From an uncultured bacterium (GTDB lineage Bacteria; Chloroflexota; Limnocylindria; QHBO01): a stretch of 64,000 nt of DNA. The notes under the pieces were generated by a model. That model worked only from the letters and a program-made list of their open reading frames with translations. It was not told the origin of the DNA and searched no databases. The stretch covers positions 5,402-69,401 of the forward strand of contig CBFGTN010000003.1 of the NCBI GenBank assembly GCA_965652075.1, written 5' to 3'. Every line of letters begins with the position of its first letter. The first letter of the stretch is position 1. Below are positions 1-64,000 of this stretch, piece by piece. Both the position numbers and the translations under genes were made by a program.

Positions 1-306
1 CAGGACGAGCTCGTCGCCGGGCTCGAGCTGCAGGCTTCGGGCGACGATGTTGATGCCGGTCGTCGCGTTCGCGACGAACGCGAGGTCGTCCGGATCGGCA
101 CCGACGAACGCGGCAAGCGCTCCGCGGGCCTCGTCGAGGGCCGGCTCCAGGTCGCGCGCGAAGAACGCGACCGGCTCGCGCTCCATGCGCGCCCTCCACG
201 CGTCCTGCGCCTCGAGCACGGCCCGCGGCGTCGCGCCGAACGATCCGTGGTTCAGGAAGCGGACGGCCGGGTCGAGAGTCCAGTGGGCGGCGAGCTCGGA
301 CGGCAT
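1..306 (-). CDS. Class-V aminotransferase-fold PLP enzyme (cysteine desulfurase / isopenicillin-N epimerase-like). Only the N-terminal part is present; the gene runs off the left edge.
   Basis: Reverse-strand translation from ATG at 306..304 reads MPSELAAHWTLDPAVRFLNHGSFGATPRAVLEAQDAWRARMEREPVAFFARDLEP...FVANATTGINIV. The LNHGSFG and ANATTG stretches are typical of this family. The frame is GC3-rich. It is absent from the ORF track because there is no stop inside the window. Confidence 0.6.
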   Translation of the reverse strand, partial: MPSELAAHWTLDPAVRFLNHGSFGATPRAVLEAQDAWRARMEREPVAFFARDLEPALDEARGALAAFVGADPDDLAFVANATTGINIVARSLQLEPGDELVL

Positions 307-327
307 CGGCTCGGTATCGTACGACCG

Positions 328-972
328 ATGCCAGCGCGGAACCGTCCCGACGCGATCGTCTTCGACCTCGACGGCACGCTCGTCGACACGGTCGGGGCGA
401 GGATCGACGCATGGCAGGCCGCGTTTGCCGAGCGTGACGTGATCGTCGGCCGCGATCGGCTCGAGCCGATGATCGGGATGGACGGGCGGCGCCTCGCGGC
501 CGACGTGCTCGGTGACGACGGCCCGGCCGAGGAGGTCGACCGGCGTGCCGGCGCGCTGTTCGACGAGCGCAACCGCGACCCCCGGCCCTTGCCCGGCGCT
601 CGAGAGCTGCTCGGCCGGCTCGACGATGCCGGGGTGACCTGGGCGATCGCAACGTCGTCCCGCGCGGAGCAGGTGGCATCGTCGGTCGCGGCGCTCGAGC
701 TGCCGGAACCGCCGCGCATCGTCGACGGCAGCGCCGTCGAGCACGCCAAGCCGGCGCCCGACCTTCTCTTGCTGGCCGCGCGCGAGCTCGGGATCGGTCC
801 CGAGGCGGCGTGGTACGTCGGCGACTCGACGTGGGACATGCGAGCGGCGATCGCGGCGGGGATGCGGCCGATCGCCGTGACCGCGGGCGCGGCGGTCAAC
901 GAGGCGGAGCTGCGCGCCGCAGGCGCGAGCCTCGTCATCGCCACCCTCGACGGGCTCGAGCTGCCGGAGTAG
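328..972 (+). CDS. HAD-superfamily (subfamily IA) phosphatase
   Basis: HAD motifs are visible: motif I IVFDLDGTLVD, motif II ATSS, motif III lysine in HAKPAPD, motif IV GDSTWD. The internal ATG at 328 is preferred over the track start at 247 because 247 would overlap the divergent gene. A TATCGT box lies 7 nt upstream of 328. Confidence 0.85.
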   Translation: MPARNRPDAIVFDLDGTLVDTVGARIDAWQAAFAERDVIVGRDRLEPMIGMDGRRLAADVLGDDGPAEEVDRRAGALFDERNRDPRPLPGARELLGRLDDAGVTWAIATSSRAEQVASSVAALELPEPPRIVDGSAVEHAKPAPDLLLLAARELGIGPEAAWYVGDSTWDMRAAIAAGMRPIAVTAGAAVNEAELRAAGASLVIATLDGLELPE

Positions 973-977
973 GCCCC

Positions 978-3578
978 ATGCCGCTGGAGGAGTATCGGCG
1001 CAAGCGCGACTTCGGTCGGACGCCCGAGCCGGCGCCGGGGGATGTCGTGGCGCGGAGCGGTCGCTTCACGGTCCAGCGGCATCGCGCGACCGCCCTCCAC
1101 TACGACACGCGCCTCGAGATCGACGGGGTTCTCGTCAGCTGGGCGGTGCCGAAGGGCCCGTCGCTCGACCCGAAGGTCCGGCGGCTCGCCATGCGGACGG
1201 AGGATCACCCGATCGAGTACCTCGACTTCGAGGGCGTCATCCCGGCCAAGGAGTACGGGGCCGGCGACGTCATCGTCTGGGACTGGGGCACATGGGAGCC
1301 CGAGCCGGGTGAGCCGCCACCCGCGGCGGCGCTCCGCCGGGGAGAGATCAAGTTCATCTTCCATGGCCAGCGTCTGCACGGTCGGTACACGATCGTCCGG
1401 ACCGATCGCGACGACGGCCGTGAGCGATGGCTGCTGCTGAAGAAGAAGGACGAGGCCGCGGTCGACGGCTGGGACGCGGAGGACCACCCGACGAGCGTGA
1501 AGACCGGGCGCACGAACGACGAGGTGCAGGCCGGTGAGCCGCCGCGCTTCATGACCGATGCGCCCCGGCAACCCGGCGACGTCGACCTCTCGGCCGCCCG
1601 TGTCTCGCAGATGCCCGACTTCATCCCGCCGATGAACGCCACCCTCGCGAGTGGCCCGTTCAGCGATCCGGACTGGCTGTTCGAGGTCAAGTGGGACGGC
1701 TATCGCGTGGAGGCCGTGGTGCGCAACGGCCGCACCCGGCTCTGGACCCGCCGCCGCCAGGACGCGGCCGCCTACTTCCCGGACCTGGCCGACGCGACGG
1801 GCTGGATCGACGCCGAAGAGGCGATCGTGGACGGCGAGGTCGTGGCCCTCGACGAGCGCGGGCGGCCGCAGTTCAGCCTGCTCCAGGACCACACCGGCAT
1901 CCGGACCTGGCGCGCGCCGGGCGGCAAACGTCGTGGGACGCCCGCGGACGTCGTGTACCAGGCGTTCGACCTGCTCCACGTGGACGGCCAATCGCTGCTC
2001 GACGTGCCGCTCGAGGAGCGCAAGCGGCTCCTGCACGCGCGCCTGCGCCCGCACGCGCTCGTCCGCTTCGCCGGCCACGTCGAGGGCGACGGCGAGGCGT
2101 TCTTCGAGGCGGCACGCGCGCAGGAGCTGGAGGGCATCGTCGCCAAGCTGCGACGCTCGCCATACGAGGTCGGGCGCCGGAGCAAGTCCTGGCTGAAGCT
2201 CAAGGTCCGACGTGAGCAGGAGGTCGTGGTCGTCGGCTGGCTGCCGGGGCAGGGGACGCACGCCGATCTCGGGTCACTCATCCTCGGCGTCCGATCCGGC
2301 GACCGGTGGCTCCACGCCGGCCAGGTCGGGAGTGGGCTCGACGCGCGAACGCGTCGCGAGCTCCTCGCGCGCCTCCACGACCTGGAGCGGCCGACGTCGA
2401 TCCTCGACCCGGCGCCGCGACTGCGCGGCTCCCGCTGGGTGGAGCCCGAGATCGTCATCCGCGTCGAGTTCGCGGAGTGGACGGCGGACGACCTGCTGCG
2501 ACAGGCCGCATTCAAGGGATTCGAGCCCGACCGCGATCCGCGGACGGTTCGCCGCGAGCGCGAGGTCTCGGCAGCGCGCGCCGCGGCCGAGGCCGAGCGT
2601 GCGCACGCCCCCGAAGCGACGCCGCCAACCACCGGAAGCGTGGCCGACGCGATCGCCGCGCTCAACGCGTTGGAGAAGGAGGGCACGTGGGTCGTCGAGG
2701 GCCGCGAGATCCGGGTCACGAACCTCGAGAAGGTGCTGTTCAGCGCCCGCGAGGGCGAGCCGCCGGTGACGAAGCGCGACCTGCTCCGCTACCACGTGGA
2801 GGTCGCCTCGACGCTCGTGCCGTACCTGGACGATCACGGGCTCACCGTCCAGCGCTTCCCGAACGGGATCGAGCAGAAGGGGTTCTGGCAGAAGGACCTC
2901 CCGGGGCACGCCCCGGCCTGGATCAAGCGCTGGACGTTCCACCACCGCGAGGAGGGGCCGAAGGAGTACGCGGTCGTCGACTCCGCGGCGACGCTCGCGT
3001 GGCTGGCGCAGGAGGCGGCCGTCGAGCTCCACCCGTGGACGAGCCCGCTCGAGGCACCCGATCGGCCCTCGTATGCGCTCATCGACATCGATCCGGGACC
3101 GGATACGACGTGGGACGAGCTCCTGGTCATCGCGCGCCTGTACCGGACCGCGCTGGAGCACCTCGGCGTCGTCGGCCATCCGAAGGTGACCGGCAAGCGC
3201 GGGATCCAGGTCTGGATCGGCATCGCGAGCGGGCCGACGTTCGAGGACACGCGGAACTGGGTCGAGGGGCTCTCGCGCGCGGTCGGCTCGATGGTCCCGG
3301 ACCTCGTCAGCTGGGAGTGGGCGAAGCGCGCGCGCCGAGGAAAGGCGCGGCTGGACTACACCCAGAACGTCATCAACAAGACGCTGGTCGCCCCGTACAG
3401 CGCGCGGCCCGCGCCGGGCGCGCCGGTGAGCATGCCGATCACCTGGGACGAGCTCGAGGATCCACACCTCCGTCCGGACCGATGGACGATTCGCTCGGCG
3501 ATCGATCGGATCCGCGAGGTTGGCGATCCGTTCGCCGGCGCGCTGACCGACGACCAGGAGCTGCCGCCGCTCGGCTGA
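978..3578 (+). CDS. ligD: Multidomain ATP-dependent DNA ligase LigD (NHEJ), domain order phosphoesterase-ligase-polymerase
   Basis: N-terminal PE domain: RFTVQRHRATALHYDTRLE...WAVPKGPS...HPIEYLDFEG. Ligase motif I: FEVKWDGYR. C-terminal primase-polymerase-type domain: VTNLEKVLF...QRFPNGI...KRWTF. The start is taken at MPLEEYRRKRDF, 6 nt after the HAD stop. Confidence 0.9.
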   Translation: MPLEEYRRKRDFGRTPEPAPGDVVARSGRFTVQRHRATALHYDTRLEIDGVLVSWAVPKGPSLDPKVRRLAMRTEDHPIEYLDFEGVIPAKEYGAGDVIVWDWGTWEPEPGEPPPAAALRRGEIKFIFHGQRLHGRYTIVRTDRDDGRERWLLLKKKDEAAVDGWDAEDHPTSVKTGRTNDEVQAGEPPRFMTDAPRQPGDVDLSAARVSQMPDFIPPMNATLASGPFSDPDWLFEVKWDGYRVEAVVRNGRTRLWTRRRQDAAAYFPDLADATGWIDAEEAIVDGEVVALDERGRPQFSLLQDHTGIRTWRAPGGKRRGTPADVVYQAFDLLHVDGQSLLDVPLEERKRLLHARLRPHALVRFAGHVEGDGEAFFEAARAQELEGIVAKLRRSPYEVGRRSKSWLKLKVRREQEVVVVGWLPGQGTHADLGSLILGVRSGDRWLHAGQVGSGLDARTRRELLARLHDLERPTSILDPAPRLRGSRWVEPEIVIRVEFAEWTADDLLRQAAFKGFEPDRDPRTVRREREVSAARAAAEAERAHAPEATPPTTGSVADAIAALNALEKEGTWVVEGREIRVTNLEKVLFSAREGEPPVTKRDLLRYHVEVASTLVPYLDDHGLTVQRFPNGIEQKGFWQKDLPGHAPAWIKRWTFHHREEGPKEYAVVDSAATLAWLAQEAAVELHPWTSPLEAPDRPSYALIDIDPGPDTTWDELLVIARLYRTALEHLGVVGHPKVTGKRGIQVWIGIASGPTFEDTRNWVEGLSRAVGSMVPDLVSWEWAKRARRGKARLDYTQNVINKTLVAPYSARPAPGAPVSMPITWDELEDPHLRPDRWTIRSAIDRIREVGDPFAGALTDDQELPPLG

Positions 3579-3597
3579 CCGGGCTACCATGGGGCCG

Positions 3598-4182
3598 ATG
3601 ATCGAACAGCTGCTCACCGTCACCCCCGCGGCCCGCGAGAAGATCGATGGCGTCCGCGACTTCAACGAGTTCCCCGAGGCGGTGCTGCGCGTCCGCATCC
3701 TCGCCCGCGAGGGACCCCGCTTCCGCTACGAGATCGCGCTCGAGGACCCGCGCGATCGGACCGAGGACGACCTCGTCGTCGACGTCGAGGGCCTGACCGT
3801 CGCGGTCGATCCCGTCACGGCGGTCGATCTGGCCGGCTCGACGGTCGACCTTGACGCCGGCATCACCGGCGGCGGCCTGCGCATCGACAATCCGAACGAG
3901 GGCTGGAAGGACCCGGTCGAGCGGGCCGTCCAGGACGTCCTCGACCGCCAGATCAACCCGGGCGTGGGCTCCCACGGCGGGATGGTGTCACTCGTCGAGG
4001 TGCGCGACGGCGCCGCCTACCTGCGATTCGGCGGGGGCTGCCAGGGATGCGCGGCCGTCGACGTCACCCTCAAGCACGGGGTCGAGACGGCCATTCGCGC
4101 CGCGGTGCCGGAGGTCACGGCCATCGTCGACGCCACCGACCATGCGGCGGGGACGAACCCGTACTACGCGCACCAGCACTGA
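3598..4182 (+). CDS. NfuA-like Fe-S cluster carrier (cysteine-less A-type N-domain plus Nfu C-domain)
   Basis: The C-terminal Nfu motif is INPGVGSHGGMVSLVEV...GGGCQGCAAVDVTLKHGVE, with CxxC. The N-terminal HesB/IscA-like half has no Cys. An alternative start lies at 3589. A TACCAT box 7 nt upstream of 3598 suggests a leaderless start. Confidence 0.8.
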   Translation: MIEQLLTVTPAAREKIDGVRDFNEFPEAVLRVRILAREGPRFRYEIALEDPRDRTEDDLVVDVEGLTVAVDPVTAVDLAGSTVDLDAGITGGGLRIDNPNEGWKDPVERAVQDVLDRQINPGVGSHGGMVSLVEVRDGAAYLRFGGGCQGCAAVDVTLKHGVETAIRAAVPEVTAIVDATDHAAGTNPYYAHQH

Positions 4183-4197
4183 GTCGTCGGACACACG

Positions 4198-4223
4198 AAA
4201 CGGGGCCCTCGCGGGCCCCGTTT
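4198..4223. terminator. GC-rich hairpin between the convergent nfuA-like gene and the small ORF; probable bidirectional terminator
   Basis: The sequence is aaaCGGGGCCC-tcgc-GGGCCCCGttt. It has a perfect 8-bp GC stem and a 4-nt loop, flanked by A3 and T3, so it reads as stem plus short U-tract on both strands. Confidence 0.6.
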
Positions 4224-4241
4224 GGCTGCGTTGGATCCCGC

Positions 4242-4370
4242 TCAGCGGAATCGCGCGGGGAAGTCGCCACCGCCGGTCGCGGCCATCACGGTCGTGGCAA
4301 TGCTGAGCAGTGTCAGCGCCGCGGTCGTGCCGGCCACCACGAGCGTGCGGACGAATCGGCTGGTGCGCAT
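4242..4370 (-). CDS. Unannotated small ORF of 42 aa, candidate secreted pro-peptide: MRTSRFVRTLVVAGTTAALTLLSIATTVMAATGGGDFPARFR
   Basis: ATG at 4370..4368, TGA at 4244..4242. A GGGAG Shine-Dalgarno sits 9 nt upstream. By eye about 36 of 42 third positions are G/C, as in the surrounding genes. The N-terminus is basic (MRTSRFVR), followed by a hydrophobic core and a TVMA-AT site resembling an AXA signal-peptidase site, which would leave a 12-aa tail. It ends at the 4198..4223 hairpin. It is below the 60-aa cutoff of the ORF track. Confidence 0.5.
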   Translation of the reverse strand: MRTSRFVRTLVVAGTTAALTLLSIATTVMAATGGGDFPARFR

Positions 4371-4536
4371 CGGTCTTGACTCCCTGGTGTCGCGCTCGGT
4401 CGGGCTTCGCCGAATCGCGTGGAGTCACCGTCGCCCCGATGGGACCAGCCGACAATGCCCCATCGGTCCCGCCTGACAATCGGCGGCGCAGTACTTTTGG
4501 TGGTGCGTTCGGTCAAGTGATGCTTGCCAACGCGTG

Positions 4537-4542
4537 TAAACT
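4537..4542 (+). promoter_or_regulatory. Candidate -10 box (TAAACT) for a leaderless transcript of the XRE-TPR regulator
   Basis: A TANNNT hexamer ends 6 nt before the ATG at 4549. There is no SD. A TG dinucleotide lies immediately upstream. The -35 is poor. Confidence 0.3.
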
Positions 4543-4548
4543 GCGCCC

Positions 4549-5850
4549 ATGCCCCGCACGAAGACCGGCGCGCGAGCGTCGACCGAGCAGGATCGGGCGC
4601 TCGCGCAGCACATCGGTCAGCGGATCCGCGAGGCGCGTCATCGCGCCGGATTGACCCAGCAGCAGCTCGCCGGAGACCGGTACACCAAGGCCTACGTCAG
4701 CGCGCTGGAGACGGGGATCGCGCGCCCGTCGATGGTCGCGCTGCGCTACCTGTCCGAACGCCTCGGGCTCCCCGCCAGCCACTTCATCGACGAGGGCCAT
4801 CCGGCATGGACGAGGCTCGAGGTCGACATGCGGCTCGCCTCCGGTGACTGGGAGGCTGCCGCGGACGGCTACCGGACCCTCCTTGCCGACGCCACCGACG
4901 ACGGGACGCGCGTGGATCTCCTCCGTGGCCTCGCGGAGGCCTCCGCTCGGATGGATCGCGGCAAGGACGCCGTCACGGCCGCATCCGAGGCCGCCCGCAT
5001 CTACGCTGAGGCCGGGCGCGAGGCCGATGCGGCCCTCGCTCGCTACTGGCTCGCGTACGGGCTCTACCAGTCGGACAACGAGGTCGATGCTCGCAGCATC
5101 CTGGCCGCGCTGCTCGAGCAGGTACGCGGCGGGCTGCGCGTCGAGCCCGATTTCGAGATGCGCCTCCTCACCTCCCTGGCCGCCGTCGAGTCACGTGCCG
5201 GCCAGGCGTCGCGGGCGCTGTCTTACCTGGAGGAGGCTCGCGGCTTGTCGGCCGATCTCGACGACCGACGGCGAGCGGCGTTCCTCTTCAACCTCGCGAT
5301 CAACTACCGCGAGGTCGGAGACTACGAGGGCGCCATCCGCGCCGGAACCCAGGGCATGGCCCTGTACCGCGCCGCGGGCGCGATCTTCGAGTCCGCCCGC
5401 ATCGAGAACGACCTCGCCCTCGCCTTCCTGGCGACGGGTCAGGTCGAGCGCGCGCGCGAACTCGCCGCCGACGCGCGACGCCAGATCGAGGAGACGGGCG
5501 ACGAGCGCTGGATGGCTGCCGTCGTCGACACGGAGGCCCAGGTCGCCCTCGCCGACGGCGATGTCGATCGAGCGCTCGAGCTCGCGGTGAGCGCGCGCTC
5601 CTACGCGGACCGCACCGGCAACGAGTTCAATGGGCTCATGGCCATGCTCACCGAGGCGCGCGCTCTCCGCCGCGCCGACCGGGGGGAGGAGGCGGAGGAA
5701 CGATTCGCCGAGGCCGCCCGAATCGCGCGCGCGAGTCGCGCGCCGAACCGCCTGCGCGAGGTGCTGCGTGAGTGGGCGGACCTGCGCGCCGCGGCCGGCG
5801 ACCATCGCGGCGCGTATGAGCTCACGAGCGAGGCGCTCACGGTCAATTGA
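4549..5850 (+). CDS. XRE-family HTH transcriptional regulator with a long C-terminal TPR superhelix (433 aa)
   Basis: The N-terminal Cro/C1-type HTH is LAQHIGQRIREARHRAGLTQQQLAGDRYTKAYVSALETGIARPSMVALRYLSERLGL. The rest consists of repeated TPR-like helical hairpins, for example AFLFNLAINYREVGDYEGAIRAGTQGMALYR. Confidence 0.85.
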   Translation: MPRTKTGARASTEQDRALAQHIGQRIREARHRAGLTQQQLAGDRYTKAYVSALETGIARPSMVALRYLSERLGLPASHFIDEGHPAWTRLEVDMRLASGDWEAAADGYRTLLADATDDGTRVDLLRGLAEASARMDRGKDAVTAASEAARIYAEAGREADAALARYWLAYGLYQSDNEVDARSILAALLEQVRGGLRVEPDFEMRLLTSLAAVESRAGQASRALSYLEEARGLSADLDDRRRAAFLFNLAINYREVGDYEGAIRAGTQGMALYRAAGAIFESARIENDLALAFLATGQVERARELAADARRQIEETGDERWMAAVVDTEAQVALADGDVDRALELAVSARSYADRTGNEFNGLMAMLTEARALRRADRGEEAEERFAEAARIARASRAPNRLREVLREWADLRAAAGDHRGAYELTSEALTVN

Positions 5851-5853
5851 GTG

Positions 5854-5883
5854 TTGACAGGTGCGGTCCACGGACCGTAGTCT
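5854..5883 (+). promoter_or_regulatory. Candidate sigma-70-type promoter TTGACA-18 nt-TAGTCT, embedded in the palindrome GTTGACAG-N21-CTGTCAAC
   Basis: A consensus -35 lies at 5854..5859 and a TANNNT -10 at 5878..5883. The perfect 8-bp inverted repeat 5853..5860 / 5882..5889 brackets it, with an inner GGTCC-ac-GGACC palindrome. Confidence 0.35.
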
Positions 5884-5889
5884 GTCAAC

Positions 5890-5962
5890 CGACGAGTCGG
5901 ATGGGCACGCCGACTTGCCTGCCGGGATCGGAGTTGGGGCACGACTCCGATCCCTTTTCGTT
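5890..5962 (+). ncRNA. Candidate small RNA of about 70 nt with two hairpins; alternatively the structured 3' UTR of the XRE-TPR gene
   Basis: The predicted TSS is about 7 nt after the TAGTCT box. Hairpin 1 is 5893..5917 (AGTCGG-AUGGGCACG-CCGACU). Hairpin 2 is 5924..5954 followed by a U-tract. Both 9-nt loops share GGGCACG. No credible ORF is present. Confidence 0.3.
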
Positions 5963-5965
5963 GTT
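5924..5965 (+). terminator. Canonical intrinsic terminator
   Basis: GGGATCGGAGT-tggggcacg-ACTCCGATCCC is a perfect 11-bp stem followed by TTTTCGTTGTT. The T-tract is present only on the plus strand. Confidence 0.8.
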
Positions 5966-5970
5966 CGGCG

Positions 5971-6555
5971 TCAGGGCTGGGGGCTCGACGCCGTCTCGAC
6001 GAGGACGAACCTGCCCTCCGCGATCGCCACGCCAGCGGGATCGAGGTAGATCCGCATGACGTACGCGCCCGCGCCCCACGCGTCCAGCAGGTTCGCCGCC
6101 GGCACCGTGAAGCCGATGAGCGCGGGCGCGCCGGGGATCGCCTGTGCCTCGATCGGTGCCTGCACGACCTCGAGCGGCCCGCCGTCCGTCCGTTCGACCT
6201 CGACGTAGGCGGCGTCGGCAGGTTCCCCGCCGTCGACGGCGTACGCGAACGTCGATCCGCGATCGAAGGTCGTCGTGCGTGAGGCGACCGGCACCACCCG
6301 CTCGGCGGTGAGCTCGGTGCCGAAGACGATCGCCAGCCGGGCGGTGCCGCTGGTGCTCGACGGGCTCGGCAGGACGGCCCCTCCATCCGCACTCTCCCCG
6401 AACAGCCGCACGGCCCCGGCGATACCGAGCACGATGATCAGGGCCGCCAGCCAGCCGGCGAGCTGCCTGGCGCGCGGCGAGAGGCGGAAGCGTCCTCCGT
6501 CCCCCGGCCGCCGTGCCATCGACCGCGGGCGCCTCGGCAGGAAACGCTCTCGCAT
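5971..6555 (-). CDS. Hypothetical single-pass membrane-anchored protein with an extracytoplasmic beta-rich domain
   Basis: The N-terminus is Arg-rich, followed by one TM helix (LAGWLAALIIVLGIAGAV) and then about 140 aa with no motif I recognise. The frame is GC3-rich. An alternative start lies at MARRPG (6519). Confidence 0.6.
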   Translation of the reverse strand: MRERFLPRRPRSMARRPGDGGRFRLSPRARQLAGWLAALIIVLGIAGAVRLFGESADGGAVLPSPSSTSGTARLAIVFGTELTAERVVPVASRTTTFDRGSTFAYAVDGGEPADAAYVEVERTDGGPLEVVQAPIEAQAIPGAPALIGFTVPAANLLDAWGAGAYVMRIYLDPAGVAIAEGRFVLVETASSPQP

Positions 6556-6632
6556 CGGTCAGTCGGTGACGCGTGCGATGGTGCTCATCGGCACCGCCAC
6601 TCTACGGGACCCGAGCGGCTAGCATGGCCGAC

Positions 6633-7163
6633 ATGACGCGACGCCTCTTCATCTTCGACGACCCCGATCGGTTCGTCGCCGGCACCGTCGGCGAGCCCGG
6701 TGCCCGCGCCTTCTACCTCCAGGCGCGCAAGGGTACGTCCCTCGTGAGCGTCGGGCTCGAGAAGGTCCAGGTCGCCGCGCTGGCGGAGCGCATGGACGAC
6801 CTGCTCAACGCCGTTGAGGCGCCGGAGGACGCCGTCGCGGGTGGGGATCATGGCCTCGAGGAGCCGGTCGTCGAGCTCTTCCGTGTCGGCGCGATGGCCC
6901 TGGCCTGGGACGCGCGCAACGAGGCGATCGTGATCGAGGCGCAGACGCCGACGGAGGACGGCGAGTACCTCGAGGTTCCCGACGACGCCGACGACGGCCC
7001 GGATCTCCTGCGCGTGCGGATCGACGTGGCCGATGCCCGCGGGTTCGTGGCGCGGGCCGAGGCGCTGCTGGCCGGCGGGCGTCCCCCGTGCCCGTACTGC
7101 GGCCAACCCCTGGAACCGACCGGCCACTTCTGCCTTGGCGCCGGACGCGAGTCGCTGAACTGA
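6633..7163 (+). CDS. DUF3090-family protein (actinobacterial conserved hypothetical with C-terminal zinc ribbon)
   Basis: The sequence reads MTRRLFIFDDPDRFVAGTVGEPGARAFYLQA...PPCPYCGQPLEPTGHFC, matching my recollection of the DUF3090 family. A TAGCAT box at 6620..6625 lies 7 nt upstream of this ATG. An alternative ATG at 6624 overlaps that box. Confidence 0.75.
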   Translation: MTRRLFIFDDPDRFVAGTVGEPGARAFYLQARKGTSLVSVGLEKVQVAALAERMDDLLNAVEAPEDAVAGGDHGLEEPVVELFRVGAMALAWDARNEAIVIEAQTPTEDGEYLEVPDDADDGPDLLRVRIDVADARGFVARAEALLAGGRPPCPYCGQPLEPTGHFCLGAGRESLN

Positions 7164-7166
7164 GCG

Positions 7167-7781
7167 GTGGCGGTCGGCGCTGACGGCTCGAACGCCGAGC
7201 TCGACCCGCCCCTGCGCGTCGACTGGCTCGCGGCCGCCGAGTTCGCCGACGGCCGTTCGGGACGCCTGGGCCTGACGTTCCTTCCCGGCAAGCACGGACC
7301 ATCGATGCGCTATCCGGGGCGCGTGTACCGTCGGGAGCTCTCGCGCGATCTGCGGACGCTGTCCGCTGCGGGCGTGGGTGTCCTGCTCCTCCTCGTCGAG
7401 GATCACGAGCTCGCGCGCTGGGGCGACCCGGCGATCGTCGAGCGCGCGCGAGCCGTCGGGATCGACGTGGATCGGCGGCCGATCCCGGATGGGGCGGCGC
7501 CGCCGAGCGCTTCGGACATGGATGCGCTCGTCGAGCGCATCGTCGGCGCGCGTGAGGGTGCCGATGCGGCCGTCGCCTGCATGGGAGGGGTCGGTCGGGC
7601 AGGCACCGTGGCGGCCTGCGCGCTCGTCGCGGCCGGCCACACCGCGGCCGAGGCGATCGATCGCGTGCGGGCCGTCCGGCACCCGACCGCGGTCGAGACA
7701 CCAGGACAGGTGGCGTTCGTGGAGGCCTACGAACGTCACATTGCCGCGGCCACGCGTCACACCCCTAATGTGTCGCCGTGA
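7167..7781 (+). CDS. Dual-specificity / Cys-based protein phosphatase (PTP superfamily)
   Basis: A CX5R P-loop is present: VACMGGVGRAGT. The start is GTG, 4 nt after the DUF3090 stop, and the 3' end overlaps the next gene by 4 nt. Confidence 0.7.
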   Translation: MAVGADGSNAELDPPLRVDWLAAAEFADGRSGRLGLTFLPGKHGPSMRYPGRVYRRELSRDLRTLSAAGVGVLLLLVEDHELARWGDPAIVERARAVGIDVDRRPIPDGAAPPSASDMDALVERIVGAREGADAAVACMGGVGRAGTVAACALVAAGHTAAEAIDRVRAVRHPTAVETPGQVAFVEAYERHIAAATRHTPNVSP

Positions 7782-8431
7782 ACGAGCGATGGGTCTGCAA
7801 GCGCTGCTTCGCGGACAACGATTCGACGGCCGCCGCGTGCCAGCGATGCGGCCTGCTTCGTGGCGCCGAGGCCACGACGACCGACCAGAGCACCTGGGCG
7901 GCGGCGCCCCAGCCCGAGGCGGAGAAGTCCGGCGGCGGGCTCCTCCCACAGCTCCTGCACTTCTGGTGGATCCCCGCGGCCGCGATCGCGCTGGCGATCG
8001 GCTACTTCACGACTGCGCAGCGCGGTGACGACGGCGCGCTGACGAGCGCCGGCAACGTCACCGTCGAGGATCTGCGGGTCGGCGATTGCTTCAACGCCGG
8101 CGAGTTCAGCGACGAGGGGGACGTCGAGGTCAGCGACGTCGACGGCGTGCCCTGCGAAGAGCCCCACGCGTTCGAGGTCTTCGCGGTCGCGGACTACACC
8201 GGTTCGACCTACCCGGCCACCCAGGAGCAGTTCAACGTGGCCTTCGACGCGGTCTGCGTCGGCGCGTTCGAGTCGTACGTCGGCATGCCGTACGCCGACT
8301 CGGTCCTCTGGGCATCGGCGATCACGCCGACCGAGGACGGCTGGGACTCGGGCGACCGCGAGTTCATCTGCCACCTGCACAACGAGGACACCAGCCCGAT
8401 CACGGGATCCCAGCGAGGAGCGAATCGCTGA
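7778..8431 (+). CDS. Membrane protein with an N-terminal zinc ribbon and an extracellular septum-formation-like Cys-rich domain
   Basis: The zinc ribbon is WVCKRCFADNDSTAAACQRCG. It is followed by one TM helix (WWIPAAAIALAIGYF) and then a domain with conserved Cys (VGDCF...VPCEEPHAFEVF...AVCVGAF...FICHL), as in the septum formation family. Confidence 0.65.
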   Translation: MNERWVCKRCFADNDSTAAACQRCGLLRGAEATTTDQSTWAAAPQPEAEKSGGGLLPQLLHFWWIPAAAIALAIGYFTTAQRGDDGALTSAGNVTVEDLRVGDCFNAGEFSDEGDVEVSDVDGVPCEEPHAFEVFAVADYTGSTYPATQEQFNVAFDAVCVGAFESYVGMPYADSVLWASAITPTEDGWDSGDREFICHLHNEDTSPITGSQRGANR

Positions 8432-11400
8432 TCTCGGACTGAGCGCGCCGTTGGCCGTCGTCGGCTGACGCCATCTCCGCGAAGCGGCACAGCGCGTTCG
8501 CGAGCCGCATCTGCTCGGGCGTCCGCGCGCGCACGCGGAGCAGCGCCGGCTCGGCCACCACGATCGCCACGCACCGCGCCCGCGACGTGGCCACGTTCAG
8601 CCGGTTGCGCGAGTAGAGGAAGCCAAGCCCTCTCGGCGCCTCCTCGGGCGAGCTCGTGGTCATCGAGTAGATGCTGATCGGGGCCTGCTGGCCCTGGAAC
8701 TTGTCGACGGTCCCGACGCGAGCCTCGGGCAGCTCGCGCTGGATCGCACCGACCTGGGCGTTGTAGGGGGCCACCACGAGGACGTCCTCATAGCGCAGGG
8801 GATGCTCGTCGCCGTCGGCGTCGACCCACCTCGAGCCGCTCTCGACGAGGGTGCGGACGACGGTCGCCACGAGGCGCGCCTCCTCGGGAGACTCGCTGTC
8901 ACTGCCGGTGTGGCTCGACGACAGGTAGCGCACGCCGACTCCGCCGATCGGCTCGGGCCCGTCGAAGCGCTGGTTCGCGAGCATCGGCTTCGACTCGAGG
9001 CGGTCCTCGTAGAAGACCTCCGAGGTGAACCGGGTCAGCTTGGGGTGCAGGCGCCAGGTGTGCTCGAGGAAGAGGCCCCGATCCGGGGGCATCGTGTCGT
9101 CCGTTCCGAGAAGGTGGGCGAGCGAGGATCGGTCCGCGCCGGGCGGATGTGAGCCTTGAAGCGGCTGGTCGAGCTGCTGTGGGTCGCCGAGAAGGACGAG
9201 CGAGCGTGTCGCGCCACCCATGGCGAGGACGTTCGCGAGCGACATCTGGCCGGCCTCGTCGACGAACAGCGTGTCGACGACGCCATCGCTCCTCTCTGAC
9301 GCCCACAGCCACGGCGTTCCGGCAACGACGTCCAGCTCGCCACGCTCGAGCCCGCCACGGACGGCGTCGTTGTCCTCCGTCACGAGAACGCGGGTGTCGT
9401 CGACGGCCGCCACGCCGTCGCTGACCTTCTGGGCAGTCCGGATCGACACCCCGGCCTCATCCGCGGCCTCCAGGACGTTCGTGAGGAAGTGCCCGATCAC
9501 CCTGTGGCTCGTCGCGCTGATCCCGACGCGCCTGCCCTCCCTGACGAGGCGAACGATCATCCGCGCGCCGGTGTACGTCTTGCCCGATCCCGGTGGCCCC
9601 TGGATCGCGAGCGTGCCCTCGTCGAGGCTCGACGCGAGGCGCACGGCCGCCTCGAGGTCCGACTCACCGTCGATCCGCAGCGGCGCGCCATCGGGCTGTC
9701 CGCAGCGCGGTGGACGGGCGAGGAGCAGGTCGCGGGCGGCGCGCCACGGGCCGTCCGCGTCGACGCCGTGATCGGCGACCCAGTCCCCCAGGCGGAGCAG
9801 GGCGGCACGCAGGTCGCGGTCGGGCACGATGCTCAGCGGGACGATCGTCTCGGGATGGCGCGGGTCGCCATCCGTCGTCCAGTCGAGGTCGATCGTGTCG
9901 CGTGCGTCGTCGATGGCGTGCCCCTTCGTCTTGAGCTGCCACGTCTTCCATGGCGCGTCCGGCTGCTCCTGGCGCAGCCGCGGGTCGTACAGCTCCGCTC
10001 GCGAGCCGATGTCGTAGTCCTGCGCCGGGAATCGGTAGCGCCAACGGTGGCGGACCTGCGACTTGGGCGTCGGACGGAACTCGCCGACCTTGCCGACCAC
10101 CTCGAGCGGGCCGAGCGCGCCGCGGTCGGCGGTGATCTCGGCCACGTCCATGCCCATGCGGTGGAAGAACTCCCAGTACGCCGACTTGTTCTCGCGGCGG
10201 TGCCACGACAGCAGCTGGGCGAGGAGCCACGCGGCATGCTGCTCGGGCGTTCGCTCGGCCGCCTCCGGGACGCCGGCCGTCAGCCGCCCGGCGACCGCCT
10301 GGACCGCGGCGTCCGCCTCCGCGAGCTGGACCGGTGCCTCGCCGGACACGGCCGCGGGGCGAGGGACGTCCTGCCCCGTTTCGCGGGCCAGCTCGCCGCG
10401 CCGCTCCTCGAGCCAGTCTCGCAGGCGGCGGTTGCTCACGACGTCGTCGCGGTTGTAGCCCGCGATCCGGTCGAGGATGTCCGAGGACGGGCGGTCGCCC
10501 TCGCCGAGCTGCAGCCACTCCTCGAAGGCGACGATGCTGGAGCCCGCGTCGCGCAGGTCGATGCTCCGGCTGAACCCGTAGAGGGGCTCCAGCTTCTTGA
10601 TCGAGTAGCTCTCCACAGAGGCGCGAAGGCCCTGGCGCACCGCGCGGAAGAGGTCGACCATCACCCCGCCCCGCAGGAGCCTGTCGACGATGTCCTCGCG
10701 CGTCGCGTGCCGGCCCATCAGCCGCTTGAGGGCCGTCGGCTCGTACGCGGCGTAGTGATAGACGTGCATGTTCGGGTATGAGCGGAGTCGCTCGTCGATC
10801 CGGTCGATGAGCCGCTCGAAGGCTGCCTTCTCACCGGCGAGGCTGACCTCGTCGTGCCGGTCGGGGTCGAGGGACCAGATCGCCTCGAACTGGCCGTCGG
10901 CGTCCAGAATGCCGAACAGGTAGTCGATCCCGTCGTCGAACGCGTACGGGTCGCCCTCGATGTCGAAGAACAGGTCGCCGGGGTCCGGGGCGGGCAGCGT
11001 GGCCAGCCCGCGCTCCGGCTCGACGGGCCCGCCGTCCGCTGGGAGGAGGAGCTCGTAGATCGGTTCCTCGAGCCCACGCCCCTCGACCTGGACGCGGGCC
11101 TGCTCGCGCACGCGCTCGATCGACGCCGCGCCCGCTCCGTCCAGCGGGGGATCGAACGGGATCGGTGCGGCCGCCAGCTTCTCGACGGTGTCGATCTCGC
11201 GCGCGACGAGCGCCTTGCGCTGGCGGGCGGTGATGCCCGCGACGAGGGAGAGGTGGTCGTCGTCCCGCCGGCGCCGCAGGCACAGCTCCGACCAGCGGCA
11301 CACGTCGCAGTGCTCGACCGGCTCGGGGTACGTCGCAGTCGGCGGGTACGCGGGCGCAGCCGGGCCTGCACCACCGATGCCGATCACGGACGCCTCGAAC

Positions 11401-12011
11401 CGGCGCTTCGCGGCCCGGTAGTAGGCCATGTAGTCGCTCACGCGGAGCCTCGCGGTCTCGCGCGCGCCTCCACCGAGCACGACCCGCATCTCTTCCGGCT
11501 CGACACCCTGGATCGCCGTCAGCTGCTCGACGTACGAGCAGACCTGCAGGACGGCGCCGGCCTTCACGTGGCGCGCGAGCTTCGTGTCGGCGACCTCGTA
11601 GTGATACGCGCCCCACAGGGACGGGCGGTCCGGAGACTCGCGGCGGAGCAGGAAGTCGGCGTAGCCGATCCAGCGGCCGTCGAAGAACGTCGCCTGGTAG
11701 ACCACGTCGGCGCCTGCGGCCATCGCGGCGGCCGTCTCGTTCGCCTGACGCCGGATCGCCTCGCCGCGATCGGCCTCGTCGTCACGCGAGATCTCCACGA
11801 CGGAGCGTCCCTCGGCCCGCAGGTCGGCCAGGTAGCGCCGTTCGTGCTCGACGCCCCGGCGGCGGATGACATCGAGCTCGGGGTCCGGACGATCGGGACG
11901 GTCGACGAGGCCGGCCAACGCCGCACGCTCGAGCGCGATGAGGTGCTCGCAGGCGAGATAGCCGACGAGATCGGTCGCGGAGAAGACGGGTGTGCCGTCG
12001 ATCAGCTGCAT
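8400..12011 (-). CDS. 1203-aa fusion: RecB/Cas4-like Fe-S nuclease (TM0106-type), RNase H-fold exonuclease-like domain, and SF1 (Upf1/Dna2-like) helicase
   Basis: The N-terminus carries PD-(D/E)xK-like motifs GYADFLL and YEVADTKL, plus a Cys set YLAC...C-DV-C-RWSEL-C (CX2CX5C). A DLFFDIEGDP block follows. The C-terminal half has Walker A GPPGSGKTY, Walker B LFVDEAGQ, VDKFQGQQ and NVATSRAR. Confidence 0.85.
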   Translation of the reverse strand: MQLIDGTPVFSATDLVGYLACEHLIALERAALAGLVDRPDRPDPELDVIRRRGVEHERRYLADLRAEGRSVVEISRDDEADRGEAIRRQANETAAAMAAGADVVYQATFFDGRWIGYADFLLRRESPDRPSLWGAYHYEVADTKLARHVKAGAVLQVCSYVEQLTAIQGVEPEEMRVVLGGGARETARLRVSDYMAYYRAAKRRFEASVIGIGGAGPAAPAYPPTATYPEPVEHCDVCRWSELCLRRRRDDDHLSLVAGITARQRKALVAREIDTVEKLAAAPIPFDPPLDGAGAASIERVREQARVQVEGRGLEEPIYELLLPADGGPVEPERGLATLPAPDPGDLFFDIEGDPYAFDDGIDYLFGILDADGQFEAIWSLDPDRHDEVSLAGEKAAFERLIDRIDERLRSYPNMHVYHYAAYEPTALKRLMGRHATREDIVDRLLRGGVMVDLFRAVRQGLRASVESYSIKKLEPLYGFSRSIDLRDAGSSIVAFEEWLQLGEGDRPSSDILDRIAGYNRDDVVSNRRLRDWLEERRGELARETGQDVPRPAAVSGEAPVQLAEADAAVQAVAGRLTAGVPEAAERTPEQHAAWLLAQLLSWHRRENKSAYWEFFHRMGMDVAEITADRGALGPLEVVGKVGEFRPTPKSQVRHRWRYRFPAQDYDIGSRAELYDPRLRQEQPDAPWKTWQLKTKGHAIDDARDTIDLDWTTDGDPRHPETIVPLSIVPDRDLRAALLRLGDWVADHGVDADGPWRAARDLLLARPPRCGQPDGAPLRIDGESDLEAAVRLASSLDEGTLAIQGPPGSGKTYTGARMIVRLVREGRRVGISATSHRVIGHFLTNVLEAADEAGVSIRTAQKVSDGVAAVDDTRVLVTEDNDAVRGGLERGELDVVAGTPWLWASERSDGVVDTLFVDEAGQMSLANVLAMGGATRSLVLLGDPQQLDQPLQGSHPPGADRSSLAHLLGTDDTMPPDRGLFLEHTWRLHPKLTRFTSEVFYEDRLESKPMLANQRFDGPEPIGGVGVRYLSSSHTGSDSESPEEARLVATVVRTLVESGSRWVDADGDEHPLRYEDVLVVAPYNAQVGAIQRELPEARVGTVDKFQGQQAPISIYSMTTSSPEEAPRGLGFLYSRNRLNVATSRARCVAIVVAEPALLRVRARTPEQMRLANALCRFAEMASADDGQRRAQSEISDSLLAGIP

Positions 12012-12078
12012 CGGTTCGGGTTCAACCCCCTCACGCGCAGCCTACCGTGGGCGAGCGACACCTCGCGTGTCGCGATCG

Positions 12079-12858
12079 CTAGGGCGCGCCGGTCGGCTCG
12101 GGCGGCCGCACGCGCTCGATGACCAGCGCCCACGCGCAATCGGAGGCGACGCCGACGAAGACCTGCCCGCGAACGCCGAGCTCCTCGAATGCCCTCGGCT
12201 GGAGCGTGCCCGGCACGAGGCCGTTTCCGATCGTCGCCCGGATCGCCGGGACCGGGTCGTCACCGCCTTCGGCCAGCGAGACGCCGAAGGCGCAGCCGGT
12301 GCCTTCGGGATCGACCGCCACCCAACGAATCCGGTGGTCGCCGGAGCGAATCTCGACGGGGCCGTTCTCGGCATTGCCGGTGTGGGCGAACGACGCGACG
12401 AACGCCGAGCGCGGTGCCCGCTCGCCCGTGGGCGTCACGAAGGCGTCCGGCTCGAAGCCGGCCGCGATCCAGCCCTCGTCGAAGTCCGGCTCGGCCGCGT
12501 CGGCGTCGGAGACGAGGTACCAGCCGTGGCCGTCGATCGGGATCGGTCCCATCGCGACCTCGAGCTCGGCGCCACGTGGCAGGAGTCCGGTCACCACGTT
12601 CGACGACAGCCCGGGACCCTGCCGCACGCGGAGCCCGTCGATCGCGGTCACGACCAGATCGCCCGCGCTGAAGGAGGGGACGGCGCCGGGGCCCGCGGTC
12701 GCTGAAGGCGACGCGCTCGGTGACGTCGTCGCGGCGGCTGTCGGCGTCGGCGAGGGCGACGCGGTCGGGGAGGGCGTTGGCGTCGGCAGCGGCGAGAGGA
12801 CGCAGGCGGTCGCCAGCAGCGTCACGACGATCGGGACGGCTGGGCGGAGAGTCCCCAC
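12079..12858 (-). CDS. Lipoprotein with Pro/Thr/Ser-rich linker and SH3b-like domain
   Basis: The lipobox is VTLLATAC. It is followed by a PTPTPSPTASPSPTPT linker and then an SH3b-like segment, GLRVRQGPGLSSNVVTGLLPRGAELEV...GWYLV. Confidence 0.7.
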   Translation of the reverse strand: MGTLRPAVPIVVTLLATACVLSPLPTPTPSPTASPSPTPTAAATTSPSASPSATAGPGAVPSFSAGDLVVTAIDGLRVRQGPGLSSNVVTGLLPRGAELEVAMGPIPIDGHGWYLVSDADAAEPDFDEGWIAAGFEPDAFVTPTGERAPRSAFVASFAHTGNAENGPVEIRSGDHRIRWVAVDPEGTGCAFGVSLAEGGDDPVPAIRATIGNGLVPGTLQPRAFEELGVRGQVFVGVASDCAWALVIERVRPPEPTGAP

Positions 12859-12876
12859 CCGGCCAAGCGTAGCCGG

Positions 12877-13902
12877 TCAGCGGTCGAGCCGCGGTACCTC
12901 GGAGGCGAGCAGGTCGGCGATCTCCCGCGCGTTCGTCGTGCCGTAGTTCGCGTAGCAGTTGTTCATGAGCACGTGAATCTCGGGTACCTGCTCGGCGGTC
13001 TCGCGGATGCGCGGGACCCACTCGCCCAGCTCGCCCTCGTCGTAGAGATAGCGGAAGCGCTCGACGACCGGGATGCCGGACTTCTCCCACGTCTCGGTCC
13101 GGCGCCCGTGAAAGCGCACGATGGCCATCTTCGGCGAGGTCACGACGGTCATCGGGGGCAACGACGAACGCGTCCCCGGCGGGGCGTCGACCATGACGAA
13201 CGGGATCTCGTACTTCTCGAAGAACCGCGTCGTCCGATCCCGGTTCTTCTCGTTCAGCCACGAGCCATGGCGCAGCTCGACGGCGAACGGCGTGTCGCCC
13301 AGCCGTTCTCTCGCGCTCACGATCTCGTCACGCGATTCGTTCGAGGGAAAGAACCAGCGCGGGTACTGCAGGAAGACCGCGCCGAGCTTGCCAGAGCTGC
13401 GGAGCGGCTCGATCCCGTCCAGGAACCTCGCCCAGATCTCGTCGTTGATCTCGGCCGGCAGGTCGCGGGCGTAGACCCGCTTCTGCTCCGCGACATCCGG
13501 CGGCAACGCCTCCCGCAGGTCCTTCGGCAGCCGCTTCGGCTCCGATGGCTGGCCGGTCATGAGCGCGTGGGCCTTGATGTCGAACATGAAGTCCGGCGGC
13601 GTCCGCTCCAGCCACAGCTCCCCCTGGCGTCGCGATGGAAGCGCGTAGTAGGTCGCGTCAACCTCGACGACCGGGAACTGGTTCGCGTAGTACACGAGCC
13701 GATCCTCGGCCGTCGTCGCGTCAGGTGGATAGAAGACGCCCGGGGCGGTCATCGTCGGGTCGGTCCACGACGCGGTCCCGATGCGGACGGTCGCGTCGCC
13801 GATCGTCAGCGGCTCACGGGCGGCGGTCGCGTGGCGCTCGCCGCGGTCCCCAGCCGCCTCCGGTCCCGGGTCGTGGACGCTCGTGGCAGTCATGGGACCC
13901 AT
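12877..13902 (-). CDS. DUF72 (YecE-like) family protein
   Basis: IGTASWTDPTM...FYP...LVYYANQFPVVEVDATYYALP...FLQYPRWF is the characteristic DUF72 pattern. Confidence 0.8.
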   Translation of the reverse strand: MGPMTATSVHDPGPEAAGDRGERHATAAREPLTIGDATVRIGTASWTDPTMTAPGVFYPPDATTAEDRLVYYANQFPVVEVDATYYALPSRRQGELWLERTPPDFMFDIKAHALMTGQPSEPKRLPKDLREALPPDVAEQKRVYARDLPAEINDEIWARFLDGIEPLRSSGKLGAVFLQYPRWFFPSNESRDEIVSARERLGDTPFAVELRHGSWLNEKNRDRTTRFFEKYEIPFVMVDAPPGTRSSLPPMTVVTSPKMAIVRFHGRRTETWEKSGIPVVERFRYLYDEGELGEWVPRIRETAEQVPEIHVLMNNCYANYGTTNAREIADLLASEVPRLDR

Positions 13903-13962
13903 GCTAGGCCGGAAACCTGTCGATTTCTGTCAGGAACCGGAGTGAGGCGGAGAGCGAGAGGT

Positions 13963-14403
13963 CTAGGCCTGCCCGAGCGCGGTGCGGACCGATGCGTTCG
14001 ACAGGACGAGCATGACGAGCACGGCGGCGCCGAACGGCACGAGGTAGATCGGCTGCCACTCGACGTTGAGGATGGCGATCCCCGCCGAGACGGCGATCAG
14101 GACCTGCAGGACGGCCGCGAGCGTCCACGACCAGCTGCGACGGCGTCGGGCGCCGCGCGACGCGATGGCCGCCAGGATCGCGACCAGCAGCGCGCCGCCG
14201 GCGGCGAACCGCAACGGCACCTCCGCGTCCGGACCCTGGCTCGCGCCGAGCGCCGATGCTGCCATGCTCAGGAAGATCGTGAGCACGAGCCCGCCGGCGG
14301 CCTCGGCCAGCAGCAGGAAGCGGAGGACGCCGACCATCGGAGCGCGGTCGGACGTCGGCGGGGCGGCGGCCCGGGGGCCGGTCTCGGCGGTCTGCGCGCT
14401 CAT
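13963..14403 (-). CDS. Hypothetical integral membrane protein (about 4 TM)
   Basis: The ATG at 14403 (MSAQTAE) is followed by four hydrophobic helices in a GC3-rich frame. I recognise no family motif. Confidence 0.55.
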   Translation of the reverse strand: MSAQTAETGPRAAAPPTSDRAPMVGVLRFLLLAEAAGGLVLTIFLSMAASALGASQGPDAEVPLRFAAGGALLVAILAAIASRGARRRRSWSWTLAAVLQVLIAVSAGIAILNVEWQPIYLVPFGAAVLVMLVLSNASVRTALGQA

Positions 14404-14490
14404 CGGCGCCAGTTTCGACGGTTCGTCAAGCGGCCGCAACGCGATCGTGCGCGGCGGCCTCGGCATCGGTCCTGCACTCTGGGCCCGCAC

Positions 14491-14982
14491 ATGACGCGCA
14501 TCACGCGACTGCCGGGCACCGGCCGCGACCGGTCACGGTCGCTGGCCGAGGTCGAGACCCTCGCCTGGCTGCTCGAGAACAGCATCCCGGTGCCGGGCAC
14601 GCGCTGGAGGTTCGGGTTCGACGGCATCATCGGCGTCATTCCCGGCATCGGCGATCTCGTCGGCGCGGGGCTGACCCTGTTCGTCGTCTGGCGCGCATCC
14701 CGGATGGGCCTCCCGCGCATCGTCGTGGCGCGGATGCTCATGAACGCGGCGATCGACCTGGTCGTCGGCGCCATTCCGTTCGCCGGTGACGCCTTCGACC
14801 TTTGGTTCAAGGCGAACACGCGCAATCTCGGGCTCATGCGTCGATGGCTCGAGCACCCCGAGGGCTCGACCCGCAACGAGTGGTTCGCGCTGATGCTGAT
14901 CATCGGCCTGCTCGTCGGGATGGTGGCCTTCGTGATCTGGCTGATCGCCGCGATCATCTCCGCGCTGTTCGGCGGGCTGTGA
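14491..14982 (+). CDS. DUF4112 membrane protein
   Basis: FGFDGIIGVIPGIGDLVGAGLTLFVV...NAAIDLVVGAIPFAGDAFDLWFKAN is the typical DUF4112 core. The ATG is at 14491, inside a longer artefactual track ORF. Confidence 0.75.
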   Translation: MTRITRLPGTGRDRSRSLAEVETLAWLLENSIPVPGTRWRFGFDGIIGVIPGIGDLVGAGLTLFVVWRASRMGLPRIVVARMLMNAAIDLVVGAIPFAGDAFDLWFKANTRNLGLMRRWLEHPEGSTRNEWFALMLIIGLLVGMVAFVIWLIAAIISALFGGL

Positions 14983-15958
14983 CCGTGGCCTCGAGCGCGC
15001 CGTGGCGCTCGAGCATCCGCCGCGCGAGCGTGATCGCGCGCTCCCGGACCTCGGGCGGATCGAGAATCTCCGCTCGGCTCCCGAGGCCGATCAGGCGGCC
15101 CGGCACCTCCTCGGGCCAGTCGGCCGTCACGCGAAGGTGGAGCCAGCCGTCCGGGTCCTCGACCTTGAGCCGCTCCGCGGATCGGACCGCCTGCATGCCC
15201 ACGGCGTCGGCGAGGGCACCGAGCACCGCCGGGTCGATGCGGACGGTGACGGTGATCCGGGGCGCGCCCTGCTCGTACGTCGCCGTCGACTCGGACCAGT
15301 AGGCCGGCAGGTCGAAGTCGGCCGGGCGCTCGAACGCCGCGTCGGCCACCGTCACCTCGGTGATCCGCGAGACCCGATACGTTCGGATCTGGTCCTCGGA
15401 GCGCGCCACGAGGTACCAGACCCCGGCCTTCAGCACGAGACCCAGCGGCTCGAGCTGGCGCTCGACGATCTCGTCGCCACGCCGATAGCGAACCCGCGCG
15501 CGGCGCGCCTCCCACACCGCGTCGGCGAGGGTCGCGAGGTTCGGCACCGGGTCGCTCGACGCGAACCACGCCGTCGCGTCGAGGTGGAAGCGCTCGACGA
15601 GCCGCGAGGCACGGGCGCGCAGCTCGCCCGGAAGGGAGGCGAGGACCTTCAGGCGAGCCGCAGCGACGACGGTGCCGAGGCCGAGCTCGGCGGCGGGGCC
15701 GGGCATGCCGGACAGGAAGAGCGCCTCGGCCTCGTCAGCGGTCAGGCCGGTGAGCCGCGTACGGTAGCCGTCCACGAGCTGGATCCCGCCGTGGGGGCCG
15801 CGCTCGGCGTAGATCGGCACCCCGGCTGCGCTCAGCGCGTCGACGTCACGATGGATCGTGCGCTCGCTGACCTCCAGCTCCTCTGCCAGGACGGCGGCCG
15901 TCGTCCGGCCGCGCGCCTGGAGGAGCAGGAGCAGCTGGACGAGCCGGGACGCGCGCAT
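14954..15958 (-). CDS. WYL-domain transcriptional regulator (wHTH + WYL + C-terminal extension)
   Basis: The N-terminal wHTH is RLVQLLLLLQARGRTTAAVLAEELEVSERTIHRDVDALSAAGVPIY. The WYL core is RVRYRRGDEIVERQLEPLGLVLKAGVWYLVA. The ATG at 15958 lies within a longer track ORF. Confidence 0.85.
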   Translation of the reverse strand: MRASRLVQLLLLLQARGRTTAAVLAEELEVSERTIHRDVDALSAAGVPIYAERGPHGGIQLVDGYRTRLTGLTADEAEALFLSGMPGPAAELGLGTVVAAARLKVLASLPGELRARASRLVERFHLDATAWFASSDPVPNLATLADAVWEARRARVRYRRGDEIVERQLEPLGLVLKAGVWYLVARSEDQIRTYRVSRITEVTVADAAFERPADFDLPAYWSESTATYEQGAPRITVTVRIDPAVLGALADAVGMQAVRSAERLKVEDPDGWLHLRVTADWPEEVPGRLIGLGSRAEILDPPEVRERAITLARRMLERHGALEATVTARRTARR

Positions 15959-15996
15959 CGGAGCGGAGAATACGCGCGAATTGGCGACAGGATCGG

Positions 15997-16521
15997 TCAG
16001 GTATTCGACCGCAGGAAGGCGGCAACCTCGTCCATGGCGCGCTCGACGACCGGACCGACCCCGTGCCCGACACCGGGATAGGTCACGAGCGTCGCGCCCC
16101 GGAGCTGGCCAACGGCCTCCCGCAGCAGGTCGATCTTCGCGAACGGGTCCGACTCGCCGGACAGCAGCAGCACGGGACAGGCGATCCGTGGCCAGTGGGC
16201 GGTGCGCTCGCGCCAGGCATCGTGGCGTCCGGGAGCGTGGAGCGGATAGGCGAAGAGGACGAGCGCGCGCGGCATCGACTCGGCCGCGAGCAGCGATGCC
16301 ACGCGGCCGCCGAACGACTGACCGCCGGTGACGGTGACCGACGGGTCCGGGCCGATGGCCTCGCGGTAGATCGGCATCGCTCGCTCTGCCGGCCCCTTGG
16401 GCAGGCTGACGATCTCGACCTCGAAGCCGCGGTCGCGGAGGGCGGCGGCGTGCGGCGCCAGCTGCTTCGGGTTCCCGGAGGCGCCCGGCGCGAGAAGGAT
16501 CTTCGGCGTCGTCGGCACCAA
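15997..16521 (-). CDS. Small alpha/beta-fold hydrolase (dienelactone-hydrolase / KANL3-like)
   Basis: A nucleophile-elbow-like GGQSFGG is present, followed by [10 protein letters not shown] and GVGHG. The start is TTG or GTG at 16521/16518, with no SD. The gene lies 38 nt upstream of the WYL regulator on the same strand. Confidence 0.65.
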
Positions 16522-16538
16522 CGGAGGATACTTGGACG

Positions 16539-16967
16539 ATGACCACCGAGAAGATCGCGAAGTCGGACGCCGAATGGCGTGCCGAGCTGACCCCAGAGCA
16601 GTACCACATCCTCCGGGAGAAGGGCACCGAGCGCGCGTTCACGGGTGCCTACTGGGACGAGCATCGGCCCGGCGTGTACCGATGCGCCGGCTGCGGCGCC
16701 GAACTGTTCGACGCGGGCACGAAGTTCGAGTCCGGCACCGGCTGGCCGTCCTTCTATCAGCCGACGGAGGCCGATGCGGTGACGACCGAGACCGATCGGT
16801 CGCTGTTCATGACCCGGACGGAGGTGAACTGCGCCCGCTGTGGGGGTCACCTCGGCCACGTCTTCGACGACGCCTACGACCAGCCCGGCGGGCTGCGCTA
16901 CTGCATCAACTCCGCGTCGCTGACGCTCGATCCGGAGACCCCGGTCGAGCCCATGGAGCAGGTCTAG
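16539..16967 (+). CDS. msrB: Peptide-methionine (R)-S-oxide reductase
   Basis: Two CxxC zinc pairs (CAGCG, CARCG), GTGWPSF, GHLGHVF and the catalytic RYCINS are present. A GGAGG SD lies upstream. Confidence 0.93.
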
Positions 16968-18148
16968 GTCCCCGGCCTCCACGCCGCTGCCGGCCAATTG
17001 ACGGTCGGCGGCAGAGGGAACTGCCCGAGCTCGCCACCATCCCGGTCGATCACCAGGAGGGCAGAGCCGTCGTCCGCCATGAGGACGGCCGCGCGGCTGT
17101 CGGGGGCCCATGCGGCGGGGTGGCCGCCGTAGGTCGCCAGGGTCTCGCCATCGATCGTTGCGAGCTCGACCCCGTTGAGACCGCTCGTCGGATCGGTCGT
17201 CACAAGCAGCAGCCGCGTCGCATCCGGCGAGACGACGCTCGGACCGACGGAGGTGCCGAGGGCGACGGCGTCCCCGGTATCGAGGTCGAGAGCTCCGAGC
17301 GAGCCGGTCTGCTCATCGACCAGGAGCAGACGCCCGTCCGGCAGCCAGCCCGGCGGCCACGCGCCTCGCGCGACGAGGCGAATGTCCGAGCCGTCCGCGC
17401 GCGAGACGAACGTTGCTCCGAACAGCTGATCGTCGCCCGGGTCCGGCATCGGCGCCGCGAACGCGATGGACATGCCGTCGAGCGAATACGTCGGCTGATT
17501 CGCCAATTCCGTGACCTCGTCCGTCATCAGCGGTCGCGATCCTGAGAACCCCGCGTCGGTGACATCGACGATCTGCAGGTTCCAGGCGCCGGGGTGGGGC
17601 GGCGCTCCGCAGTCGGGTGCCATGCAATACGGCGCATTCGCCGAGTACAGGAGGCTCCGGCCATCCGGCGACCAGGTCGCGCCGCGCCCGTCCCCGATTC
17701 GGGTCATCCGCCCGTCGAGGTCAACGACGTAGACGACGGCCTCGCAGCTGCCATAGTCGAAGGCGAGCATCGTCCCGTCGGGTGACCATCTGAGGTTCTG
17801 CACGCCGAAGCCACAGGACATGACCGGTGCGATGGGACCGCGGCTCATCGGCTCGCCCTGCTCGGGCGTCAGCCGCGTGAGCTGGCGGCTCTCGCCGGTG
17901 TCGAGATCGAGCAGGAACACCTGCGGATCCTGGCCGCCGGCGTAGGCCAGCTGCCCGCTGAGGCCCTCCGATGCGACAGGCGTCGAAGCCGGCGAGGGGT
18001 TCGGCTCGGACGGCGAGCCCGCCGTGGCACGCGGGGTCACGAGCGGACGCTGCGTCGATTCGGTGTCGCTGGAGGGGGCGCGACCGCCGCACGCCGCGGT
18101 GACGGCAGCGATCAGGATCGCGATGGAGACGGCGGGTGGGCGTGGCAT
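16964..18148 (-). CDS. Lipoprotein with TolB-like / PD40 beta-propeller repeats
   Basis: The lipobox is [14 protein letters not shown]-type repeats recur ([34 protein letters not shown]). Confidence 0.75.
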
Positions 18149-18191
18149 GGTCCGAAGACGCAGGCCCGCGGCGATTGTTGCAGTCGGGGAC

Positions 18192-19238
18192 CTAGCGTCC
18201 GTCCGCCACGGCCCGCATGACCTTCGCCGCCTCGTGGCACTGGTCTGCGGAGATCTCCAGGTGCGTGACGGCGCGTACGGTCCGAGGGCCGAACGGGTTG
18301 AGCCACACCCCCCGGCGTCGGCACGCCTCCACGAATGTGGCCGCGTCCGGCACGCCCCGGCGCTCCACGAGCCGGAAGACGATGATGTTCGTCTGGACCG
18401 TCGCCAGGTCGAGCTCGACGTCGTCGCCGCGAAGCAGCTCCTCGGCCAGGAGGCGGGCGTTGGCGTGGTCCTCTGCGAGCCGGTCGACGTTGTTGGCGAG
18501 CGCGTACGAGCCTGCGGCGGCGAGGATGCCCGCCTGGCGCATCGCGCCCCCGGCCATCCGCCTGAAGCGATGCGCGCGGTCGATCACCTCGCGCGACCCC
18601 GCGAGCATCGAGCCGGCGGGCGCGCCGAGTCCCTTGCTGAGCGACAGGGACACGAGGTCGAACCCCGCCGCCAGCGAGGAGGCCGGGGTCGCGGTCGCGA
18701 CCGCCGCGTTCAGGATGCGGGCGCCGTCGAGGTATGTCGCCAGGCCCGCCTCCCGAGCGACCGCCATCGCGGCCGCGAGGTCGTCTGCCGGGAAGACGAT
18801 GCCGCCGGCACGGTTGTGCGTGTTCTCGGCGACGAGCAGGGACGTCGGCGGATAGACGATGTGGCCGCGCGGCTTGATCGCGGCGCGGACCGCATCGGCG
18901 TCGTAGGTGCCCGCCGACCCGACCGGGCTGAACTGGACGCCAGCGTTGGCGGCCCCGGCCCCGGTCTCGTGCAGGACGACATGCGAGTCCGTCGGGACGA
19001 GGACGTCGTCGCCTGGGCGGGTGAGCGTGCGGAGCGCGACCTGGTTCGCCATCGTCCCGCTCGGCAGGAACAGCGCGGCCTCCATCCCGAACAGCGCCGC
19101 GACGTCGTCCTGCAGCCTGTTGACCGACGGGTCCTCTCCGTACTGGTCGTCGCCGACCTCGGCTTCGGCGATCGCCCGGCGCATGGCGGCGCTCGGGCGT
19201 GTGACGGTGTCGGAGCGCAGGTCGATGCGGTCGGCCAT
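18192..19238 (-). CDS. ltaE: Low-specificity L-threonine aldolase (PLP)
   Basis: [16 protein letters not shown]...[12 protein letters not shown]...[10 protein letters not shown]...SLSKGLGAP (PLP lysine). The ATG at 19238 lies within a longer track ORF. Confidence 0.88.
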
Positions 19239-19261
19239 CGCCCCGATGATAGGCGGCTCGG

Positions 19262-19675
19262 TCAGGCGATCGGAAGCGTCGGGTCGGAGCGGCGCGTCCG
19301 CGGCTTGTGCAGCAGCGACGCGACCTCGTCGAGGTCGGGCGCCGTCGTGCCGCGCAGCCACTCGATGGCGGCCTCGAGGTCCTCGACGCAGAATGGCTTG
19401 CCCATGACCGCGACGTTCGGGCCGGCCACGATCTTCATCGGCAGCGAGGCGAGGAGCATCCCGGTGCAGATGAGGACCCGTGGCAGGTCGAGGACGACCC
19501 GGCGCCGTCGAGCCGGTAGCTCCATGAGCTGGGTGCCGTCGATGATCAACGCGTCCGGTCGCTGGCCGAGCGCGATGCGCGAGTCGAGCTCGGTGGGGGT
19601 CAGCATCTCCGCTTCCGGCAGCAGCTCGCTGAAGAGCTCGCGCACCCCCGGTTCGCGGTCGCTGACCCAGACCAT
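19262..19675 (-). CDS. Stand-alone response-regulator receiver-like protein
   Basis: A CheY-like pattern is visible: N-terminal acidic VWVSDRE, the candidate phospho-acceptor in ALIIDGTQL, and the conserved Lys in [17 protein letters not shown]. The start is uncertain, with an alternative at 19753. Confidence 0.45.
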
Positions 19676-19756
19676 TCCGGCCACGCCGCCGATGCAGCAA
19701 GACCGATGCCGCGCGCGGCGTACGATGCGGCACGCAACCCGCGACGTATCCATGGC

Positions 19757-21316
19757 ATGACCGGCACGAACGATCACCATTCGGCTCGAACGATCCCCGT
19801 CGGCCGCGCCGCGCTGGCCGGGGTCGCGGGGGGCGCCCTGGCCCTGGGGATCGCCGAGCTCCTCGCCGGCCTCCTCCCCGGCGCGGCGAGCCCGATCATC
19901 GCCGTCGGCGACCTCGTCATCGCCCTGCAGCCGCCGGGCGCGAAGCAGTTCGTCGTCGACCTGTTCGGCACGGCCGACAAGCTCGTCCTGAACCTGTTCA
20001 TCGTCGCTGTCGCGATCGGCGCGGCGGGCCTCGGTGGCGTGCTGGGCCGGACCCGGCCGTGGGTCGTGCCGGTCGGCGCCTCGGCGTTCGGCATCCTCGC
20101 GCTGTACGCCGGGCTGCGCGACCCGTTGGCCGAGGCGCTGCCGACCCTGATCGTCGTCGTCGCCGCGGTGCTCGTCGCGATCTTCGCCACCGGCTGGCTG
20201 CTGCGCATGGCCGCGCCCGCGGATGCGCCGGCCGCGGAGATGCCCGCGTGGGGGCGGCGCCGATTCCTCGGCACCTCGATCGCGGTCATCGGCGCGGCGG
20301 CGGTCAGTGGGGTCGTGGGGCGCACGCTGCTGGAGCGCGGCCGGCAGAACGCGATCGCGCAGGCCGGGACGCTTCCCGAGCCGACCGCGACCGCGCCACC
20401 CCTGCCGGACGGCGCGGAGCTCGGCGTCGACGGGATCACGCCGCTCGTCGTCCCGAACGAGCGCTTCTACCGGATCGACACCGCGCTCCTGGTGCCGAGA
20501 CCGGACATCGATACCTGGCGCCTGCGCGTCACCGGCATGGTCGATCGCGAGCTGACGTTCACCTACGACGAGCTCGTCGCGCGGCCGCTCTTCGAGCAGT
20601 ACGTGACGATCGCGTGCGTGAGCAACGAGGTCGGCGGGAACCTCGTCGGCAACGCGCTGTGGCGCGGCGTGCGGCTGAAGGAGCTCCTGGCCGAGGCCGG
20701 CATCGACCCGTCGGCCACGCAGGTGGTCGGACGGTCCGTCGACGGCTTCACCGTCGGCTTCCCGACCGCGTACGCGCTCGCCGACGCGCGCGAGCCGATG
20801 GTCGCGGTCGGCATGAACGGCGACCCGCTGCCAGTCGATCACGGGTTCCCGGCGCGGCTCATCGTGCCGGGCCTGTACGGATATGTCAGCGCGACGAAGT
20901 GGCTGACCGAGATCGAGCTCACGACCTGGGAGGCGTTCGACGCGTACTGGGTCCCGCTGGGCTGGGCGAAGGAGGGACCGATCCTGACGCAGTCACGCAT
21001 CGACCTGCCGCGCAGCGGTTCGAGCCTGTCGGCGGGGACAGTGACGATCGCCGGCGTGGCGTGGGCGCCGGATCGGGGGATCCGTGGGGTGGAGGTCCAG
21101 GTCGACGACGCCGGCTGGACGCCGGCCGAGATCAGCGCCCCGATCTCCGACGCGACCTGGGTGCAGTTCGCACGCGCGTGGGACGCCACGCCCGGCGACC
21201 ACGTGATCAGCGTCCGCGCGACCGATGGGGACGGCGAGGTCCAGACCGACGAGCGCACGCCCCCCGCACCGGACGGTGCACGCGGGCACCACACGATCCA
21301 GGTCAGCGTCAGCTGA
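19757..21316 (+). CDS. Membrane-anchored molybdopterin oxidoreductase of the sulfite-oxidase family
   Basis: About 200 aa of N-terminal TM helices are followed by FYRIDTAL...[12 protein letters not shown] (Mo-ligand Cys)...[21 protein letters not shown] and a C-terminal Ig-like domain. Confidence 0.85.
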
Positions 21317-21322
21317 GGCGCC

Positions 21323-22558
21323 CTAGCGAGATGGCGGCCCGGTCGGGTTGACGGCGATCGGCGAGAGGATCACGTCGACCTCGATCAGGCCCTCCTCGAG
21401 CGGCATGTCGCTGATCTCGCGCCACGCGGCATGCGAGAGGTTGGCGACGCGCTGGTCGGCAGTGCCGACGTAGCAGGGGCAGGAGTCCACGACCGGGAGC
21501 GAGACGCATCGGTCGGCGCAGACGAGGACGTAGGTCGGCCTACCGTCGGGGATGCCGCCGCCGAGCTTCATGGGAAGGGCCACGGTCGCCCTGCCGGGCT
21601 TGCCCGCGTACGACGAGGCCATGCCGGTGACGACGCCGTCGTGGGATCCGAACAGTGGATCGACCGGCGTTGCCCGCCCCGCGCCCCCGGCATCCTTGCC
21701 GGTCGCGCGCGACGCGGTCGGGCCGGCGGCGAAGCTGGCGTCCGGGTCGCCGGCGAAGGCGTACCAGTAGTCGAGCTTGCCCTCGAAGTAGCGAGAGCGC
21801 TGCACCCACGTCTCGGCGCCCGCGATCGTCGCGTGCGGGCGCGTGAACAGGCGCTCGGGGTCGGCATTCGGCTCGGCCGCGAAGATCTCGCGGTATGGTC
21901 GATCGGGCGTGTCGAGCAGGGCGCCGACGAGATGGGCCGCGCCCTCGAAGAAGTCGGTCGCGAAGTAGGCGCTCGCGCCGAGATCGGCGAGTGGCGCTCG
22001 GGAGTAGGCACTGACCCGGTCGAACGCGTCCCGACGGCTCGCCGGCTCGTGCTGGCCCTCGCCCGCACCCGGGGCGTAGCAGGCGTTCGAGTAGATCATC
22101 ACCCAGCCCGGCGCCGGTCGTGCGTGCTGCGCGATCCAGTCCTCGCCGTAGTAGGCGAGCGTGCCGTCGGCGTAGGAGTCCGAGTGATCCCCGCGCCGGT
22201 TCGGCCCGTTCAGGCCCCAGCCGTTCGTCGTCTCCGGGTTCGGGCTGTCCGAGTACGGGTTCGGCGATCCCACGCCATGGCCGAAGTAGATGACGATGTT
22301 GGCGCCTCGTACCGCCTTGCGGACGGAGGTCTCATCGGCATCCGGCGAATAGGCGCGAGCGACGGTCGCACCGCGCTTCTCGGCCGCCTCCGCCGCGGCG
22401 TCGGCGAGGCTGATGTAGACCGGGGTCAGCTCCTCGCCGACGGGCCCCACGATGATCGCGACCTTCACGCCGGTCTCGGCTCCGGCCGCGGGCGCGGGCA
22501 GGCCGAGGCTGCCGAGGAACGCCGCCGCCAGCGTGGCGAGCATGAGGAACGAGCGCAA
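21323..22558 (-). CDS. Secreted protein with an N-terminal caspase-fold-like His/Cys domain and a C-terminal RlpA-like DPBB domain
   Basis: The signal peptide is MRSFLMLATLAAAFLGSLGLPAPAAGA. The candidate dyad is IVIYFGHGVG and VMIYSNACYAPG. The C-terminus reads GMASSYAGKPG...VLVCADRCVSLPVVDSCPCY...RVANLSHAAW. Confidence 0.6.
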   Translation of the reverse strand: MRSFLMLATLAAAFLGSLGLPAPAAGAETGVKVAIIVGPVGEELTPVYISLADAAAEAAEKRGATVARAYSPDADETSVRKAVRGANIVIYFGHGVGSPNPYSDSPNPETTNGWGLNGPNRRGDHSDSYADGTLAYYGEDWIAQHARPAPGWVMIYSNACYAPGAGEGQHEPASRRDAFDRVSAYSRAPLADLGASAYFATDFFEGAAHLVGALLDTPDRPYREIFAAEPNADPERLFTRPHATIAGAETWVQRSRYFEGKLDYWYAFAGDPDASFAAGPTASRATGKDAGGAGRATPVDPLFGSHDGVVTGMASSYAGKPGRATVALPMKLGGGIPDGRPTYVLVCADRCVSLPVVDSCPCYVGTADQRVANLSHAAWREISDMPLEEGLIEVDVILSPIAVNPTGPPSR

Positions 22559-22645
22559 GGCACTCCCCCAGAGGCACGTGGGTGAGGATGAGCCGCGCTA
22601 GCATCGCACCGCCGACGAGCGCGGCGCAAGGGTTCCGTCGCCGCG

Positions 22646-23488
22646 TCAGGCGCCGGCGGGCTCCAGCTGTGCGGACGTCGACTCCATCGGGCCTGCCAGA
22701 AGCGCCTCGGCGATCACGTCGGCCCAGGCCGCGTAGCCGACGACCGAGGGGTGGAACCGGTCGTCCGAGAGCACGTCGGTTCGGCCGCGGATGCGTGGTG
22801 GGACGTCCCGGGCGAGGTCGGCAAAGGCGGCGCCGGCGCGCTCGGCCTCACCGCGGCTGATCGGGCGCAGGAGGCGCGCGTACTGGTCGGCCAGGAAGAT
22901 CAGCGGCTCGATGGCGCGCAGTGCGCCGCGGAATGCGGGGATGCCGGCCACGACGATCCGCGCGGTCGGCGCGGTGGTCCGGATCCCGTCGAGCAGCGTG
23001 CGCAGGCTCGCGCGGAAGCGACGCGGCGGCGTGCTGTGGGTCGCGTCGTTCGAGCCGATGACGATGGCCACGACGTCCGCTCCGGCGAGGAACGACTCCG
23101 TCTCTGTCGAGCGCAGTGGCTCGATCGCGCGTGGAAGCTGCTGGCGAGGAAGGTCGGCCGCGCGCGCGCCGGCCCACCCATAGCTCACGACGTGCACCGC
23201 GCGGCCCTCGGCCTCGGCCAACCGGCGCGCGATCAGGTAGGGGAGCGAGTCCTCCGCACGCTCGACGCCGACCCCAGCCGTCGTGGAGTCGCCGAGCACG
23301 ACCATGCGCAGCCGCCGCGTGCCGGGCCGGCTCCGGCCGGGCTCGACGACGTGGTTGACGTAGAACCCGGGGTGCCCTGGAAGGAACTCCATCCGGCGCA
23401 GCCGCATTGCCTGCACGGCGACGACGCCGGCGAACGCGCCGGCGGCCGTCCCGAGCACGCGGGCGATCCGTGCGAGCCAGCGATCCAT
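22646..23488 (-). CDS. SGNH/GDSL-family hydrolase
   Basis: Block I is VVLGDSTTAG, block III is IVIGSNDA and block V is DRFHPS. An N-terminal hydrophobic anchor is present. Confidence 0.85.
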   Translation of the reverse strand: MDRWLARIARVLGTAAGAFAGVVAVQAMRLRRMEFLPGHPGFYVNHVVEPGRSRPGTRRLRMVVLGDSTTAGVGVERAEDSLPYLIARRLAEAEGRAVHVVSYGWAGARAADLPRQQLPRAIEPLRSTETESFLAGADVVAIVIGSNDATHSTPPRRFRASLRTLLDGIRTTAPTARIVVAGIPAFRGALRAIEPLIFLADQYARLLRPISRGEAERAGAAFADLARDVPPRIRGRTDVLSDDRFHPSVVGYAAWADVIAEALLAGPMESTSAQLEPAGA

Positions 23489-23540
23489 GGCTTCACCCTA
23501 CCGTCTGCCCGCGCTTGACGCCAACCGCACAATCGGTCGC

Positions 23541-24464
23541 GTGCCGGACGCTCCCGTGATCGTCGTCAACCCATCGGCAGGCTCGGGGCGGGCGGCGAAG
23601 CTGCTGCCGTGGATCCGCGAGCGGCTGGCCCGGCGACGCGACGTGGAGCTGGTCGTCACCACCCGCGCCGGCGAGGCGGAGGACGTCGCCGCGCGGGCCG
23701 CGAGCGCCGGCTGCGAACGAGTCGTCGCCGTGGGCGGCGACGGAACGATCCAGGAGGTCGTGAACGGGGTCCTCCGCGCGCAGGCGCCGACCGCCGTCGG
23801 GATCGTGCCCGTCGGTTCGGGCAACGATCTCGCGCGGAGCCTCGGGCTGCCGGCGGACCCCGCCGAGTGCTGGACGGTTGCGATCGGTCGCGCCACGCGA
23901 CGGATCGACGCTGCGATCGCCACGAACGGCGAGGGACGGCGACGCTGGTTCGCGTCGGCCGGCGGCATCGGCTTCGACGCCCAGGTTGCGGCCGCGATGG
24001 CGAATCGGCGTGGCTGGCAGTCCGGCCGCGCGGGCTATCTGCTGACGACGCTGACCGAGCTGCGCCGGTTCGACAACCGACGCCTCCAGATCGTCCTGGA
24101 CGGCGAGGTCGTCGAGCGACGCGCGCTGCTCGTCGCGATCGCGAACGGGCCGTACTACGGCGGCGGGATGCGGATCGCGCCCGATGCCGCGCCGGATGAC
24201 GGCTGGCTCGACCTGTGCGTCGTCGGGGATGTCTCGCGCCTGACCGCAGTCCGCGAGCTCCCGAACCTGTATCGCGGCACGCATGTCCGCAACCCGGCGG
24301 TGTCCGTCCACCGTGCACGTCGCGTCGAAATGACGGCCGACGCCCCAACCCACGCGCACCTGGACGGGGAGCCGTTCGGCACGCTGCCACTGACCGTCGA
24401 GGTGGTGGCGACCTGCCTGGAGGTCGCGACGCCGCCCACCCCGACCGTGCCGGCGGTCACCTGA
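23541..24464 (+). CDS. Diacylglycerol/lipid kinase family protein (YegS/BmrU-like)
   Basis: VIVVNPSAGSGRA...VVAVGGDGTIQEVVNG...PVGSGNDLARSLG. The GTG at 23541 is preferred because the track start at 23487 would overlap the divergent SGNH gene start. Confidence 0.85.
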   Translation: MPDAPVIVVNPSAGSGRAAKLLPWIRERLARRRDVELVVTTRAGEAEDVAARAASAGCERVVAVGGDGTIQEVVNGVLRAQAPTAVGIVPVGSGNDLARSLGLPADPAECWTVAIGRATRRIDAAIATNGEGRRRWFASAGGIGFDAQVAAAMANRRGWQSGRAGYLLTTLTELRRFDNRRLQIVLDGEVVERRALLVAIANGPYYGGGMRIAPDAAPDDGWLDLCVVGDVSRLTAVRELPNLYRGTHVRNPAVSVHRARRVEMTADAPTHAHLDGEPFGTLPLTVEVVATCLEVATPPTPTVPAVT

Positions 24465-24483
24465 TGCCGGTAGGCTGACACCG

Positions 24484-24732
24484 ATGGAGTCGAAGGGGAT
24501 CGAGGTGGGAAGCCGGCTGCTCGGCGCTGATGGCCGCCGGATCGGGACGGTGGACGCCGTCTTCGCCGACTACCTGCTCGTCCGCACGGCCGGGCTCCTG
24601 CCGGTCGATCTCTACGTCCCGCGGACGGAGACGGCGTTCGCCGACGGGCGGCTGACCGTGGGCGTCGGGCGCCACGAGGCGTACGAGCGCTGGCACCGGC
24701 CGCTGAAGCGGGCGCCGCACGCGGCCGAGTGA
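24484..24732 (+). CDS. Small PRC-barrel / DUF2171-like protein
   Basis: GIEVGSRLLGADGRRIGTVDAVFADYLLVR resembles PRC-barrel small proteins. The frame is GC3-rich. A GTGA overlap links it to the next ORF. Confidence 0.5.
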   Translation: MESKGIEVGSRLLGADGRRIGTVDAVFADYLLVRTAGLLPVDLYVPRTETAFADGRLTVGVGRHEAYERWHRPLKRAPHAAE

Positions 24733-25103
24733 GCGGGTTTGCCGCCGGCGACGCCGAGCGCATGCGGGACGCGCGGACCGTCGAGATCGAGACGAGCGCC
24801 GGTCCGGGGAAGCCGGTGCATCGGACGATCATCTGGATCGTCGTCGACGAGGATGGACGCGCGTTCGTGCGATCGTACCGAGGGCGGGGCGGACGGTGGT
24901 ATCGCGAGCTCGTCGCGAACCCGGACGGCGCCGTGCACGTCGGCGGGCGCCGGATCGCCGTGCGAGCTGGGCACGCCGACGCGGCAGCGGTCGTCGCGTG
25001 CAGCCGGCTCCTCCGCGCGAAGCATCGGAGCTCGCGCGCGTCGCTCCTGGCGATGGTCCGCGACGAGGTGCTGGACACGACCCTCGAGCTCGTGCCGGCC
25101 TGA
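24729..25103 (+). CDS. Small conserved hypothetical protein, possibly DUF2255-like split-barrel
   Basis: The segment TIIWIVVDEDGRAFVRSYRGRGGRWYRELVANPDGAV is present. The family assignment is from memory only. Confidence 0.45.
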   Translation: MSGFAAGDAERMRDARTVEIETSAGPGKPVHRTIIWIVVDEDGRAFVRSYRGRGGRWYRELVANPDGAVHVGGRRIAVRAGHADAAAVVACSRLLRAKHRSSRASLLAMVRDEVLDTTLELVPA

Positions 25104-25149
25104 TGGCCGCGCACGGCCAGCATCGGTCTTGCAGTACTCTCTGGCTGCC

Positions 25150-26112
25150 ATGGACGACGCTCAGAGCACGATCCAGCCCCTGAACGGCCGCGCCCCGTAC
25201 GAGCCGGGGGATGCCGACGGCTTCTTCGCTCACGTCGGTTCGGGCGGGAAGGTCGAGGCCGACGACTGGATGCCCGAGGAGTACCGCGCCGCGGTGCTGA
25301 AGTTCGTGGAGATGCACGCGAACTCGGAGCTCATGGGCGTGCTCCCGGAGCGCGACTGGATCATGCGCGCGCCGACGCTTCGCCGAAAGCTTGCCCTCAC
25401 GAGCAAGATCCAGGACGAGGTCGGACACGCGCAGCTCCTCTACCGGGTGGCCGAGGACCTCGGCAAGCCGCGCGCCGCGATGCTCCAGGACCTGCTCGAC
25501 GGCAAGACGAAGTTCCACAACGTCTTCCACTACCCGACGCGCTCGTGGGCCGACGTCGGGATCATCGCCTGGCTCGTCGACGCCGCCGCCATCGTGTCCC
25601 AGCAGGCGCTGCGCGATTCGTCGTACGCGCCATACGCGCGGACGATGCGCAAGATCTGCTGGGAGGAATCCGTCCACATCATGCACGGACGCGACGTCGT
25701 GCTGACCCTGATGAACGGGACCGACGCACAGCGCGCGATGGTGCAGGAGGCGCTGGACCGATGGTGGGGCCCGCTGATGCAGATGCACGGCCCCCCGACC
25801 GATCCGGCCACGGACAAGGACCTGCACTGGGGCATCAAGTCCAAGGGCAACGAGCAGCTGCGCCAGGAGTTCCTGTCGATCTACGTGCCGCGCATCCTCG
25901 AGCTCGGGCTGCGCGTCCCGGACCCGGCGCTGCGGCTGGACGACGCGACCGGCAGATGGGAGTACACCGAGCCGGACTGGGCGGAGCTGAAGTCGGTCGT
26001 CACCGGCCATGGCCCCGCGTCGCAGTCTCGCCTCGAGTTCCGACGCGACAACTACGCGGCCACGCAATGGGTCCGCGACGCGCTCCTCGGCGGAGCGGCT
26101 GCTGCGGCCTGA
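25150..26112 (+). CDS. paaA: 1,2-phenylacetyl-CoA epoxidase catalytic subunit A
   Basis: Ferritin-like diiron ligand motifs are present (SKIQDEVGHAQL and CWEESVHIMH), together with the characteristic MPEEYR...HANSEL N-terminus. Confidence 0.9.
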   Translation: MDDAQSTIQPLNGRAPYEPGDADGFFAHVGSGGKVEADDWMPEEYRAAVLKFVEMHANSELMGVLPERDWIMRAPTLRRKLALTSKIQDEVGHAQLLYRVAEDLGKPRAAMLQDLLDGKTKFHNVFHYPTRSWADVGIIAWLVDAAAIVSQQALRDSSYAPYARTMRKICWEESVHIMHGRDVVLTLMNGTDAQRAMVQEALDRWWGPLMQMHGPPTDPATDKDLHWGIKSKGNEQLRQEFLSIYVPRILELGLRVPDPALRLDDATGRWEYTEPDWAELKSVVTGHGPASQSRLEFRRDNYAATQWVRDALLGGAAAAA

Positions 26113-26129
26113 GCGCCGTCGACGCGCCG

Positions 26130-26441
26130 ATGAGCGGTGAACGAGCCGAGCGCGTCTGGGAGGTCTTCCGCCAGGAGGACGAAGGCGACCCGATGATCCA
26201 TGCCGGGAATGTGAACGCGCCCGACGAGGAGCTCGCGCTCCACTACGCGCGGGAGTTCTACGGTCGGCGCGGCGAGTCGAATCGCCTGTGGATCGTCGCG
26301 CGCGACTCGATCACCGAGCTCGATGACCCGGACCTGCTCAAGCCGCCGTTCGACCGCAGCCACAAGAAGCCCGGCGGCTACATCATCAAGCACAAGCTCG
26401 AGGCCGCGAAACAGCGCGCGGCGACGAAGGCCTCCGAGTGA
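26130..26441 (+). CDS. paaB: 1,2-phenylacetyl-CoA epoxidase subunit B
   Basis: WEVFRQEDEGDPMIHAGNVNAPDEELALHYAREFYGRRGES..LWIV is the typical PaaB sequence. The gene sits between paaA and paaC. Confidence 0.88.
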   Translation: MSGERAERVWEVFRQEDEGDPMIHAGNVNAPDEELALHYAREFYGRRGESNRLWIVARDSITELDDPDLLKPPFDRSHKKPGGYIIKHKLEAAKQRAATKASE

Positions 26442-27214
26442 CGGCGACCCCCGTCCCGCTCGACGTCGATGCCCGCGCGGCGATCGCGGAGCTGCTGCTG
26501 TGCGTCGCCGACGACGAGTTCGTCATTGGCTTCTGGGACTCCGAGTGGACCGGCATCGCGCCGATGCTCGAGGAGGACGTGGCGACGAGCTCGATCGCAC
26601 AGGACGAGATCGGCCATGCGCGGGCGCTGTACGAGCTGCTCGCGGAGCTGACCGATGACGACCCCGATCGGATCGCCTATGGGCGCGAGCCCGCCGACTA
26701 CCGGCACGCGTCGCTCCTCAACCACGCCCGCGGTGACTGGGCGTTCACCGTCGCGCGGCGCTACCTGTACGAGACCGCCGACTCCGTCCGGCTCGCGGCG
26801 CTCGCGTCCTCGTCGCACGAGCCGCTGGCTGCGCTTGCCGCGAAGATGCGGCGCGAGGAGACCTACCACCTTCTGCATGCCGACGCGTGGCTGCGCCGGC
26901 TCGCGGAGGGTGGCCCGGAGACCTCGGATCGCCTGGCGACCTCGCTCCGCGGCCTGTGGTCCGACGCGCAGGACGTCTTCGCGCCGCTGGATGCGGGCGA
27001 GGTGCTCGCGCGAGAGGGCCTGCTGGCGCGGCCGATGAGCGAGCTGCACGCGGACTGGCAGCGGCAGGTTCGCCCGGTGCTCGAGCCGATCGCCGGCGCG
27101 CTGCCCGATGGGCTGCCGACGCCCGACGGACGGCGGCGACGCACCGATGACTTCTCGTGGCTGCACGGCGAGCTGACGAGCGTCGCGCGCGCGGAGTCGG
27201 GAGCGATGTGGTGA
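26438..27214 (+). CDS. paaC: 1,2-phenylacetyl-CoA epoxidase subunit C
   Basis: LLLCVADDEFVIGFWDSEW...SIAQDEIGHARALYELL. The GTG start overlaps the paaB stop (GTGA). Confidence 0.85.
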   Translation: MTATPVPLDVDARAAIAELLLCVADDEFVIGFWDSEWTGIAPMLEEDVATSSIAQDEIGHARALYELLAELTDDDPDRIAYGREPADYRHASLLNHARGDWAFTVARRYLYETADSVRLAALASSSHEPLAALAAKMRREETYHLLHADAWLRRLAEGGPETSDRLATSLRGLWSDAQDVFAPLDAGEVLAREGLLARPMSELHADWQRQVRPVLEPIAGALPDGLPTPDGRRRRTDDFSWLHGELTSVARAESGAMW

Positions 27215-27732
27215 CCGCCCAGGCCATCGACACGCGCGAGGCACGGGTCTGGTCCGAGCTCGCCGCCATCCCCGATCCGGAGATCCCCGCGATCGGCCTG
27301 GTCGACCTCGGCGTCATCGGCTCGGTCACGGTGGACGACGGCCGCGTCGAGATCGAGCTGCTGCCAACGTTCGTCGGCTGCCCGGCGATCGGCGTGATGC
27401 GGGAGCAGATCGCCGAGCGCATCGGTGCCCTCGGCGTCGCCGACGCGGTCGACGTCCGACTCAGCTTCGACCCGCCGTGGACGAGCGACCGGATCACGCC
27501 CGAGGGGCGTGAGCGGCTCCGGCTCAGCGGCTTCGCGCCGCCGCAGATCGGTCCTGTGCCAGCCGCCGGGGTGAGCCCCCTGGAGGAGCTCACCGTCCTC
27601 ACCGCCGCCGAGTGTCCGTACTGCGGCTCGCGCAATACGACGCTCGAGAATCCCTTCGGGCCGACGCTGTGCCGCGCGATCCATCACTGCGCCGACTGCC
27701 GTCAGCCGTTCGAGCAGTTCAAGCGCATCTGA
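27208..27732 (+). CDS. paaD: Phenylacetate-CoA oxygenase subunit PaaD (PaaJ)
   Basis: IPDPEIPAIGLVDLGVI...TFVGCPA...DPPWTSDRI and a C-terminal Cys-rich zinc-ribbon tail (CPYCGS...CADC). The GTG start overlaps the end of paaC. Confidence 0.85.
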   Translation: MVTAQAIDTREARVWSELAAIPDPEIPAIGLVDLGVIGSVTVDDGRVEIELLPTFVGCPAIGVMREQIAERIGALGVADAVDVRLSFDPPWTSDRITPEGRERLRLSGFAPPQIGPVPAAGVSPLEELTVLTAAECPYCGSRNTTLENPFGPTLCRAIHHCADCRQPFEQFKRI

Positions 27733-27778
27733 GCGCGCGGCGGCCACGGCTGGCCCGCCGATTGCATCCCGGCCGAGC

Positions 27779-28504
27779 ATGCGCATCGCCGCCGTCGGCG
27801 ACCTGCACTGCACGCGCGACTCGGCGGGCAGCCTGCGCCCGCTCTTCGCCGATGCGAGCGACGCGGCCGACGTCATCGCACTGTGCGGTGACCTGACCGA
27901 CCACGGTCATCCCGACGAGGCCGACGTGCTCGCCGCCGAGCTGAGCGGCGCGTCGGTCCCGGTCGTCGCCGTGCTCGGCAACCACGATCACGAGACGGGG
28001 GAGGCGCAGGCCGTCGCGGACCGGCTCATCCATGCCGGGGCCACGATGCTCGAGCGCGACAGCGTCGAGATCGACGAGGTCGGCTTCGCCGGCACGAAGG
28101 GCTTCGCCGGCGGCTTCGGGATGCACGCGCTCGGCGCGTGGGGCGAGTCGCCCATCAAGGCCTTCGTGCAGGCGGCGATCGACGAGGAGCTTGCGCTCGA
28201 GGCCGGGCTGGCCCGGCTGCGGACGCGGCACAAGGTGGCGGTCCTGCACTACTCGCCGATCCGGGCCACCGTCGAGGGCGAGCCGGAGGCGATCCACGCC
28301 TGGCTCGGCTCGAGCCGCCTGGAGGAGCCGATCGACCGTTATGACGTCACGGCCGTCGTCCATGGGCACGCGCACTACGGGACGCTCGATGGCCGCACCC
28401 GGGGCGGCGTGCCGGTGTACAACGTCGCCCGGCCGCTGCTCCAGAAGCGCGGCGACGCGCGCGGCTTCCGCGTGATCGAAGTCCCACCGGCTGCGGACCG
28501 ATGA
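27779..28504 (+). CDS. Calcineurin-like metallophosphoesterase
   Basis: Signature blocks are present: AAVGDLH, ALCGDLTDHG, VLGNHDHE, and GHAH near the C-terminus. Confidence 0.85.
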   Translation: MRIAAVGDLHCTRDSAGSLRPLFADASDAADVIALCGDLTDHGHPDEADVLAAELSGASVPVVAVLGNHDHETGEAQAVADRLIHAGATMLERDSVEIDEVGFAGTKGFAGGFGMHALGAWGESPIKAFVQAAIDEELALEAGLARLRTRHKVAVLHYSPIRATVEGEPEAIHAWLGSSRLEEPIDRYDVTAVVHGHAHYGTLDGRTRGGVPVYNVARPLLQKRGDARGFRVIEVPPAADR

Positions 28505-29247
28505 CCGGCCGCCTCGTCGACGAGCTCGATCAGCGCACGATCGCCTTCTACCTGGACGCGATGGATGCGCTCGAGGCGGCAAGCGTTGGATTCCTCGTCG
28601 GCGGGGCGTGGGCATTCGAGGCGCACACCGGCATCGGCGGCCGGACAAAGGACCTCGACCTCTTCCTCCGGCCAGGAGACGTCGAGGAGGCGCTGTCCGT
28701 CCTCGAGGCCAGGGGCTACCGCACCGAGCTGACGAGCCCGATCTGGATCGGCAAGGCGTTCCACGACGGCGAGATCGTCGACCTGATCTTCAGCTCGGGC
28801 AACGGGCTGTGCACGGTCGACGATGCGTGGTTCGACCACGCGATCCCGGCCACGGTCCTCAACCGCCGCGTCGGGCTCATCCCGATCGAGGAGATGATCT
28901 GGTCGAAGTCCTTTCTCATGGAGCGCGATCGCTTCGACGGGGCCGACGTCCAGCACCTGATCCTGGCGGCCGATGGCGCGCTCGACGGGGAGCGGCTGCT
29001 CGGCCGATTCGGCGTCCACTGGCGCGTCCTCCTGGCGCACGTCGTCCTCTTCGACTACGCGTTTCCCTCGAAGCGCGGCCTCCTGCCGGACGGGCTGCGC
29101 CAGACGGTCCTCGAGCGCGTTTCGATGACGGACGAGGCGGTCGAGGTCGACCGCGCTCGCGACGTGACGTACGGCACGTTCCTCAGCCGCCATCAATACA
29201 CCGGCGACGTCGAGGGCGGCGCGTTCATCGACGCCCGAGACGCATAG
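28501..29247 (+). CDS. Uncharacterised nucleotidyltransferase-fold protein (NTP_transf_5-like)
   Basis: A Pol-beta-type NTase signature is present: FLVGGAWAFEAHTGIGGRTKDLDLFL (G-G...DxD). An ATGA overlap links it to the metallophosphoesterase gene. Confidence 0.6.
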   Translation: MTGRLVDELDQRTIAFYLDAMDALEAASVGFLVGGAWAFEAHTGIGGRTKDLDLFLRPGDVEEALSVLEARGYRTELTSPIWIGKAFHDGEIVDLIFSSGNGLCTVDDAWFDHAIPATVLNRRVGLIPIEEMIWSKSFLMERDRFDGADVQHLILAADGALDGERLLGRFGVHWRVLLAHVVLFDYAFPSKRGLLPDGLRQTVLERVSMTDEAVEVDRARDVTYGTFLSRHQYTGDVEGGAFIDARDA

Positions 29248-29293
29248 CCTCCGCTCGACTGCGTCGGGGTGACGGAGACGCTACGCTGCGCGG

Positions 29294-31090
29294 ATGGCAA
29301 TCGACGCGGACGAGATCGCGCCCGAGGCGACCGACCACCTCGCCGCGATGCGCCACAGCGCGGCACACATGATGGCGGCCGCCGTCCTCGACCTGTTTCC
29401 CGACGCCAAGCTCGGCATCGGTCCGGCCATCAAGGACGGCTTCTACTACGACTTCGACCTGCCCCGCCCGCTGACGCCGGCGGACCTCGAGCAGATCGAG
29501 GCGAAGATGCGCGAGCAGCAGGCCGCCGACCTGCAGTTCGAACGCTCGCGAGATCTCCCGCGCGCCGAGGCGATCGAGCTCGTCCGCGAGCGGAACCAGC
29601 CGTTCAAGATCGAGATCATCGAGGACCTCCCCGAGTCGGAGGGCCCGACGGTCAGCTTCTACCGGCACGGCGACTTCGAGGATCTCTGCAGGGGCGGCCA
29701 CCTCGAATCCACCAAGGACCTCGGCGCGTTCAAGCTCCTGAACACGGCCGGTGCGTACTGGCGTGGCGACGAGACCCGGCCGATGCTCCAGCGCATCTAC
29801 GGCACCGCCTGGGACACGGCCGAGCAGCTCGACCAGCACCTGTGGCGCATCGAGGAGGCGAAGAAGCGCGACCATCGCAAGCTCGGCCGTGAGCTCGACC
29901 TCTTCACCTTCCACCCCGAGTCGCCTGCCGCCCCGTTCCTCCATCCGCGCGGCATGGCGCTATGGCGGTCGCTCGAGGATTGGTCGCGCGAGGTCCGGCG
30001 CGGGGCCGGCTTCCACGAGGTCCGCACCCCGAGCCTCGTGCGCAAGGAGCTGTGGGAGACGTCCGGGCACTGGGGCAACTACCAGGACAACATGTTCGTG
30101 CTGGACGACTACGACCACGTCTCCGGGCTGAAGCCGATGAACTGCCCGGAGGAGATCCTCATCTACCGCACGCGGGCGCGCTCGTATCGGGACCTGCCGA
30201 TGCGGTTCAACGACTATTCCGTCCTGTTCCGCAAGGAGCGAACGGGCGTCCTGGCCGGGATGTTCCGCGTGCGCCAGCTGACGCAGGACGACTCGCACGT
30301 CTTCTGTCGCGACGACCAGGTCGACGACGAGATCCGCCTTGCCCTGTCCCTCGTGAGGACGCAGTACGCGCCGTTCGGCTTCGAGCCGCGGGCGAAGCTC
30401 GCCACCCGGCCGGAGAAGTACGTCGGCTCGGAGGACGACTGGGAGCGCGCCACGAACCGGCTCCGGGAGCGCCTCGAGGAGGACGGGATGCCGTACGAGA
30501 TCGACCCCGGCGGCGGGACGTTCTACGCGCCGAAGATCGACATCTACATCGAGGACGCGCTCGGCCGCGAGTGGCAGATGGCGACGATCCAGGCCGACTA
30601 CCAGCTGCCGCAGCGCTTCGACCTCGAGTACCGCGCGACCGACGGTGGCTTCGAGCGCCCGGTCGTCATCCATTACGCGATCTACGGCTCGTTCGAGCGA
30701 TTCATCGGCATCATCACCGAGCACTACACCGGCGCCTTCCCGTTCTGGCTGGCGCCGGTCCAGGTCATGGTCGTCCCGATCGCCGACCGCCATCTCGAGT
30801 ACGCCGCCTCGGTCCGCGGGGCGCTGGCCGATGCGGGGCTGCGCGCCGAGGTGGACGACCGCTCGGAGCGGATGCAGCTGAAGCTGCGGGACGCGCAGGA
30901 GCAGAAGATCCCGGTGATGGTCGTCGTCGGGGACCGCGACGCCGAGGCGGGCGCGGTGTCACCGCGCCTGCGGACCGGTGAGTCGTCGCAGGGCGTGCCG
31001 CTGGCCGACTTCGTGGCCGACCTGCGGGGACGGGACGCGTCCCGCGAGCTCTGGCCCGTCGCGGAGGGCGACGCGCCTGCCGCGTCGTAA
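29294..31090 (+). CDS. thrS: Threonyl-tRNA synthetase, short form lacking the N-terminal TGS domain
   Basis: Editing-domain motifs HSAAHMMAAAV and GPAIKDGFYYDF are present, followed by class II core motifs (FRKERTGVLAGMFRVRQLTQDD, GSFERF) and an anticodon-binding C-terminus. A TACGCT box lies 6 nt upstream of the ATG. Confidence 0.93.
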   Translation: MAIDADEIAPEATDHLAAMRHSAAHMMAAAVLDLFPDAKLGIGPAIKDGFYYDFDLPRPLTPADLEQIEAKMREQQAADLQFERSRDLPRAEAIELVRERNQPFKIEIIEDLPESEGPTVSFYRHGDFEDLCRGGHLESTKDLGAFKLLNTAGAYWRGDETRPMLQRIYGTAWDTAEQLDQHLWRIEEAKKRDHRKLGRELDLFTFHPESPAAPFLHPRGMALWRSLEDWSREVRRGAGFHEVRTPSLVRKELWETSGHWGNYQDNMFVLDDYDHVSGLKPMNCPEEILIYRTRARSYRDLPMRFNDYSVLFRKERTGVLAGMFRVRQLTQDDSHVFCRDDQVDDEIRLALSLVRTQYAPFGFEPRAKLATRPEKYVGSEDDWERATNRLRERLEEDGMPYEIDPGGGTFYAPKIDIYIEDALGREWQMATIQADYQLPQRFDLEYRATDGGFERPVVIHYAIYGSFERFIGIITEHYTGAFPFWLAPVQVMVVPIADRHLEYAASVRGALADAGLRAEVDDRSERMQLKLRDAQEQKIPVMVVVGDRDAEAGAVSPRLRTGESSQGVPLADFVADLRGRDASRELWPVAEGDAPAAS

Positions 31091-31105
31091 CTCCCGGAGC
31101 CCCCA

Positions 31106-31471
31106 ATGAGGAAGATGCGCGGCGTGGGGCAGCTCGCGCTGCGGTCCACGGACCCGGCGAGAGTCGCCGAGTTCTACGAGTCGGCATTCGGCTTCCGTCG
31201 ACTCGCCGGCGACGAGGCCGGCGTCGACCTTGAGCTCGGTGGGTTCGAGCTGAGCTTCCGACGGGGCGACGAGTCGACGCGCGACGGCATCCAGATCGGC
31301 TTCAAGGTCGAGACCGCCGGCGAGGTGGACGCGTGGGCGCAGGAGCTCGCGCGACGCGGCTTCGCGCTGGCGGCGCCGCCGTCCGGAGACCGATGGGAGG
31401 GCTCGAGGAGCTTCCGAATCGCCGATCCCGACGGCCGCCAGGTGGCCGTCTTCTACGACTTCCCGCGTTGA
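31106..31471 (+). CDS. VOC (glyoxalase/bleomycin-resistance/dioxygenase) family protein
   Basis: A single beta-alpha-beta-beta-beta module pattern is visible: LALRSTDPARVAEFYESAFGF...FRIADPDGRQVAVF. Confidence 0.7.
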   Translation: MRKMRGVGQLALRSTDPARVAEFYESAFGFRRLAGDEAGVDLELGGFELSFRRGDESTRDGIQIGFKVETAGEVDAWAQELARRGFALAAPPSGDRWEGSRSFRIADPDGRQVAVFYDFPR

Positions 31472-31497
31472 CCATCCGTTCGAAATCGGTGTAGAAT
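31468..31497 (+). promoter_or_regulatory. Candidate promoter of infC-rpmI-rplT: TTGACC-18 nt-TAGAAT
   Basis: The -35 at 31468..31473 overlaps the VOC stop. The -10 is TAGAAT at 31492..31497, preceded by TG. This is an AT-rich island in an otherwise GC-rich sequence. Confidence 0.5.
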
Positions 31498-31524
31498 CCG
31501 CCGGCAATTCGCGTACGTTCGCAG

Positions 31525-31563
31525 GGCCACCCGTCCGTGATCGGCCAGGTGGCCTTGTTGTTG
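31525..31563 (+). promoter_or_regulatory. Leader hairpin plus T-rich run in the infC 5' UTR (possible L20- or IF3-responsive attenuator)
   Basis: GGCCACC-16 nt loop-GGTGGCC is followed directly by TTGTTGTTG, and the SD GAAGGGG follows immediately. Confidence 0.35.
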
Positions 31564-31575
31564 AAGGGGTAGACA

Positions 31576-32229
31576 CTGGCAAGGGATCTCCGCGTCAACG
31601 AGATGATCCGCATCCGTGAAGTCCGGGTCATCGACGATGAGGGGCAGCAGCTCGGCGTGATGGCGACGTCCAGTGCGCTCGCGCTGGCCCAGGAGAAGGG
31701 CCTCGACCTCGTGGAGGTCGCGCCCACCGCCGTCCCGCCGGTCACCCGGATCCTCGACTACGGGCAGTACAAGTACGAGCTGCAGAAGCGCGAGCGCGAA
31801 CAGAAGAAGAAGCAGAAGTCGCAGACCTTCAAGGAGGTCCGCCTGGGCGTCAAGGTCGACGTCCACGATCTGCAGACCAAGGCTCGCCGCGCGGCCCAGT
31901 TCCTGGACCACGGCGACCGCGTGAAGGTCACGGTCCGCTTCCGCGGCCGCGAGATCAGCCACGCGAACCTCGGACGTGACCTGCTCATGCGAACGGCCGA
32001 GCTGCTGGGGGAGCACGGGGCCATCGAGCGGCAGCCGCTGCTCGAGGGCCGCAGCATGTACATCGTCATGGCACCGCTCGAGAAGCGGGCCGAGAAGAAG
32101 ACGGAGACGGAAGACGGCGAGGCCGCCGAGCCGTCGAGCGGGCCGCCGACGGGCGGCGAGACCATCGGCGACGCGATCGCCGCCAAGGGCAGCGCGCCCC
32201 AGGCGGCCAGCGAGGCGCCGACACAGTAG
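31576..32229 (+). CDS. infC: Translation initiation factor IF-3, apparently with a CTG start codon
   Basis: The sequence ..[23 protein letters not shown].. and the conserved IF3 N- and C-domains are present. The in-frame stop TAG at 31570..31572 leaves only CTG 31576 or ATG 31603 as starts. The SD GAAGGGG lies 6 nt before the CTG and 33 nt before the ATG, and the ATG would remove the residues that normally precede the IN-x-IR motif. Confidence 0.85.
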
Positions 32230-32246
32230 GGATCGACAACCACGCC

Positions 32247-32456
32247 ATGCCGAAGATGAAGACCCACAAGGGGACGGCCAAGCGCTACAAGAAGACCGGC
32301 TCCGGAAAGTGGATCCGGCCGAAGGCCTGGCGCGGCCATCACCTCGAGATCAAGTCGAGCCGTCGGACGCGCCGCTACGCCGGCAAGGCGCTCGTTTCCG
32401 GGACGCACAGCGATGCCCTCGAGGTGCTGATGCCGTACGCCGGGAAGGGGAAGTAG
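32247..32456 (+). CDS. rpmI: 50S ribosomal protein L35
   Basis: [21 protein letters not shown]... Confidence 0.95.
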
Positions 32457-32459
32457 CCG

Positions 32460-32819
32460 ATGGCCAGGGTGAAGCGCGGCGTCACCTCGCGCCGCCGCCA
32501 CAAGCGGCTGCTCAACCGCGCCGAGGGCCGGCGCGGGACGCGATCGAAGCTCGTCCGCCCCGCGCGCGAGGCGCTCATCCATGCGCTCGTCTACGCCTAC
32601 CGCGATCGCCGCGACCGAAAGCGCGACATGCGCCGCCTGTGGATCGAGCGCATCAACGCGGCGTCGCGCCAGCACGGGATGCCGTACGGCCGATTCATCG
32701 CCGGGCTGAAGGGCGCCGGCGTCGAGGTCAATCGCAAGATCCTCGCGGACATGGCCGTTCGGGAGCCCGCCGCCTTCGCGGCGATGGTCGAAACGGCCAA
32801 GTCTTCCTTTACCAGCTGA
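32460..32819 (+). CDS. rplT: 50S ribosomal protein L20
   Basis: [18 protein letters not shown]...[23 protein letters not shown]. Confidence 0.95.
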
Positions 32820-32846
32820 CCGGCGTCACCGGCGCCGGTCACCGTC

Positions 32847-32887
32847 ACGACCCCTCCCGGAATCCGGGACGGGGTCGTTCGTTTTCC
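32847..32887 (+). terminator. Intrinsic terminator after rplT
   Basis: ACGACCCCTCCCGG-aat-CCGGGACGGGGTCGT forms a stem with one bulge and is followed by TCGTTTTCC. Confidence 0.7.
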
Positions 32888-32906
32888 TCGATGATGTGAG
32901 CGCAGC

Positions 32907-33989
32907 ATGACCGACCTCCGAACCGATCTCGAGCGCCTCAGGACCGATGCCGTGACGCGCGTCGCCTCGGCCCCCGATGCGGATGCCGTGGCGGCCCTCC
33001 GCCACGAGCTGTTCGGCCGATCGGGCAGCGTGACCGCCCTGCTGAAACAGCTCGGATCGGTCGTGAGCGAGGACCGCCCCGCGATCGGGCAGCTGGCCAA
33101 CGAGGTCCGCCGCGAGCTGGAGGCTGCGATCGAGGCTCGCCTCGAGACGTTGGCAGGCTCGGAGGACGAGGCCCGCCTCGAGGCGGAGGCCCTCGACATG
33201 AGCGCGCCGGGACGGCCCCTGGCGATCGGCCATCTCCATCCGGTGATGACCCTGATGCGCGACCTGCGCGAGATCTTCCATGCCTACGGCTTCGAGGTCT
33301 TCGAGGGGCCGGAGATCGAGACGGACGAGTTCAACTTCGAGCTGCTGAACATCCCACCCGACCATCCCGCCCGCGACCTGTGGGACACGCTGTACGTCGC
33401 GGAGCCGGGAAGTGTCGAGGCCGGCGACCCGCGCCCCGCCGAGGACGGCACGATCCTCAGGACGCACACGTCACCGACGCAGATCCGGGCGATGCGGGCG
33501 CTCGAGCCACCGATCCGCGTGCTGACGCCTGGCCGCTGCTTCCGGTACGAGGCGGTCGACGCAAGCCACGGCTTCGAGTTCTTCCAGGTCGAGGGGCTCG
33601 TCGTCGACCGCGACACGAGCCTCGCCGATCTCAAGGGCCTGCTCGAGGAGGTCGCTCGCGCGCTCTACGGGCGCGACGTCGGGACGCGGTTCCGCCCCGG
33701 CTACTACCCGTTCACGGAGCCGAGCGTCGCCTTCGACGTCACCTGCCTCGTGTGCGGCGGCGTCGGCTGCGCGGCGTGCAAGCGCACGGGCTGGATGACG
33801 ATCCTGGGCGCCGGGATGATCCACCCGACGGTGCTTCGAAACGGCGGCTTCGATCCGGACGAGTACCAGGGCTACGCGTTCGGCATGGGGCCGGACCGGA
33901 TGACGATGCTGCGACACGGGATCGCCGACATCCGGCTGCTGTTCGGCGCGGACCTGCGCTTCGCCACGCAGTTCCCGGCGGGGCGCTGA
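32907..33989 (+). CDS. pheS: Phenylalanyl-tRNA synthetase alpha subunit
   Basis: HPVMTLMRDLREIFHAYGFEV...PPDHPARDLWDT...LRTHTSPTQIR...FRPGYYPFTEPS...GAGMIHP. Confidence 0.95.
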   Translation: MTDLRTDLERLRTDAVTRVASAPDADAVAALRHELFGRSGSVTALLKQLGSVVSEDRPAIGQLANEVRRELEAAIEARLETLAGSEDEARLEAEALDMSAPGRPLAIGHLHPVMTLMRDLREIFHAYGFEVFEGPEIETDEFNFELLNIPPDHPARDLWDTLYVAEPGSVEAGDPRPAEDGTILRTHTSPTQIRAMRALEPPIRVLTPGRCFRYEAVDASHGFEFFQVEGLVVDRDTSLADLKGLLEEVARALYGRDVGTRFRPGYYPFTEPSVAFDVTCLVCGGVGCAACKRTGWMTILGAGMIHPTVLRNGGFDPDEYQGYAFGMGPDRMTMLRHGIADIRLLFGADLRFATQFPAGR

Positions 33990-33992
33990 CCG

Positions 33993-36434
33993 ATGCGCGT
34001 GCCGCTGTCCTGGCTGCGCGACTACGTCGACGTCGAGCTGCCGCCGCAGCGGCTCGCGGAGGAGCTGACGATGCGGGGGATGGAGGTCGACACGATCGAG
34101 GCGGCCGGGGCCGGCTGGACCGATGTCGTCGTCGGCCGCGTCCTCGAGGTGCGCCGTCACCCGAACGCCGACACGCTGTGGCTGACGCGGGTCGATGTCG
34201 GGGACGCCGGCGGGGAGCTCGACATCGTGTGCGGTGCCCAGAACCTCGAGGCCGGCCAGCTCGTGCCGACAGCGCTCGTCGGGGCGATGCTTCCCGGCAA
34301 TCGGCGCATCGAGCGGACGAAGATCCGCGGCGAGGTGAGCAACGGGATGCTGTGCAGCGCCATCGAGCTCGAGCTCGGCAGCGACGCCGACGGGATCCAC
34401 ATCCTCGGTCACGGTGACGAGCTCGCGCTCGGAGCGCCGGTCGCGGAGGTCGTCGGCGAGACCGTCCTCGACGTCGACGTCAAGCCGAACCGGGGCGACG
34501 CGCTGAGCATGGTCGGCCTGGCGCGGGAGATCGCGGCGATCACCGGCGGCCCGCTGCGACTGCCCGACGCGACGGTGGACGAGGCCGATGACGCCGCGGC
34601 CGATCACGTCGTGGTCCGGATCGACGACCCCGAGCTCAACCCGCGCTTCACGGCCCGCGTCTTCACCGACGTCGCGAACGGGCCGTCGCCGGACTGGATG
34701 CAGCGACGACTGGTGGCGGCCGGGATGCGTCCGATCAGCGCGGTCGTGGACGTCACGAACTACGTCATGCACGAGCTCGGTCAGCCGATGCACGCCTATG
34801 ACGCGGACACGATCCCGGGTGGCGAGATCGTCGTCCGGCGCGCGCGGCCCGGCGAGACGCTCGAGACGATCGACCACGTGGAGCGTGAGCTCGACGAGCG
34901 GATGCTCGTCATCGCCGACCGCGAGCGACCGATCGGCCTCGCCGGGATCATGGGCGGCGCGTCGACTGAGGTCGGGGAGCGGACGTCGAACGTCATCCTC
35001 GAGTCGGCGATCTTCCACGGCCCGATGATCCGCAACACGGCGCGCCGGCTCGGGCTGCGGTCGGAGGCCAGCATGCGCCACGAGAAGGGCATCGGGCACG
35101 AGCTGCCGCGCTTCGCCGCCGATCGCGCGGCGAGGCTCATCGCCGAGATCACCGGCGCGCGCGTGGCGCGCGGGATCGTCGACAACGACCCGGAGCCCAA
35201 GCCGCCACGCCGGGTGACGGTCGAGGTGCGGCGCATGCGGCGGCTGCTCGGGATCGACGTCGATGCCGCGCGGGTCCGCGAGCTGCTGGAGCCGCTCGGG
35301 TTCGCGGTGGCCGGCGACGGCGACGAGCTCGAGGTCGAGGTGCCGTCCCATCGGCTGGACGTCGCGCTCCCTGCGGACGTCGCGGAGGAGGTCGCGCGCG
35401 CCCACGGCTACGAGCGGATCGACGGCCGGCTCCCCGAGGCCGCGCTGCCGCCGTACCGCACGGACCCGAGCGAGCCGCGCCACGTCGTGCGTCGGGTCCT
35501 CGCCGGCCTCGGTCTCGACGAGGTCATCGGGCATGCGCTCATCGGTCCGGACGATCTCGAGCGAGTCCGGCGCGATCCAGACGACCCGGAGCTCGTTCGG
35601 CTGTACAACCCGCTGAGTCCGCAACACTCGATCCTGCGACCCTCGATGACGCCCTCGATGCTTGCGGGACTCGCCGAGAACGCGAGGCGGCGGCGGCACG
35701 ACGCGTGGCTCTTCGACATTGGCAAGGTCTACCGATATCCCGCGACGGCGTCGCCCCGTGACCGCGCGTCGGAGACGGCGGGCACCGGCCGGTACGAGTC
35801 GTGGGAGCTCGGCATCGCCCTCGCGGGCAGCGCGGCCCCCGCCGCGCCCGGGCAGGCGCCGCTCGTCGCGGACGTCGCCGCGCTGAAGGGGCTCGTGGAC
35901 GCGCTGCATGACGGGCTCGGAGCCCCCCGCCCGGCCTATCGTCCCGAGCCCGACGGCGAGCGGCACGCGCACCGTCACCCCGGACGCACCGCGCTCATCG
36001 CCGACGCCGCCGGACGCGCGTACGGATCCCTCGGCGAGGTGCATCCGCGCATCGTCGAGGCCTGGGGTCTCGTGGGACGCCCGGTCGACGCCGCCATCGA
36101 CCTCGGCCGGCTGCTGTCGCTCGCGCCGGACGTGGTGCACGCCGTGCCCGTTCCGCCCGCCCAGCCGGTCGACCGCGACCTGGCGGTCGTCGTCGGCGAT
36201 GACGTGCCGGTCGGCGAGGTGCTCCGGATCGCGCGGACGGCGGCGGGCCCACGGCTGGATGGGGTACGGCTGTTCGACGTCTACCGCGGCGAGCAGATCG
36301 GCGATGGCCGGGTGAGCTACGCCCTGGCGTTCCGGTTCCAGCCGCTCGAGAGCGGCGACGAGGCGGAGGTCGATCGGGCGCTGAACAAAGTGAGGGGATC
36401 GCTCCAGCACCACCTTGGGGCCGAGATCCGGTAG
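33993..36434 (+). CDS. pheT: Phenylalanyl-tRNA synthetase beta subunit
   Basis: MRVPLSWLRDYVD..., a tRNA-binding OB domain (HPNADTLWLTRVDVG), B3/4 and B5 regions, and a C-terminal FDX-ACB-like domain are present. Confidence 0.95.
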   Translation: MRVPLSWLRDYVDVELPPQRLAEELTMRGMEVDTIEAAGAGWTDVVVGRVLEVRRHPNADTLWLTRVDVGDAGGELDIVCGAQNLEAGQLVPTALVGAMLPGNRRIERTKIRGEVSNGMLCSAIELELGSDADGIHILGHGDELALGAPVAEVVGETVLDVDVKPNRGDALSMVGLAREIAAITGGPLRLPDATVDEADDAAADHVVVRIDDPELNPRFTARVFTDVANGPSPDWMQRRLVAAGMRPISAVVDVTNYVMHELGQPMHAYDADTIPGGEIVVRRARPGETLETIDHVERELDERMLVIADRERPIGLAGIMGGASTEVGERTSNVILESAIFHGPMIRNTARRLGLRSEASMRHEKGIGHELPRFAADRAARLIAEITGARVARGIVDNDPEPKPPRRVTVEVRRMRRLLGIDVDAARVRELLEPLGFAVAGDGDELEVEVPSHRLDVALPADVAEEVARAHGYERIDGRLPEAALPPYRTDPSEPRHVVRRVLAGLGLDEVIGHALIGPDDLERVRRDPDDPELVRLYNPLSPQHSILRPSMTPSMLAGLAENARRRRHDAWLFDIGKVYRYPATASPRDRASETAGTGRYESWELGIALAGSAAPAAPGQAPLVADVAALKGLVDALHDGLGAPRPAYRPEPDGERHAHRHPGRTALIADAAGRAYGSLGEVHPRIVEAWGLVGRPVDAAIDLGRLLSLAPDVVHAVPVPPAQPVDRDLAVVVGDDVPVGEVLRIARTAAGPRLDGVRLFDVYRGEQIGDGRVSYALAFRFQPLESGDEAEVDRALNKVRGSLQHHLGAEIR

Positions 36435-36486
36435 GAGGATCGGTCTGTTGTCGGCCGCTCGACCGGGCTGCTACCCTTGCGCGCGC

Positions 36487-36508
36487 CCGAGCGCCAGTCG
36501 GCGCTCGG
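36487..36508 (+). terminator. Hairpin downstream of pheT; possible terminator without a U-tract
   Basis: CCGAGCGCC-agtc-GGCGCTCGG is a perfect 9-bp stem. No T-run follows. Confidence 0.3.
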
Positions 36509-36530
36509 CCTGCAATCGGGAGGTCATCGC

Positions 36531-37082
36531 GTGGAGCTGGTCCAGGACCTGAGCTGGGTCGACCTGGCGATCATCGCCGTCCTGGCGGTCGGCGTGTTCG
36601 CGGGGTTCACGCAGGGGACGATCGTCTACGCCCTGAACTGCCTGGCCACCATCGTGGCCTTCATCGTCGCCGCGCAGCTGCGCGGCCCGCTGTTCGACCT
36701 CCTCGGCTTCTGGACGGCCTTCACGCCCGAGGGCCGCGAGCTGATCCTGTTCATCGTGCTGTGGGTGGGCCTGACGATCGCCGCGTGGGTCGTCATCTGG
36801 GCGACGTACAAGCGCAGTCGCCTTCCGCTGCCGAAGCAGCTCGACGAGATCGGCGGGGCGCTGCTCGGCCTGCTCTACGTCGCGCTCGTCCTCAGCCTGC
36901 AGCTCATCGTCCTCGACAGCTACTTCCTGGACGGCGGCCCGACGAGCGGCTGGCTGCACGGCTACTACGTGGGGCTCAATGACTCGCTGATCGTCGGGTT
37001 CCTCCGCGAGTCGCTCATCCCCGTCGTCGGCTTCGTCGTGAGCCCCTTCGTTCCGGACGAGATCGCCGACCTCTTCTCGTGA
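36531..37082 (+). CDS. CvpA-family membrane protein
   Basis: WVDLAIIAVLAVGVFAGFTQGTIVYALNCLATIVAFIVAAQL is typical of CvpA. The GTG at 36531 is preceded by a GGGAGG SD at a 7-nt spacing. Confidence 0.75.
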   Translation: MELVQDLSWVDLAIIAVLAVGVFAGFTQGTIVYALNCLATIVAFIVAAQLRGPLFDLLGFWTAFTPEGRELILFIVLWVGLTIAAWVVIWATYKRSRLPLPKQLDEIGGALLGLLYVALVLSLQLIVLDSYFLDGGPTSGWLHGYYVGLNDSLIVGFLRESLIPVVGFVVSPFVPDEIADLFS

Positions 37083-37690
37083 GCGGGGCGCCGGCGCGTC
37101 GCGCGACCGCCGGGGAGGCGACCTGGTTCGATCGGGCCGCCGCTGAGCTGGCGATCGACCTGCTCGGCAGCCGCATCGTCCATGACGCCTCTGAGGGGAG
37201 TGTCGGCGGCCGGATCGTCGAGGTCGAGGCATACCTCGGTCCCGAGGACCTCGCCGCGCACTCTGCCCGCGGCCGCACGCCGCGCAACGAGGCGATGTTC
37301 GGCCCGCCGGGCCACCTGTACGTCTACCTGGTGTACGGGCTCCACCACTGCCTGAACGTCGTGGCCGGGCCGGGGCACAAACCGGAGGCGGTGCTCGTCC
37401 GCGCCGTCTCGCTCGACGAAGGCGTGGACCTCGCGCGACGGCGGCGGGGGCCGGACGCGCCGGACCGGCGGCTGGCGTCCGGACCCGGCAATGTCGGCCA
37501 GGCGCTCGGTGTCGACCGTACGCTGAATGGCATCGACCTGCTGACCGGCCCGGTCCGCGTCGAGCCCGGCGTCGGTCCGCCGTCGAGCGTGAGCCGCGGG
37601 CCGCGCGTCGGCGTCGCCTACGCGGGGCCGTGGGCGGCTCGGCACCTGCGCTTCTGGATCACCGATGACCCGCACGTCTCCCGTCGCTGA
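37079..37690 (+). CDS. mpg: DNA-3-methyladenine glycosylase (AAG/Mpg family)
   Basis: LLGSRIV...GRIVEVEAYLGPEDLAAHSARGRTPRNEAMFGPPGHLYVYLVYGLHHCLNVV...GPGNVGQALG. Confidence 0.9.
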   Translation: MSGAPARRATAGEATWFDRAAAELAIDLLGSRIVHDASEGSVGGRIVEVEAYLGPEDLAAHSARGRTPRNEAMFGPPGHLYVYLVYGLHHCLNVVAGPGHKPEAVLVRAVSLDEGVDLARRRRGPDAPDRRLASGPGNVGQALGVDRTLNGIDLLTGPVRVEPGVGPPSSVSRGPRVGVAYAGPWAARHLRFWITDDPHVSRR

Positions 37691-40076
37691 TCTCGCATCC
37701 GCGTCGGCCGCCGACGCCGGCACGCTCCGCGCGCTCGAGTTCGGGACGATCGTCGAGCAGCTGGCGGCACACACCTCGTTCGAGCCATCGCGTGAGCTCG
37801 CGCTCGCGTCGGTCCCGGTTGCCGACACCGCCCACGTCGGCCTGCTCCAGGACCAGACCGATGAGGCGGACCGCCTCCTCGCGGACCAGGCCCAGGCGAG
37901 CATCGGCGGAGCGAGGGACATCCGCGGGGCGATCGACCGTGCCGCGCGGGGAGGGCGTCTGACGCCGGCCGAGCTGCTCGAGGTTGGTGAGACCCTGGAG
38001 GCGACCGAGCGGTTCGCGGCGCGGTTGAAGTCCTGGCGCGGCCCGCATCTGTCGGCCGTCCGCGACGATCTCGACCCCGCACCCGAGCTCGCAGCCAGGA
38101 TCGAGCGCAGCGTCGATGATGCCGGCGAGGTGCTCGACACCGCCTCGAACGAGCTCGCCGCGATCCGGAAGCGGATGCGCACCGCGCAGGATCGAGTGCG
38201 CGAACGCCTGAACGCGATGCTGCGCTCGTCGTCGATGGCCGGGATCATCGGCGAGGCGATCGTCACCGTCCGGGCGGGGCGCTACGTCATCCCGATCCGC
38301 GCCGAGGCGAAGGGCAGGCTGAAGGGGATCGTCCACGACCAGAGCGCCTCCGGCGCGACGCTCTTCGTCGAGCCGCTCACCGTCGTCGAGCTGAACAACA
38401 CCTGGACGGAGGCGACGCTCGCCGCGGAGCGCGAGGAGGAGCGCATCCTCGATGAGCTCTCGCGCGCCGTGGAGGAGCGGGCGGATTCGCTGCGCGACAG
38501 CCTCACCGCCCTCGCCCGCGCCGACCTGTGGCTCGCGCGCGCCCGTCTCGGAGCCGCGATGGACGGCGTACGGCCCTCCGTCGTCGAGGATGCGGCCGAG
38601 CTGCTCTCCGCCCGTCATCCGCTGCTCGGCGCATCGGCGGTCCCGATCGACCTTCGCCTGGGGGACCGCTTCGGCTATCGGGCGCTCGTGGTGACCGGCC
38701 CGAACACGGGTGGCAAGACCGTGTCGCTCAAGACGCTCGGCCTCCTGGCGCTCATGCATCAGGCCGGGCTCCGCGTTCCCGCCGCCGACGGCGCGCGCCT
38801 GCCGGCCTTCCGCTCGGTGATGGCCGACATCGGCGACGAGCAGAGCATCGCGCAGTCGCTGTCGACGTTCTCGAGCCACCTCCGCAACGTCGTGCGCTTC
38901 GTCGCCGACGCGGGGCCGGCGATGCTCGTGCTGCTCGACGAGGTCGGAGCTGGAACCGATCCGGCGGAGGGGTCGGCCCTGGCGATGGCCATCCTCAGCC
39001 GGCTCCTCGACGCGGGCGCGATGGTCGCGGCCACGACCCACTACGCGGAGCTGAAGACGTTCGCCACCGAGCATCCCGGCGTCAGCAACGCGGCGGTCGA
39101 GTTCGACGTGACCACGCTGCGCCCGACATACCGGCTCACGATCGGGCTCCCCGGAAAGAGCCAGGCATTCGCCATCGCCGAGCGCCTCGGCCTCCCGGAG
39201 GCGATCCTGGCCGACGCGCGGGACCGGATCTCGGCGGAGCACGCCTCGATGGAGGAGACGCTGGCGGCGATCGCGGCCGCCGAGCGGGCCCAGTCGGACG
39301 CGCTGGATGCGGCCAAGGCGGAACGCGCGGCCGCGGCGGACGATCGAGAGCTGGCAAAGAGCGGCGTCGCGAAGGCGCGGCAAGAGGCGGCTCAGCTCCT
39401 CGCCGAGGCACGGCGCTCCGCCGACGAGCTCGTCGCGCGGGCGGAGCGCGAGGTCGCCGATCTCCGTCGCGAGATGACCCGCCAGCGCAACCTGGCCGGC
39501 GGCAAGCGCGGCACGAGCGCGGCGGCACTCGACGAGCTCAATCGTCGCGCGGCCCGCGCGAGGACCGAGCCGACGGGTCCGGCTCCGGAGGCACCCGACG
39601 TGGCCGCCGAGGAGGGCCTCCAGCCCCGCGTCGGCCTGTTCGGGCGGTCGCGGACCCTCGGCAGCAGCGGCCGGATCGTCGAGATCAGCGGGCGCACCGG
39701 GCGGGTGACGCTCGAGACGGAGGGCGCGCGCCTCGTCGTGCCGGCGGACGACGTCGAGGTCGTGCCCGAGCCGATCGCTGGCCCCTCTCCGCGGGACCTC
39801 GAGGCCGAGGAGATGCGCCGGCGCGCGGCGGCCCGCGTCTCGCCGCGCCTCGACCTGCACGGAGAGCGCGTCGAAGCCGCGCTCGAGCGCCTTCATGCCC
39901 ATCTCGACGACGCGCTGCTCGCCGGCCTCGACGAGGTCGTGATCGTCCATGGCATCGGCACCGGCGCCCTGCGGCGGGCCGTCCGCGAGGCGCTCGCGGA
40001 GCATCCCCGCGTCCGTGCGGTCCGAGGCGGGCGGAAGGACGAGGGCGGCGACGGGGCGACGGTCGCGGAGCTCTAG
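37665..40076 (+). CDS. mutS2: Endonuclease MutS2 (MutS-like ATPase with C-terminal Smr domain)
   Basis: Walker A is VVTGPNTGGKTVSLK and Walker B is LVLLDEVGAGTDP. The Smr domain reads LDLHGERVEAAL...VIVHGIGTGALRRAV. Confidence 0.93.
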   Translation: MTRTSPVADLASASAADAGTLRALEFGTIVEQLAAHTSFEPSRELALASVPVADTAHVGLLQDQTDEADRLLADQAQASIGGARDIRGAIDRAARGGRLTPAELLEVGETLEATERFAARLKSWRGPHLSAVRDDLDPAPELAARIERSVDDAGEVLDTASNELAAIRKRMRTAQDRVRERLNAMLRSSSMAGIIGEAIVTVRAGRYVIPIRAEAKGRLKGIVHDQSASGATLFVEPLTVVELNNTWTEATLAAEREEERILDELSRAVEERADSLRDSLTALARADLWLARARLGAAMDGVRPSVVEDAAELLSARHPLLGASAVPIDLRLGDRFGYRALVVTGPNTGGKTVSLKTLGLLALMHQAGLRVPAADGARLPAFRSVMADIGDEQSIAQSLSTFSSHLRNVVRFVADAGPAMLVLLDEVGAGTDPAEGSALAMAILSRLLDAGAMVAATTHYAELKTFATEHPGVSNAAVEFDVTTLRPTYRLTIGLPGKSQAFAIAERLGLPEAILADARDRISAEHASMEETLAAIAAAERAQSDALDAAKAERAAAADDRELAKSGVAKARQEAAQLLAEARRSADELVARAEREVADLRREMTRQRNLAGGKRGTSAAALDELNRRAARARTEPTGPAPEAPDVAAEEGLQPRVGLFGRSRTLGSSGRIVEISGRTGRVTLETEGARLVVPADDVEVVPEPIAGPSPRDLEAEEMRRRAAARVSPRLDLHGERVEAALERLHAHLDDALLAGLDEVVIVHGIGTGALRRAVREALAEHPRVRAVRGGRKDEGGDGATVAEL

Positions 40077-42799
40077 GGCTCCGGCGTCGGCGTCGGGGTG
40101 GGCGTCGGCTCCGGGGTGATGGCCGGCGTCGGCGTCGGGGTGGGCGTCGGCTCCGGGGTCGGGGACGGCGTCGGCGACGGCGACGGCGTGGGTGTCGACG
40201 TCGGGAACTCGCCCGGCGTGCACTCCTCGAGCGGCGCCAGCGGCGCGTCGATGGGGCCGGGGAAGGGCTGCCGCAACGATGCGTTGAGCTCGTCTTCGCG
40301 CCCGATCCAGAGCTCGAGCCACTCGCGGTTCGACTCGTCCCAGGCCTCGTGGTGGTCCTCCCATCCGTCGAGGTCGAGGTACACCCGGAGTGCAGGCTCC
40401 GGTGGCGCGGGAGATGCGTCCGGGTCGGTTGGCTCCGGTGGCCCCTCGGTCTCGAAGTCGCCGCAGCCCTCCTGCCAGATCTTGCCCGACTCCGCCTCGA
40501 TCGCGAGCTCACGATGCGCCGAGTCGTCCTGGCTGGGCTGGACCTCCGTGCGCACGAGCTCCGTCACCGTCGTGATCGTGTGCTCGCCCGGCAGCAGGCC
40601 GCTGATCGCGTCGACCGTGACCTCGGTGATGCCGTCGGGCCGGCGGAAGTCGTACACGGGCAGGTCGTTGAGCTCGGCCACCTCGGCCATGTAGTCGTGC
40701 CAGATGAACGTCGGTCCATCGGCCGCGAAGACGTCCTGGATCGGGCTGAAGTCGCTGTTCCCGACCCACACGCCGGTGACGATCGCGCCGGTCGGGTCGT
40801 CCGGGTCGTCCGGGTTGCCGGCGATGTAGCCGTAGGCCTGGAGGTCGCGGAAGTCGTTCGTCGTCCCGGTCTTCAGCGTCGCCGGGCGGCGTCCGCCTTC
40901 GGCCTGGAGCTGGAAGCGGGGTCCCCACAGCGGGTTCTGAGCAGGGTCGGTGTTGTCGGCGAGGATGTCGGTCACGAGGTAGGACGACGCGGCGGTCAGC
41001 ACCTGCTCGCCGTCGCCGGCATCGGTCGCGTGGTCGTAGATGACGTTCCCGTCCGAGTCCTCGATGCGCTCGATGAGGTATGGCTCCATGAGCCGCCCCT
41101 CATTGGCGATCGCGCCGTACGCGCCGGCCAGGTCGATCTGGTGAATCCCGAGCGTGCCGAGCGTGAGCGACGGCACGGCGAACTCCCCGTTGTGCGCGGG
41201 GTCGAACTCGAGCCCGAGGCCCTGGGCCATGGCCACGACCTCTTCTGAGCCGATGAGCTGCTGCGCCTTGGAGACCGGGATGTTGAGCGAGTACTTCAGG
41301 GCATCGCGGACGCGAACGGGGCCGCGCTCGCGTCCGTCGGCATTCGGGGGATCGAAGCCGCCGGCGATGTTCGTCCGGACGTCCATGAACATCGTGGCCG
41401 GCGTGATCACGCCGTCCTCGAAGCCGGTGGCGTACGTGATCGGCTTGAAGGCCGATCCGGATTGGCGGAACGCCTGTCCGATGACGTCGAACTTCGGCTG
41501 GTGCTCGGGGGTCGCGTCACCATAGAAGTTCGCGGAGCCGACATAGGCGAGCACGGCGCCGGTCCGGTAGTTGATCGTCACCAGCGCGTCGTTGTTGATG
41601 TTCCGGCCCTGGAGCTGCTTGATCCAGGCGAGGGCGGGCTCGCCGTACTTCTCGATCAGCTCCTCATCGGTCATGCGGTCCATGTCGTAGCCGACGGCCG
41701 CCCACTTCTCCGCGGAGCGCTGGTACCCGGCGTAGTCGAGCGTGGTGTGGATCCGCAGGCCCCCGGTGTCGAGCAGGTCCTCGCCCTCCAGCAGCTCGCT
41801 CGCCTCGCGGCGGACGGCGAAGACGAAGTGAGGCGCCAGGTATCGGTTGCCGCGCTGTGGCGCCAGGATGATCTGCTCGGCCACGGCCTCGTCGTGCTGC
41901 TCCTGGGTGATGAAGCCCGACTGGAGCATCTGCGCGAGGACGAAGTCGCGGACGACGATCGCCTGCGCGGTCTCCGGGACGACCAGCACGCGCCGGCCGT
42001 CGATCTCCGTTCGGACGGCCTCGGTCGTCGGATCCAGCCGCGATGGCGCCCGGACGAGCCCGGCGAGCATCGCCGCCTCGCTGACGGTCAGCTGATCCTC
42101 CGGGGCGTCTGAGGTCAGGTCCTTGCGGAAGTACGCGTTCGCGGCTGCCCAGATCCCGTAGGCGCGGTTCCCGTAGTAGGACTGGTTCATGTACATCTCG
42201 AGGATCTGCTGCTTCCCGTCCGTCCCGGGGTAGCGCCCGTCGAGACGGAGGGCCAGGACCGCTTCCTTGATCTTGCGCTCCACCTGCCGATCGGGATCTG
42301 CCATGAGGTCGGCACTGAAGAGCCGCATCCGAACGAGCTGCTGGCAGATCGTCGAGGCGCCGGACACCGTCTGGCCGGCCTGGAAGTTCTGGAGGAACGC
42401 CCGCACGATGCTCCGGAAGTCGACGCACGGGTTGTCCCAGAAGCTCTGGTCCTCCGCCGCGACCTGCGCGTCGACCATGACCTTCGGGATGTTCTCGAAC
42501 GAGATCTCGCGGCGGTCCTCGATGGCGAAGGTCGCCAGCTCCCGTCCGTCGGCCGAGAGGACGGTCGAGCCCTGGGCGAGATCGAAGTCCTCGATCTCCT
42601 CGACGGGCGGGAGGTCGCTCGTGTACGTCGCGTACACGCTGAGGAGCCCGCCGAACAGCGCGAGCGCCGCGAGGCCGAAGGCGATGAGGATGATGCGGGG
42701 GAGCGCCGTCGACCCGGGTCGGCGTCGCGGAACGGTTCCCCCGGCCCCCCGACGCGGTGCGGATCCCCGGCCCGGCGGCGGCGGCGGTCGTCGGGTCAT
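40073..42799 (-). CDS. Class A penicillin-binding protein (GT51 glycosyltransferase plus transpeptidase) with a Pro/Thr-rich C-terminal tail
   Basis: The GT51 motif is AAEDQSFWDNP. Transpeptidase motifs are SGSAFKP (SxxK) and KTGTT. An N-terminal TM anchor is present. The C-terminus reads TPTPSPSPTPSPTPEPTPTPTPTP... Confidence 0.92.
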   Translation of the reverse strand: MTRRPPPPPGRGSAPRRGAGGTVPRRRPGSTALPRIILIAFGLAALALFGGLLSVYATYTSDLPPVEEIEDFDLAQGSTVLSADGRELATFAIEDRREISFENIPKVMVDAQVAAEDQSFWDNPCVDFRSIVRAFLQNFQAGQTVSGASTICQQLVRMRLFSADLMADPDRQVERKIKEAVLALRLDGRYPGTDGKQQILEMYMNQSYYGNRAYGIWAAANAYFRKDLTSDAPEDQLTVSEAAMLAGLVRAPSRLDPTTEAVRTEIDGRRVLVVPETAQAIVVRDFVLAQMLQSGFITQEQHDEAVAEQIILAPQRGNRYLAPHFVFAVRREASELLEGEDLLDTGGLRIHTTLDYAGYQRSAEKWAAVGYDMDRMTDEELIEKYGEPALAWIKQLQGRNINNDALVTINYRTGAVLAYVGSANFYGDATPEHQPKFDVIGQAFRQSGSAFKPITYATGFEDGVITPATMFMDVRTNIAGGFDPPNADGRERGPVRVRDALKYSLNIPVSKAQQLIGSEEVVAMAQGLGLEFDPAHNGEFAVPSLTLGTLGIHQIDLAGAYGAIANEGRLMEPYLIERIEDSDGNVIYDHATDAGDGEQVLTAASSYLVTDILADNTDPAQNPLWGPRFQLQAEGGRRPATLKTGTTNDFRDLQAYGYIAGNPDDPDDPTGAIVTGVWVGNSDFSPIQDVFAADGPTFIWHDYMAEVAELNDLPVYDFRRPDGITEVTVDAISGLLPGEHTITTVTELVRTEVQPSQDDSAHRELAIEAESGKIWQEGCGDFETEGPPEPTDPDASPAPPEPALRVYLDLDGWEDHHEAWDESNREWLELWIGREDELNASLRQPFPGPIDAPLAPLEECTPGEFPTSTPTPSPSPTPSPTPEPTPTPTPTPAITPEPTPTPTPTPEP
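40081..40159. repeat. In-frame tandem duplication inside the PBP tail: a 37-bp perfect direct repeat with 42-bp period
   Basis: CCGGCGTCGGCGTCGGGGTGGGCGTCGGCTCCGGGGT occurs at 40081..40117 and again at 40123..40159. It encodes the PEPTPTPTPTP repeats on the minus strand. Confidence 0.85.
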
Positions 42800-42910
42800 T
42801 CGCGCGGCAGGGTAGCACGGCAGCCGGTCTCGGGCCGTTCACCGCCATGGATCGTCAGCACCGATCCCTGACGCACTCGACGGCGCCGGCGTTACCCGTC
42901 AGGGCGTCCG

Positions 42911-42916
42911 TATACT
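42911..42916 (+). promoter_or_regulatory. Candidate -10 box (TATACT) for a leaderless tyrS transcript
   Basis: TATACT ends 6 nt before the ATG at 42923. No SD is present. This is a striking AT hexamer in a GC-rich context. Confidence 0.4.
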
Positions 42917-42922
42917 CCTCCG

Positions 42923-44215
42923 ATGGCATCGCCGGAGGCGCGGACCGCGGTCCTCGACGACCTCGACTGGCGGCGGATGATCGCCGACCACACGGATCTC
43001 GACGCCCTCCGCGCGGCATTCGACGCCGCCCCGGTCGCGTTCTACGCGGGATTCGACCCGACGGCCGAGAGCCTGCATTTCGGCAACCTCGTGCAGCTCG
43101 TGACGATGCGCCGGCTCCAGCTCGCCGGCCATCGCCCGGTTGGGCTCGTCGGGGGCGCGACCGGCCTCGTCGGCGACCCGAGCGGCCGCACGTCCGAGCG
43201 CCAGCTGCACGATCGCGAGGTCATCACCGGCTGGGTCGAGCGCATCCGCTCTCAGGTGGAGCGCTACCTCGACTTCAGCGGCGAGAACGCGGCGATCGTC
43301 GCGAACAACCTCGACTGGACCGGCGAGCTGAGTGCGATCGACTGGCTCCGCGACGTCGGCAAGCACTTCAGCGTCAACCGGATGCTGGCGAAGGAGGCGG
43401 TCGCGGCGCGCCTCGACGCCGGGGGCATCAGCTACACCGAGTTCAGCTACCAGGTCATGCAGGCGCTCGACTTCCTCGAGCTGTACCGCCGCCACGGCGT
43501 CACGCTGCAGCTCGGGGGCAGCGATCAGTGGGGCAACCTCACGGCGGGAGTCGACCTGATCCGACGGGTCGAGGGGGTCGTCGTCCACGCGCTCGCGACG
43601 CCGCTCATCACGCGGCCCGACGGCGAGAAGTTCGGGAAGAGCACGGGATCGACCCTGTGGCTGGACGCCGAGCTCACGAGCCCCTTCGCCTTCTACCAGT
43701 GGTTCGTCAACACCGACGACAGTGTTGCCGGCACCTACCTGCGCGTCTTCAGCTTCCGCTCCGCGGAGGAGATCGAGGCGCTCGAAGCGTCCGTCGCGGA
43801 GCGTCCGGACGCGCGCGAGGCACAGCGCGCGCTGGCACACGAGGTGACCGAGCTCGTGCATGGGGCCGATGCGGCCGCTCGCGCGGCTGACGCCAGCCGC
43901 GCCCTGTTCGGTGACGGCGACCTCGCGGCCCTCGACGCGGAGACGCTGGAGGCGGCCTTCGCCGACCTGCCGCGAGCGGACATCGGCGCCGCCAACGGCA
44001 TCCCGCCGGTGCTGGACCTCCTCGTCGCATCCGGGCTCTCCGAGAGCCGTGGCCAGGCCCGCCGCGTGGTCGGCGAGGGCGGGGCCTACGTGAACAACCG
44101 CCGCGTCACCGATCCGGCGTCGGCACCCGACCGCTCAGAGCTGCTCGCGGGCCGGTGGCTGCTCCTCCGGCGCGGGAAGCGTCACCTGGCCGTCGCCGAG
44201 GTGCGGGCGACGTGA
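42923..44215 (+). CDS. tyrS: Tyrosyl-tRNA synthetase
   Basis: The HIGH-type motif is ESLHFGNL and the KMSKS-type motif is KFGKS. A C-terminal S4-like domain is present (GQARRVVGEGGAYVNNRRV). Confidence 0.95.
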   Translation: MASPEARTAVLDDLDWRRMIADHTDLDALRAAFDAAPVAFYAGFDPTAESLHFGNLVQLVTMRRLQLAGHRPVGLVGGATGLVGDPSGRTSERQLHDREVITGWVERIRSQVERYLDFSGENAAIVANNLDWTGELSAIDWLRDVGKHFSVNRMLAKEAVAARLDAGGISYTEFSYQVMQALDFLELYRRHGVTLQLGGSDQWGNLTAGVDLIRRVEGVVVHALATPLITRPDGEKFGKSTGSTLWLDAELTSPFAFYQWFVNTDDSVAGTYLRVFSFRSAEEIEALEASVAERPDAREAQRALAHEVTELVHGADAAARAADASRALFGDGDLAALDAETLEAAFADLPRADIGAANGIPPVLDLLVASGLSESRGQARRVVGEGGAYVNNRRVTDPASAPDRSELLAGRWLLLRRGKRHLAVAEVRAT

Positions 44216-44460
44216 ACGCCGCCTTCGCCACCGGCGCGCTGGCCTCTGGCTTCGCGGCGGCCGGGCTCGTGGCGCTCATCATCTGGATCGTGACGGTCGT
44301 GACCGGTTCTTCCGACCCGTGGTCCGTCGCGCCGTGGCTCGTCCCGGCCGCCGCGGCCGTGGTCGGTGCGGCCACGTTCGTCGCCGAGCGCTACCTGCAC
44401 GAACGGACGGACGATCGCAAGCGCGCGACGGGGGAGCCCTGGGCGTATCGGGAAGACTGA
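44212..44460 (+). CDS. Small hypothetical membrane protein (2 TM, 82 aa)
   Basis: The GTG overlaps the tyrS stop (GTGA). Two hydrophobic helices are present and the frame is strongly GC3-rich. Confidence 0.5.
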   Translation: MNAAFATGALASGFAAAGLVALIIWIVTVVTGSSDPWSVAPWLVPAAAAVVGAATFVAERYLHERTDDRKRATGEPWAYRED

Positions 44461-44472
44461 TCGGAGGTTGAC

Positions 44473-45165
44473 GTGATCCAGGCCGTCGTCATCGGTGCAC
44501 TGGCGCAGTCCTCGCTGATCCTCAGCGGCCTGGCGGTCTACGTCGTCCGCGTCCCCAAGCGCGTCGTCGGCGGACTCGCCGGCTACGGTGCCGGTGCGCT
44601 GATCGGGGCGATCGCCTTCGACCTGATCCCCGAGAGCGAGGTCCTGCCGACGATCGAGGCGGCGCTGTGGCTGCTCGTGGGGGCGGTCGTCTTCGTCCTG
44701 GCCGACCGCTTCGTCGAGTCGCGGTTCGGGGAGGGCGGTGCCGCCGGCCCGCTCGGCATCGTCGTCGGGGCGGTGGTCGACGGCGTCCCGGAGTCGCTGA
44801 TCTTCGGCATCCAGCTCGCGGCGGGCACCGGACTGAGCGCCGCGTTCCTGGCGGCGGTGTTCATCTCGAACATCCCGCAGGCGCTCGCGCCGTCCGTCGA
44901 CCTCGCCGAGTCCGGCTGGAAGCCCGCGCGCCTGGGAGGGATGTGGGCGGTGGTGGTGATCGTCTGCGGTCTGACGGCCGGGCTTGGCTTCTTGGCCGCC
45001 GACGCGACGGGCGCGGTTGGAGGACGGGCGGCCGCGTTCGCCTCGGGTGGCCTGCTGGCGATGATGACGAACTCGCTCATGCCGTTCGCCTTCGAGCGCG
45101 GCGGCGCGCTCGCCGGGATCGCCACCGTCGTCGGCTTCGCGGTCTCCCTGGCCGGCTCGATGTAG
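44473..45165 (+). CDS. ZIP-family divalent metal transporter
   Basis: About 7-8 TM helices are present, with GAIAFDLIPE and VVDGVPESLIFG motifs typical of bacterial ZIP/ZupT-like proteins. Confidence 0.75.
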   Translation: MIQAVVIGALAQSSLILSGLAVYVVRVPKRVVGGLAGYGAGALIGAIAFDLIPESEVLPTIEAALWLLVGAVVFVLADRFVESRFGEGGAAGPLGIVVGAVVDGVPESLIFGIQLAAGTGLSAAFLAAVFISNIPQALAPSVDLAESGWKPARLGGMWAVVVIVCGLTAGLGFLAADATGAVGGRAAAFASGGLLAMMTNSLMPFAFERGGALAGIATVVGFAVSLAGSM

Positions 45166-45183
45166 GAGCCGGCCGGCGCCGGC

Positions 45184-47265
45184 TCAGTGTCCGCCGCGCT
45201 CCGCGCCGTGGCCGTTCTTCGAGGCCTCGGCGACGACCTTCTCGGCGATGTTGTTCGGCACCTCGGCGTAGTGGTCGACCTGCCAGCTGAAGCGCCCTCG
45301 CCCCTGGGTGATCGACCGCAGCTCGGTGGCGTAGTGGAACATCTCCGCCTGCGGAACCTGCGCCTTGAGGTGCTGCATCCCGTCGCTCGAGTCCATCCCG
45401 AGCACGTGTCCGCGCTTGGCCGTGATCTGGCCCATGACGTCGCCCATGTATTCGTCGGGAACGACGATGTCGACCTCCAGGATCGGCTCGAGCAGCGCCG
45501 GGCTGGCCGCATCGAACGCCTTCTTCAGCGCCTGTGACGCGGCGACCTTGAACGCCATCTCCGACGAATCGACGGTGTGATATGAGCCGTCGACCAGCGT
45601 GGCCTGGAGGTCCACGACGGGATAGCCGGCCAGGACGCCCTCGGCCATCGCCTCGCGCAGGCCCTTCTCGACGGCCGGGATGTACTGCTTCGGCACGACG
45701 CCACCCACGATCCGATCGCCGAACTGGAAGCCGGTGCCCATCTCGGCCGGCGCGAACTCGATGACCACATGGCCGTACTGGCCGTGCCCGCCGGTCTGGC
45801 GCTTGAACTTGTTGTCGATCCGGGCCGCCTGGCGGATCGTCTCCCGATAGGGGACGCGCGGGGTGGCGGTCTTGACCGATGCGCCGAACTTGCGCTTCAG
45901 GCGGTCGACGATCACGTCCACGTGCGCGTCGCCCATGGCGGTGAGGATCGTCTCGCCGGTACCCTCCTCGCGACGGATGTTGATGGCGGGCTCTTCCTCC
46001 TCGAGCCGGTGCAGTGCCTGGCCGAGCTTGTCGAGGTCCGCCTTCGACTCGGGCTCGATCGCCACCTGCAGGGACGGCGCCGGGAAATCGATGCTTGGCA
46101 GCTCCACGGCCTGCGCGCGATCCGCGACGAGCGTGTCGCCGGCGGCCGTCGACGTCAGCTTGGCGACCGCGGCAATGTCGCCCGGGCCCACCTTCGCCAG
46201 GTTCTCCTGCTCCTTGCCCTGGATCGCGAGGAAGCTGCCGACGCGCTCCTCCTGCTTGTGGTTCACGTCGTACACGTGGCCCTGCCCGGAGAGGCTGCCG
46301 CGGACGACGCGGAAGTAGGTGAGACGGCCGACGAACGGGTCCGCGGTGGCCTTGAACACCTGGGCCACGAACGGGCCGCTCGGATCGGGCTCGATCGCCG
46401 TGCCGTCGACGGTCGTCCGCGCCCCGACCTCGGCGGGGGAGGGGATGTGCTTGACGATCATGTCGGTCAGCTCGCGGACGCCGATGTTCTTCGTCGCCGA
46501 CCCGACGAACACCGGCACGACCGAGCCCTCACGCGTGCCCTTGTGCATCGCGGCGCCGATCTCGTCGTCGGTGATCTCCTCGCCGTCGAGGTACTTCATC
46601 ATCAGCTCATCGGAGGCCTCGGCGGCCGCCTCCACGAGCGCGTCGCGGCGGGAGTGCTCGATCCCCTCGAGCTCCTCCGGGATCGGCACCTCCTGCGGCT
46701 TGCCGTCCTCGTAGACGGTGGCGTGCTCCTCGATGACGTCGACGTAGCCCCGGAACGTCTCGGCAGAGCCGATCGGCAGGTAGACCGGCGCGATCTTCGG
46801 CCCGAATCGCGCCTTCAGCTGGTCGAGGGTCGCGTCGTAGTTGGCGTTCTCGCGGTCCATCTTGTTGACGAACACCATCCGCGGCAGCCCGCGGGCATCG
46901 GCGAGCTTCCAGACCTCGTCGGTGCCGACCTCGACGCCGGCCGAGGCGTCGACGACGACGATCACCGCGTCGACGGCCGCGAGGGCCTCCGCCACGTCGG
47001 CCTGGAAGTCGGCGTAGCCGGGGGTGTCGACGATCGTGACCCGCACCCCGTCATGCTCGAGCGACCCGATCGCCAGGTTGATGCTCTGGCCGCGCCGGTG
47101 CTCGTCGGGATCCCAGTCGAGTGTGGTCGTGCCCGCCTCGACGCTGCCCAGACGTGAGATGGCGCCGGCGTCGAAGAGCATCGCTTCGGCGAGGCTCGTC
47201 TTGCCGGCGCCGCCGTGGGAGATGAGGGCGACATTCCGGATCATGTCGGGGGTGGTCGGCTTCAT
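45184..47265 (-). CDS. Elongation factor G paralogue (stand-alone, outside a str operon)
   Basis: G1 is ISHGGAGKTS, G3 is DTPGYADF and G4 is NKMD. Domains II-V are full length, including the GMGDAHV-type segment TAMGDAHVDV. Confidence 0.9.
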   Translation of the reverse strand: MKPTTPDMIRNVALISHGGAGKTSLAEAMLFDAGAISRLGSVEAGTTTLDWDPDEHRRGQSINLAIGSLEHDGVRVTIVDTPGYADFQADVAEALAAVDAVIVVVDASAGVEVGTDEVWKLADARGLPRMVFVNKMDRENANYDATLDQLKARFGPKIAPVYLPIGSAETFRGYVDVIEEHATVYEDGKPQEVPIPEELEGIEHSRRDALVEAAAEASDELMMKYLDGEEITDDEIGAAMHKGTREGSVVPVFVGSATKNIGVRELTDMIVKHIPSPAEVGARTTVDGTAIEPDPSGPFVAQVFKATADPFVGRLTYFRVVRGSLSGQGHVYDVNHKQEERVGSFLAIQGKEQENLAKVGPGDIAAVAKLTSTAAGDTLVADRAQAVELPSIDFPAPSLQVAIEPESKADLDKLGQALHRLEEEEPAINIRREEGTGETILTAMGDAHVDVIVDRLKRKFGASVKTATPRVPYRETIRQAARIDNKFKRQTGGHGQYGHVVIEFAPAEMGTGFQFGDRIVGGVVPKQYIPAVEKGLREAMAEGVLAGYPVVDLQATLVDGSYHTVDSSEMAFKVAASQALKKAFDAASPALLEPILEVDIVVPDEYMGDVMGQITAKRGHVLGMDSSDGMQHLKAQVPQAEMFHYATELRSITQGRGRFSWQVDHYAEVPNNIAEKVVAEASKNGHGAERGGH

Positions 47266-47462
47266 CGGTGCTCCTCTGGCGCGTGCATGCTGAGCGCAGC
47301 CGAGGCCGATGACGTCCGCCTCGGGCGGTGGATGGCCGGAAGTGGATGGCCATTATAGGAGCGGACGCTCGACGCCTCCGGAGGGCCGCCTGTCGCCTAC
47401 GGGACCCAGCGCATGCATCCGATGAACGGCGACCGAACGTACGTTCGCCGGTCATACTCGGC

Positions 47463-49649
47463 ATGGGACAAGACGAGAGGAACGCGGTGACGCCACCCGA
47501 GACGGCTCCCGACGCGATTCCGGTCTGGTTGCGCCGAACCGGCGCCATCAGCTGGCGGCTCCTCGTCGTCGTGGCGCTTGCGGCGGTGACCGTGTGGCTG
47601 GCGGTCGTGCTCGGGACCGTGACCGCTTCGGTCCTCGTCGCGCTGATCGTCGCGGCGACGTTCGGACCGCTCACGCGCAGCCTCCGCGCGAGGGGGTGGT
47701 CGTCGACGAAGGCAGCTGCCGTCGTGACGCTTGCCGCGGTCGTCGTCGGGATCGCGATCCTCGTGATCATTCTCCTGACGTTCGTCCCCGACGCCCTGGA
47801 GGTGATCGGCTCCCTGCAGACGGGGATCGAGCGGCTGAAGACCGAGCTCGCGGCCGGATCAGTGCCTCCGGAGATCCTGCAGCAGCTGCAGGCGATTGCC
47901 GACGAGCTGCGGAACTGGGTCGGCGGCGAGCTCGGCGCGCTCGTCAGCTCGGTCGCAACGATCGTCACGATCGCGTTCCTCGGGCTCTTCCTGACGTTCT
48001 TCGTGCTGAAGGACGGAGAGCAGGCGTGGGCGTGGGTGCTGCAGGTCACCGCCGACTCGAAGCGCTCGCGGATCGACAAGAGTGGACGCGACGCGCTCGA
48101 GCGCGTTGGTGGGTACCTCCGTGGCACGGCGATCCTGTCCGCGGTTCGCGCGGGGATCACGGCCGGGTTCCTCTGGCTCTTCGGCGTCCCGCTCATTCTT
48201 CCGTTGGCGCTGCTCGTGCTCGTCGGCGGGTTCGTTCCATATCTCGGTGGCGTGATCTCGATCGTTGCGGTCGGACTGGTCGCTCTCGGGGCGATCGGCG
48301 TCCAGTCGACGCTCCTCCTGCTCGTCATCGTCGTCGCGACGAACGTCGTCATCGCGAACGTCATCCGCCCTCGGGTCTTCGGCGACTCGGTGCACCTGCA
48401 CCCGGCGATCGTGCTCATCGCGCTCACCGCGGGCGCGGTCATTGCCGGGATCGGCGGAGTCATCATCGCGGTCCCGGCGGCCGCGTTCGTGGTGGGGATC
48501 GGCGGTGCGCTGCGCGACGCCCTCGAGCCCGAGACGGGGGCGGCGCCGAATCAGCTCGTCGCCGGTTGGCTCGATCGTCTGGCGCAGTGGAGCTGGCGGC
48601 TCCTGGCCGCGTTCGGGGTCGGCGCGATCGTCGCCTTCCTCATCTCGCAGGCGCCGCTGGTCGTCACGCCGGTGGTCCTGGCGGTGGTCATCGCATCCGC
48701 GATCGCGCCGCTCTCCGCGACGCTCCACGCTCGGGGGTGGGGGCCCGGCGCGTCCGCACTGGCGGCGACCGCGGGGACGTTCCTGGTCATCGTCGCCGCG
48801 ATCGTCATCGCGGGGGTCCAGATGGCCCAGCCGATCGTCGACGCCATCCAGGGAGCGATCGCCGGCGCTGGGGAGCTCACCGACGACGCGGGCGGCGTGA
48901 TCGCCTGGGTCCAACCGCTGGCCGAGATCATCGGCGGCGCGATCCGCGACGCGGCGGCAGCCGTGCTGGGCCTGTTCGGGGCGCTGGGCGTGATTCTGCT
49001 CATCACCGCGCTCCTGACGTTCTATCTGCTCAGGGACAGCGCCCGCGCCTGGGAGGCGGCGCTCCAGCGCGTCCGTCCGTGGCGTCGGGTCGAGCTCGAT
49101 GCGGCCGGGAGGCGATCGGTCGACATCCTGGGCGGCTACATGTTCGGGACCGCGGCGATCTCGGCGGTCGGCGCGATCTCGCAGCTGCTCATCATGCTGC
49201 TGCTGGACCTGCCATTCGCCGTGCCGATCGCGGTCCTCTCGTTCATCGCCTGCTTCATCCCGTACTACGGCGGGTTCATCACGACCGGCCTCGCGTTCCT
49301 CGTTGCGCTCGCCTTCGGGACGTCGACGCAGGTCGTGATCATGTTCGTCTACACGATCGTGTTCAACATCGTGCAGGGCAACGTCGTCACGCCGATCGTG
49401 TACAACCGCGCGGTCAATCTGCATCCCGCGGTCGTGTTGCTGGCGATCCCCGCCGGCGGCGCGCTGGCCGGCATCGCCGGGATGTTCCTGGCCGTGCCGA
49501 TCCTTGCCGTCATCGCGACGACGTGGCGCTCGATCCTGCTCCTCATGGGCGAGAAGCCGCCAGTGATGCCGCAGCCTGCCGTGGCGCAAGAGGCGGCAAG
49601 CGCCCAGGCGCCGGTGCTCGAGGGCGGCGCCCAGGCCACCGTGGAGTGA
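47463..49649 (+). CDS. Tandem-duplicated AI-2E (PerM/UPF0118) family transporter: two complete transporter modules in one ORF
   Basis: The two halves are clearly homologous. Half 1 reads FFVLKDGEQAWAWVLQV...GGYLRGTAILSAV...VGGFVPYLGGVIS...RPRVFGDSVHLHPA. Half 2 reads FYLLRDSARAWEAALQRV...GGYMFGTAAISAV...IACFIPYYGGFIT...TPIVYNRAVNLHPA. The start is taken at MGQDERN, 47463; the track start at 47328 lies in the intergenic repeats. Confidence 0.8.
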   Translation: MGQDERNAVTPPETAPDAIPVWLRRTGAISWRLLVVVALAAVTVWLAVVLGTVTASVLVALIVAATFGPLTRSLRARGWSSTKAAAVVTLAAVVVGIAILVIILLTFVPDALEVIGSLQTGIERLKTELAAGSVPPEILQQLQAIADELRNWVGGELGALVSSVATIVTIAFLGLFLTFFVLKDGEQAWAWVLQVTADSKRSRIDKSGRDALERVGGYLRGTAILSAVRAGITAGFLWLFGVPLILPLALLVLVGGFVPYLGGVISIVAVGLVALGAIGVQSTLLLLVIVVATNVVIANVIRPRVFGDSVHLHPAIVLIALTAGAVIAGIGGVIIAVPAAAFVVGIGGALRDALEPETGAAPNQLVAGWLDRLAQWSWRLLAAFGVGAIVAFLISQAPLVVTPVVLAVVIASAIAPLSATLHARGWGPGASALAATAGTFLVIVAAIVIAGVQMAQPIVDAIQGAIAGAGELTDDAGGVIAWVQPLAEIIGGAIRDAAAAVLGLFGALGVILLITALLTFYLLRDSARAWEAALQRVRPWRRVELDAAGRRSVDILGGYMFGTAAISAVGAISQLLIMLLLDLPFAVPIAVLSFIACFIPYYGGFITTGLAFLVALAFGTSTQVVIMFVYTIVFNIVQGNVVTPIVYNRAVNLHPAVVLLAIPAGGALAGIAGMFLAVPILAVIATTWRSILLLMGEKPPVMPQPAVAQEAASAQAPVLEGGAQATVE

Positions 49650-49653
49650 CCCG

Positions 49654-50349
49654 GTGACGACGATGAACCGGCGCGCGCGCGTCCAGAAGGCCCTGGTCGC
49701 GCCGGACAGCTACGGGCTGGTGCTCGCCCTGATCGTCGCGACGTACGCGGTGGCGGTGTCCCAGGGAGAATCCTCCGTCCTGGGTTCGCTCGTCGTCCTC
49801 GTCCAGGTCGCAACCGTCTGGTTCGTGCTCCAGACGGCCCGGGCCCGGCGCGCGGTGCGCGCGGCGGCCTTCGTCGTGCTGGTTGCGGCGGCAGCCCTGG
49901 TCGTCGCCGGCGGCGTGCTGGGTGGGCAGTCGTCGGAGCTCCTGATCCTGCTTGCCAGTACAGGGCTCTACTTCGTGGCGCCGATCGTCGTCGTGCAGCA
50001 CCTGGTCACCCGTTCGATCATCGATCGCGAGACGGTGCTCGGGGTGATCGCCGCCTACCTCCTCATCGGCATGTTCTTCGCCTTCCTCTACCGGGTCATG
50101 GGGGTCGTTCAGCCCGATCCCTTCTTCGGGGCGGGCGGCGCCGCGACGCCCTCCCAGACGCTGTTCTTCAGCTTCACGACGCTGTCGACGACCGGGTACG
50201 GCAACCTCGTGCCTGAGGCCAGCACGGGCCAGACGGTGGCGGTGGCGGAGATGATCATCGGTCAGCTGTTCCTGATCACCGCGGTCGGAAAGGTGATCTC
50301 GGTGTGGGCACCCATCGGCCGAACACCAGGAGAGCCGGAGTCCTCCTAG
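49654..50349 (+). CDS. Potassium channel (pore-only type with extra N-terminal TM helices)
   Basis: The K+ selectivity filter is FSFTTLSTTGYGNLVP. The start is GTG 49654 or ATG 49663. Confidence 0.8.
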   Translation: MTTMNRRARVQKALVAPDSYGLVLALIVATYAVAVSQGESSVLGSLVVLVQVATVWFVLQTARARRAVRAAAFVVLVAAAALVVAGGVLGGQSSELLILLASTGLYFVAPIVVVQHLVTRSIIDRETVLGVIAAYLLIGMFFAFLYRVMGVVQPDPFFGAGGAATPSQTLFFSFTTLSTTGYGNLVPEASTGQTVAVAEMIIGQLFLITAVGKVISVWAPIGRTPGEPESS

Positions 50350-51176
50350 CCTCGATCGGCCAGGGTGCGGCGCAGAGCGGCGAGCTCGGACCGGAGGTTC
50401 GCCAGCTCGACGGCCACGGCCGCGTCGCTCGGCTGAGGCGTGCCGTCCGCCTCGGCCGGCGCGGGCTGCGGGACGAGGACGCTTGCCAGGATGCTCGCCA
50501 GCGACCCGATGATCCCGACGCCGGCGAACATGACGAAGACGCCGATGAAGCGGCCCATCGTCGTCACCGGATACTGATCTCCGTAGCCGACCGTCGTGAT
50601 CGTCACGAATGCCCACCACAGCGCGTCTCCGCCGGTCGTGATGTTCGCGTCCGGAGAGCTGCTCTCCACCTGGATCATGAGCAGGGTCGACACCGACAGC
50701 ACGAGGAGCGCGGCGAGGACGGTGATGAACAGGGCGTACTCGCCGCGGCGGCTCACGATGTCGTGGATGAGCGCTCTCCGGTTGCTGCCGCGGAGCACGC
50801 GCGCGACGCGGGACAGCCGGCTGATCCTGGCCAGTCGAAAGAGGCCGGCCGCCGGGAAGAACCCGAACGACGGGACCGAGCCGAGCAGGTCGAGCCAGCC
50901 CCGACGCGTGATGAAGTACTCGCTCCGCGGACGGGACCGCGCCAGGTTCATGGCGAAGTCGACGATGAAGATCGCGCAGAAGACGTTGTCGTAGACCCGC
51001 AGGGCGTCGAGGGTGGCCTGGCTCAGTGGCAGCAGCAGCAACACCATCGTGACCAGCGAGAAGACGGTGAGGACGAGGATGAAGAGGTCGTACGAGCTGC
51101 TCCCGCTCTCGGACTCGGGCGTGGCCACTGGGTTCGTTGGTTCGTTCACGGGGGACACCTCATCGGATTGCCGCAT
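50346..51176 (-). CDS. Voltage-gated-type (6TM) potassium channel
   Basis: The S4-like Arg ladder is LFRLARISRLSRVARVLR. The selectivity filter is TTVGYGD. A C-terminal coiled-coil-like tail is present. Confidence 0.85.
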   Translation of the reverse strand: MRQSDEVSPVNEPTNPVATPESESGSSSYDLFILVLTVFSLVTMVLLLLPLSQATLDALRVYDNVFCAIFIVDFAMNLARSRPRSEYFITRRGWLDLLGSVPSFGFFPAAGLFRLARISRLSRVARVLRGSNRRALIHDIVSRRGEYALFITVLAALLVLSVSTLLMIQVESSSPDANITTGGDALWWAFVTITTVGYGDQYPVTTMGRFIGVFVMFAGVGIIGSLASILASVLVPQPAPAEADGTPQPSDAAVAVELANLRSELAALRRTLADRG

Positions 51177-51236
51177 GCCAGCGCCCCGCCCACGCGGGGC
51201 GGGGCCGTCACGGGTGGACGCCAGCGTTGTCGCCGA

Positions 51237-51527
51237 TCAGCTCGGCGACCCGTAGCCGGGGACGCGTCCCCGTCCGCCGAAGGCACCGCCCGCGTACGAG
51301 GCGACGTCCGCGAGGACGGCGAGGCCGATCCACAGCCAGTCAAGCCCCTCGAGGCCGAACGGCGAGACCAACACGTACATCAGCGTGGTCCACGGCAGGA
51401 ACACGAACCCGAGGAACGGCAGGATGAACGTATCGAACGCGGCGCCCCAGCGCACGGGCTCGAGCAGCCACCAGAAGACGATGACGACGCGTGGGCCGAA
51501 CAGCAGCAGGCTCAGGAAGAGACACAT
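51237..51527 (-). CDS. Small hypothetical membrane protein (96 aa, 3 TM)
   Basis: The ATG at 51527 has a GGAGGG SD 10 nt upstream. The sequence reads MCLFLSLLLFGPRVVIVFWWLLEPVRW... The frame is GC3-rich and forms the C-terminal part of a longer artefactual track ORF. Confidence 0.5.
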   Translation of the reverse strand: MCLFLSLLLFGPRVVIVFWWLLEPVRWGAAFDTFILPFLGFVFLPWTTLMYVLVSPFGLEGLDWLWIGLAVLADVASYAGGAFGGRGRVPGYGSPS

Positions 51528-51819
51528 GACGGGAGCACCCTCCGACTCAGGTCCGATCGACCTCGGCCCCCGCACGGGCATGGTTCCGTATCCAGCGGCT
51601 GAATGGCAAGGCCCGTGTTGATCGCGGTGCGTACGGCCCGGCGTCGATGAGGCGAGGATGACGTCGAGATGAGGCCTCGACGAAGGGAGGCATCGGAGGG
51701 TCGGCCGGTTGCTTGACAGATTGGGCATGGACGCGGCGGCCATCCGGACGTAGCCTTTCAGCCAACACCCACCGCCCATGCAATGCGGGCCCGAGCGCTC
51801 GCCACAGGAGGATTGCGGC

Positions 51820-52275
51820 ATGGCCCTCGGGCCCATCGAACTGCTGGTCGTCAAGTTCCCGGGCAACCAGTTCAAAGGTGAGATCGCCCCTGCGCTGCAG
51901 GAGCTGGTCGACAACGGGATCATCCACGTCATCGACTTGATCTTCGCGATCAAGGACGAGACCGGAAACCTCGCCATCATGGAGCTGAACGACCTCGGCG
52001 ACGAGCGGCTCGCGGTGTTCGAGCCGAAGGAGTCGGAGCTCAAGGGTTCGCTGACCGAAGACGACGCGCGGAGCCTCTCCGGCGGCCTCGAGAACAACTC
52101 GTCGGCCGCGATCATGCTGTTCGAGAATGTCTGGGCCACGCGCTTCGCGGACGCGCTGCGCAACGCCGACGGGCAGCTGATCCTCAACGAGCGGATCCCG
52201 CGCGCGGTCATCGACGAGCTCATCGCCGAGCTTGCGGCCGCATCCGAGGAATCGACCGCCGGCACGCCGGCCTGA
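51820..52275 (+). CDS. DUF6325-like protein
   Basis: MALGPIELLVVKFPGNQFKGEIAPALQELVDNGIIHVIDLIF...SSAAIMLFENVWATRFADALR. An AGGAGG SD lies 8 nt upstream of the ATG at 51820. Confidence 0.65.
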   Translation: MALGPIELLVVKFPGNQFKGEIAPALQELVDNGIIHVIDLIFAIKDETGNLAIMELNDLGDERLAVFEPKESELKGSLTEDDARSLSGGLENNSSAAIMLFENVWATRFADALRNADGQLILNERIPRAVIDELIAELAAASEESTAGTPA

Positions 52276-52297
52276 CGCGACGTAAGGAGACAGACCG

Positions 52298-52654
52298 ATG
52301 ATGATGAGGCGCCGTCGGGGCGGTTTGGTCAGAGGGGTGGCACGCACGGCGATCGTCGCGGGCACCGCGTCGGCAGTGGCCGGTAACGTTCACCACCGCC
52401 AGGAGCAGCGATGGGCAGACCAGGAGGCCGATGCCCAGGCAGCGGCGCAACAGGAGGCTGATGCGGCCGCATACCAGCAGCAGATGGCGGCTGCGCAGGC
52501 CCAGCAGGTCTCCGCGGCCACGGCGGCGGCCGCAGCACCTTCGGGGACGCCCGACCTGACCGCCCAGCTCATGCAGCTCGGGCAGCTCAAGGAGCAGGGC
52601 GTTCTATCCGAGCAGGAGTTCCAGGCCGCGAAGGCCAAGCTCTTGGGGGTCTGA
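52298..52654 (+). CDS. SHOCT-domain protein with Ala/Gln-rich low-complexity middle
   Basis: The C-terminus LMQLGQLKEQGVLSEQEFQAAKAKLLGV is a SHOCT motif. An AAGGAG SD is present. Confidence 0.7.
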   Translation: MMMRRRRGGLVRGVARTAIVAGTASAVAGNVHHRQEQRWADQEADAQAAAQQEADAAAYQQQMAAAQAQQVSAATAAAAAPSGTPDLTAQLMQLGQLKEQGVLSEQEFQAAKAKLLGV

Positions 52655-52660
52655 GTCGTG

Positions 52661-52682
52661 GAGGCGGGATGCTTCCCGCCTC
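52661..52682 (+). terminator. Hairpin after the SHOCT gene; terminator candidate without a U-tract
   Basis: GAGGCGGGA-tgct-TCCCGCCTC is a perfect 9-bp stem starting 7 nt after the stop. Confidence 0.4.
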
Positions 52683-52838
52683 GCCATTGACCCGAGGGCG
52701 GATCGTGGCGGGCATGCAACCGAACGCCCTCGTTCCCGTCTGAGCTCGACGTGCGGCGGCGGCCGCACCCGAAGGAAGGCTGCCTGAGGCTTCCCACCGT
52801 GCAGCGTGGGTTCACGGACGTTTCCGCCTCCATAGGAG

Positions 52839-54077
52839 ATGCGCGTGGAGGCGACTGACCTCGCGATCCTGGCCGGCGCACTGATGGTCTACGCCGTCGT
52901 CTCTCGCCGCCTGAGCCGGACGGTCGTGACCCCGGCGATCGCGTTCCTCAGCGCCGGGCTCGTTCTCGGCGACGCCGTCCTCGGATGGTTCACGGTGGAA
53001 GCCGATGGCGACGCCCTTCGGCTGATCGCGGAGACGACGCTCACGCTCGTCCTGTTTGCCGATGCCTCGCGGATCAACCTTCGACTTCTGCGACACGAGA
53101 TTGCGGTTCCGGTGCGCCTGCTGGGGATCGGCCTCCCGCTGACGATCCTGGCCGGGGCAGGGCTTGCGCTGATCGTGCTGCCCGAGCTGGCCGTGGTCGA
53201 GGCCGTCCTTCTCGCGATTGCCGTCGCCCCGACCGATGCCGCGCTCGGGCAGTCCGTGGTATCGGACGAGCGCGTGCCGTCCCGGATTCGCCAGGGCCTG
53301 AATGTCGAGAGCGGCCTGAATGACGGGCTGTGCGTGCCGCTCCTGCTCATCGCGCTCGCCATCGCATCGGCCGAGGGGGGAGGCGAGACCGAGCCGGTCC
53401 GGCTGATCCTCGAAGAGATCGGCTTCGGCGTGGCGGGCGGGATCGCCGGCGGCGTCGCCGGCGCCTATGCACTGCGCCTGGGCCGACGGCGGGGCTGGGT
53501 CGCCACCGCGTGGGCGCCGCTCGTGCCGCTTGCCGCCGTCGGCCTGGCCTACGGCCTGGCGTCGGCGATCGGGGGCAGCGGGTTGATCGCCGCCTTCGCC
53601 GCGGGCCTGACCTTCGGGACGATCGCCTCGGACAGGGAGGAGCAGGCCGCCGAGATGCTCGAGACGATCGGGGATGGCTTCAGCGCGGCGACGTTCCTCG
53701 TCTTCGGTGCCGCGATCGTCCCGCTCGTCCTCGGCGTTGCGGACTGGTCGATGGTGCTCTTCGCCGTGCTGGCGCTCACGGTGGCGCGCATGCTGCCGGT
53801 CGCCATCGCGCTGGCCGGGACAGGCGCCCGTGCCCCGACGGTGGCGTTCGTCGGCTGGTTCGGGCCGCGAGGGCTGGCCTCGATCGTCTTCGGCGTCCTG
53901 ATCCTGCAGGCAGGCCCGATCTCGAACCTCGAGCCGATCCTGGCCACGATCACCCTGACCGTGATCCTGTCGGTCTACGCGCACGGCTTCACGGCGTCGC
54001 CGCTCACGGAGCGATACCTCGCGTGGGCTCGGCGACAGCCTCGCGCCACGCCCGCCGGCGCCGGAATCGAACCATGA
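52839..54077 (+). CDS. Cation:proton antiporter (CPA1 / NhaP-type Na+/H+ exchanger)
   Basis: About 11-12 TM helices are present, with LFADASRINL, IAVAPTDAAL and GLNDGLCVP motifs typical of the Na_H_Exchanger family. An alternative GTG start at 52845 fits the AGGAG SD better. Confidence 0.8.
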   Translation: MRVEATDLAILAGALMVYAVVSRRLSRTVVTPAIAFLSAGLVLGDAVLGWFTVEADGDALRLIAETTLTLVLFADASRINLRLLRHEIAVPVRLLGIGLPLTILAGAGLALIVLPELAVVEAVLLAIAVAPTDAALGQSVVSDERVPSRIRQGLNVESGLNDGLCVPLLLIALAIASAEGGGETEPVRLILEEIGFGVAGGIAGGVAGAYALRLGRRRGWVATAWAPLVPLAAVGLAYGLASAIGGSGLIAAFAAGLTFGTIASDREEQAAEMLETIGDGFSAATFLVFGAAIVPLVLGVADWSMVLFAVLALTVARMLPVAIALAGTGARAPTVAFVGWFGPRGLASIVFGVLILQAGPISNLEPILATITLTVILSVYAHGFTASPLTERYLAWARRQPRATPAGAGIEP

Positions 54078-54157
54078 TCGGGTCGAGACACGGCCTCGCT
54101 GCGGGTGGGTTCGCGGCCCCCGATTGCCTGGACGGCGTCAGGCGACGAACGGGCCGT

Positions 54158-54166
54158 TTGGTAGAA
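54158..54166 (+). promoter_or_regulatory. Candidate extended -10 promoter (TGgTAGAAT) upstream of yebC
   Basis: TGGTAGAAT lies at 54158..54166, about 54 nt upstream of the ATG. The GGAGA SD follows downstream. Confidence 0.4.
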
Positions 54167-54219
54167 TTCGCCGCCGCACTGAGCACGAATGCGCCCCGAT
54201 CGCGTGGGCCGGAGAACCG

Positions 54220-54978
54220 ATGTCAGGGCATAGCAAGTGGTCGCAGATCAAGCGACAGAAGGGCGCCAATGACGCGAAGCGCGGCGCCCTGTTCACCAAG
54301 CTGACGCGCGAGATCATCACTGCCGCCCGTCAGGGCGGTGGGGATCCGGACGCCAACTATCGGCTGCGCATGGCCATGGACAAGGCTCGCGCGAACTCGA
54401 TGCCGGCCGACAACATCAAGCGCGCGATCGAGCGGGCGACCGGTGGCGGCGCCGATGCCGAGCAGTTCGAGGAGATCACCTACGAGGGGATCGGTCCCGC
54501 CAGCGTGGCCGTGATCGTCGCGGCGATGACCGATAACCGGAACCGGACCGCGTCCGAGGTGCGGAGCATCTTCACGCGCCACGGCGGGACGCTTTCGACG
54601 GTGGCGTGGCAGTTCGTCCAACGCGGCGTGATCAGCATTCCGCTCGACGGCCGCGACCCGGATGAGATCACGCTCGCCGCCATCGACGCCGGCGCGGCCG
54701 ATGTGGCGGCGCCGGATGCCGGCTCGATCCTCGTCACCACGGAGCCCGGCGATCTCGAGAGCGTGCGGAGAGCGCTGGCCGAGGCGGGGTATCGCGCGGA
54801 GTCCGCCGAGCTGTCCATGGAGCCGACGACCCCCGTCGAGATCAGCGACCCGAAGACCGCCCGCCAGGTCCTGGAGTTCGTCGAGCGTCTCGAGGACCTC
54901 GACGACGTGCAGGAGGTCTACGCAAATTTCGACATCCCCGGCGAGCTCATGGAGCAGCTCGAGGCACAGATCGCCTAG
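54220..54978 (+). CDS. yebC: YebC/PmpR-family DNA-binding transcriptional regulator
   Basis: MSGHSKWSQIKRQKGANDAKRGALFTKLTREI...NMPADNIKRAIERA-type sequence. Confidence 0.93.
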   Translation: MSGHSKWSQIKRQKGANDAKRGALFTKLTREIITAARQGGGDPDANYRLRMAMDKARANSMPADNIKRAIERATGGGADAEQFEEITYEGIGPASVAVIVAAMTDNRNRTASEVRSIFTRHGGTLSTVAWQFVQRGVISIPLDGRDPDEITLAAIDAGAADVAAPDAGSILVTTEPGDLESVRRALAEAGYRAESAELSMEPTTPVEISDPKTARQVLEFVERLEDLDDVQEVYANFDIPGELMEQLEAQIA

Positions 54979-55868
54979 GCTGCGAGCTCCTCGATCGCAG
55001 GGACGACCTCCCGGCCGATGACCGCCAGGTGGCGCAGGTCCGCGACCTCGGGCATGTTGACGATCAGGTGCTGGACGCCGGCATCGGCCTGTGCGCGCGC
55101 CCGCGCGACCACGTCCTGTGCCGACATCCGTCCGGGTCGCAGGTCGACCTCGTCGAGGGCGGTGATCTCGATCTCGCCGACGTCGCGGCCGAGCTCGTCG
55201 CAGTGCGCTCGGAGCACCTCGAGCTTCGTGCGAATCTCGTGCGGCTCGAGCACGAGGAAGTTGCACGCATCGGCGTAGCGTGCGACGAGGCGCAGGGTCC
55301 GACGTTCGCCGTTGCCTCCGATCATGATCGGCGGGTGTGGACGGCTCAGCGGCTGCGGCCGGATGATCGGCTCGGCGAGCTCATTGAACGACCCGGTGAA
55401 CGACGAGCGATCGTCCGCCCAGAGCTGATGGGCGATGCGCAGCGTTTCCTCGAGCCTGGCGAAGCGTTCACGACGCTCCGGCCAGGGAAGGCCGAGCCCA
55501 AGCGCTTCGTGCTGGTACCAGCCGGCGCCGATGCCGAAGGTCAGACGCCCACCCGAGAGGACATCCACGGTCGTGGCGGTCTTCACGAGCAGGCCGGGCG
55601 AGCGGAAGACGGCGCAGCCCACGAGCGCGCCAAGGCGGATGCGAGACGTGACCCCGGCCAGGAAGCCGAGCGTCGAGTACGACTCGAGCATCGGCTCCTC
55701 CGGACCGCCCCAGCCGGTGTCCTCCGGGAGCTGGAAGAGGTGGTCCATCACCCACAGCGACTCGAACCCTGCCTCCTCGGCGGCCCGGGCGATCTCGACC
55801 AGGTGCCCGCCCAGCGCCGGCGTCCCGCCGGGGAAGCTGAAGGAGGGCAGCTGCAGGCCGAGCCGCAT
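54975..55868 (-). CDS. Luciferase-like monooxygenase (LLM) class oxidoreductase, probably F420-dependent
   Basis: MRLGLQLPSFSFPGG...AEEAGFESLWVMDHLFQ...FGIGAGWYQHE resembles the Rv1855c-type LLM subfamily as I recall it. Confidence 0.7.
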   Translation of the reverse strand: MRLGLQLPSFSFPGGTPALGGHLVEIARAAEEAGFESLWVMDHLFQLPEDTGWGGPEEPMLESYSTLGFLAGVTSRIRLGALVGCAVFRSPGLLVKTATTVDVLSGGRLTFGIGAGWYQHEALGLGLPWPERRERFARLEETLRIAHQLWADDRSSFTGSFNELAEPIIRPQPLSRPHPPIMIGGNGERRTLRLVARYADACNFLVLEPHEIRTKLEVLRAHCDELGRDVGEIEITALDEVDLRPGRMSAQDVVARARAQADAGVQHLIVNMPEVADLRHLAVIGREVVPAIEELAA

Positions 55869-55879
55869 CGGTCGGACGC

Positions 55880-57016
55880 TCAGCCGGCCGTGCCGGTCCG
55901 ACGCCGGCGTGCGGAAGCTGCGGGTGGCCTCGACGCCGCGGAGGGAGGTGTCGCGGCGCCGAGGTACCCGCCGAGCAATGCGCCCAGGTCCGGCACGGTC
56001 TCCTGGCGCAGCCGATAACGCTTCTGCCCGACGCCGACCGCGACGAGGCCGGCGGAGCGCAGCACGATCATGTGGTGGTGCATGCTCGTCTTCGGGACGC
56101 CGAACATCTCGGCGAGCTCCATGAGGCTCTTCTCGCCGTCGGCGAGCGCGCGCAGGATGCGCAGCCGCTTCTCGTCTCCGAGCGCCTTCGAGAGTCGCAC
56201 CAGCCGGAGCGGGGGAGCGTCAGCGTCGGCGGTCACGCTCTCGTCGGCGACCGGATAGACGATGAGCAGCACCTCGCCGAACTCGTTGTAGGTCACGAGC
56301 GGCCGATTCACGAAGCTCGGGATCATGATCACGCGATCGATCCCGGGGCGCGGCGCGAACTCCACGCCATTCGTGGCGGTGGTGATGAACCGATCGAGCG
56401 GCAGGTCACGCTGAAGGTCGCGCTTGGCCTCCGCGTCGCGCTCGAGGATCGGCATGATCGTCAGCGACTCCGGCTTCCACACGCGCTCGGCCCACTCTTC
56501 GAGCACCGCGATCAGCTCGGCCTTGAAGGCCTCGGGGTCGACGTCCAGGACGCCGGTGAGGTACGCCGTCCAGGGCTCCCACTCGGGGTGCGAGGTGCGC
56601 AGGAACTCGCGGCGGGCGTCTGGATCGCCGCCGATCGCGGCACGAATCACCGATGGCGGCGTCGCGCGCCGCGTCTCCCGGGCGTAGAACTGGACGAGGT
56701 GCAGGCGGATCTCGTTCGCATCGGTGTCGCGCAGGTGGGCGAGGAATGCGGGCACGTCGCGTGGAGCGGGCGTGTCGTACACGAGGCCGATGAGGTTCAC
56801 GAACGTGTCGTTCTCGCCGATCATCACCCCGCCGATGCGCTGGATGAGGTCGTCGCCGGCGCGCTCCCGCGCCTCGTCGAGCCACGCTTCGCCGACCTCG
56901 TACGTGTCCGCGTCGTGCTCGGCGAACGTCACGGCAATCGACTGCAGCAGCTCGTAGGCGGGGGAGACGTCAACCTTGAGGATCGGCGGGCTGTCGGGGC
57001 GACGCGTGGGTGCCAT
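55880..57016 (-). CDS. ArsR/SmtB-type wHTH regulator with a large N-terminal domain (DUF5937-like)
   Basis: The C-terminal ArsR HTH is LSKALGDEKRLRILRALADGEKSLMELAEMFGVPKTSMHHHMIVLRSAGLV. The roughly 260-aa N-terminal domain has unknown function. Confidence 0.75.
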   Translation of the reverse strand: MAPTRRPDSPPILKVDVSPAYELLQSIAVTFAEHDADTYEVGEAWLDEARERAGDDLIQRIGGVMIGENDTFVNLIGLVYDTPAPRDVPAFLAHLRDTDANEIRLHLVQFYARETRRATPPSVIRAAIGGDPDARREFLRTSHPEWEPWTAYLTGVLDVDPEAFKAELIAVLEEWAERVWKPESLTIMPILERDAEAKRDLQRDLPLDRFITTATNGVEFAPRPGIDRVIMIPSFVNRPLVTYNEFGEVLLIVYPVADESVTADADAPPLRLVRLSKALGDEKRLRILRALADGEKSLMELAEMFGVPKTSMHHHMIVLRSAGLVAVGVGQKRYRLRQETVPDLGALLGGYLGAATPPSAASRPPAASARRRRTGTAG

Positions 57017-57041
57017 GGATCGGACCTCCTGGCGTGAGGGA

Positions 57042-57263
57042 TCAGGCGGCGCGAGGCTGTGGCTTGGCGGTCGGTCGAGCGGGCTCGACCGTCTCGCCTC
57101 CGATGGCGGTCCCGGCCCCGATCAGGGCGCGACCGACTCGCACGCGCAGGCTCGGCGCGTGGTCGAGCGAGTGCGAGCTCTCGATTCGCGGCGTGGGCCG
57201 CAGGCGTCGCTGGCGCTCCGCATGGATGGGCTCCAGGACGCTGGGGTTCGGCATGAGCATCAT
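57042..57263 (-). CDS. Hypothetical 73-aa protein upstream of the ArsR-like gene
   Basis: The ATG at 57263 has a GGAAGG SD 10 nt upstream. The frame is GC3-rich and ends 25 nt before the ArsR-like start. I recognise no motif. Confidence 0.35.
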   Translation of the reverse strand: MMLMPNPSVLEPIHAERQRRLRPTPRIESSHSLDHAPSLRVRVGRALIGAGTAIGGETVEPARPTAKPQPRAA

Positions 57264-57328
57264 CGTTCTGGAACCTTCCATTCGTCCGGTATCTGTGTTG
57301 GCATCCGGTAGACTTCGAACACATCCGT

Positions 57329-57357
57329 ATGGTACGAACTCCACCGTACGCTGTCAA
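57329..57357 (-). promoter_or_regulatory. Candidate promoter TTGACA-17 nt-TACCAT driving the small-ORF/ArsR-like operon
   Basis: On the minus strand, a consensus -35 lies at 57357..57352 and a TANNNT -10 at 57334..57329. The inverted repeat TGTGTT (57294..57299) / AACACA (57318..57323) lies just downstream of the predicted TSS. Confidence 0.45.
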
Positions 57358-57414
57358 GCCCTTCGTACGACCGATGTCGAACGCCGACGCGGGCGAGCGG
57401 GCTACCATGCCGGC

Positions 57415-57909
57415 GTGATCACGCTCGGCATCGATCCAGGCACGGCGGTGTGCGGCTTCGGCGTGATCGCGCTGGACGCCGGGACGCTTCGGCTCGTCGA
57501 CGCCGGCGTCATCCGCACGGACGTCGAGGAGGCCGACACCGAGCGGCTGCGGCGTCTGCACGCGGCCCTCGCGACGATCGTCACCGAGCACCGTCCCGAT
57601 CGGATCGCGGTCGAACGGCTGTTCTTCCAGCGCAACGTCCAGACGGCGATGGCGGTCGGCCAGGCTCGAGGCGTCGTCCTGCTCGCCGCGGCTGAGGCTC
57701 ACGTTCCGGTCGACGAGCCCACTCCGAACGAGGTGAAGCTGGCGGTGTGTGGGAACGGGGCGGCCGACAAGCGTCAGGTGGCCTCGATGGTCGAGCGATT
57801 GCTCGGAATCTCGCTGGAGCGGGTGCCCGACGACGCCACCGACGCGCTCGCCCTCGCGATTGGCTGCGCCTACCGGGCCGACGCGGAGCGAGGGCTGATC
57901 CGACAGTGA
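57415..57909 (+). CDS. ruvC: Holliday junction resolvase RuvC
   Basis: ITLGIDPGTAVCGFGVI...RIAVERLFFQRNVQTAMAVGQARGV...DATDALALAI. The GTG start has a TACCAT box 7 nt upstream. Confidence 0.92.
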   Translation: MITLGIDPGTAVCGFGVIALDAGTLRLVDAGVIRTDVEEADTERLRRLHAALATIVTEHRPDRIAVERLFFQRNVQTAMAVGQARGVVLLAAAEAHVPVDEPTPNEVKLAVCGNGAADKRQVASMVERLLGISLERVPDDATDALALAIGCAYRADAERGLIRQ

Positions 57910-58481
57910 TCGGCTCGCTTCGCGGTGCCGTCACGCACGTCGGCCCCGACCATGCCCTCGTCGAGGTCGGCGGGGTCGGTTACCGCGTCGTGGCAGGCCC
58001 GGCGCTGCTCGCGAAGCTGCGCCCGGGGACGGAGGCCTCGGTCTTCATCCATCACCTCGTCCGCGAGGACCAGCAGGCGCTCTTCGGGTTCGCGAGCGCC
58101 GAGGAGCTCGCATTCTTCGAGCTGCTGATGACGGTCTCGCAGGTCGGCCCGCGCCTCGCATTGGCCATCACCTCGGCGCACGCGGTCACGCGGCTGCAGC
58201 TCGCGATCGTCACCGACGACGTTGACGTCTACACGAGCGTCTCCGGCGTCGGCCGCAAGACGGCGCAGCGGATCATCCTCGAGCTCAAGGAGAAGGTGCA
58301 CGCCGCCGGGATCGCGGTCGGGCCGGGCGCCGGGTCGGACTCGGACGTCGTCGCCGCGCTCGAGTCGCTCGGCTACACGGCGACCGAGGCGCGTCGTGCC
58401 GCCGGCGCCGTCGCCGGGGCCGACGATGCCCTCGACGCCCGGATCAAGGCGGCGCTCCAGGAGCTCGCGCGCTCGCGCTAG
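57906..58481 (+). CDS. ruvA: Holliday junction branch-migration complex subunit RuvA
   Basis: IGSLRGAVTHVGPDHALVEVGGVGYRV...ELAFFELLMTVSQVGPRLALAI...VSGVGRKTAQRIILELK. The GTG overlaps the ruvC stop. Confidence 0.92.
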   Translation: MIGSLRGAVTHVGPDHALVEVGGVGYRVVAGPALLAKLRPGTEASVFIHHLVREDQQALFGFASAEELAFFELLMTVSQVGPRLALAITSAHAVTRLQLAIVTDDVDVYTSVSGVGRKTAQRIILELKEKVHAAGIAVGPGAGSDSDVVAALESLGYTATEARRAAGAVAGADDALDARIKAALQELARSR

Positions 58482-58485
58482 GAGG

Positions 58486-58947
58486 ATGGATGAGCCACGG
58501 GACCCGCGCTGGTCCGATCCCGCCGTCGCAGAGCGGATCCTCCGGTCATTCCGCGTGTGGGCCGTCGTCGGCTGCTCGTCGCGCCCGTGGCGCGCCTCGT
58601 TCGGCGTCTCGCGCTACCTGCTGAGCCAGGGGTACGGCGTCGTACCGATCAACCCGAAGGAGGAGATCGTCCACGGCAAGCTCGCGTATCCCGACCTGCG
58701 ATCGGTGCCCGCCGACCCGCGAGCCCCGATCGAGGTTGTCGACCTCTTCCGCCGCTCGGACCTCGTCCTGCCGCACGTCGAGGAGGCGATCGAGCTCGGG
58801 GCGAAGGCGGTCTGGATGCAGCTCGAGGTCTGGAACGAGGAGGCGGCGCAGCTGGCCGCCGATGCCGGGCTGCTCGTCGTCATGGACCGATGCCCGGCGA
58901 TCGACCACCCGGCCATGATCGGCGCCGCATCAGGTGGCGCGCCGTGA
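58486..58947 (+). CDS. CoA-binding domain protein (YccU/YneT-like)
   Basis: FRVWAVVGCSSRPWRASFGVSRYLLSQGYGVVPINPK...VDLFRRSDLV...AKAVWMQLEVWNEEA is typical of this family. Confidence 0.8.
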   Translation: MDEPRDPRWSDPAVAERILRSFRVWAVVGCSSRPWRASFGVSRYLLSQGYGVVPINPKEEIVHGKLAYPDLRSVPADPRAPIEVVDLFRRSDLVLPHVEEAIELGAKAVWMQLEVWNEEAAQLAADAGLLVVMDRCPAIDHPAMIGAASGGAP

Positions 58948-58956
58948 CGGCCGCCC

Positions 58957-59883
58957 TCAGTCGCGGCGAAGCACCAGCCCGATGTGCCCGAACGGTGGGC
59001 GCGGATCGGCGTACGTCTTCGTCCGCCCGTCGTCGCCCTCCGCGCCGAGATCCCACAGCCGGTTCTGCGCGTCGAAGCTGACCGATGCCAGCTGCGGCCA
59101 TCGGTCGAGCATCCGCGCCCCGATCTCGTTCACCAGGTGCTGGATCGAGAGCGACACGAACTCGTGGAACACGGCGTTCGCGAGGTCCGCGACCTGCTCG
59201 GCGGCGACGTACCGCGCCGGATCGGAGAGAACGGCGTCGGACGCGTCGGAGTACGTCCAGCCGATGTCGCACCAGATGTACAGCGGCCGGTCGCGGCGCT
59301 CGGGCAGCGTCGTGTGCTCGTCACGGGCGAAGTCGGCGAACGCGGATCCGGTGATCTTGATGAGCTGGAGCTCGCGCCGTCCCGACCCGTGGTCGGTGAT
59401 CCGCACGACGCCGGCCTCGTCGCGCTCCAGCTCGAGGCGGGCCGATCCGTAGTCGCATCGGTCTCGCGTGAACAGGCGGTCGGACGCCTTGAAGCCGTCG
59501 CCGTCGGCCGCCGGGACGAGCGCAGCCGGAAAGGGGAGGTCGCGGCCGACGATCGTCAGCCGCTCCATGTGCGGGTAGGTGTCCAGGAAGGCGGTGCCGA
59601 CCTCGAGGAGCCACTCCTCCAGGCACCGCGCGCGGGCCGTCAGCGACGCGGCGTGGATGAAGTTCTTCATCGTGTCGGTCGCGACGACGAGACGGTTGTC
59701 GCCCTTCGTGTAGGCCTCGAGGAACTGGGTCCCGCGGACGATGACCTCGATCTCCGCGGCGGCGAGGACGTTGTCGCGTCCGACGAAGGGCGACTCGGGG
59801 ATGTGCGTGATGCCGGTCAGCGGCTCGGCGTACGTCCGGTAGACCTTGACGTCCGCCTTGCCGTAGCGAATCTCGTGCTTCAC
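58957..59883 (-). CDS. Factor-independent urate hydroxylase (uricase)
   Basis: YGKADVKVYR...VATDTMKNFIH...two T-fold repeats. The GTG start overlaps the uraD stop. Confidence 0.88.
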   Translation of the reverse strand: MKHEIRYGKADVKVYRTYAEPLTGITHIPESPFVGRDNVLAAAEIEVIVRGTQFLEAYTKGDNRLVVATDTMKNFIHAASLTARARCLEEWLLEVGTAFLDTYPHMERLTIVGRDLPFPAALVPAADGDGFKASDRLFTRDRCDYGSARLELERDEAGVVRITDHGSGRRELQLIKITGSAFADFARDEHTTLPERRDRPLYIWCDIGWTYSDASDAVLSDPARYVAAEQVADLANAVFHEFVSLSIQHLVNEIGARMLDRWPQLASVSFDAQNRLWDLGAEGDDGRTKTYADPRPPFGHIGLVLRRD

Positions 59884-60824
59884 GCCTCCTCCTCGCCGAA
59901 CAGCTCGGCCGCGGCCCGCCGAATGTCGGCCTCGATCTCGTCGCGGTCGCCCTCGTGGGCATCCCAGCGCGACACGAGGTCGCGGAACTGCGGGTTGCCG
60001 GAGACCGCCACGATCCGGCGCGCGCCGTCGATCGGGTAGCTCACGTCACCGATGATCGACGCCGCCGCGTGGAGCGCCAGCAGCTGCCCGGCCTGGTCCG
60101 CGTCCCAGCCCTCGAGGCCGATCTCCGCCATCAGGCCCGCGACCGCCGCCTGGGAGGGTGCGTCGGCGTCGTCGATCGAGAGCGCCAGGAGGGCCGGCGA
60201 CTCGACGCCCTCCTCGATGAGCCGGTGCGTGGCGCGGATGAGCCCGTCGTGGTCGGACTCGCCGACCATGTAGCGCGAGACGGCGAGCGCGATCGACTCG
60301 CGGACCGCCTCGGACAGCGCCCTGGGTCCGCGCAGCCTGTCCCATCGGTCGTGTGCGATGAGCGCGACGTCGTCGAGGCCCCGGCGCAGCTCCTCGTCGC
60401 GGTCCGCCCGAAGCGCATGCTCGAGGATGGGGATGATGTCCGCCCGCGGCCGGCCGGCGACGAAGACGACGAAGCGGAACCCGAACAACCCCTCGTACGC
60501 CTCGTTCAGGGCGGCGAGCTCGTTGGCGACCCAGGACTCGTCGGGCGGCGCGTGCTCGGCGTAGCCCTGCTCCTCGCGCGATTGCGTCGAGACGGACTCG
60601 GGGTCCGCCCCGATCCGAGGGTGCGCGTTCAGGAGCTCGACCTGCTCGGCCTCGGGCAGCTCGCGCGCGACCGCCCGGGCGGCGTCGAAGAGCCCGTCGT
60701 CGGTCTCGAAGGGCCGGGCATCGGCGAGGCGGCGCACGAAGGAGGGAGCGCCCTCGAACAGCGGTTCGACGGCGGTGACGAAATCGTCCGCCGGCATGGC
60801 GTCGAGCTCCTCGACGGTGGGCAT
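59880..60824 (-). CDS. uraD: OHCU decarboxylase with a C-terminal extension of about 140 aa of unknown function
   Basis: The N-terminal half is typical OHCU decarboxylase: FVTAVEPLFEGAPSF...LLNAHPRIG...EQ...LNEAYEGLFGFRFVVFVAGR. The rest (from about ALSEAVRESIAL) has no motif I recognise. Confidence 0.8.
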   Translation of the reverse strand: MPTVEELDAMPADDFVTAVEPLFEGAPSFVRRLADARPFETDDGLFDAARAVARELPEAEQVELLNAHPRIGADPESVSTQSREEQGYAEHAPPDESWVANELAALNEAYEGLFGFRFVVFVAGRPRADIIPILEHALRADRDEELRRGLDDVALIAHDRWDRLRGPRALSEAVRESIALAVSRYMVGESDHDGLIRATHRLIEEGVESPALLALSIDDADAPSQAAVAGLMAEIGLEGWDADQAGQLLALHAAASIIGDVSYPIDGARRIVAVSGNPQFRDLVSRWDAHEGDRDEIEADIRRAAAELFGEEEA

Positions 60825-60827
60825 CCC

Positions 60828-61175
60828 TCAGCTGCCCCGATACGTGCTCATCCCGAACGGGCTGAGCAGCAGCGGCACGTGATAGGACCGATCCGGATCG
60901 GTGATCCGCAGCGCGACGGCAGCGCTCTGGAAGAACGCATCGGGCTCGTCGGCATAGCCGCCGACGTCGAAGGCAAGCTGATAGTCCCCCTCGGTCAGGG
61001 GAGCGCCGTCGAGGAGATCTCGAATCCGTCCGTCGTCATCGGTGCGCAGCTCGCTGACGAGCTCGGGCGAGCCGTCATCGTCGAGGCGGAAGAGCGCGAC
61101 CCCGACGTCGGGCGCGGGATCGCCGCTGGCGAGGTCGAGGACGTGCGTGCTGATGGTCGGGCGCGCGGCCGCCAT
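60828..61175 (-). CDS. uraH: 5-hydroxyisourate hydrolase (transthyretin-like)
   Basis: ISTHVLDLASGDPA...YHVPLLLSPFGMSTYRGS, including the diagnostic C-terminal YRGS. Confidence 0.92.
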   Translation of the reverse strand: MAAARPTISTHVLDLASGDPAPDVGVALFRLDDDGSPELVSELRTDDDGRIRDLLDGAPLTEGDYQLAFDVGGYADEPDAFFQSAAVALRITDPDRSYHVPLLLSPFGMSTYRGS

Positions 61176-61201
61176 GGGAGCCTCCGCTATGCTCCGCCAT
61201 C

Positions 61202-61786
61202 ATGCCCGATGCACCCATCGCCCGTACGGCGCGGTACGACGTGCTCCTGGCCGGCTCGCCGGGCCCGAACGTCGCGAGCACCTGCACGCTCGTCCGCGAC
61301 GGCGACGTGGTGGCTGTCGTCGATCCGGGCCTCGCGCCATCGCAGGACGCGATCGTCGGGCCGCTGCACGCGCTCGGGCTCCGGCCCGAGGACGTCACCG
61401 ATGTCGTGATCTCGCATCACCACCCCGATCACACGATCAACGTCGCGCTGTTCCCGCGGGCCCGCGTCCACGATCACTGGGCGATCTACGACTTCGCCGG
61501 CCGCTGGGACGACGTCGACTGCGAGGGCCGCGAGCTGTCGCCGTCGGTCCGACTGATCCGAACGGCGGGCCACACCCACGAGGATCTCTCGACGGTCGTG
61601 GGAACGCCGGAGGGCGTGGTCGTGCTCACCCACCTGTGGTGGACCGATACGGTGCCGGTCGAGGATCCGTACGCGCCCGACCCCGCCGTGCTCCACGCGT
61701 CGCGCGAGCGGGTCCTTGGCCTCGCCGACCTCATCGTCCCCGGCCACGGGGCGCCGTTCGCGCCGTCCGACGCGACGCCGCGCTGA
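61202..61786 (+). CDS. MBL-fold metallo-hydrolase
   Basis: The HxHxDH motif is VISHHHPDH, with a downstream GHTHED. Confidence 0.8.
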   Translation: MPDAPIARTARYDVLLAGSPGPNVASTCTLVRDGDVVAVVDPGLAPSQDAIVGPLHALGLRPEDVTDVVISHHHPDHTINVALFPRARVHDHWAIYDFAGRWDDVDCEGRELSPSVRLIRTAGHTHEDLSTVVGTPEGVVVLTHLWWTDTVPVEDPYAPDPAVLHASRERVLGLADLIVPGHGAPFAPSDATPR

Positions 61787-61805
61787 CGGGGCGTATCCTG
61801 CGGCC

Positions 61806-62219
61806 ATGGCTGACCTGCGCATCCGCGTCGGTGACCTCAGCTTCGAGGCGGACTGGGAGCCCGACGCTCCGCTCACCCGGGCGGCGCTCGAGCCGTGGCT
61901 TCCGATTCGTTCGCAGCTCATCCACTGCAAGTGGAGTGGCGAGTCGACGTGGATCCCGTTCGGCGACCAACGTCCTGACGTCGGGTTCGAGAACCACAAC
62001 TCGCATCCGGCTCCCGGCCAGCTGCTGATCTACACCGGCGAGATCAGCGAGTGCGAGATCCTCTTCCCGTATGGCGCGTGCAGCTTCAGCTCGCGCGTCG
62101 GGCCCCTCGCCGGCAACCACTTCGCGACCGTGACGAATGGCGGCGACCGGCTCACCGAGATGGGGCTGCGCGTGCTCTGGAAGGGCGCCCAGGAGATCGA
62201 GATCACCGCCGCGGAATGA
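61806..62219 (+). CDS. DUF3830-like (cyclophilin-fold) protein
   Basis: The sequence reads MADLRIRVGDLSFEADWEPDAPLTRAA...IHCKWSGESTWIPF...PGQLLIY. The family call is from memory. An ATGA overlap links it to the next gene. Confidence 0.55.
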   Translation: MADLRIRVGDLSFEADWEPDAPLTRAALEPWLPIRSQLIHCKWSGESTWIPFGDQRPDVGFENHNSHPAPGQLLIYTGEISECEILFPYGACSFSSRVGPLAGNHFATVTNGGDRLTEMGLRVLWKGAQEIEITAAE

Positions 62220-63574
62220 CCGACCTCGTCATCGCCGGCGGGACCGTCGTCACGCCCGAGGCCTCCGTCGTCGCGGATGTCGCCGTGCGCGATGGGCGGT
62301 TCGAGCGCATCGGTCCCAACCTCGCCACCGACGCGGCCGAGGTCATCGACGCGACCGGGCTGCTCGTTCTCCCCGGCGCGATCGACGTGCACACGCATCT
62401 TCGGCTGCCGGACGACGAGCATCCGCATCGGTTCACGCAGGACACGGTCGCCGCCGCGGCAGGCGGGACGACGACGGTCTTGACCTTCAACAATCCGGGC
62501 ACCGGCATCAGCGACGAGGGGGCACGCTCACCACTCCGCGGGCTCGCGGAGTTTCGATCCCGGACGGCGGGGGCGTCGGCGATCGACTTCGGACTGAGCG
62601 CGGTGATCGGCGGCCACCAGGACGACCCGATCGGTGAGCTGGAGGCGCTGATCGAGGCCGGCGTCCCGACGTTCAAGGCCTTCATGGTCTACGACTTCCG
62701 CCTCTCCGACGAGGTCCTCGACCGAGCCCTCCGGACGGCGGCCCGGCATGGCGGGATGCTCCAGGTTCACTGCGAGGAGCCGGCGATCATCGACCCGCTC
62801 GTCCGCGAGGCGGTGGCTCGCGGGGAGACGGCCTGCCGGTTCCACGCGCTGACCCGGCCGTCGGGCGCCGAGGGAGCGGCGACGCGCAAGGCGATCGAGA
62901 TGGCCCGCCGTGCGGAGGCGCCGGTCTACGTCGTGCACCTCTCGTGCGCCGAGGCGCTCGAGGCGGTCGCGGAGGCCAAGGCGCGTGGCGAGCCGGTCTT
63001 CGCGGAGACGTGCCCGCACTACCTGACGTTCACGGACGCGTTGTACGACGACCCGGACGAGGCGGAGGTCATCAAGCGCGTCATCTCACCGCCGTTGCGG
63101 ACGGCGGGGGACGTCGAAGCGCTGTGGGCCGGGCTCCGCGACGGGACCCTTGACGTCGTCGGCAGCGACCATGTGCCCGATCGGCTCGACACGGAGAAGG
63201 CAGTCCCGGCGCCGCCGTTTCCGGAGATCAGCAACGGCGGGCCTGGGGTCGAGACGCTGCTGGGAGTCGTCTTCTCGGAGGGCGTCGACCGCGGTCGGAT
63301 CACCGTCGAACGACTGTCGGAGGTGCTGTCCGCCGGCCCGGCGCGGCTCTTCGGACTGCCCTCGAAAGGGGTGATCGAGCCGGGCCGTGACGCGGATCTC
63401 GTTCTGTGGGACCCCACGGCCCGCCGGACCCTTCGTCAGCGACAGCTGCATCACACGAGCGACTACACGCCATACGAGGGAATGGAGGTGACCGGCGCGC
63501 CGGTGCGCGTGCTTGCGCGCGGGGCCGATCCCTCGGAGGGCGCGGGCCTCTTCCTCGAACGTCACCTCTCGTGA
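62216..63574 (+). CDS. Cyclic amidohydrolase (D-hydantoinase / dihydropyrimidinase / allantoinase family)
   Basis: LVIAGGTVVTPE...LPGAIDVHTHL (metal His pair), the FKAFMVY carbamylated-Lys block, VHCE, and a VGSDHVP Asp block are present. Confidence 0.85.
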   Translation: MTDLVIAGGTVVTPEASVVADVAVRDGRFERIGPNLATDAAEVIDATGLLVLPGAIDVHTHLRLPDDEHPHRFTQDTVAAAAGGTTTVLTFNNPGTGISDEGARSPLRGLAEFRSRTAGASAIDFGLSAVIGGHQDDPIGELEALIEAGVPTFKAFMVYDFRLSDEVLDRALRTAARHGGMLQVHCEEPAIIDPLVREAVARGETACRFHALTRPSGAEGAATRKAIEMARRAEAPVYVVHLSCAEALEAVAEAKARGEPVFAETCPHYLTFTDALYDDPDEAEVIKRVISPPLRTAGDVEALWAGLRDGTLDVVGSDHVPDRLDTEKAVPAPPFPEISNGGPGVETLLGVVFSEGVDRGRITVERLSEVLSAGPARLFGLPSKGVIEPGRDADLVLWDPTARRTLRQRQLHHTSDYTPYEGMEVTGAPVRVLARGADPSEGAGLFLERHLS

Positions 63575-63612
63575 CCGCGGAACCGCGGCGGTCGGGCGCG
63601 CGTCGGGGGCGC

Positions 63613-64000
63613 ATGCGACACGCAACCCTGGCGATCGCCCTTCTCCTCACGGCGTGCGGCTCGGCCGGCACGGCGCCGACCGCACCGCCATCGGCGACCG
63701 GCGCGGGCGAGCTCGACCTTGATGGCACGTGGCAGCTCACCGCCGGTACCGACGTGCCGATCGTTGACGACTACCCGATCACGCTCACGTTCACCGGATC
63801 CGAGGTCGGCGGGACCTCGGCCTGCAACGAGTACGGTGGCCGCGTCGCGCGTGCGGGCGGCACGTTCTCGATCGGCGAGCTGGGCGGGACCGACATGGCC
63901 TGCAAGGGGGACGTCATGGCGGCCGAGGCCGCGTACCTCGCCGCGCTGCGCGAGGTCGCCGCGATCGCTCGCGAGGGCGAGGAGCTGGTCCTGTCCGGGC
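63613..64000 (+). CDS. META-domain (HslJ-like) lipoprotein. Only the N-terminal part is present; the gene runs off the right edge.
   Basis: The lipobox is LLLTACGS. It is followed by LDGTWQLT...ITLTF...GGTSACNEYGG...TDMAC, as in META domains. Confidence 0.65.
   Translation, partial: MRHATLAIALLLTACGSAGTAPTAPPSATGAGELDLDGTWQLTAGTDVPIVDDYPITLTFTGSEVGGTSACNEYGGRVARAGGTFSIGELGGTDMACKGDVMAAEAAYLAALREVAAIAREGEELVLSG

Follow-up and report, generated by a model that had tools for sequence, protein, structure and literature searches.

The window that we analysed, a 64-kb stretch of Chloroflexota DNA with 71% GC, contains a small ORF of 42 codons and the gene for a 433-aa regulator as a divergent pair, followed beyond the regulator gene by a candidate small RNA (Table 1). 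The original prediction had described the small ORF on the minus strand and the 178 bp that separate its start from that of the regulator gene; the translation reads exactly as it was written there, and the coordinates confirm the gap. Three further elements were absent from it: a 12-codon leaderless version of the small ORF in related genomes, the small RNA and a pair of GTCAA-N7-TTGMC palindromes. The nearby genes of the window are of the housekeeping kind (LigD, NfuA, DUF3090, a phosphatase, a helicase, MsrB, Paa proteins and ThrRS) and no relatives were found on viral contigs, and a prophage or mobile element was rejected on these grounds.

Table 1. Features of the cassette, in positions of the window.
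Feature	Position	Strand	Basis
Regulator, 433 aa	4549..5850	+	Pfam, AlphaFold2, Foldseek
XRE-type HTH, residues 13-79	4585-4785	+	Pfam HTH_31, HTH_3
Eighteen helices forming nine TPR hairpins, residues 85-431	4801-5841	+	AlphaFold2, Pfam TPR_12
Small ORF, 42 codons, MRTSRFVRTLVVAGTTAALTLLSIATTVMA followed by ATGGGDFPARFR	4242..4370	-	translation, GC3, homologues in 75/75 loci
Signal-peptide-like part, codons 1-30	4281-4370	-	three Arg, uncharged core, V-M-A
Conserved tail, codons 31-42	4245-4280	-	follows predicted cleavage site
Shine-Dalgarno GGGAG (plus-strand CTCCC), 9 nt before small-ORF ATG	4380..4384	-	sequence
Perfect 9-bp GC hairpin between convergent nfuA and small ORF	4200..4221		sequence; TTTCGTGTGT follows on minus strand
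Conserved motif CAATGMCCCATCGGTCC, includes right-hand repeat arm	4453..4469		three alignment groups; unique in window
Conserved block GTACTTTYGG, -10 region of presumed small-ORF promoter, not canonical	4491..4500		alignment
Palindrome site 1, GTCAAGTGATGCTTGCC (GTCAA-N7-TTGCC), candidate operator	4512..4528		three groups and distant locus L071
-10-like TAAACT (family consensus GTGTAnACT) of putative regulator promoter	4537..4542	+	three alignment groups and L071
Palindrome site 2, GTCAATTGAGTGTTGAC, candidate operator	5842..5858		overlaps regulator stop codon and small-RNA -35
Small-RNA promoter, TTGACA (5854-5859), 18 nt, TAGTCT (5878-5883)	5854..5883	+	conserved in 65 loci
Candidate small RNA, about 69 nt	5890..5958	+	terminator, alignment, structure counts, covariance model
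P1, loop AUGGGCACG	5893-5900 pairing 5910-5917	+	hand-derived structure
Terminator hairpin, loop UUGGGGCACGA, then U-run	5924-5954	+	terminator scan

For comparison we used 75 related loci, all that could be examined, from Ca. Limnocylindria with one genome per species. Named relatives of the regulator come from metagenome assemblies of Ca. Limnocylindria or other Chloroflexota, except for a few bins labelled as other phyla. The genes flanking the related loci vary by clade (nfuA, ligD or neither) and the pair is not accompanied by any transporter, kinase or modifying enzyme in these neighbourhoods, nor was a peptide importer found among the roughly half of the window's coding-like ORFs that were scanned against Pfam. 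The small ORF occupies the same divergent position beside the regulator gene in 75 of 75 loci, and its spacing from the regulator gene is fixed (approximately 170-190 nt) in clades with at least 65% identity. Peptide gene, HTH/TPR regulator and candidate small RNA form a cassette that has stayed together throughout a whole class of uncultured Chloroflexota from soil, in which the three parts and the two palindromes are conserved and always co-occur.

ORFs of 42 codons are not unusual at 71% GC, and the same DNA holds many spurious ones. It is because of its conservation that we accept the small ORF as a genuine gene. Its coding-like GC3, noted previously, is borne out (0.86, against 0.88 for the regulator gene and 0.93 for nfuA), and the GGGAG Shine-Dalgarno sequence and the perfect GC hairpin after the ORF were both found where they had been reported, the hairpin lying between the stop codon and nfuA. 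This hairpin is likely a two-way terminator, which the pattern scan did not call because its T-run is short. In public assemblies, 125 blocks have a gene call for the identical 42-aa product, with no annotation beyond 'hypothetical protein'. Among the 75 loci, frame and stop codon are intact throughout, the start codon is ATG in 74 and GTG in one, and a GGAG-type motif precedes it in almost all, two being degenerate (GAGGAT and GAGGGA). A leader peptide or attenuator was rejected, as the next gene is convergent wherever it could be identified and a strong hairpin lies 3' of the ORF in most loci.

On the test that the original prediction had set, a short ORF is conserved beside the regulator orthologues, in a signal-like long form at 46 loci and in a 12-codon form at the other 29. 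The long form (37-43 aa) has a basic N-terminus, a hydrophobic core and a small-x-small site, with two to four N-terminal basic residues and the small-x-small site before the tail in 46 of 46 cases, and its most conserved part is the C-terminal tail, xTGGG[D/N][F/W]Px. Nucleotide differences among long forms fall mostly on third codon positions (1549/1228/2374 by codon position), and the charge of the n-region and the small-x-small site are kept where the sequence of the hydrophobic core differs, including in a clade at approximately 50% identity. In the window an uncharged segment of about 22 residues (21-32 when the Gly-rich region is included) precedes V-M-A. From these features the peptide would probably be exported, with predicted cleavage after the small-x-small site. 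A Tat signal was rejected on our own reading of the sequences, as the window peptide has no twin arginine and those relatives that bear RR lack the following hydrophobic pair.

The 12-codon form, MRSAHTGGGWPS, is confined to one clade and carries no export signal; it keeps only the N-terminal MR(S/T), which is common to both forms, and the tail, with ribosome-binding site, start and stop intact. To judge from the sequences it clearly derives by internal deletion from a signal-peptide-bearing ancestor. Its product is polar and Gly-rich, and the nucleotides of its core, GGCGGCGGCTGGCCC, are almost invariant. Since it shows no third-position excess (963/1238/1142 by codon position), its coding status rests on the kept ribosome-binding site, start, stop and frame. 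That the tail is retained without the export segment suggests that it is the part that functions and that it acts in the cytoplasm, which is also where the TPR protein resides, if the regulator is located there as we assume. Lacking an export signal, the 12-aa form also implies that this clade, at least, may not communicate between cells.

These observations bear on two other explanations of the small ORF. It is scarcely credible that the ORF is untranslated and that a DNA or RNA element has been conserved in its place: the missing third-position excess of the 12-codon version, the near invariance of its core nucleotides and the conserved motifs and hairpins upstream of the ORF would fit such an element, yet the long form has a clear third-position excess, the GGAG-type site is well spaced in almost all 75 loci with start, frame and stop preserved as described above, and n-region charge, small-x-small site and tail persist where the nucleotides diverge, down to approximately 50% regulator identity. 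It is improbable, to a lesser degree, that the long form remains uncleaved as a micro-protein that crosses the membrane once, N-terminus inside; such a protein would use its short basic N-terminus to tether the regulator at the membrane or titrate it there, or would modulate a membrane protein, and would provide no diffusible signal. The uncharged segment could span a membrane as a helix, the positive-inside rule agrees with the basic N-terminus and MR(S/T) is conserved in both forms; however, the small-x-small site is kept where the hydrophobic segment ends, also in the approximately 50% identity clade with its different core, the conserved tail would sit outside the cell beyond the regulator's reach, and the short form lacks a membrane segment altogether.

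The regulator matches Pfam HTH_31 (3.6e-9), HTH_3 and TPR_12, and its AlphaFold2 model (mean pLDDT 88.7, pTM 0.70) shows an HTH followed by nine TPR hairpins, in agreement with the N-terminal HTH and C-terminal TPR run read previously from the sequence. More than 1400 homologues were found, and in the related loci the HTH is nearly invariant, as are the palindrome half-sites. The proposed structural resemblance to RRNPP receptors holds for the domain plan, which is that of NprR and AimR, and does not extend to an RRNPP-specific ranking of the fold. A profile searched against PDB sequences found the HTH of PlcR as the closest solved HTH (1.2e-10), then RapH (1.2e-6), RapJ (2e-3) and NprR (0.02), with kinesin light chain outscoring Rap and NprR. 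In Foldseek it is peptide-binding TPR superhelices that match best. Generic eukaryotic LGN/Pins TPR domains take the top ranks and PlcR and Rap appear at ranks 34-46 (PlcR 5e-7; RapI TM-score 0.56/0.65; PlcR, RapF, RapI and Rap-pLS20 all at E <=2e-6). Because generic TPR proteins outrank the RRNPP receptors, the fold does not single out RRNPP or establish common descent. No RRNPP-specific Pfam or NCBIfam model matched, and an AimR-like fold was sought by structure search among viral models and not found.

NCBIfam also gave a faint match of the regulator to a cyclophane-peptide TPR protein (E 0.078, 11 bits against a cut-off of 1125). Together with the aromatic residue and following Pro in the C-terminal core of the peptide, this match could be taken to mean that the product of the small ORF is a precursor from which a ribosomally synthesised, post-translationally modified peptide is made, for example with an aromatic cross-link, and that the TPR protein is a biosynthetic or regulatory partner. 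We regard this as very improbable, as no gene for a radical-SAM enzyme, cyclase, protease or transporter is conserved beside the pair, the neighbours differ between clades, and a Sec-type leader is unusual for such precursors. The distance between peptide tails tracks that between TPR domains when HTH distance is controlled for (partial r 0.48; 0.25 for the reverse), a relationship that phylogeny confounds.

Conservation within the intergenic region was judged in three alignment groups at no less than 65% identity. Of the elements described there earlier, the 8-bp inverted repeat (4436..4443/4459..4466) is present, and it is not significant, as 11% of dinucleotide-preserving shuffles of the 178 bp contain one; only the arm at 4459-4466 lies within a motif conserved in all three groups. 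The GACAAT direct repeats likewise exist without significance, a 6-bp repeat occurring in 77% of shuffles, and the second copy is not conserved. In the proposed minus-strand promoter the TTGACC box (4511-4516) is conserved, while for the TACTGC assigned to the -10 only 'TAC' is. A consensus promoter scan found no sigma-70-type promoter in the intergenic region. If transcription of the small ORF starts near 4481, the motif at 4453..4469 would lie in the 5' leader of its mRNA. RNAalifold found no structure in this leader, and we do not claim the inverted repeat as a structure because compensatory changes are clear in one lineage only (L011).

Palindromes of the form GTCAA-N7-TTG(A/C)C number only two in the window, where 0.02 occurrences are expected in 64 kb, and both lie on promoters of the cassette. 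Across 659 kb of related loci the pattern has 131 matches, almost all of them at these two sites. The minus-strand half of site 1, TTGACC (4516-4511), is the -35-like box of the small ORF, and the same site spans -37 to -21 of the putative regulator promoter; its pattern also precedes the regulator gene of the distant locus L071. The -10-like TAAACT of the regulator promoter ends 7 nt before the ATG, which implies a leaderless regulator mRNA. Site 2 is retained in 65 of 65 small-RNA loci, including those in which it falls outside the coding sequence.

Site 2 leads into the candidate small RNA, which follows the regulator gene in 65 of 65 loci of the clades with at least 65% identity. This element, previously unnoticed, measures about 70-105 nt across the loci, is structured and has its own predicted promoter, kept as TTGACA-N18-TAnnCT in the 65 loci; the consensus scan did not list the window copy. 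In clades at 65-72% identity the RNA takes a 100-113-nt version with an extra hairpin. The hairpin loops of the RNA carry a repeated GGGCAC motif. Because RNAalifold on a MAFFT alignment gave a poor consensus, we tested a hand-derived structure, in which 89% of cells are paired and 11 pairs are changed on both sides. The observed number of changed pairs was reached by 3 of 500 shuffles and the other four measures by none of 500, and slid controls were clearly lower. A covariance model found a single copy in each locus, on the plus strand, with no second one in the window, and detected no copy in the approximately 50% identity clade. A known RNA overlapping the region was rejected by comparison with Rfam 15, which gave no match at gathering score in the window and nothing above chance-level hits in 4150-6000. 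Pairing of the small-RNA loops with the regulator start codon or the leader motif was also rejected, since it extends over 6-9 nt only and is not conserved. The terminator hairpin of the small RNA would also form the 3' end of any regulator transcript.

Taken together, the cassette appears to be built like an RRNPP or arbitrium peptide-signalling system, and we consider the chances about evenly balanced that it works by peptide sensing; the original reading as an RRNPP-like peptide switch is to that extent partly supported. By analogy with those systems we infer cleavage, export, re-import, peptide-TPR binding, regulator-palindrome binding and the direction of regulation. The small gene would give rise to a pre-peptide of approximately 40 aa, which would be exported by the Sec route and cleaved behind the small-x-small site (in the window, V-M-A), releasing a linear peptide of about 8-12 aa with the conserved core TGGG[D/N][F/W]P. 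This peptide may build up outside the cell, re-enter and bind the concave face of the nine-repeat TPR domain. A regulator dimer would occupy both palindromes, of which site 1 would supply the -35 of the peptide promoter and, since it also overlaps the regulator's own leaderless promoter, suggests autorepression. Site 2, of the same geometry, would place the small RNA under the same control as an output comparable to aimX, and peptide binding would switch DNA binding or activation, such that expression of peptide and small RNA follows peptide concentration. In the one large clade that has lost the export segment, MRSAHTGGGWPS may act inside the producing cell or exit by another route, like the streptococcal leaderless peptides.

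The same arrangement could arise if both the small gene and the small RNA are under the control of the regulator while the peptide is not its ligand and the TPR domain senses another protein or a metabolite; the peptide would then have an extracellular or membrane role, for example as an antimicrobial, as a signal read by a receptor in the membrane or as a small subunit of a complex there. We hold this to be unlikely, though it carries real weight: divergent placement and common palindromes indicate co-regulation only, the TPR fold matches are generic, and the regulator's weak NCBIfam similarity to NsdA, AfsR and MalT-type TPR regulators, with TPR_MalT (PF17874) present in some homologues, hints at ligands of other kinds. 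Loss of the export segment should, however, inactivate an extracellular job, yet 29 species keep the exact 12-codon frame and its ribosome-binding site; moreover, regulator and small ORF stay together in 75 of 75 loci across differing genomic neighbourhoods, and the pair is accompanied by none of the transporters, kinases or modifying enzymes mentioned above.

Quorum sensing by peptides that act on intracellular TPR receptors is regarded as characteristic of Firmicutes and their phages. RRNPP(A) receptors consist of a TPR-type superhelix of 5-9 repeats, preceded in all but Rap by an N-terminal XRE-type HTH, and their pro-peptides of approximately 35-50 aa are exported and re-imported by oligopeptide permease. 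Ca. Limnocylindria are common in soils and their behaviour is almost unexplored. The regulator described here has the HTH plus nine-TPR domain plan of NprR and AimR (PMC12700828, PMC9232636). Also like RRNPP(A) systems, it adjoins the gene of a predicted pro-peptide of approximately 40 aa with a secretion-signal-like N-terminus and a conserved C-terminal part (46 loci), has palindromic candidate operators on the cassette's own promoters and finds its closest solved HTH in PlcR; unlike them, it belongs to a Chloroflexota host, matches no RRNPP-specific sequence model and has generic TPR proteins ahead in the fold search. RRNPP search tools have been applied to Firmicutes (PMC10075063), and our literature search found no RRNPP-like system described outside Firmicutes and their phages and no report of quorum sensing in Limnocylindria. 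The cassette might therefore be the first RRNPP-type cytoplasmic-receptor system outside Firmicutes, ancestral to an entire class of Chloroflexota that is abundant in soil and freshwater and uncultured, with a small-RNA output and a signal 'privatised' by loss of its export segment, a reading that we put forward tentatively and with somewhat less confidence than peptide sensing itself.

A conserved look-alike in Chloroflexota would mean that the design is either much older and more widely spread than thought or has arisen twice. An outgroup for rooting the RRNPPA family is missing and its ancestral receptor may have had nine or five repeats (PMC12700828); should the regulator prove a genuine distant homologue, it could fill that place as a structural outgroup. 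The cassette also offers a short testable handle, comprising an 8-12-residue peptide, a soluble regulator, two 17-bp DNA sites and one small RNA, and its signal-bearing and leaderless versions in sister clades would, if the reading is true, be a natural experiment in which a public signal becomes private.

Both the 'privatised' 12-aa peptide and a structured small RNA as built-in output would have no described counterpart, although each has partial parallels. The streptococcal SIP/LCP leaderless peptides that act with RopB are encoded by very short ORFs as peptides of mature length, with no secretion or processing sequence (PMC10518010). The 12-codon ORF likewise encodes a mature-length peptide directly, beside an HTH-TPR-type regulator; it differs from them in its polar and Gly-rich product, SIP/LCP being hydrophobic, and in its evident origin from a longer, signal-bearing form. 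In arbitrium, aimR-aimP-aimX comprise receptor, peptide gene and short output transcript, with an inverted-repeat operator before the output (PMC9232636). Our cassette shares this three-part layout, with a short putative output transcript beside the pair and an inverted repeat in front of it. Unlike arbitrium, it is chromosomal, in a housekeeping neighbourhood and with no viral relatives; its peptide gene is divergent and upstream of the receptor gene rather than downstream; its operator candidate is GTCAA-N7-TTGAC rather than 6-bp repeats 25 bp apart; and its putative output is a structured RNA whose 3' end is also that of the regulator. Small RNAs of the DapZ/MicL type are derived from 3' ends and are transcribed from a promoter of their own, located where the upstream gene ends. 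The candidate RNA resembles these in that its promoter overlaps the 3' end of the preceding coding sequence and one terminator is common to both, and differs from them in belonging to no Rfam family and in the repeated GGGCAC of its loops.

The 42-codon small ORF starts 178 bp from the start of the divergent gene for the 433-aa HTH-TPR regulator, in a window with a GC content of 71%, and its GC3 (0.86) is similar to that of the adjoining genes; the coordinates in the original prediction of an RRNPP-like peptide-signalling cassette were all correct (see Table). Since ORFs of this length are frequent by chance in such high-GC DNA, the case for the small ORF has to be made from related loci. In 125 public-assembly blocks a gene with exactly this 42-aa product has been called, with no annotation beyond 'hypothetical protein', and in all of these it lies between an nfuA-like gene and the regulator; the relatives of the window that bear names are Candidatus Limnocylindria (Chloroflexota) genomes from soil-metagenome assemblies. 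A scan of one genome per species yielded 80 loci with regulators 50-94% identical to that of the window, and among the 75 with sufficient upstream DNA we found a small ORF on the opposite strand in every case (75/75), bearing out the expectation that a short ORF is conserved beside orthologues of the regulator. It is preceded by a GGAG-type ribosome-binding site in almost all of these loci (degenerate in two). Its start and that of the regulator are 170-190 nt apart in the clades at >=65% identity. The flanking gene varies between clades (nfuA in the closest, ligD directly in those at 65-72%, neither at ~50% identity) yet the small ORF and the regulator stay, so that, judged by gene order, the two are conserved as one unit. 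A leader peptide for the downstream gene was ruled out, because the gene 3' of the small ORF is convergent in every locus where the neighbour was identified and a strong hairpin follows the small ORF in most loci.

Three minor features of these loci were also recorded. The stop codon of the small ORF (4242-4244 in the window) is TAG in 52/75 loci, including 27/29 of the short forms described below, versus 17/52 window genes, a difference whose nominal p-value overstates the effect because the loci are related. Part of the ~50%-identity clade (L066-L068, L070, L071 and L073-L075) carries an extra 105-aa XRE-type HTH gene between peptide gene and regulator (L071:3950-4267), and the regulator promoter (palindrome plus GTGTACACT) then lies within the 3' end of this gene. 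The metagenome-assembled genome JBBEBK01 holds two cassettes (L041 and L057) with the 12-aa peptides MRYGHTGGGWPS and MRSAHTGGGWPS, which could be paralogous systems or reflect a mixed bin.

Table. Features of the cassette in the window, with tail peptides and the related element of other loci
Feature	Position	Strand	Sequence or basis
Perfect 9-bp GC hairpin	4200-4221		between small ORF and convergent nfuA-like gene
Small ORF	4242..4370	minus	product MRTSRFVRTLVVAGTTAALTLLSIATTVMAATGGGDFPARFR (translation)
GGGAG ribosome-binding site	9 nt upstream of small-ORF ATG	minus	sequence
Tail peptides			long form: ATGGGDFPARFR, TGGGDFPR; short form: MRSAHTGGGWPS
Block (iv)	4453-4469		CAATGMCCCATCGGTCC
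Block (iii)	4491-4500		GTACTTTYGG
Block (i), site 1	4512-4528		GTCAAgTGAtGCTTGCC, imperfect palindrome GTCAA-N7-TTGCC
Block (ii)	TAAACT 4537-4542		GTGTAnACT; TAAACT ends 7 nt before regulator ATG
Site 2	5842-5858		GTCAATTGAGTGTTGAC, spans regulator stop codon
Small-RNA promoter	-35 5854-5859, -10 5878-5883	plus	sequence
Candidate small RNA	~5890 to 5958	plus	alignment and terminator
Small-RNA hairpin	5893-5900 pairs with 5910-5917		loop AUGGGCACG
Small-RNA terminator hairpin	5924-5954		loop UUGGGGCACGA
Related downstream element	L028:7697-7735, L033:3300-3338, L034:7225-7263, L037:7253-7291, L051:7235-7273, L060:7860-7898

The peptide occurs in two forms. The long form (46 loci, 37-43 aa) opens with 2-4 basic residues and an uncharged stretch, carries a small-x-small motif (V-M-A, V-L-G, A-L-A or V-F-A) about 30 residues in, and ends in a tail that reads xTGGGDFPR... 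in the clade of the window, VTTGGGFPH, CSNGNGFP or TGGDWPR in other clades and GSGGPPFPR or DGGGTIFPK in the most distant one. Long-form differences in a 41-codon set are distributed 1549/1228/2374 over the three codon positions, a third-position excess that reads as a coding signature; that the conserved stretch is a non-translated element is scarcely credible. Free divergence of the hydrophobic core goes with retention of the charge pattern, of the small-x-small site and of the Gly-rich-aromatic-Pro tail, as would be expected of a cleaved secretion signal joined to a functional short peptide. The hydrophobic stretch (~22 residues) could instead be a membrane anchor, and a membrane micro-protein, which this stretch would permit, is an improbable alternative; a precursor of a modified peptide we regard as very improbable. 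Three long forms (L025, L044 and L022) have a Cys directly after the small-x-small site (TVAAC/SNGNGFP, TVMAC/TGGGTFPH), an arrangement that resembles a lipoprotein lipobox and could lead to lipid attachment instead of release.

The short form (29 loci) has exactly 12 codons, MRSAHTGGGWPS or variants such as MRSASTGGGWPF and MRQVTNGSGFPQ, and starts at the same position as the long form, with a ribosome-binding site and without the hydrophobic segment. Its regulators fall into one cluster, adjoining long-form loci with tails ending WPS or WPR, which makes a single origin of the short form, by in-frame deletion of ~27 codons, the most likely. It shows no third-position excess: the variable positions alter amino acids, and G-G-G-[W/F]-P is fixed. 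That 29 species-level genomes retain the short form speaks for the tail as the portion that matters for function and suggests that the tail is able to act in the cytoplasm. In the short-form clade the system may thus be a private feedback loop rather than cell-to-cell communication; alternatively, the short peptide may exit by some other route, by analogy with streptococcal leaderless peptides (PMC10518010).

The HTH and TPR architecture foreseen for the regulator is borne out by Pfam matches (HTH_31, HTH_3 and TPR_12) and by an AlphaFold2 model (alignment of 132 homologues, 49-94% identity; mean pLDDT 88.7, pTM 0.70), in which a five-helix HTH (residues 13-79) precedes nine TPR hairpins made up of 18 helices, the plan described for NprR- and AimR-type receptors (PMC12700828, PMC9232636). 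By sequence profile, the solved structure nearest to the HTH is PlcR (1.2e-10), and the TPR part matches kinesin light chain (2e-7), RapH (1.2e-6), RapJ (2e-3) and NprR (0.02). Of the known receptors with which a structural comparison had been proposed, PlcR (5e-7) and the Rap proteins RapF, Rap of pLS20 and RapI (TM-score 0.56/0.65) were recovered by the fold search, but at ranks 34-46, below the peptide-binding TPR domains of LGN/Pins as best matches (E ~1e-9, TM-score 0.57/0.66-0.74), and predicted viral structures yielded generic TPR proteins only and no AimR. No RRNPP-specific Pfam or NCBIfam model matched the regulator. The predicted fold joins a PlcR-like HTH to a TPR superhelix of the peptide-binding type, and it decides RRNPP homology neither way. 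Residues R205, Y226, D238/D239, R241 and N287 are invariant.

Alignments of the three clades at >=65% identity revealed four conserved intergenic blocks, of which (i) and (ii) also precede the regulator gene in the distant locus L071, where the 105-aa XRE gene is inserted between peptide gene and regulator. Because TAAACT lies so close to the regulator ATG, a leaderless regulator mRNA is suggested. The palindrome GTCAA-N7-TTGMC occurs twice in the 64 kb (sites 1 and 2) versus 0.02 times expected, and a scan of one strand of 659 kb of related loci, not a complete census, gave 131 matches, most of them sites 1 and 2 of the module. Since the palindrome half-sites are nearly invariant, as is the HTH across the regulator family, we take the palindromes as the probable operators of the regulator. 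Within the regulator's own promoter, site 1 occupies -37 to -21, a placement that has repression geometry. At each palindrome the outer half supplies a -35 box, which reads TTGACC on the minus strand ahead of the small ORF and TTGACA ahead of the small RNA, and the palindrome centre lies ~38-39 nt upstream of the expected start at both promoters, so that peptide gene and small RNA would be co-regulated. The small-ORF promoter of the original prediction thus survives in its TTGACC, the -35-like half of site 1, but lacks a canonical -10; neither the 8-bp inverted repeat proposed there (11% of shuffles) nor the GACAAT direct repeat (77% of shuffles) is significant alone, and only one arm of the inverted repeat lies within a conserved motif.

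In 65 loci of the closer clades, TTGACA-N18-TAnnCT directly follows the regulator and precedes a conserved predicted transcript with an intrinsic terminator, which in the 65-72% clades is 100-113 nt long and has one more hairpin. For 32 distinct sequences of this long version, a three-helix structure leaves 89% of cells paired, with double-sided changes at 11 pairs, a number reached by 3/500 shuffles; no shuffle attained the observed value on any of four further measures. Covariation scores 0.226, versus <=0.111 for slid partners. A covariance model detected the RNA exactly once per locus, on the plus strand, in all closer clades and found it neither in the ~50%-identity clade nor elsewhere in the window, and no Rfam family matches. 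GGGCAC is present in its hairpin loops. There is no terminator between regulator and small RNA, which therefore also forms the 3' end of regulator transcripts. Its position and putative operator make the small RNA the obvious candidate output of the cassette.

An RRNPP/arbitrium-like peptide switch is the best-supported reading of the cassette, and we give it about an even chance of being right; it is favoured by the invariable association of peptide gene with regulator, the tail-focused conservation and the peptide-binding-type fold. The pre-peptide would be exported and cleaved, and the 8-12-aa tail peptide taken up again to bind the TPR groove of the regulator, which would change regulator action at the two palindromes and alter expression of peptide, regulator and small RNA; transcription starts would be expected at ~4481 (minus), 4549 (leaderless regulator) and ~5890 (an abundant RNA of ~70 nt). 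Further evidence for the switch comes from the leaderless clade, which speaks for a tail acting in the compartment of the regulator, and from a modest co-variation of the tail with the TPR domain rather than the HTH, a signal confounded by phylogeny. The main rival, in which the peptide gene is only a target of a regulator with some other ligand, seems to us rather unlikely.

In the papers found, RRNPP(A) systems are described from Firmicutes and their mobile elements only (PMC10075063, PMC9765709, PMC10518010), and an outgroup of the RRNPPA family is still to be found (PMC12700828). In line with the original prediction, we found no literature report of such systems in other phyla; we also found none of quorum sensing in Limnocylindria. 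The cassette is like RRNPP/arbitrium systems in logic and domain plan, but its Chloroflexota host lies outside the taxonomic range of the family and its regulator matches no family model. We therefore do not file the cassette as a member of RRNPP(A). Its built-in structured small RNA and the natural change from a signal-bearing to a leaderless peptide have no described counterpart.

Several further observations concern promoters and neighbours. The promoters read here have the common -10 form TAnnCT or TAnACT (window 4537-4551 and 5878-5883; several loci), and at least two genes seem leaderless, with a -10 ending ~7 nt before the ATG: the regulator and, in loci of the L024-L034 type, the gene after the small RNA. 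A related element (GTCAAATGTCTTGACGTCAAG...TAGACT) is found in six loci, ~2 kb downstream of the cassette. It joins a GTCAA-N5-TTGAC palindrome to a promoter-like TTGACG-N17-TAGACT and may be a different type of promoter or a further target. In L071, which is without the small RNA, a divergent PAS-histidine-kinase gene (2418-3584, minus) has a site-2-type palindrome (GTCAATTGGTAATTGAC, 3650-3666) 66 nt upstream, and cassette output may hence vary between clades. GAUGGG(G)CA recurs in both small-RNA loops (5901-5909, 5934-5944) and in what is presumed to be the 5' leader of the small-ORF mRNA (minus-strand RNA, window 4436-4469), and plus-strand DNA at 4455-4465 is complementary to 7-9 nt of these loops; this match, a short one that other clades conserve only in part, could be a shared protein-binding motif or chance. 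Two window stretches of ~1.5 kb each (14491-15996 and 18149-19705) hold no coding-like ORF >=100 aa by a crude GC3-based gene call. Finally, the gene that converges on the small-RNA terminator (5971-6555, minus) encodes a 194-aa protein that has an N-terminal membrane segment and lacks a Pfam match; it is conserved at this position in the closest clade as well as in part of the short-form clade (36-76% identity).
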